DNA of 32,000 bases from Candidatus Competibacteraceae bacterium. GTDB taxonomy: Bacteria; Pseudomonadota; Gammaproteobacteria; Competibacterales; JAHEDQ01. The stretch lies in assembly GCA_024641125.1 (NCBI GenBank), contig JAHEDQ010000016.1:1-32000 (forward strand). The letters run 5' to 3'. Positions 1 to 32,000 of this stretch are shown piece after piece (the first letter of the stretch is position 1; every line of letters begins with the position of its first letter). Below the pieces are notes generated by a model that ran no database searches, was not told the DNA's origin, and worked only from the letters and a program-made list of their open reading frames with translations. The position numbers were made by a program, and so were the translations under genes.

Positions 1-187
1 TGCCGAACACATTTCCAGGGAACTCGATCAGCTCGCCGTACATAACCCCTTCGAGACCATGGATGCGCACGATGCCGTCGGTGACGCTGACGAGAGTGCC
101 TTCGGTCTGGGCTTCCGAAGACGGTTCAAACTTCGCGATCCGTTCCCGGATGAGCTCACTTATTTCTGATGGATTCAATTGCTGCAT
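1..187 (-). CDS. atpA: ATP synthase F1 alpha subunit, N-terminal fragment (gene continues past the window start)
   Basis: The reverse complement from the ATG (185-187) reads [20 protein letters not shown]...[26 protein letters not shown], the conserved AtpA N-terminus. It lies directly downstream of atpH in canonical operon order. Confidence 0.9.
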
Positions 188-203
188 TTGCCTTTCGTTC
201 CTT

Positions 204-740
204 TCACTGGCCCATGGCCGCGGCGAGCTGGTGCAGCTTGCCGGTGGCGGAACCGTCTATCACCAGATCGCCCGCTCGAATGATGGCGCCGCCGAGCAGT
301 GATTCATCGACTGTGGACGAGACAACCACCTCGCGCCCCAACTGCTTCTTGAGCGCTGTTTGAAGCCGTTTCTCCTGCTCTTTGGTGAGGGCACGCGCCG
401 AAACAACCTGTGCTTCGATCGTACGCTCGGCATCGGCACGCAAGAGCTCGAACACCGTTGCGATGTCGGCCACCAGGGCAAGCCGTCTGTTTTCGGCCAG
501 AATTCGGACGAAATTCTGGCCCTGTTCGGACAGCCGGTCACCGCAGACATCCAAAACGGCCTGGCATTTCTCAGCGTTTTCCACATCGGGGTTGACGAGA
601 AACGCCCGCATCGCCGGATCCCCGGTGACTTCCGCCATCAGGTTCAGCATGTCCGACCACGCCTTCAGAGAACCGTCGGCCTCCGCGGCTTCGAAAGCTG
701 CTTTGGCGTAGGGTCGGGCGATTGTCGTGGTATCAGCCAT
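204..740 (-). CDS. atpH: ATP synthase F1 delta subunit (OSCP)
   Basis: 178-aa ORF starting [19 protein letters not shown], the typical delta-subunit N-terminus. It sits between atpF and atpA. Confidence 0.93.
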
Positions 741-754
741 AGTTAAAGACCTGC

Positions 755-1225
755 TTAGAGCTCGGCGGCGAGACTTTTAAGAAGCTCGCCATGCGCCTTG
801 GCATCGATTTCGCGGCCAAGCACCTTTTCTGCCCCGGCCAGCGCCAGAGCGGAAACTTCGCCACGCAACTGCTCCCTCGCGCGGGTCGTCTCCTGTCCAA
901 TCTCGGCCTGCGCCGCGGAAAGCTGCCTCTGGCCTTCCTCACGCGCCTGCGCCTTGGCCTCTTCGATGATTTCACCAGCCCGTTTCTGAGCCTGGTTGAT
1001 CACTTCGGCGGCCTGCTGCTTCGCTTCGCTGATGGTGAGCGCCGCCCTTTCCGCGGCGAGTTCCTGCTCATGGGCACCCCGTTCGGCGGCCGCGAGACCA
1101 TCGGCGATCCGCTTCTGTCTCTCCTGCATGGCCTGCATAATCGGCGGCCAGACCTTCTTCATGGTGAAGTACACCAGAAGGCTGAACGTGATCATTTGGC
1201 CGAGCAGCGTGACGTTGATGTTCAC
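755..1225 (-). CDS. atpF: ATP synthase Fo subunit b
   Basis: 156-aa ORF with an N-terminal TM segment ([20 protein letters not shown]) followed by a long Ala/Glu/Gln-rich helix. Operon position fits. Confidence 0.93.
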
Positions 1226-1279
1226 GTTACCACCCCCTCAAATCTCGGTTTGCACTTGCACGACGACCGCAGGAGTCAC

Positions 1280-1558
<279 letters not shown>

Positions 1559-1601
1559 TTAACAAAAAAGCCTAAAAGACTGCGACTGTGCGCAGCTCCG
1601 A

Positions 1602-2784
<1,183 letters not shown>

Positions 2785-2871
2785 GTGTTTCCCCTCGAAG
2801 TGCTTGCATGTACGCACGGAGGATGTGGCGGGCTGGACTTTATTGCACCACAGCAGCGAGGCGCGCGAAGT

Positions 2872-2898
2872 ATATTAGAGTCCGGTCACGCGGGTCAA
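2872..2898 (-). promoter_or_regulatory. Candidate sigma70 promoter of the atp operon (-35 TTGACC, 15-nt spacer, -10 TAATAT)
   Basis: The minus strand reads TTGACC cgcgtgaccggactc TAATAT, about 80 nt upstream of atpI. Both hexamers are good but the spacer is short. Confidence 0.3.
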
Positions 2899-2940
2899 TT
2901 GCCAGACCCGGTTAGTGATCCAATTGCTGAATTGCGTCAA

Positions 2941-3798
2941 CTACTTGACATGCTCAAGAATGCCGTCAAGTTCGTCCAGGCTTCCATAGTGGATCACAAG
3001 ACGGCCTTTCCCGGCGGCTGTATGCTGAACCTGCACGCGAGCGCCCAGGCGCTCCGAAAGATCGTTCTGAAGATGCCGGATGTTTGGATCCAGGGGTTTC
3101 CTATCCACCCCCGCATGCCGTTCACCCCGCATCAGCTTGCGCACCAGGTCCTCGGTTTCCCGAACCGACAAACCGTGCAGGGAGACGGTTCTTGCCGCCT
3201 CCACCTGCAAATCCGCTTCCAGCGCCAGCAGCGCGCGGGCATGCCCCATCTCGATGCGCCGCTCCCGCACCATCTCCTGCACCGGTTCGGCGAGATCCAA
3301 GAGACGCAGCAGATTACTCACCGCGGCCCGCGATCGCCCGACTGCCTGTGCCGCCTGCTGATGGGTCATGTCGAACTCATCGATCAATCGCTGTAGAGCT
3401 GAAGCTTCCTCGAGCGGGTTGAGATTCTCCCGTTGAATATTCTCGATCAAAGCAATGGCGATGGCCGCCTCATCCGGCACATCACGCACCAACACCGGCA
3501 CGGCTTTCAGGCCGGCCAGCTGGGCAGCGCGCCAGCGCCGCTCTCCTGCGATGATTTCATAACGGTTGTCACCCAATGATCGAACGACAATGGGCTGGAT
3601 GACCCCCTGTGCCGATATGGAGCCGGCCAGGTCCTCAAGGGTCTCCTGACGAATGTCCGACCGGGGTTGGTAGCGCCCGCGCTGCAGCAAATCGACGGAC
3701 AGTTCACTCAACTCACCCGGCGTCGAAGATGCATTATCGGAACCCAGGCCGAGCAAGGCATCCAGACCGCGGCCGAGACCGCCTCGTTTGGCTGTCAC
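2941..3798 (-). CDS. parB: Chromosome partitioning protein ParB (Spo0J)
   Basis: 285 aa with GLGRGLDALL, the ParB box IIAGERRWRAA, and an HTH segment (MTHQQAAQAVGRSRAAVSNLLRLL). It lies downstream of parA. Confidence 0.95.
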   Translation of the reverse strand: MTAKRGGLGRGLDALLGLGSDNASSTPGELSELSVDLLQRGRYQPRSDIRQETLEDLAGSISAQGVIQPIVVRSLGDNRYEIIAGERRWRAAQLAGLKAVPVLVRDVPDEAAIAIALIENIQRENLNPLEEASALQRLIDEFDMTHQQAAQAVGRSRAAVSNLLRLLDLAEPVQEMVRERRIEMGHARALLALEADLQVEAARTVSLHGLSVRETEDLVRKLMRGERHAGVDRKPLDPNIRHLQNDLSERLGARVQVQHTAAGKGRLVIHYGSLDELDGILEHVK

Positions 3799-3816
3799 TT
3801 CGTCATCCCCCGTCGG

Positions 3817-4608
3817 TTAGGCCGCCGCACCGGTTTCCCCACCGCCCCGGCGCAGAATCTCACGCGCCAGATCGCGGTAAGCCCGCGCTCCGCGCGAACC
3901 ACGATCATACAAAGCAATGGGCAGTCCGTAGCTGGGCGCTTCAGCCAAGCGCACATTGCGGGGCACAACGGTCTTGTACACCCGCTCACCAAAATGGTGC
4001 GTCAGCTGACTCGATACCTCGTTCGCCAAGCGATTACGGGAATCGAACATGGTTCGCAGTAGACCTTCGATGCGCAAATCAGGATTCAACGTGCGCCGAA
4101 CCCGCTCAACCGTATCCAACAGCGCTGACAGACCCTCCAAAGCGTAGTACTCGCACTGGATGGGAATGATCAGACGATTGGCCGCGACCAAAGCGTTCAG
4201 CGTCAGCATGTTCAGCGAGGGCGGACAGTCGATAAAGATGTGTTGGTAGTCGCCGGCCAGTGGGAACAGCAGTGTCTTCAGGCGCCTGGGGCCTTCCGGG
4301 TGATCGAGCAAAAACACTTCGGCCGCAGTCAGATCGCCGTTGGCGGGCAGCACGGTTAGATTCGAGTCGGCCCGATGGACCAGCGAGCGTCCGATCTCGC
4401 GCTCGCCCTTCAACACCTCGTAGGTGCCCGCGACCAGTTCGTGTTTGTCCACGCCACAGCCCATGGTGGCGTTGCCCTGTGGGTCCATATCCACCAGCAA
4501 TACCCGCTCCCCCACGGCAGCCATTGCCGCCGCAAGGTTCACTGCAGTGGTGGTTTTGCCGACGCCCCCTTTCTGGTTTGCGACAGCGATGATCCGTGCT
4601 CTACCCAT
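3817..4608 (-). CDS. parA: Chromosome partitioning ATPase ParA (Soj)
   Basis: Deviant Walker A motif IIAVANQKGGVGKTT. The tracked ORF begins with a TTG at 4623, but the ATG at 4608 (MGRARIIAVANQKGG) is the more typical N-terminus. Confidence 0.93.
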   Translation of the reverse strand: MGRARIIAVANQKGGVGKTTTAVNLAAAMAAVGERVLLVDMDPQGNATMGCGVDKHELVAGTYEVLKGEREIGRSLVHRADSNLTVLPANGDLTAAEVFLLDHPEGPRRLKTLLFPLAGDYQHIFIDCPPSLNMLTLNALVAANRLIIPIQCEYYALEGLSALLDTVERVRRTLNPDLRIEGLLRTMFDSRNRLANEVSSQLTHHFGERVYKTVVPRNVRLAEAPSYGLPIALYDRGSRGARAYRDLAREILRRGGGETGAAA

Positions 4609-4619
4609 GTTCCCAGCGT

Positions 4620-5252
4620 TCAATTCGGAGAATCACTAACGATGATCAGTAAGTGGCGCACACCCTCGATGCCTGGCACATTCAGACGCTCGGTGGTCTC
4701 GACCCGCCATCCGTTTCCCGGCGTGTCTGGCCGCTCAGAATGCACCCGCCCCTTCATGGCGAGCAACCGGCCATTCGGCGCAACAAGATGACCCGCATTG
4801 TCCACGAAATCTCGGGTGGATGAAAAGGCGCGGGAGACGGCGGTTGTGAACAGATCCCGAGGCCTATATGCCTCAACCCGTTGGCGCACGACCGTAACCT
4901 GGGGTAGTGCCAGCTCGATTCTGGCCTGCTCCAGAAAACGGGTTCGTTTTGCACTTGCATCGATCAGTACAAACGCCCGGTCTGGGTTGAGAATCGCCAG
5001 CGGAATTCCCGGCAAGCCGGCACCGCTGCCCACATCGGCGATTCGATGCCCGTCCAATGCGTGGGAAGCCGAAGCGCTGTCCAGGATGTGGCGCGAAACC
5101 ATGTCGCGGGCGGCACGCACCGCCGTGAGATTGTAGACTTTATTCCATCGCGCCAGAAGCAGTATATAGGCATCCAGGCGCGAAATCTGGTCCACCGATG
5201 CCCTGATCCCGAGGGCGCCGAGCCCGTCGGCGATCTGAGTGTCGAAACCCAT
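4620..5252 (-). CDS. rsmG: 16S rRNA (guanine527-N7)-methyltransferase RsmG (GidB)
   Basis: 210 aa with LLARWNKVYNLTAV and the SAM-binding segment DVGSGAGLPGIPLAI. It is in the canonical position upstream of parA. Confidence 0.93.
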   Translation of the reverse strand: MGFDTQIADGLGALGIRASVDQISRLDAYILLLARWNKVYNLTAVRAARDMVSRHILDSASASHALDGHRIADVGSGAGLPGIPLAILNPDRAFVLIDASAKRTRFLEQARIELALPQVTVVRQRVEAYRPRDLFTTAVSRAFSSTRDFVDNAGHLVAPNGRLLAMKGRVHSERPDTPGNGWRVETTERLNVPGIEGVRHLLIIVSDSPN

Positions 5253-5286
5253 GGGGCACTCCGGTCAATGAGCGCAGCATCATACG

Positions 5287-5325
5287 CTAGTGTCATGAGT
5301 CAGCAGTTCGTTGCATTTCAGCAAG
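5287..5325 (+). repeat. Bipartite intergenic motif, copy A (CTAGTGTC-N10-AGTTCGTTGCATTTCAGCAAG)
   Basis: Shares the exact blocks CTAGTGTC and AGTTCGTTGC with copy B. It matches 19 of 21 positions in the second block with copy C. All three copies have the same orientation. Confidence 0.6.
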
Positions 5326-5449
5326 ACGAGCAGCGCTCAGACGCCAGGCGGGCGCAGCACCAGCCTGCGCTCATTCAAGCGTGCCCAACACCGCGGGTGG
5401 GCGCTTATCGTCTTGCCCGACGGGAGAGCGACGCGGATTGGAGGCTTAG

Positions 5450-5515
5450 ATGTGCAGATTTATGGCGCAGATTGCGGGTATCAGTTGTTCTGTAACCAAG
5501 ATTTGCAACGCTTAA
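5450..5515 (+). CDS. Candidate micro-ORF 1 (21 codons, MCRFMAQIAGISCSVTKICNA). The frame continues past an in-frame TAA to a TAG at 5552-5554
   Basis: GGAGG at 5440-5444 lies 5 nt upstream of the ATG. A paralogous copy with the same SD, ATG and frame is found at 17943-18047 on the minus strand. Three Cys positions are conserved. Confidence 0.45.
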   Translation: MCRFMAQIAGISCSVTKICNA

Positions 5516-5627
5516 GCTGAGTATTTTAGACCCAAGATGCACGTTAACGAATAGATTCAGAGAGGCTCCCTAGCTCGCACCGGGGCGCCGCGACGACAGC
5601 CACGACCGCCGTCGGGCCGCCGGATGG

Positions 5628-6017
5628 TCATTTGTAGGGCGCCACCATGGCAGCCTGCCGTACTGCCGCCAGACGTTCGTTTATGCGTCGTGTCCAGACC
5701 GCGGCCTCATCTTGAATCAGCATTGCGTTCTGCATGTGATTGCGCAGATCGAACAGGGCCTTCTCACTGGCTTCGTGCATAAAACAGACCGCATCGTCCG
5801 GAGTGGGCACCCGGGACGGCTCATTCATCTGGCGCGAAAGCATGCGACTGCCGGCCCGCAGCGGCAACAGGCTGGATTCGATGGCGGCGCGGAGGACACT
5901 CTGATAGCCCAGTGTCGATAGCAACGCCATGCGCGAAGCGAACTCGCTCAGTGTGCTGCCGGCATCCATGCAGGCCAGCGATGTCTTGCTGTTCATACGC
6001 ATCACCTTGAATTCCAA
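5628..6017 (-). CDS. Hypothetical protein (129 aa, or 122 aa from the ATG at 5996, which follows AAGGTG)
   Basis: Open frame with ordinary composition and no family signature I recognise. Predicted helical and soluble. Start is uncertain. Confidence 0.5.
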   Translation of the reverse strand: MEFKVMRMNSKTSLACMDAGSTLSEFASRMALLSTLGYQSVLRAAIESSLLPLRAGSRMLSRQMNEPSRVPTPDDAVCFMHEASEKALFDLRNHMQNAMLIQDEAAVWTRRINERLAAVRQAAMVAPYK

Positions 6018-6023
6018 TTGGGT

Positions 6024-6038
6024 TGTTGCATTGCAACA
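6024..6038. promoter_or_regulatory. Perfect 15-nt palindrome TGTTGCATTGCAACA upstream of the hypothetical gene (candidate operator)
   Basis: Read directly from the sequence. It lies 7-21 nt upstream of the first in-frame ATG, or 28-42 nt upstream of the alternative ATG at 5996. Confidence 0.3.
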
Positions 6039-6131
6039 TACTCCAAAACAGGCTCTCGCTCAAGGGTGAATCACGGTTCTCCCTGCCGCCGATGACTGCC
6101 TGAGGTACTTGCCAGGAGTGTGGGTTTGCAC

Positions 6132-6168
6132 CTAGTGTCGTCCCACAAGTTCGTTGCGTTGCAGAGCG
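6132..6168 (+). repeat. Bipartite intergenic motif, copy B (CTAGTGTC-N8-AGTTCGTTGCGTTGCAGAGCG)
   Basis: Exact CTAGTGTC and AGTTCGTTGC blocks shared with copy A. It lies about 100 nt upstream of the FabD-like start codon. Confidence 0.6.
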
Positions 6169-6270
6169 CCCATTCGCGGTGTTGGCGAGCTCGCGTCAGC
6201 GACGGCTGGCGCTTTGCCGGCGCGAGTTGGGGCGCGACCCCCTATTGATGACGGAAACGAGGAACCCTGC

Positions 6271-7254
6271 ATGGGCGAGCAAGTCGGTAGGATTCTGTTC
6301 ATATTTCCAGGCCAGGGCGCCCAGTATCGGGGCATGGGCGAGGACTTATTCAATTGCTCCCCGCGGGCCCGCGCCACCTACGAGCAGGCCTGTGACGTTC
6401 TGGGTTTTGATCTCAAGGCACTGAGTTTCGACGATCCGGACAATGAGCTGATCCTGACCCGCAACACCCAGCCGGCCCTGCTGACCCATCACATCGCTTG
6501 CCTGGAGGCCTGGCGCGAACTCACCGGCGATGCGGTAACTCCGGACCTATGTGCGGGCCACAGTCTCGGCGAGTACTCCGCCCTGGTGGCGGCCGGGGCC
6601 CTGGATTTCGCCGATGCGCTGCGTCTGGTCAGACGACGCGGCGAACTGATGGGCAAGTACGGCGAAGGTGAGATGACCGCCTTCACCCTGGATCTCGAGA
6701 CCCTCCGTCCTATCGCGGATAAACACTTCTGCGGTATAGCCGGATGCAACCTGCCCGACCAAACCGTGGTCGGCGGCCGCCCGGAGGATCTGGACGCCAT
6801 GGCGGACGAGGTGCTGGCGCAGTTTCCGAGGAAACGCGCGGTTCGGCTGAAAACCGAGGGCGCGTTCCATACCTACTACATGGTCACCGCCGCCCAAAGC
6901 TTCCGGGTGGAATTGGACGCTGTGGATATAAACGTGCCCATGATCCAGGTGCTGTCAAATTACACCGGCGCATATCACGACCCGGACCCGGGCGTGATCA
7001 AGGCACGCCTTTTTTTCCAACTCTTTCATCCGGTGCTGTGGATGCAGAACATGCAAACCGCAGTGAAGGACGGCACCCGCGCTGTGATCGAGTTCGGTGG
7101 CGGGATCGGCACCGGCGAAGCCCCGGCGGACAAACGAGCGAACCTGGAAGGCATCATCAAGAAAGCGTTCCGCCGCGCCGAACACCCCCCACGGTATCAT
7201 GCCGTCATAAATACGCAGACGTTGGCGGCCTGTGCCGAAGAATTCGGCGGCTGA
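6271..7254 (+). CDS. FabD-like acyltransferase (malonyl-CoA:ACP transacylase superfamily), orphan copy outside any fab cluster
   Basis: Contains FIFPGQGAQ, the active-site GHSLGEYSAL, an Arg in RRRGELM and GAFHT. The ATG at 6271 is preceded by GAGGAA. The tracked ORF start at 6154 is a TTG with an Arg/Ala-rich non-homologous extension. Confidence 0.85.
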   Translation: MGEQVGRILFIFPGQGAQYRGMGEDLFNCSPRARATYEQACDVLGFDLKALSFDDPDNELILTRNTQPALLTHHIACLEAWRELTGDAVTPDLCAGHSLGEYSALVAAGALDFADALRLVRRRGELMGKYGEGEMTAFTLDLETLRPIADKHFCGIAGCNLPDQTVVGGRPEDLDAMADEVLAQFPRKRAVRLKTEGAFHTYYMVTAAQSFRVELDAVDINVPMIQVLSNYTGAYHDPDPGVIKARLFFQLFHPVLWMQNMQTAVKDGTRAVIEFGGGIGTGEAPADKRANLEGIIKKAFRRAEHPPRYHAVINTQTLAACAEEFGG

Positions 7255-7409
7255 GCCGGCTAGTGTGGTGTCTTCCAAATAAACTTGGTGATTGTGGTTA
7301 CTGACAAGGCGCGGTGAGGAGGAATAGCCAGCGATATTGCGACAATCCGCAACGCCGTCAGGGACCGCGAGGGCAAGCGCAGGCGTGACATTATTTGGGA
7401 GACACGACA

Positions 7410-7450
7410 CCAGTGTGCCCCGTCACATAAGTGCGTTGCATTTCAGCCAG
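7410..7450 (+). repeat. Bipartite intergenic motif, copy C (CCAGTGTG-N12-AGTGCGTTGCATTTCAGCCAG)
   Basis: Contains a 14-nt exact match (CGTTGCATTTCAGC) to copy A. It lies in the convergent gap between the FabD-like gene and maeB. Confidence 0.5.
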
Positions 7451-7486
7451 GTCAAGCGTTGCTGCGATCCGGTGGCAAGCTGCGAT

Positions 7487-9763
7487 TCAAGCGCCGGCCA
7501 CCGCCGCTGCATCCACCACCGCCAGTGCACTCATGTTGACCAGGCCACGCGCGGTCACCGAAGACGTTACCACGTGGACTGGCTTGGCCGCGCCGATCAG
7601 GATCGGTCCGATGGCCACACCGCCACCCAGCACTCTGAGCGCCCCATAGGTAATGTGCGCCGCATCCAGACTGGGCATGATCAGCAGGTTGGCTTCGCCG
7701 ATCAACACGGATTCCGGCAAGGAACGCTTGCGGATTTCATCCGACAAAGCGGAATCCGCGTGCATCTCACCATCCATCATCAAGTCTGGCATGCGCGCCT
7801 TAAGCATGGCATGGGCGGTGCGCATCTTGTCGGCGGAGTCATCATGATGACTGCCGAAGTTCGAATGAGACAAAAGCGCGACCTTGGGTTCGATCCCAAA
7901 CCGGCGCACCTCCTGAACCGACAGCACCGCCATTTCGGCAATCTCCTCCGCTGTGGGATCGGGCGTGATGTGGGTATCACACAAAAAACAGGTCCCCCGC
8001 GGGAGAATCAACGCCGATAAAGCCGATAAGTCGAACACGCCCTCGGCCTTACCGATAATGTCCCGAACGTGCTGCACATGAGTGCTGAACCGGCCTTCAG
8101 CACCACAGATCATCGCATCGGCTTCGCCCCGTCGCAGCATGATCGCGGCGATGGCGGTGTTTTGCGTGCGTATCACGGTACGCGCCTCAGCCGGAGAGAC
8201 ACCGTTTCGGCCCATGATCTCGTGATACTGCCCCCAATACTCCCGAAACCGCTCATCTGAATGCGGGTTGGTGAGCTCGTAATCTTCGCCATGCTTGAGC
8301 CGCAAACCCAGCTCTGCGATGCGTGCCTCGACCACCTCTGGACGACCCACGAGTATGGGCTTTACCGACCCTTCGTCCCGCAGCTGCTGGACCGCTTGCA
8401 GTACTCGGCGGGACTCGCCCTCGGCATAGACCACGCGCTGTGGACGCTCCCGCGCCTGTTCGAACACAGGCTCCATCACCGAGCCGGAGCGGAACACAAA
8501 ACGCCCCAGCCGCCGCCGGTAGGCCGTAAGATCATCTATGGGGCGAGTCGCCACGCCCGACTCCATTGCGGCTTTTGCCACTGCGGTAGCCACTTCGACG
8601 ATAAGACGGGGATCGAACGGCTTCGGTATCAGAAACTCAGGACCAAAGCGCATGGTTTCATTACGGTAAACCCGGGTGACCAGTTCTGAGGGCTCCGCCC
8701 GGGCGAGCTTACTGATAGCGTGCACACAAGCCGTTTTCATGGCCTCGTTTATTTCGGTCGCGCCCACGTCCAGTGCACCGCGGAAAATAAAAGGGAAGCA
8801 CAGTACGTTATTAACCTGGTTGGGATAATCGGAACGCCCGGTGGCAATAATGGCATCGGCCCGCACCGCGCGGGCGACCTCGGGTTGAATCTCCGGATCC
8901 GGATTGGCCAAAGCCAGGATCAGGGGCGATTCAGCCATGCTGGCGACCATGTCCGCGGTCAGAATGCCGGGGCCCGAACAACCGAGGAAGATGTCGGCCC
9001 CGTCAATGGCATCGGCCAGGGTTCGGTGCTCCGTATCCACCGCCCAGCGGGATTTGTACACATCCAACCCCCCTTCCCTTCCCGCATGGATGACGCCCTT
9101 GCGATCGGTCACCAGAATATGCTCGCGGCGCATGCCCAATGCCACCAGCAGGTCGAGACAGGCCAGCGCGGCTGCCCCTGCGCCGGAGGTAACCAGCCGC
9201 ACCTCACCGATCGGCTTATCGACCAATTTAAGACCGTTTATGATGAACGCACAGGTCACGATCGCAGTGCCGTGCTGGTCGTCATGAAACACCGGAATGG
9301 ACATGCGCTCGCGCAGGCGACGCTCGATCTCAAAACACTCGGGCGCCTTGATATCCTCCAGATTGATACCGCCAAAAGTGGGTTCCAAAGCCGCCACCAC
9401 GTCGCAGAATCGGTCGATATCCAGCTCGCCCACTTCCACGTCGAACACGTCTATGCCGGAGAATTTCTTGAACAATACACCCTTGCCCTCCATCACCGGC
9501 TTGGCGGCAAGGGGACCAATGTTGCCCAGCCCAAGCACCGCGGTGCCGTTGGTGACCACCCCCACCAGATTGCTGCGGACGGTCAGAGTCGAGGCCTCCA
9601 GTGGATCGCCGGCGATAGCCATGCAGGCGGCGGCGACGCCGGGCGAGTAGGCCAGGGCAAGATCGTGCTGGGTGGCCACCGGCTTGGTGGGAATGACTTC
9701 AATTTTGCCGGGCCGCCCCATGCGGTGATAGTCCAGCGCCTGTTGGTTCAGCGTGTCGCTCAT
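7487..9763 (-). CDS. maeB: NADP-dependent malic enzyme with a C-terminal phosphotransacetylase-like domain
   Basis: 758 aa. The N-terminus reads [20 protein letters not shown]...[10 protein letters not shown]. The large size and PTA-like C-terminal half are typical of MaeB. Confidence 0.93.
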
Positions 9764-9855
9764 TTTTCTTGCCCTCAGCCAGAAGCGTCACAGCGTTTCC
9801 GCCGACCTTCTAAACATAGACGTGTTGATACCAACCGGCTTCCTTAGCAACGTGT

Positions 9856-10335
9856 TCATCCCGCCGCCAGCCTGGCGAATGCGTCGATCACCTCGGGCGG
9901 CGCCTGGACCAGCTCGATCAGCACCCCTTCGCCCCCGATCGGCGTATCCCCGGCGCCGCGGGGATGAATAAAGCAGATATCGAAGCCAGAGGCGCCGGTT
10001 CGAATTCCGCCCGGCGCGAAGCGGACACCGTGAGCCTGCATCCAGGCCACGGCCGCAGGCAGATCGTCGATCCAAAGACCCACGTGGTTGAGTGCTGGAT
10101 CCTGCACCCGGGGTTTAGTGGCCGGATCCAGGGGCTGCATCAAGTCCACCTCCACTCTAAGGGCACCCGACCCCATCACCGCGATGTCCTCGTCAACGTT
10201 CTCCCGCTCGCTGCGGAACTCACCGACAATGCTCAGCCCCAGTATATCGACCCAAAGGGTCTTCAAACGCTGCTTGTCGGGGGCGCCCAGCGCGATTTGC
10301 TGAACACCCAAAACCTTAAACGGCCGCTCACTCAT
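9856..10335 (-). CDS. mce: VOC/glyoxalase-fold protein, probable methylmalonyl-CoA epimerase
   Basis: 159-aa VOC-type sequence. Its start overlaps the meaB stop in an ATGA junction, and it sits inside the pcc/mcm cluster. The functional call rests on this context. Confidence 0.7.
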
Positions 10336-11348
10336 GGTTCGATCCTCTGCTCATGCCGCGCCGGCGCCTCCCGGCGGCCCTCGAGAAACAATGAAAGCAG
10401 GCGCTGGGCCGCCAGGGTGGGTGGTAGCTTGCCCAGTGCCACGGCAGCCTCGAACTCTGGCAGGCGACGGCGTGTCTCGGGGTCGGTGCGCAATGCAGTC
10501 AGCAGGCTGTCGGCGGTTTCCGACCACATCCACGCCGTCGCCTGCGCGGAACGGCGTGAGTCGAATTCGCCATTCTCGCGGCGAGACTCAGCATACGCCT
10601 GCATGATTTCCCAAACCTGGGCGATGCCGTCCTGTCGCAGCGACGAGCAGGTCAACACCTGCACCTGCCAGCCCAGAGAGCGGGGATGCAGCAACCGAAT
10701 CGCGTTACGATAATCCGCGGCGGCGCGCCCTGCGGCGGCGGCCAGATCGCCGTCGGCCTTGTTGATGAGAATCAGATCCGCCAGCTCAACTATGCCGCGC
10801 TTGATGCCCTGTAGCTCGTCGCCGCCGCCCGGCAGCAGCATCAGCACAAACATGTCGGTCATGTCGGCGACTTTGGTCTCGGACTGACCCACACCAACGG
10901 TCTCGACGAACACCACATCGTAGCCGGCGGCCTCACACAGCAACAGGCTCTCCTGGGTGCGCCGAGCAACGCCGCCCAGCGAACGACCCGCGGGCGAAGG
11001 CCGGATAAAAGCCTGCTCCCGGCGCGACAGGGTTTCCATTCGGGTCTTGTCCCCCAGAATGGACCCACCGCTGATGGCCGAGGACGGGTCCACCGACAGC
11101 ACGGCCAGTCGGTGGCCCTGATCGATCAGGTGGTTGCCCAGCGCCTCGATGAAGGTGGACTTGCCGACCCCGGGTACGCCCGAGATGCCGACCCGCAATG
11201 AACCGCCAGAATGGGGCGCCAAACGCTCAAGCAGATCCGCCGCTGCAAAGCGATGGTCCCGGCGCTGCGACTCGACCAGCGTAATTGCCCGTGCCAGAGC
11301 CCGTCGCTGCCCGGACAACACACCATGGGCCAGGGCATCGGGATTCAT
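10332..11348 (-). CDS. meaB: Methylmalonyl-CoA mutase-associated G-protein chaperone MeaB/ArgK
   Basis: Contains [11 protein letters not shown], the P-loop [27 protein letters not shown] and [10 protein letters not shown]. The ATG at 11348 gives an N-terminus of MeaB-like length. The tracked ORF begins upstream at a TTG/ATG that overlaps pccA. Confidence 0.9.
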
Positions 11349-11376
11349 CGATCGGCCGGGGCCGGTAATGGCGGCG

Positions 11377-13362
11377 TTACTCAAACTCGAGAATCCTGTC
11401 ATCAACAGCCAGGCTGCTGCCTACCGCTGCCAGCACCGCACTCACAACCCCGTCTCGTTCCGCCCGCAGCGTGTTCTCCATTTTCATCGCCTCAACCACG
11501 GCCAGCTCCTCCCCAGCCTTGACGTCCTGTCCGGGCTCCACCGCAACCTTGACCAACAGGCCCGGCATCGGTGAGAGCAGATACTTGGACTGGTCAGGCG
11601 GCTGTTTCTCCGGCATGTGCTGGTACAACTCCGCCACTTTGGGCGTCAGCACCATGACATCCACCTGGGTGCCACCGTGTATCAACCGATACCAGATGTC
11701 GGTGCGCTCCACCTGTAAGCACAGCGACTCGCCGTTGAATGTGCCCTCCAGCAGAGGCTGACCAAACTGCCAGTCCGTGCGTACCGCATAGGCGGCACCA
11801 CCGAACTCCACATCGTAGCCACCAGTGGCCGGACGGACGGTTACCGGGTAATGCCGTCCGTCCATGAGCACAACCCAGTCATCCCGAACCCTGCGCTCAT
11901 GGCCCTGCATTTGGCCACTGATTTGGGCGGAGCGATCGCGGTAACGACGATTCACCGCCGCCGCAATGGCAACCACGCGCTCGGGTGCGTCATGGGGTGC
12001 GTCGGCGGGACGAAACCCGTCGGGATACTCGTCGCCGATCAGGTTGGTGCTCATGCGCCCGTCGACAAAGCGGGGGTGCACCATCAGGGCGGACAGGAAA
12101 GCGATATTGTGGGACACGCCGCGAATGTAGTATCGGTCCAGAGCCCCACGCATTCTCTCTATCGCCTCATCGCGGGTACGCCCGTAGGTGATGAGCTTGG
12201 CGATCATGGGATCGTAGTACATGGACACTTCGCCGCCTTCGTAGACCCCGGTGTCCACCCGGACACCGTGACCCTCGGGCGGCGGGAGATAGCGCACCAG
12301 ACGCCCGATGGACGGTAGAAAATTGCGGAACGGATCCTCGGCGTAGATCCTGGACTCGACGGCCCATCCCCTGAGCTGAACCCGGTCCTGGGACAGGGGC
12401 AAGCGCTCGCCGGCGGCAACCCGGATCATCAGTTCAACCAGGTCAAGTCCGGTGACCAGTTCAGTGACCGGGTGCTCAACCTGCAAACGGGTGTTCATCT
12501 CAAGAAAGTAAAAGTTCCGATTCTGATCGACGATGAACTCCACTGTTCCGGCGGATTGATAATCCACCGCACGGGCCAACGCCACAGCCTGTTCCCCCAT
12601 GGCTTCACGGGTCGCCGGGTCTATGAACGGCGAGGGCGCCTCCTCGATGACCTTCTGATGCCGGCGCTGCAGCGAACACTCCCGCTCACCGAGGTAGAGA
12701 ACGTTGCCGTGCTGATCGGCCATGATTTGAATTTCGATGTGCCGTGGTTCATCTATGAACTTCTCCAGAAACACACGATCGTCGCCGAAACTGGAGCGGG
12801 CCTCGTTGCTGGCACGCTCGAAGCCATCCCGGCACTCGGCATCGTCGCGGGCCACACGCATACCTTTGCCACCACCACCGGCGCTGGCCTTCAGCATGAC
12901 CGGGTAACCTATTTCACTGGCCACGCGCACGGCGTGCTCGGCGTCCGCGATCACACCGGTAAAGCCCGGGATGGTGCTTACGTCGGCCGCTTCGGCGAGT
13001 TTTTTGGAGGTGATCTTGTCCCCCATGGCCTCGATGGCGCGCACATTCGGACCGATGAAGGCGATGCCTTCCGCGGCCAGCGCCTGGGCGAACGCCGAGT
13101 TTTCGGACAGAAAACCGTAACCGGGATGGACCGCCTGAGCGCCGGTATCCTTGCACGCCTGCACAATACGCTCGATGACGAGATAGCTTTCTGCGGAAGG
13201 CGCCGGACCGATGTGCACGGCCTGGTCCGCCAGTTGCACATGCAGCGCGTCACGGTCGGCCTCGGAATGCACAGCTACAGTGGCAATGCCCATTTGCCGG
13301 GCGGTCTTGATGACGCGGCAGGCGATCTCGCCCCGGTTTGCGATGAGGATCTTGTCGAACAT
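11377..13362 (-). CDS. pccA: Propionyl-CoA carboxylase alpha subunit (biotin carboxylase plus biotinyl domain)
   Basis: 661 aa starting MFDKILIANRGEIACRVIKTA. It has the ATP-grasp core and a C-terminal biotinylation motif EAMKMEN. It is paired with pccB and mcm. Confidence 0.88.
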   Translation of the reverse strand: MFDKILIANRGEIACRVIKTARQMGIATVAVHSEADRDALHVQLADQAVHIGPAPSAESYLVIERIVQACKDTGAQAVHPGYGFLSENSAFAQALAAEGIAFIGPNVRAIEAMGDKITSKKLAEAADVSTIPGFTGVIADAEHAVRVASEIGYPVMLKASAGGGGKGMRVARDDAECRDGFERASNEARSSFGDDRVFLEKFIDEPRHIEIQIMADQHGNVLYLGERECSLQRRHQKVIEEAPSPFIDPATREAMGEQAVALARAVDYQSAGTVEFIVDQNRNFYFLEMNTRLQVEHPVTELVTGLDLVELMIRVAAGERLPLSQDRVQLRGWAVESRIYAEDPFRNFLPSIGRLVRYLPPPEGHGVRVDTGVYEGGEVSMYYDPMIAKLITYGRTRDEAIERMRGALDRYYIRGVSHNIAFLSALMVHPRFVDGRMSTNLIGDEYPDGFRPADAPHDAPERVVAIAAAVNRRYRDRSAQISGQMQGHERRVRDDWVVLMDGRHYPVTVRPATGGYDVEFGGAAYAVRTDWQFGQPLLEGTFNGESLCLQVERTDIWYRLIHGGTQVDVMVLTPKVAELYQHMPEKQPPDQSKYLLSPMPGLLVKVAVEPGQDVKAGEELAVVEAMKMENTLRAERDGVVSAVLAAVGSSLAVDDRILEFE

Positions 13363-13373
13363 GCTGCGTCTCC

Positions 13374-14906
13374 TCAGAGCGGAAGATTGCCGTGCTTACG
13401 CCAGGGATTGGTCAATTCCTTGTCGTGCAGCATGGCCAGCGAACGGCAGACGCGCTTGCGGGTGCTGTGGGGCGTGATCACATCGTCGATATAGCCCCTG
13501 GCGCCGGCGATAAAAGGATTGGCGAACTTGCGCCGATACTCTTCGGTCCGCTCAGCGATCCGCTGCGGGTCCTTCATGTCTTCGCGAAAAATGATCTCCA
13601 CCGCACCCTTGGGTCCCATGACCGCGATTTCCGCGGTGGGCCAGGCGAAATTCACATCGCCACGAAGATGTTTGGAGCTCATCACGTCGTAGGCACCGCC
13701 GTAGGCTTTGCGGGTTATCACCGTGACCTTGGGCACCGTCGCTTCGGCATAGGCATACAGCAGCTTGGCCCCGTGCTTGATGATGCCGCCGTACTCCTGA
13801 GCGGTGCCGGGCATGAAGCCGGGCACGTCCACAAAGGTGACGATCGGAATGTTGAATGCGTCGCAAAAGCGCACGAAACGCCCCGCTTTGATGGACGACT
13901 TGATGTCCAGACAACCCGCCAGCACGCTGGGCTGGTTTGCCACCACCCCGATGGGCTGACCATCCATGCGGGCGAATCCGACAATAATGTTCTGTGCGTG
14001 GTTGGGCTGAAGCTCACAGAAATCGCAGTCATCCACCACCTTGTAGATCAGTTCTTTCATGTCGTAAGGCTGGTTCGGGTTGTCCGGAATCAGCGTATCC
14101 AGGGACATATCCATGCGATCGGCACGATCAGGTGTCGGTCGAAACGGGGGCCGCTCACGATTGTTGGCGGGGAGATAGTTGATAAAGCGCCTCACCATGA
14201 GCAACGTTTCCACATCGTTGTCCCAAGCGCGATCACAGACCCCGGATAGCGTGGAATGGGTGCCGGCGCCCCCCAACTCTTCCGCCGTAACCTCCTCGTG
14301 GGTGACGGTCTTGACCACATCGGGCCCGGTGACAAACATGTACGAGCTGTCTCGCACCATGAAGATGAAGTCGGTCATGGCCGGCGAGTAGACCGCACCG
14401 CCTGCGCAGGGGCCCATGATCACCGAGATTTGCGGTATCACCCCGGAGGCCAGCACGTTGCGTTGGAACACCTCGGCATAGCCACCGAGGGAGGCCACGC
14501 CTTCCTGTATGCGGGCGCCACCTGAGTCGTTCAAACCGATAACCGGCGCACCAACCTTGATCGCCTGATCCATGATCTTGCAGATTTTTTCCGCGTGAGC
14601 CTCGGACAGGGAGCCTCCGAACACGGTGAAATCCTGGCTGTAGACAAAAACCACACGCCCGTTGACCGTGCCATAGCCGGTGACGACCCCGTCACTGGGT
14701 ATCTTCTTGTCGGCCATGCCGAAATCGGTGCAGCGGTGTTCGACGAACATGTCCCATTCCTCGAAGCTGCCCTCATCCAGTAACACCTCGATGCGCTCAC
14801 GGGCGGTGAGCTTGCCCTTGCCATGCTGGGCATCGATACGGCCCTGGCCACCGCCAAGCTCTGCCGCACGGCGAGTCTGTTCTAGTTGCTGAATGATCTC
14901 TTGCAT
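13374..14906 (-). CDS. pccB: Propionyl-CoA carboxylase beta subunit (carboxyltransferase)
   Basis: Carboxyltransferase signatures are present ([42 protein letters not shown]). The ATG at 14906 follows a G-rich SD. The tracked 529-aa ORF has a 19-aa non-homologous extension. Confidence 0.9.
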
Positions 14907-15000
14907 GGAACCCCCCAGGGTCACGTCAGGGCATGATCCGCCCCAGGTCGAGCGAATCCGCAACCGGCACGAGCCGCCGCGATGCCGATTGGCGTCTTGG

Positions 15001-17154
15001 TCAGACCGGAATACGGCGCGCGCGTATGAGCTTCAACACCTCGCTGGCGGCCTCGGGAATGTTGGTTCCTGGCCCGTAAACGGCGGCCACCCCCATGTCC
15101 AGAAGGAGCGGATGATCCTGGGGCGGAATTACGCCGCCGCAAACCACGATGATGTCACCCGCACCCTCCGCCGCCAGACCCGAGATCACCTGCGGCACCA
15201 GGGTCTTATGCGCGGCGGCCTGGGAGGATATACCCACCACGTGAACGTCGTTCTCGATCGCCTGGCGGACCGCTTCGTCCGGTGTCTGAAACAGCGGACC
15301 GATGTCCACATCGAAACCGATATCGGCGAAGGCGGTGGCGATGATCTTGGCACCACGGTCGTGACCATCCTGACCCAGTTTGCACACCATCAGCCGGGGT
15401 CGGCGGCCCTCCTCCTCGGCGAAGGCGTCCACCTCAGCCTTGATGCGGGCGAACCCTTCGTCGCCCTCATAGGCAGAGCCATAGACCCCAGCAATGGAGC
15501 GGGTAACGGCACGATGGCGGCTGTACACCAACTCCAAAGCGTCGGATATTTCCCCCACGCTTGCCCGCGCGCGGGCGGCATCCACCGCCAGGGCCAACAG
15601 GTTACCGGTATCGTCGCGGGCGGCGGCGCTCAAGGCATCCAGCGCCGCTCTGCAGGCGGCAGGGTCACGGCTGGCACGCACGGCCTCCAGACGTTCGATC
15701 TGGGACGCACGCACCGCACTGTTGTCGATGTCCCGGATATCCACCGGCGGTTCCTGCTCGAGTTGATAGCGATTTACGCCTACGATCACCTCCTCACCTC
15801 GGTCGATTCGGGCCTGGCGCAGGGCAGCGGCTTCCTCGATTCGCAACTTGGGCATGCCCGACTCCACCGCGCGGGTCATGCCGCCCAGTTCTTCGACCTC
15901 ATCGATCAGCGACCGGGCCGCGCGCACCAGCTCACCGGTCAGGGACTCCAGGTAGTAAGAGCCGGCCAGCGGGTCCACCACCTTGGTCAGCCCGGCTTCC
16001 TCCTGCAGCACCAGTTGGGTATTACGCGCAATGCGGGCCGAGAACTCAGTGGGCAAAGCCAGCGCTTCATCGAAGGAATTGGTGTGCAGCGACTGGGTCC
16101 CGCCAAAGGCGGCCGCCATCGCCTCCACCGTGGTGCGGATGATGTTGTTGTAGGGGTCATTGGCGGTCAGGCTTACACCCGATGTCTGGCAGTGGGTGCG
16201 CAACATCAGCGAGCGTGGATCACTCGGCGCGAACTTCTCCTGCATCAGGGTCGCCCAGAGCAGGCGTGCGGCACGAAGTTTGGCCACTTCCATAAAAAAG
16301 TTCATGCCAATGGCGAAGAAGAAGGAAAGCCTGGGCGCGAACGCGTCCACAGCCAGGCCCCGGGATTCGGCGGCCCGTACATACTCGATGCCGTCGGCGA
16401 TGGTAAATGCCAGTTCCTGAACACAGGTCGCACCCGCTTCCTGCATGTGGTATCCAGAAATGGAGACCGAGTTGAACCTCGGCATGTACTCGGAGGTGTA
16501 GGCGATGATATCGGCCACGATGCGCATGGACGGCGCGGGCGGGTAAATGTAGGTATTGCGGACCATGAACTCCTTGAGAATGTCGTTCTGGATCGTCCCC
16601 GCCAATTTCTCGGGGGAAACACCCTGTTCCTCACCCGCCACGATGTACATGGCCATGACCGGCAGCACGGCGCCGTTCATGGTCATGGACACGGACATCT
16701 GGTCGAGCGGAATACCATCGAACAGAATTTTCATGTCCTCGACCGAATCGATCGCAACGCCAGCTTTGCCGACATCGCCCTCCACCCGCGGGTGGTCAGA
16801 GTCGTAACCACGGTGGGTGGCCAGATCGAAGGCCACAGACAGGCCCTTCTGACCCGCCGCCAGATTGCGTCGATAGAAGGCATTCGAGGCCTCAGCGGTC
16901 GAGAACCCAGCGTACTGACGTACGGTCCATGGGCGCCCCGCATACATGGTGGCCTTGGGGCCGCGCACATACGGGCTAAACCCGGGCAGCGATCCCAAAT
17001 GATCCAGTCCGACGAGATCCTCCGCGGTGTACAGCGGCTTGACCTCTATGCCCTCGGGAGTCCGCCAGTTCAGCGCATCCGGCGACTGTCCCTTGCATTC
17101 TTTCTCGGCCAGACGCCGCCAGTCACTAAGTGAGGTGTCCGGGAAATCGCTCAT
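15001..17154 (-). CDS. scpA: Methylmalonyl-CoA mutase, single-polypeptide type with a C-terminal B12-binding domain
   Basis: About 717 aa with RTIRQYAGF-like ([12 protein letters not shown]), the [10 protein letters not shown] motif, and a C-terminal DGHDRGAKI cobalamin-binding segment. The ATG at 17154 follows GGAG. An alternative ATG lies at 17166. Confidence 0.92.
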
Positions 17155-17202
17155 CGCTCGCTCCATTCTGTATTGGGAACTCTGATTCCGGTCATGCTGT
17201 GC

Positions 17203-17826
17203 TCAAGGGCGCCGGGCTTCGGAACGGCGCTGCAGCCCCCGCCAGAGAACCGGAAGCGCTGCCGCGGCAATGGCCAACTTGAGGGCGTCGCCCAGCAGAA
17301 ACGGCGTCAGCCCCCATTCCAGTATGGGTTTGTCCCATCCGAACAACCAACCCAGCCAAAGCAGGCCGGGTATGTACAACACCAGGTTGCCCATCAGCAT
17401 CATCAGGACCGTCGAACCGATGCGCCGATCCCAGCCGCGCTCGGCCAGCCAGCCCACAACCACGGCGGCCAAAAGGAATCCAGCCAGGTATCCGGCGGTG
17501 GGGCCCACCATGTACGCCAAGCCAATGCCCTTCTCCGGCGTGCCTGCGAACACCGGCAGGCCGACCGCGCCCTGGGCGAGATACAGCAGCACGGTGGCGC
17601 CTCCCAGCCGCCAGCCGTAGGCCACGCCGATCATCAATACGACCAGCGTGGTCATGGTCATGGGTACTGGGTAGAAGGGAATCTGGACCTTGGCCGATAA
17701 AGTCAAAAGCAGCGTGCCCGCCAGCGCCAGGGTCACGTTGCGCCAGGCGTCTCGGGTGACGCGCCCGTGCCCGGCTTCGGGCCAGATCGTCCCCATCAAC
17801 GTCGGGTGTTGAAGCGAATAGGACAT
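17203..17826 (-). CDS. bioY: Biotin transporter BioY (solitary S-component; no bioMN nearby)
   Basis: 207-aa polytopic ORF with BioY-typical segments (VPMTMTTLVVLMIG, GPTAGYLAGFLLAA). Confidence 0.82.
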   Translation of the reverse strand: MSYSLQHPTLMGTIWPEAGHGRVTRDAWRNVTLALAGTLLLTLSAKVQIPFYPVPMTMTTLVVLMIGVAYGWRLGGATVLLYLAQGAVGLPVFAGTPEKGIGLAYMVGPTAGYLAGFLLAAVVVGWLAERGWDRRIGSTVLMMLMGNLVLYIPGLLWLGWLFGWDKPILEWGLTPFLLGDALKLAIAAAALPVLWRGLQRRSEARRP

Positions 17827-17858
17827 GCTTTAAACCTCGCTCACAATTAGATTGGATG

Positions 17859-17876
17859 CCCCGCCCGGAGGCGGGG
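17859..17876 (-). other. GC hairpin (CCCCGCC-ucCG-GGCGGGG) between micro-ORF 2 and bioY, with no U-tract
   Basis: 7-bp perfect stem with a 4-nt loop, read directly from the sequence. It lies 33 nt upstream of the bioY ATG. Function is unknown (attenuator, processing or stability element). Confidence 0.35.
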
Positions 17877-17942
17877 ACGGTTCTCGATGGGCACAACAGT
17901 TAGTGTGCGGGATGGCTCGAAGCTACCTCGGGAGCCTCTGAT

Positions 17943-18047
17943 CTATTCGTGAACGCGCATCCTGGGACTGAACTGGCCAGCTTCATGGTTGCAAATCTTG
18001 GCAATGGAACAACTATTACCCGCGATCTGCGCCTTGAAACTGCACAT
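17943..18047 (-). CDS. Candidate micro-ORF 2 (34 codons, MCSFKAQIAGNSCSIAKICNHEAGQFSPRMRVHE)
   Basis: GGAGGG lies 4 nt upstream of the ATG at 18047. It is paralogous to the element at 5433-5570 and starts 44 nt after the prpE stop. It is the C-terminal part of the tracked 64-aa ORF. Confidence 0.5.
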   Translation of the reverse strand: MCSFKAQIAGNSCSIAKICNHEAGQFSPRMRVHE

Positions 18048-18090
18048 TTCACCCTCCGACCTGCTTCGCCCGGAATGAATCAGAGCCTCT

Positions 18091-19980
18091 CTAAGGCTGG
18101 ACGGCCTCGCGCACCGCTTCCAGGGAAGCGGGATCATCCAGGGTGGTCAAGTCGCCCGGATCGCGCCCTTCGGCCAGGGCCTGGATACTGCGTCGTAACA
18201 GTTTGCCGGATCGAGTCTTGGGCAGCGCGTTGACGAAATGCACATGCTTCGGCCGCGCCACCGGACCCAGGGACTTCACCACAACGGCCTTGATAGCGGT
18301 CTCCAGGGCAGCGGCCTTGTCCGGCGTATCGACTTCTTCCGGGTTCTTCAACACCGTGAAGGCGACCGCCTCCTGTCCCTTCAACTCGTCCTGGACCCCG
18401 ACCACCGCCACTTCGGCTACCGAATCATGCTGGCTGACCGCCTCCTCGATCTCGCGGGTGCCGAGACGATGACCGGCCACATTGATCACGTCATCCGTGC
18501 GACCGAGAATAAAAAAGTAGCCGTCGGGATCCCGCACCGCCCAGTCAGAGCTGGTATACAGCAACTCCTTGAAATCCGAAAAGTAGCTCTTCATGAACCG
18601 GGCGTCGTCACCCCAAACCGTGGTCAGGCAGCCCGGCGGCAGAGGGGGCACCACGACCAGCACGCCCTTCTCGTCCGGTCCAGCATCACCGCCGGTAGCC
18701 TCGTTGATCACGCGAATGTTGAAACCGTAGTTGGCGAAACCCGGGGAACCAAATCGATTGGGTTTGAGATCGACACCGGGCAAATACGTCAACATGGCCC
18801 AGCCGGTCTCGGTTTGCCAGTAGTGGTCGATGACCGGTACGCCGAGGCCGTCGGAAATCCATCGTGAGGTGGGCTCGTCCAGTGGCTCCCCTGCCAGAAA
18901 CAGATACCGCAGACTGCTGAGATCGTATTTGCTGAGATACTCCGGATCCTGTTTCTTCAGGACCCGTACCGCGGTGGGGGAGCTGAACATCGTGGTGACC
19001 GAGTAATCCTGGACGATCTTCCACCAGATCCCCGCATCCGGGCGGGTCGGCAAACCCTCGTAAACGATGGTCGTCATGCCGTTGATCAAGGGCCCGTAGA
19101 CAATGTAGGAATGACCCACTACCCAGCCGATGTCGGAGGTGGTCAACATGGCTTCGCCGGGATGGGCGTCATACACATGCTTCATGGAGGCGGCCAGCGC
19201 AACCGCGTATCCGCCCACGTCCCGCTGCACACCCTTTGGCTTGCCGGTGGTCCCCGAGGTGTAGAGCACATAGCTGGGTTCATTCGATTCCATCCAGGCG
19301 CAAGGGACTTCCGCATCCATGTGCTGCTCACGCAACGTTGCGTAGTCCTCGTCACGCCCAGGCGTGACGGGCATGTCCGGCACCAGACCCCGGTTGACGA
19401 TCAGGACTTTGGCCGGCGGGTACTCGGCCAGTTCGCACGCGCTGTCCACAAGATGCTTGTACGGCACCGGTTTGCCGTTGCGCATGCCTGCATCGGAGGT
19501 AATGAGGACCTTGGGCTTTGCATCATCGATGCGGACCGCCAGATTGGCGGCGGCAAAACCGCCGAACACCACCGAATGGACAACACCCAGACGGGCGCAG
19601 GCCAGCATGGCGAAAACCGCCTCCGCCACCATCGGCATATATATGACAGCCCGATCACCGCGGTCGACACCCAGGCTCTGCAGCACCGCGGCAAACCGAT
19701 TGACCTCACGATAAGCTTCGGCGTAGGTGTAGCTGACGGTTTGTCCGGTCTCGGTGGAGATGTACACCACCGCCGGCTGGTCGGCTCTGTCCTTCAGATG
19801 GCGGTCGATGGCGTTGTAGCAGAGGTTGGTCTCACCGCCTACAAACCAGCTTCGAAATGGCGGATTGCTATAGTCCAGGATCTTTTCGGGTGGTTTGTGC
19901 CAATGGATCAGTTCCGCCTGCTCGGCCCAGAATGCCTCGGGTTGCTCGATCGACCGGCGATGAAATTCTTCATAATTCAT
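18091..19980 (-). CDS. prpE: Propionate--CoA ligase (propionyl-CoA synthetase)
   Basis: 629 aa, co-linear with my recollection of E. coli PrpE (EFHRRSIEQPEAFWAEQA, YTSGTTGKPKGVQRDVGGYAV, LPKTRSGKLLRRSIQALAEGRDPGDLTTLDDP). A strong SD (GGAGGAGGGG) precedes the ATG. Confidence 0.9.
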   Translation of the reverse strand: MNYEEFHRRSIEQPEAFWAEQAELIHWHKPPEKILDYSNPPFRSWFVGGETNLCYNAIDRHLKDRADQPAVVYISTETGQTVSYTYAEAYREVNRFAAVLQSLGVDRGDRAVIYMPMVAEAVFAMLACARLGVVHSVVFGGFAAANLAVRIDDAKPKVLITSDAGMRNGKPVPYKHLVDSACELAEYPPAKVLIVNRGLVPDMPVTPGRDEDYATLREQHMDAEVPCAWMESNEPSYVLYTSGTTGKPKGVQRDVGGYAVALAASMKHVYDAHPGEAMLTTSDIGWVVGHSYIVYGPLINGMTTIVYEGLPTRPDAGIWWKIVQDYSVTTMFSSPTAVRVLKKQDPEYLSKYDLSSLRYLFLAGEPLDEPTSRWISDGLGVPVIDHYWQTETGWAMLTYLPGVDLKPNRFGSPGFANYGFNIRVINEATGGDAGPDEKGVLVVVPPLPPGCLTTVWGDDARFMKSYFSDFKELLYTSSDWAVRDPDGYFFILGRTDDVINVAGHRLGTREIEEAVSQHDSVAEVAVVGVQDELKGQEAVAFTVLKNPEEVDTPDKAAALETAIKAVVVKSLGPVARPKHVHFVNALPKTRSGKLLRRSIQALAEGRDPGDLTTLDDPASLEAVREAVQP

Positions 19981-20164
19981 TGAATCTGCCCCTCCTCCAA
20001 ACGAACCTGAATCCCGATGTCTGAACCCTCTGGGCTGGGATCATCGGAACGCAATCAACGGGTGATTTGAATCCAACTCTCAAACCATCACAGGTGCAAT
20101 CTTATGTCATGTATGGGCACCGAAAGAGAGCATAAATATACACAATTAAATTGGCGCCACCATG

Positions 20165-20180
20165 AGTTATATCAATAACT
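20165..20180. promoter_or_regulatory. Perfect inverted repeat AGTTAT-ATCA-ATAACT in the AT-rich region upstream of prpE (candidate operator)
   Basis: Read directly from the sequence. It lies about 185 nt upstream of the prpE ATG, inside the only markedly AT-rich stretch of this part of the window. Confidence 0.25.
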
Positions 20181-20202
20181 AATATTGGCTCGCTACAAAG
20201 AT

Positions 20203-20229
20203 AAAAAGGGCGCCCTGGGGCGCCCTTTT
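20203..20229 (-). terminator. Rho-independent terminator after mdh (symmetric, flanked by an A-run and a T-run)
   Basis: AAAAA-GGGCGCC-CTGG-GGCGCCC-TTTT, located 40 nt downstream of the mdh stop. Confidence 0.75.
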
Positions 20230-20264
20230 CCGCTGGGGAAGGGCCTGGACCACAGGCGATCAAC

Positions 20265-21242
20265 TCAGAGCAGGTCCTCCACGGCGGCGCGCTCCTCTCT
20301 GAGCTCGGCCTCGGTCGCAGCCATGCGGCCACGGCTGAAATCATCCACCGCCAGTCCCTGGACGATCTGATACTGGCCATCGCGGCAGGTGCAGGGAAAA
20401 CCGAACATGACACCAGGCTCGATGCCGTAGCTGCCATCGGCGGGCACGCCCATGGTGACCCAGTCTCCCTCGGCCGTACCCAACCCCCAGGAGCGCATGT
20501 GATCGATCGCAGCGGATGCGGCCGACGCTGCCGATGATGCGCCGCGCGCCTTTATGATGGCCGCACCGCGCTGCTGGACGGTGGGAATAAAAGTATCCAC
20601 GTACCAGGCCTGATCCACCTTGTCCTTGGCACTCTGACCCCCCACTTCACATTGACTGATGTCTGGATACTGGGTTGCCGAATGGTTGCCCCAAACGATC
20701 ATCCTGCTCAGGCCGGTGTGGTGAACACCCAATTTCTCCGCCAACTGGCTGAGGGCGCGATTGTGGTCGAGACGCATCATCGCGGTGAACTGGTTTGGGC
20801 TGAGGTCGGGCGCATTGGCCGACGCGATCAGGGCATTGGTGTTAGCCGGATTGCCCACCACCAGCACCCTGACATCGCGGGCGGCATGGTCGTTTATTGC
20901 CTTGCCCTGCGGACCGAAAATGGCGCCGTTGGCCGACAGCAGATCTTTGCGCTCCATCCCCGGCCCGCGGGGCCGGGCCCCGACCAACAAACCATAGTTC
21001 ACGTCCTTGAAACCCTGATCCAGATCGGATGTCGCCACCACACCCGCCAGCAGGGGAAACGCACAATCGTTGAGTTCCATGACGACGCCGTTCAGAGCGT
21101 CCATGGCCGGGGCGATCTCGATCAAATGCAGGATGACCGGCTGATCTGGTCCCAGCATATCGCCCGCCGCGATGCGGAAGGCCATCGCATAGCCGATATT
21201 GCCAGCGGCTCCGGTGATGGCGACGCGAACTGCTTGTTTCAT
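20265..21242 (-). CDS. mdh: Malate dehydrogenase (LDH-like MDH clade)
   Basis: 325 aa starting [27 protein letters not shown], with [15 protein letters not shown] and WGNHS motifs. AGGAG SD. Confidence 0.93.
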
Positions 21243-21436
21243 GTTGGGCTCCTGTTGGGGTGACGGTCACGCCGCCGCGGCTGGATGCGCTCTGAGCCTT
21301 GCTGGTTGCCGGGTCGGGAGGCGCGGCGCGTCCGCGCGTAATCCTCCATACCCGGCGCCTTTTTGCAAGGCCCCGGCATTTCATAGAACGGGATATGCCA
21401 GGATTACCGCCGGTGCCGCATCAAACGATTGCCGAG

Positions 21437-22315
21437 TCAAACATGGGCTCGGGACCGACCGGGTCCCCGTCCCCGGCCCAGATCCAGCTCCGCCAGATCG
21501 ACAATCGTCGCCGCGATTTCTTCGATGGACTTCATGGTGGTCTTAAGACAGGGAATTCGCATCTTCCGGTAAAGGGCCTCCGCCTGGCGCACCTCGAACT
21601 GGCACTGATTCAAGGACGAGTAGCGGCTGTTGGGATAGCGGGCCTCGCGAATCCGATGCAGACGGTCAGGCTCGGTGCTGAGCGCCACCAGCTTGTCTTT
21701 GTATGCCAGCAGCGAGCGCGGCAAATTGGGGCGCTCCAGATCATCCTCGGTTATGGGGAAGTTGGCGGCGCGAATTCCATACTGCAGGCTCAGATAAAGG
21801 CAGGTGGGTGTCTTACCCGACCGGGAAATGCCGATCAGAATAACGTCGGCCTCGTCCAGGTGACGGGTGGTGCTGCCATCATCGTGATTCAGGGTGAAAT
21901 CCACTGCTTCTATGCGCGAGGAATACTCGTCCACATTGTGCAGCCCGTGGAAGCGTCCGGTACTGACCGATGAAATACAGCCCAGCTCTTCTTCCAACGG
22001 ACTGATGAAGGTGGCAAAGATATCCAGAAACAGCGCGTTGCTGTTTTTTATCTCGGCCTGCACTTCCGGCTTTACCAAAGTGCTGAACACCAGCGGACGA
22101 ACGCCGTCGAACACGGCGGTCTCGTTGATCTTGCGACGCACCTCGCGGGCGCGTTCAACGGTGCTCACGAACCGCAGTGACTGTTGGGCGAATTTGACCG
22201 TCTCAAACTGGGTCAGCAGGCTGCGGCCGAAATTCTCGACGGTTATCCCGGTTCCGTCGGACAAAAAGAATGCCGTGCGGCGTGGCGGATCTTCATTGCT
22301 GGCCTGGAGGCTCAT
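21437..22315 (-). CDS. ppsR: PEP synthetase / PPDK regulatory protein (bifunctional kinase/pyrophosphorylase, DUF299)
   Basis: 292 aa with FFLSDGTGITVENFGRSLLTQF and the P-loop-like ILIGISRSGKTPTCLYL. Confidence 0.88.
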   Translation of the reverse strand: MSLQASNEDPPRRTAFFLSDGTGITVENFGRSLLTQFETVKFAQQSLRFVSTVERAREVRRKINETAVFDGVRPLVFSTLVKPEVQAEIKNSNALFLDIFATFISPLEEELGCISSVSTGRFHGLHNVDEYSSRIEAVDFTLNHDDGSTTRHLDEADVILIGISRSGKTPTCLYLSLQYGIRAANFPITEDDLERPNLPRSLLAYKDKLVALSTEPDRLHRIREARYPNSRYSSLNQCQFEVRQAEALYRKMRIPCLKTTMKSIEEIAATIVDLAELDLGRGRGPGRSRAHV

Positions 22316-22360
22316 TGCCGGGTCCCTATCGATGTTGCAGGGCTGAACTGGCTGGGAAGG

Positions 22361-23026
22361 TTAACCGTCCACCAACAGAATGTGCAGGGCAACGGGCCCA
22401 TGGGCACCCATCTGCAGGGTTTGTTCGATATCCGCACTGCGCGATGGACCGGTGATGAGATTAATGGTTCGCGGCATGCTGCTCACGGACGCGCGTAACC
22501 GGTCCCAGGCATCCTCGTACGGACCGACGATATGCTGGGCCGGCAACACCACAATATGTACTTCCGGGAGAAAATTGAGTGCGGTTGGGCCTTCAGGCCC
22601 GGACAACAGCATCAAGGTTCCCGTCTCCGCGATGCCGGCGAACGCAGGTGTCAAGCCGACACGGTCACCGTCGGTCGCCGGGCAACTGACGACGGAAAGT
22701 GCCGACGCCGACCAGTCCAGGGCCACAAGATCCGGGTCCGAAGCCACATTCAAGGCTGGGGGCAAGCCATGTTCGCTCAAGTAGGACGCGGCCGCGGCCG
22801 GCACCGCCGCCAGGCTCGGTATCCGTAACACGGTGGCCGCCGCCTCCTCCGCCATTTCGATGAACAGTGCGGTCAGGCCGGCCGAATCCAAATTGATGCG
22901 TGCCGGTATCGGGCCACGTAGGGGACGGGCAAGCCTGGCCTCGAGCGCAGCCCTGCGAGCTGGCTCCAGCTCACCCCGGCCCAAACCCTGCCGGATTCGA
23001 TTGAGGATCTGCTCGCGGGCGCTCAT
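22361..23026 (-). CDS. lutC: Lactate utilization protein C (LUD domain, YkgG family)
   Basis: The ATG at 23026 overlaps the lutB stop in an ATGA junction. The sequence is LutC-like (ILNRIRQGL... ending HILLVDG). The tracked ORF start at 23098 overlaps lutB and is not preferred. Confidence 0.82.
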   Translation of the reverse strand: MSAREQILNRIRQGLGRGELEPARRAALEARLARPLRGPIPARINLDSAGLTALFIEMAEEAAATVLRIPSLAAVPAAAASYLSEHGLPPALNVASDPDLVALDWSASALSVVSCPATDGDRVGLTPAFAGIAETGTLMLLSGPEGPTALNFLPEVHIVVLPAQHIVGPYEDAWDRLRASVSSMPRTINLITGPSRSADIEQTLQMGAHGPVALHILLVDG

Positions 23027-24447
23027 GCTCGCTTGCCGCGCTGCGTTGCCCATAGGTGTTGAAAGGTACGCCCCTGGGGCGCCGGCAAGTCCCGCCATTC
23101 GGTCCAGCCGGACGCGAGGGGCAACCTGGACAGACGGCCTTTTCGTCCACCCAGGGTGCGGAGCAAACGCGTCGCGATATCGGCCACCCGTCGATAGAGC
23201 CAGGGCCGGCTTGCGACGTAGGTCCAGGCCCGCAGGCCATAGCGGTAGGCCGAAGGTTGCAGATGCCGCTCAAACTCGCGCTCGCGCCAGTGCCGCATCA
23301 TCTTCGGCAGAGGTATATGCACCGGGCACACCGACTCACAGCGCCCGCAAAAGGTCGAGGCGTTGGGCAGCTGCCCGGCCTGATCGACCCCCACCAATTG
23401 CGGTGTCAACACCGAACCCATGGGCCCAGGATAGACCCAACCATAGGCGTGACCGCCGATCGCGCCGTACACGGGGCAGTGGTTCATACAGGCGGAACAA
23501 CGTATGCAGCGCAGCATATCCTGGAATTCTGTCCCGATCATGGTCGAGCGACCATTATCCAACAACACCACGTGATAGGCCTCCGGTCCGTCCGGATCCT
23601 TGGGTCGTTTCGGCCCGCTGGAGAACGTGGTGTATACCGAGCACTCCTGCCCGGTGGCCGAACGCGCCAGCAGCCGATGCAACACCATGGCGTCTTCCAG
23701 GGTCGGCACAACCTTCTCCAGGCTGGCCAGGGCAATGTGGACCCTGGGCAGTATCTGGGTCAGATCACCGTTGCCCTCGTTGGTCACAATCACCGTGCTG
23801 CCGGTCTCGGCAATGCAGAAATTGGCGCCGGTAATGCCAACGTCGGCGGCCAGGAACTTGGCGCGCAGAATTTCCCGCGCTTCCTTGAGCAGCTTCGGGG
23901 GCGTATCCAGCCGCTCGGTCTTTCCGTACTTTCGATGCTCGGCGTAAAAAGCATCTGCCACCTGATCCAGGTTGACATGGATCGCCGGCGCAATGATGTG
24001 GCTGGGGTGTTCGTTGCGCAGTTGGATAATGTACTCACCCAGATCCGTTTCTATGGCCTGAATCCCGTGCGCCTCCAGGTGCTCGTTTAGGGCGATCTCC
24101 TCGCTGACCATGGACTTGCCCTTGGTCACCGTTCTGGCACCGGCGTCGCGGCAGATTCCGAGGATGATTTCCCGCGCCTGGTCGGCGTCACGGGCCCAGT
24201 GCACCTGTCCGCCGTGTCGGCGCACGTTTTGTTCGAACACCTCCAGATAGAAGTCGAGATTGGCCAGCGTTTCGTTCTTTAGATCGCGGCCCGCGTCGCG
24301 CAACGCTTCGAACTCGGGCAGTCGGGCGATGGCGGCAGCCCGTTTACCCGGGAAGCCCGCCTTGAGATTGTGCAGGGCGCGTTGCAAAGCCGGGTCGGCG
24401 AGTGCCGCATGGGCATTGTCTTTGAAGGCCGGGCTGGTAACGTCCAA
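23023..24447 (-). CDS. lutB: Lactate utilization protein B (iron-sulfur LUD protein, YkgF family)
   Basis: 474 aa with two ferredoxin-type Cys clusters (CIRCSACMNHCP and CGRCESVCP). Confidence 0.9.
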   Translation of the reverse strand: MDVTSPAFKDNAHAALADPALQRALHNLKAGFPGKRAAAIARLPEFEALRDAGRDLKNETLANLDFYLEVFEQNVRRHGGQVHWARDADQAREIILGICRDAGARTVTKGKSMVSEEIALNEHLEAHGIQAIETDLGEYIIQLRNEHPSHIIAPAIHVNLDQVADAFYAEHRKYGKTERLDTPPKLLKEAREILRAKFLAADVGITGANFCIAETGSTVIVTNEGNGDLTQILPRVHIALASLEKVVPTLEDAMVLHRLLARSATGQECSVYTTFSSGPKRPKDPDGPEAYHVVLLDNGRSTMIGTEFQDMLRCIRCSACMNHCPVYGAIGGHAYGWVYPGPMGSVLTPQLVGVDQAGQLPNASTFCGRCESVCPVHIPLPKMMRHWREREFERHLQPSAYRYGLRAWTYVASRPWLYRRVADIATRLLRTLGGRKGRLSRLPLASGWTEWRDLPAPQGRTFQHLWATQRGKRA

Positions 24448-24458
24448 GAGTGTGCTCC

Positions 24459-25229
24459 TCAGCGTTGCGGCTCACCTATGCCGGGGGTGTCGGCCATGTC
24501 CGCCAGCACTTCGGCCACATGGCGTACATGCGTGCCACTCCCCTCACGGGCGAGTTTACCGGCCATGTTCAACAAGCATCCCAAATCACCCGCCAGCAGC
24601 GTGTCGGCGCCGGTGGCGGTGGCGTGGGTCGCTTTATCGGACACCATGCGATTCGAGATCTCCGGGTACTTGACGCAAAAAGTGCCGCCGAAACCGCAGC
24701 AGACCTCGGATTCGTCCATCTCGACCAGGGACAGCCCCTGCACCGATTCGAGCAAAGTCCGCGGCTGGTGTTTGATGCCCAGTTCCCGCAGTCCGGAACA
24801 GCCATCATGATAGGTGACGCTGCCATTGAAGCGCGCCTGGACCGTGCTCGCACCCATCACGTCCACCAGAAACGAGGTTAGCTCAAAGGCGCGACCGGCC
24901 AGCCCCTCGGCCCGTTCGCGCCATTCGGATTCGTGGTCGAACAAATTCGGGTAGTGGTGCAACATGCCGATGCAGGAGCCGGACGGACCGACGGTGTAAT
25001 CATAGCCCTCGAACGCTTCGATGACCCTGCGGGCGAGGGCTCGGCTGTCCTGCCGATCGCCGGAGTTGAAAGCGGGCTGTCCGCAGCAGGTCTGGGAGGC
25101 TGGAACCTCCACCCGGCAGCCCGCCGATTCCAGCAAACGCACACTGGCGAAACCAACGCTGGGTCGGAACACATCCACCAGACAGGTGACGAACAGGCCC
25201 ACCCGGGGACAGTCATTAGTCGCCGTCAT
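24459..25229 (-). CDS. lutA: Lactate utilization protein A (CCG-domain Fe-S oxidoreductase, YkgE family)
   Basis: 256 aa with VGLFVTCLVD and CCGQPAFNSG / CCGFGGTF CCG motifs. Confidence 0.9.
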   Translation of the reverse strand: MTATNDCPRVGLFVTCLVDVFRPSVGFASVRLLESAGCRVEVPASQTCCGQPAFNSGDRQDSRALARRVIEAFEGYDYTVGPSGSCIGMLHHYPNLFDHESEWRERAEGLAGRAFELTSFLVDVMGASTVQARFNGSVTYHDGCSGLRELGIKHQPRTLLESVQGLSLVEMDESEVCCGFGGTFCVKYPEISNRMVSDKATHATATGADTLLAGDLGCLLNMAGKLAREGSGTHVRHVAEVLADMADTPGIGEPQR

Positions 25230-25383
25230 AATGCCTCCAACAACTTGCCCGATCGGGTGCGCCCCGATGATGGTCTCCGGACATTAATCGGTGCGCAGCA
25301 CCCAGCCTCCAAGGCGTTGAGCATACACGCTAGGCCCATGCGATTGGCAAGCAATGGGCGGCGAGCCCATCCGCACGGGAAGC

Positions 25384-25413
25384 AAAACAGCCCCGTCCTG
25401 AGGGACGGGGCTG
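25384..25413 (-). terminator. Rho-independent terminator after icd
   Basis: The minus strand reads CAGCCCCGTCC-CTCA-GGACGGGGCTG followed by TTTTGCTT. The 11-bp perfect stem lies 38 nt after the icd stop. Confidence 0.8.
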
Positions 25414-25450
25414 TGGCGGGGCAATGCCCGGCGGCAACAAATTGCCTGGA

Positions 25451-27223
<1,773 letters not shown>

Positions 27224-27508
27224 GGGCCCTCCTAATGAGCACGAAAAAATCGAAATCTGATCGCCGGAACAGCGGCTCGCGTCTTCGTCTGTTGATGGCG
27301 CCGACCGGAGCCTTGCGGACGTGGGGTGCGGACGTTGGCCCTGTGCGCGAGCGGACGGCCGGGGCGGTCTCGCTCGCTGGCCAACGGCGCGCATCTCGAC
27401 TTGGACTCAGCGGCCCCGCCGGGGGCCGTTAAAGTACACTTAAACAAGGTTCAAGTCCACCTCATCGGTGGTTGTCACAGGCCTATGTTCCCGCGCCAAA
27501 CCAAGGCA

Positions 27509-27575
27509 CTGCGGGCGTCTCCCCGCAGCTGCAATTGCAACCACGACGCAGCGCGGCTGCCGCGCCGCGTCGTGG
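27509..27575. repeat. Cluster of GC-rich palindromes/hairpins: a 7-bp stem at 27509-27528, TGCAATTGCA at 27530-27539, and a 35-nt near-perfect palindrome at 27541-27575
   Basis: Read directly from the sequence: CTGCGGG-cgtctc-CCCGCAG, and CCACGACGCaGCGCGGCtGCCGCGCcGCGTCGTGG (16 pairing positions, 1 mismatch). Confidence 0.5.
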
Positions 27576-27763
27576 CTTGGATACACCCCGCCCTAGCTCC
27601 CTCTCATGGCACGGGGCCAAGCCGATTCCAGTTCGGACTCAAGAAAATGCATCGATACCGGCGGTGCGGCGTCTGCGGCAGGCGACAGACAAGCCCGAAC
27701 CATGCGCGCCTTCAATCGCGATCAAACCGGTAAGCTACTGATAGCCTGAAACAATAAGGGTGC

Positions 27764-27779
27764 TGGCACACGGGTTGAC
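27764..27779 (+). promoter_or_regulatory. Candidate sigma54 (-24/-12) promoter: TGGCAC-acggg-TTGA
   Basis: The -24 TGGCAC is perfect and the GG-N10 spacing is correct. The -12 element reads TTGA rather than TTGC. It points towards the terminator at 27946-27977 and the glrK-like operon, which encodes a sigma54 activator. Confidence 0.35.
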
Positions 27780-27789
27780 TTAATAAGCC

Positions 27790-27977
27790 GGCGTGGCATG
27801 GGGCGTGAACACCCCCTTCATCGGGAACGAGCATCCGAACGGACCTCTGGGCTGGCCAATCGGGTGGCGAGCACAGGGTCGTGACAGGGTCGGTGGACAC
27901 AACACTACGCTGAGTATCCGCATCCTTGGCCCGCAATGGGCTCGACCGGTACCGTCGACCGACGCGTACCGGTTTTT
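27790..27977 (+). ncRNA. Candidate sigma54-dependent small RNA (about 185-190 nt), in a GlmY/GlmZ-like genomic position
   Basis: Bounded by the candidate sigma54 promoter and a strong intrinsic terminator. No credible ORF or SD lies within it. The 5' end is approximate and inferred from the promoter. Confidence 0.4.
27946..27977 (+). terminator. Rho-independent terminator with no annotated plus-strand gene upstream
   Basis: CCGGTACCGTC-GACC-GACG(C)GTACCGG followed by TTTTT. The stem is 11 bp with one bulge. The U-tract is present only on the plus strand. The terminator ends 37 nt before the first possible glrK start. Confidence 0.75.
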
Positions 27978-28013
27978 CTGTGGTGATGATCGATCCAACT
28001 CAGGCCGGATGCT

Positions 28014-29558
28014 ATGCTTCAGTATGACGCTCAAGCGGGAGATCCCGCCAAGATTCCGAGCCGCGCGTATTCGCCGCACAGCGGGCGGCCCGTGCCGTCG
28101 AACCTGGCCCTCGCCGTCGTGAATCGTTACCGCCCGACCTCGGTACTGCAGCTGCTATTGCTCGGCTTCATGGTTGTTGCCCTGCCGCTGGGGATTGGGC
28201 TGGTAGCGGCATTCGTGTCGGTGGATCTGCTCAGCCGGCAGAGCGAGGCGGCCATTCTCGACGCCGCCGGCGGTGTGTTGTCGGGGCAGGCCCTTGGCAC
28301 TGACATCGTACAGATGGAGCGGCACGCGCGCCGCTATCACATTCTGGGCGATCGCAAATTCTTCGAATTGGCCATGGACCGACGCCAGAGTTTCGATCAG
28401 GCCATCGCAACGCTTACGGCACTGGACCTGACCCCGACTTTGCGGGAGCAGCTGGATCAACTGATCGAACTGGAATCATCCGTGTTCGCTACCCTGACCC
28501 TCGAACAATATGACGCGGTTGCGGTACAGGAGGCGGTTGCTCTGTTTGAGCCCATGTCACAATTGGCAAGCGAAGTTCAGGGTGAAATGCGGCGGGTCAT
28601 CACCCGGGATACCCAGGCGCTTCGCAGCGAGGCGACACGCGTCAAGCGAACCCTGGCCTGGCTGGCAACCGGATTGATCCTGGCCGCCTTCGGTCTCTCC
28701 GCCTGGCTGGCCATGTTTCTGGCGCGGCCGATCAACCGGATGGAAAACGCCATCAGGCGGCTCGGGGAGGGCGATCTGGATCGGCCAATCGCGGTTCGCG
28801 GGACCCGCGACCTGGAAGAAGTTGGGGATCGTCTGAACTGGCTCAGGCTGAGACTCCAGGACGCAGAACAGCAGCAAACGCGATTCCTCCAGCACGTATC
28901 CCACGAATTGAAAACCCCGCTGACGGCGATTCGCGAGGGTACTGAACTACTGCGGGACCAGGTCCCTGGACCATTGAATCCGGGGCAGCTCGAGGTCGCG
29001 GGCATTCTGCGAGAGAACAGCCTTCGTCTACAGAGACAGATAGAGGATCTATTGTCCTACAGCCAGGTAAGGCGGCCAGGCGAAATTGCGGCTCATGAAG
29101 CAGCGGATCTGGCATCTATCGTCAGGACTGTGATCAGCGACCAGACGCTGGCAATGCAATCCCGCGGGATCGTCGTGCAGACCGATCTGCAATCGATCCG
29201 GACCATAGGGGATCCGGAAAAACTGCGCGTAGTGGTGGATAATCTGCTATCCAACGCGGTGAAACATTCGCCGCAGGCCGGTGTAATTCGTTTGCTGCTT
29301 CGGTCGCGGGAGTCCATGGTCGTACTGGATGTAATCGATCAGGGACCGGGCATCGATCCGACCGAGCGGGAACAGATTTTTGAGGCATTTGTCCAGGGTC
29401 GGGCGCCTTCCACCGGTCATGTCAGCGGCACCGGCCTGGGTTTGGCGATCACCCGTGAGTATGTACAAAGCTACGGTGGAACCGTCGAGGTGATGGACTC
29501 GGAACAAGGTGCCCATCTGAGGGTAAGCCTGCCGATTCGGAGTAAGCTTGGACCATGA
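28014..29558 (+). CDS. glrK: Sensor histidine kinase, GlrK/QseE-like (2 TM segments, HAMP, HisKA, HATPase)
   Basis: Contains IRRLGEG...FLQHVSHELKTPLTAIREGTELLRDQVPGPLNPGQ, which closely resembles my recollection of E. coli GlrK. The N, G1 and G2 boxes are present. The start is uncertain: the GTG at 28119 would give a GlrK-like short N-terminus (VNRYRPTSVLQLLLLGF). Confidence 0.8.
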   Translation: MLQYDAQAGDPAKIPSRAYSPHSGRPVPSNLALAVVNRYRPTSVLQLLLLGFMVVALPLGIGLVAAFVSVDLLSRQSEAAILDAAGGVLSGQALGTDIVQMERHARRYHILGDRKFFELAMDRRQSFDQAIATLTALDLTPTLREQLDQLIELESSVFATLTLEQYDAVAVQEAVALFEPMSQLASEVQGEMRRVITRDTQALRSEATRVKRTLAWLATGLILAAFGLSAWLAMFLARPINRMENAIRRLGEGDLDRPIAVRGTRDLEEVGDRLNWLRLRLQDAEQQQTRFLQHVSHELKTPLTAIREGTELLRDQVPGPLNPGQLEVAGILRENSLRLQRQIEDLLSYSQVRRPGEIAAHEAADLASIVRTVISDQTLAMQSRGIVVQTDLQSIRTIGDPEKLRVVVDNLLSNAVKHSPQAGVIRLLLRSRESMVVLDVIDQGPGIDPTEREQIFEAFVQGRAPSTGHVSGTGLGLAITREYVQSYGGTVEVMDSEQGAHLRVSLPIRSKLGP

Positions 29559-30145
29559 GCAGCCAACGTCTTTGCAGACTGGCGGTGATACTGATAGCCG
29601 GATGGCTGAGCGCCTGTTCCTGGATAGGCCTGTCCGGCGACTCCACCGGCAATCCCACCCGATCTGCCGCCACTGCCGGCGGATCTCAGGTGCCGGATGT
29701 GGAGTCCCTGCTGATCGAGATCGCCGCGCTGAATGCTGGCTCGCGGGCGCAACTGGGCAGCGCGCTGGTCGAAACCGAACAGCGCTACCAGGACTGGGGC
29801 GATGTCGGCAGCCGGATCAAACTGGCCTGGCTGCTGAGTCGGCCCAATACGGGTTCTCAAGACAATCGACGGGCGGTTTTGCTGCTGCGTGAGTATCTGG
29901 ACCTGGACGGCACCGATCCGGGCTATCGTGCTTTGGCGGACCTGTTGCAAACATCCATCCTGGAGCGCGACGAGGAGCGCTACGCCGCCGGCGACCTGGA
30001 AACGGACCTGACGGAAGCGCGTGCACAGAATCAGGTGTTGGAAGAGCAGATTGCGACGCTGCAGGAGCTATTGGAGACACTGCAGCAGCAATTTGAGGCG
30101 CTCAAAGACATCGAGACGGACATCAGCGAGCGCCCTGCGCCGTGA
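29555..30145 (+). CDS. qseG: Lipoprotein encoded between kinase and regulator, QseG/YfhG-like by position
   Basis: The ATG overlaps the kinase stop (ATGA). The signal peptide has the lipobox LSAC (Cys21). The C-terminus is coiled-coil-like. The assignment rests on position and lipoprotein character, not on recognised sequence identity. Confidence 0.6.
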   Translation: MSSQRLCRLAVILIAGWLSACSWIGLSGDSTGNPTRSAATAGGSQVPDVESLLIEIAALNAGSRAQLGSALVETEQRYQDWGDVGSRIKLAWLLSRPNTGSQDNRRAVLLLREYLDLDGTDPGYRALADLLQTSILERDEERYAAGDLETDLTEARAQNQVLEEQIATLQELLETLQQQFEALKDIETDISERPAP

Positions 30146-30159
30146 GGAACTGAACCCCG

Positions 30160-31518
<1,359 letters not shown>

Positions 31519-31535
31519 CCGGCCAGCGGGGAATC

Positions 31536-32000
31536 TCAGCCGCTTAGGCGGGCTATCGCCTCGGCCAGCGCAATATTGCGTTTGGCCTCCTCCACATGAA
31601 GGTTTTCCACCAGTCGGCCGTTGACCACCACCACACCCTTGCCTTCGGCCTGGGCCGCCTGCCAGGCCTCGATGATGACATGGGCGTTATCTACTTCGGC
31701 TGCGCTCGGGGCAAACACCTCGTTGGCGTCGGCGATCTGTTTCGGATGGATCAGGCTTTTGCCGTCAAATCCCATATCACGACCTTGTTCACAGGCAGAC
31801 CGATGACCGGCATCGTCCTGCAGATCCAGGTGGACACCGTCGATTATGTCGACGCCATGGGCACGGGCGGCGGTAACGCACAGGGACAGCGCCGCAACAA
31901 AGCCGATCCGGTCCGGTGTGTGCCGCACCCGCATCTCTTTCGCCAGATCCGATGTCCCCATGACGATGCAACCCAGGTGTGCGTCGGCCCCGGTCACGGC
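31536..32000 (-). CDS. HpcH/CitE-family acyl-CoA lyase (citryl/malyl/citramalyl-CoA lyase-like), C-terminal part; the gene continues past the window end
   Basis: GFDGKSLIHPKQIADANEVFAPS plus a downstream GKGVVVVNGRLVE segment are typical of CitE-like beta subunits. The apparent start at 31997 is an internal GTG. Confidence 0.75.
   Translation of the reverse strand, partial: AVTGADAHLGCIVMGTSDLAKEMRVRHTPDRIGFVAALSLCVTAARAHGVDIIDGVHLDLQDDAGHRSACEQGRDMGFDGKSLIHPKQIADANEVFAPSAAEVDNAHVIIEAWQAAQAEGKGVVVVNGRLVENLHVEEAKRNIALAEAIARLSG

Follow-up and report, generated by a model that had tools for sequence, protein, structure and literature searches.

A predicted terminated leader RNA or small RNA upstream of a glrK-lipoprotein-glrR operon, laid out like GlmY and not homologous to it

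The window analysed here is a stretch of 32,000 nucleotides from a Candidatus Competibacteraceae bacterium. Its surroundings are GC-rich (61% GC over the whole window), and it probably lies near the chromosomal origin, as suggested by the clustering of atpB, parB, parA and gidB (rsmG) at 1602-5252. Close to its end stands an operon encoding a sensor kinase, a lipoprotein and a sigma-54 activator, separated by an intergenic region of 790 nt from a divergent icd gene that starts at 27223. The genes concerned are the following:

25451-27223, minus strand: icd, isocitrate dehydrogenase with a C-terminal pair of CBS domains, 590 aa
28014-29558, plus strand: GlrK/QseE-like sensor kinase, ATG at 28014
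29555-30145, plus strand: QseG-like lipoprotein, 196 aa, with a lipobox (LSAC) and a C-terminal coiled coil
30160-31518, plus strand: GlrR/QseF-like sigma-54 activator, with a GAFTGA motif and a conserved HTH

An earlier note, made from the sequence alone, had read these genes as a kinase, lipoprotein and sigma-54 activator operon of the glrK-qseG-glrR type, and this assignment is correct. Indeed, many relatives of the kinase are annotated as GlrK, and the lipoprotein, in addition to its lipobox, shows a weak similarity to the C-terminus of Leclercia QseG (E=8e-5), a Pfam search with it returning no family. The top NCBIfam match of the regulator is GlrR, whose 636 bits fall short of the equivalog cut-off (763 bits) and clearly exceed the 445 bits of NtrC; the regulator shares 58% identity with Leclercia GlrR, and the C-terminal HTH is almost the same in both. 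The same note had remarked that no plus-strand gene precedes the terminator described below for about 750 nt, and the 790-nt region is indeed bordered upstream by a minus-strand gene. Between icd and the GlrR box described below, a GC-rich hairpin of about 50 nt, palindromic and nearly perfect, occupies 27531-27580 and is partly conserved in the related locus L081; it gave the only Rfam matches obtained, to miRNA families, and these were judged spurious.

Four close relatives (L081, L090, L091 and L092), which together with the window are referred to as the window group, have kinases 91-92% identical to the one studied here. A metagenome scan added just two close relatives, and a scan of genome contigs gave kinases of at most 42% identity among the matches listed. 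More distant members of the clade have kinases 51-53% identical, and the icd-CBS gene is the divergent neighbour of glrK in every clade locus, these distant ones included, where the upstream gene was recovered. At the annotated glrK ATG, a TG-N-TATGCT sequence (28010-28018) resembles an extended -10 element; it is also present in L081, L083, L085, L094, L100 and L105, i.e., nearly clade-wide, the surrounding spacer being unconserved. Codons 1-42 of the kinase exhibit a weak third-position bias.

Three elements of a sigma-54 regulatory region are found within the intergenic region:

27670-27687, no strand assigned: GlrR-type upstream activating sequence, CGTCTG-N6-GCGACA, 7 of 8 positions of TGTC-N10-GACA
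27731-27743, minus strand: IHF-like site TATCAGTAGCTTA, one mismatch to WATCAANNNNTTR, inside an AT-rich spacer
27764-27779, plus strand: sigma-54-type promoter TGGCAC-N5-TTGAC, canonical at -24 and non-canonical at -12 (TTGA for TTGC)

A sigma-54 promoter is recognised by GG at -24 and GC at -12, 10 nt apart (TGGCAC-N5-TTGCW). The element at 27764 has a perfect -24 hexamer followed by TTGA, without the C at -12, just as had been described. TGGCAC-N5-TTGA (27764-27778) has no other exact match in the window, and the pattern with one mismatch was found 5 times for 5.7 expected, so that the motif alone is not evidence. Similarly, the bare CGTC-N10-GACA-type pattern occurs at chance level in the window (2 found, 3 expected). 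Since box and promoter are each at chance level, the case rests on the comparison of related loci. TGGCAC-N5-TTGA is kept in all four close relatives, and the 7-of-8 GlrR-type site, also reported earlier, precedes the -24 element by exactly 94 nt throughout the window group; box, promoter and spacing are jointly kept, an arrangement that exceeds chance. Corresponding boxes precede the promoter by 91-104 nt in L083, L085, L094 and L105 and by 172 nt in L093. The weaker box that had been noted at 27473-27490 is present, but it is not conserved in L081 and was rejected as a functional site.

Elsewhere in the clade, the homologous promoters read TGGC[AC]C-N5-TTG[ATG], with TTCC in L094. The promoters of L081, L083, L085, L090, L093, L100 and L105 all have TTGA, TTGT or TTGG in place of the canonical C at -12, which makes this a clade-wide deviation and not a defect of a single locus. 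In the window, L090 (one mismatch) and L093 (perfect), the IHF-like site precedes the promoter by 33 nt, and the spacer at 27720-27763 has a GC content of 45%, compared to 61% for the whole window. Judging from their sequences, the GlrR box, the IHF-like site and the sigma-54-type promoter represent the same design as the region upstream of enteric glmY.

Downstream of this promoter, the following features of a predicted RNA are present:

27791-27977, plus strand: predicted primary transcript, about 187 nt, non-coding; start taken from the enteric offset, end at the U-tract
27791-27823, plus strand: 5' stem-loop (helix 1), RNAalifold consensus, 3 compensatory pairs, 89% of cells paired
27842-27923, plus strand: two tentative predicted internal helices, 27842-27880 and 27881-27923
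27909-27931, plus strand: conserved stretch GCUGAGUAUCCGCAUCCUUGGCC, for which RNAduplex predicts pairing with the glrK start region
27928-27942, plus strand: small hairpin GGCCC-GCAAU-GGGCU, forming a family signature with a preceding YUU
27944-27977, plus strand: intrinsic terminator, with stem, T5 run and stem covariation

The start was extrapolated from three enteric controls, in which the Rfam start of GlmY equals the start of the promoter motif + 27; the same offset applied to the window predicts a start near 27791 and a length of about 187 nt. The transcribed stretch can be considered non-coding, as no ORF in 27791-27977 is conserved among close relatives and frameshifting 1-nt indels occur between them; small ORFs are present, none of them conserved, and in the window the frame opened by an ATG at +146 runs into a stop at 27984. 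The earlier note had predicted an RNA of about 185-190 nt with several internal hairpins. A predicted length of this order, the non-coding nature and the terminator at the 3' end stand, but internal helices 2 and 3 find no covariation support: they are almost invariant, so that covariation neither supports nor refutes them, only 3 independent sequences of the window-type RNA body being available. The single-sequence fold of the whole RNA is not more stable than that of shuffled sequence (z = -1.13). The small hairpin sequence TTGGCCYGCAANNGG was found in clade loci only, where its pairs are kept through G-C/G-U swaps. A second sigma-54 promoter, TGGCCC-N5-GGGCT at 27927-27942, was considered as a driver of glrK and rejected, as its GG/GC is not conserved in L081, L094 and L105 while the hairpin is kept.

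The terminator is as had been described, with an 11-bp stem interrupted by one bulge, a GACC loop and a T5 run. In its core, 27946-27956 pairs with 27961-27972, with a bulged C27965 and the T5 at 27973-27977; two more A/G-U pairs extend the stem to 27944-27974 (13 pairs). It ends 36 nt before the kinase ATG. With -17.6 kcal/mol, it surpasses in stability every other hairpin adjoining a T5 run on the plus strand of the 32-kb window, the sole comparable T5 hairpin being located after mdh on the minus strand; a generic terminator scan gave no enrichment. As a GC-rich stem-loop followed by a U-tract, 27944-27977 has the makeup of an intrinsic terminator.

When the window is compared with L081 and L090, the conservation profile climbs sharply from the promoter onward. 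Identity amounts to 91-95% in the 3' half of the RNA (27868-27977) and 73-77% in its 5' half, against 64-70% in the upstream spacer and 59-74% between box and promoter; the third positions of kinase codons reach about 68%. Given its excess over both flanks and third positions, the 3' half of the RNA is, on this comparison, under purifying selection.

The module of box, promoter, predicted RNA and terminator was also found in 4 further lineages, with kinase identity down to about 50%. L093 combines a box and its perfect IHF site with a TGGCAC-N5-TTGT promoter, an RNA of about 175 nt and a terminator; L094 and L095 have two boxes, a TGGCAC promoter whose -12 element is poor, and an RNA of about 285 nt with a terminator; L105 has boxes, a TGGCCC-N5-TTGA promoter and an RNA that is about 90 nt long and has a weaker U-tract. 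Within the homologous RNA of L094, positions 1541-1604 contain a 32-nt tandem duplication (GAGTGAATCGGGC[GA]CTGGC...). The common 3' signature consists of a YUU-GGCCYGCAA hairpin and a CCGG...CCGG terminator, and a covariance model of this 3' module (R1) retrieved clade loci only (61-89 bits) and 0 of about 60 other GlrK loci. In the terminator stem, 5 pairs are changed on both sides, and its covariation score was reached by 0 of 500 shuffles. The alignment of the intergenic region with a covariation test, a check proposed at the outset, thus gave a conserved module with compensatory changes in helix 1 and in the terminator.

Part of the conserved 3' half is complementary to the beginning of the kinase gene:

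28002-28024, plus strand: start region of glrK, with GGAUGC ahead of the AUG at 28014; complement of 27909-27931

The predicted duplex (GCAUCC...GGCC of 27909-27931 with 28002-28024) reaches -23.5 to -25.7 kcal/mol (z about -3.3). Among the 22 start regions of the window scanned as targets of the RNA, that of glrK was the best and alone stood out, icd and all others being at background. The glrK AUG is base-paired in the predicted fold of the read-through transcript. This complementarity was found in the window group only and is absent in L093, L094 and L105; it cannot therefore be the conserved function of the family and represents at most a lineage-specific feature. With the 3' arm of the terminator removed, its 5' arm was left unpaired in every family member, and the window leader gave no match to Rfam cis-regulatory families. 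The lack of an alternative antiterminator pairing argues against a riboswitch-like attenuator, the modelled folds lacking the mutually exclusive terminator and antiterminator of a riboswitch or regulated attenuator.

The explanation that we favour, with moderate conviction, is that a GlrR/sigma-54 promoter yields a terminated sRNA of about 187 nt and, through minority read-through, also autoregulates the operon. The GlrR-like regulator would bind the box at 27670-27687, and IHF-mediated bending would lead to activation of the sigma-54 promoter at 27764-27779; we infer this dependence on RpoN and GlrR. Transcription would start near 27791 and stop for the most part at 27944-27977, releasing a structured non-coding RNA, whereas a minority would read through into glrK-lipoprotein-glrR, so that the same promoter would autoregulate the two-component system. 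The released RNA would act as a small regulatory RNA. Its GCAUCC/CU-rich stretch (27909-27931) may pair with the glrK start region, in cis on the read-through transcript or in trans, and thereby damp kinase synthesis; further targets may exist, possibly among envelope functions. The extrapolated 5' end, the TTGA at -12 and a single 7/8 box compared to three in enterics count against this explanation, as do the ordinary stability of the whole-RNA fold, the missing covariation support for helices 2 and 3, the restriction of the start-region complementarity to the window group, and the loss of the RNA body in one subclade.

A purely cis-acting leader is possible, though on the whole doubtful. Here, 27791-28013 would be the long 5' UTR of an autoregulated glrK operon, the terminator and the start pairing would form a constitutive or factor-controlled attenuator, and the short product would be functionless. 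Three clade loci fit this well: in L083, L085 and L100, the same box and a TGGCCC-N5-TTG[AG] promoter would drive glrK directly, its ATG being only about 90 nt away and no terminator intervening, and the leader of L105 is about 90 nt long with a weak U-tract. In a kinase neighbour-joining tree without support values, these RNA-less loci form one subclade, sister to the short-RNA L105 and nested among the long-RNA lineages. This nesting suggests that the common ancestor of the clade probably had the RNA, which afterwards underwent a reduction that spared the promoter; the RNA is dispensable in the subclade that lost its body. An origin of the RNA-less loci by deletion between two TGGC repeats was considered and is weakened by L105, which has the TGGCCC promoter plus a separate hairpin.

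As the RNA-less relatives keep box and promoter directly before glrK, the promoter of the RNA probably also serves the glrK operon. No sigma-70-like promoter was found in 27000-28300, nor any other separate promoter for glrK, which makes terminator read-through the likely source of the glrK-glrR mRNA. The scenario named in the earlier note as a refutation, namely that the terminator lies within the leader of the kinase operon, is thus at least partly true. The complementarity of the leader to the start region and the paired AUG of the read-through fold also agree with a cis-acting leader, as does the situation in Proteus, where glmY-qseEGF is co-transcribed as one operon (PMC8745638) and by analogy with which a partial coupling is plausible here. 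The other arrangement is found in E. coli, where glmY transcription ends at a terminator with hardly any read-through and qseEGF is expressed from a promoter of its own (PMC6075780).

On the contrary, about 110 nt conserved at 91-95% are well above the needs of a terminator, no antiterminator alternative was found in any family member, and the hairpin-terminator sequence is kept across lineages with only about 50% kinase identity. The predicted output resembles that of 5'-leader sRNAs arising by premature termination, with one promoter giving a short terminated RNA and a read-through mRNA, and with a leader complementary to the start region. It differs from them in that no ligand- or protein-controlled antiterminator is evident, and the sequence conservation of the window RNA suggests a function beyond attenuation. 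A released small RNA accompanied by minority read-through remains the reading that we prefer.

The earlier note had also recognised a glmY-like arrangement, and the likeness is extensive. As with GlmY (RF00128), the predicted RNA lies immediately 5' of the same three-gene operon and on the same strand, behind what appear to be a sigma-54 promoter, a GlrR/QseF box of the TGTC-N10-GACA type and an IHF-like site; the predicted non-coding transcript falls in the range of about 150-190 nt, and the terminator is near the kinase start as in E. coli. Homology was a different matter. Searches with the Rfam models of GlmY and GlmZ (RF00128/RF00083, clan CL00011), as the note had advised, gave no match at gathering thresholds, none up to E=10 on 27200-28100 and none up to E=5 on L090, L093, L094 and L105, whereas GlmY was recovered at 136-143 bits by the same search in three enteric positive controls (L045, L048 and L051). 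The enteric controls (Leclercia, Xenorhabdus, Serratia) exhibit three TGTC-N10-GACA boxes and a sigma-54 promoter, with GlmY 27 nt after the start of the promoter motif. Unlike GlmY/GlmZ, the window RNA thus has no detectable sequence or structure similarity to that family and bears its own 3' signature (YUUGGCCYGCAA hairpin and CCGG...CCGG terminator). Further differences are the single GlrR box, the TTGA in place of a canonical -12, the lack of a detectable overlapping sigma-70 promoter at the window locus, and the host, an uncultured GC-rich gammaproteobacterial lineage.

That the RNA is a genuine homologue of GlmY/GlmZ which has diverged strongly, binds a RapZ homologue and controls glmS is improbable. 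Such homology would account for the same place upstream of glrK-qseG-glrR, the same promoter logic, a similar length and a stem-loop starting at +1. No RNA partner is known for the RapZ homologues of non-enteric bacteria, which also speaks for this reading; GlmY and GlmZ themselves are described from Enterobacteriaceae only (PMC4152352). Besides the silent Rfam models, such a homology is opposed by the contents of the window, in which no glmS, rapZ or second RNA copy was found, and by the locus L096 (see below), where an unrelated RNA candidate in the same position upstream of glrK speaks for recurrent origin rather than descent. A mere chance co-occurrence of motifs, with a stray or only insulating terminator and an inactive promoter-like sequence, is very improbable. 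In its favour are the chance-level frequency of every single motif in the window, the non-canonical -12 element and the lack of enrichment in the generic terminator scan; against it stands the joint conservation, in at least five lineages, of box, IHF-like site, promoter, spacing, 3' module and terminator, with a profile climbing sharply from the promoter onward. On sequence grounds, the locus is thus best described as harbouring a new, predicted terminated leader RNA or sRNA, of GlmY-like layout and non-homologous to GlmY; the favoured explanation of a released small RNA falls within this description.

GlrR-type promoters are not restricted to this clade. Boxes of the form TGTCGC-N6-GCGACA lie 80-125 nt from sigma-54 promoters at enteric glmY and at about 25 beta/gamma loci. 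At the latter, which are GlrK loci of beta- and gammaproteobacteria, a pair of GlrR boxes with a canonical sigma-54 promoter is located downstream of glrR (L001, L003, L007, L010-L012, L015, L017, L020, L022, L025, L027, L028, L030-L032, L034, L037, L042, L047, L049, L050 and L056). The paired boxes are about 66 nt apart and stand just 3' of glrR, at about 6300-7000 of the loci. Where checked, the promoters precede genes with EF-hand, BON (OsmY-like) or MdoG/OpgG domains, several of which have predicted N-terminal signal sequences. Such targets suggest that GlrR-type systems generally control envelope or periplasmic functions, RNA targets being exceptional.

Two further loci provide RNA candidates of their own. 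In L010, a Burkholderiales MAG, the region 6608-6900 downstream of glrR contains boxes at 6608 and 6673 and a promoter (TGGCACGCCAATTGCA) at 6763, followed by about 130 nt without a convincing ORF and then by a strong terminator; this represents a separate candidate for a GlrR-dependent sRNA, for which no Rfam match was obtained. In L096/L097, with a kinase 45% identical and a different synteny, the sequence TGGCACGACCCTTGTA within 2748-2936 precedes a hairpin of 63 nt and a T6 run that stops about 65 nt short of glrK. The predicted RNA of about 160 nt, bounded by a sigma-54-like promoter and a terminator, is unrelated to that of the window. These unrelated candidates in L096 and L010 suggest that RNAs at GlrR loci arose repeatedly.

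Other sRNAs are driven by sigma-54 activators encoded next to them, such as Qrr next to luxO in Vibrio and CrcZ next to cbrB in Pseudomonas. Similarly, the sRNA gene predicted here adjoins an NtrC-family activator system that would drive it through a sigma-54 promoter. It differs from Qrr and CrcZ by the regulator family, by the unrelated RNAs and by its position relative to the regulator gene.

A broader reading, which we regard as speculative and rather unlikely, is that GlrR-controlled sigma-54 leader RNAs are an old and recurrently reinvented device of which GlmY is one instance. The window family would then be a trans-acting non-enteric counterpart, possibly the RNA partner that orphan RapZ-type proteins lack, linking the GlrK/QseG/GlrR envelope sensor to post-transcriptional control, and the clade would preserve stages of the birth or decay of an sRNA, represented by the long terminated RNA, the short leader with a weak terminator, and the bare promoter. 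Independently of this, the design of the glmY locus appears to occur outside enterics with an unrelated RNA, and at least one further non-homologous version seems to exist in L096. If transcription is confirmed, the window RNA and its relatives would constitute an uncurated RNA family and a natural series for the origin of sRNAs from operon leaders, or their collapse into them, and they would provide a handle on the post-transcriptional targets of GlrK/GlrR in environmental Gammaproteobacteria.
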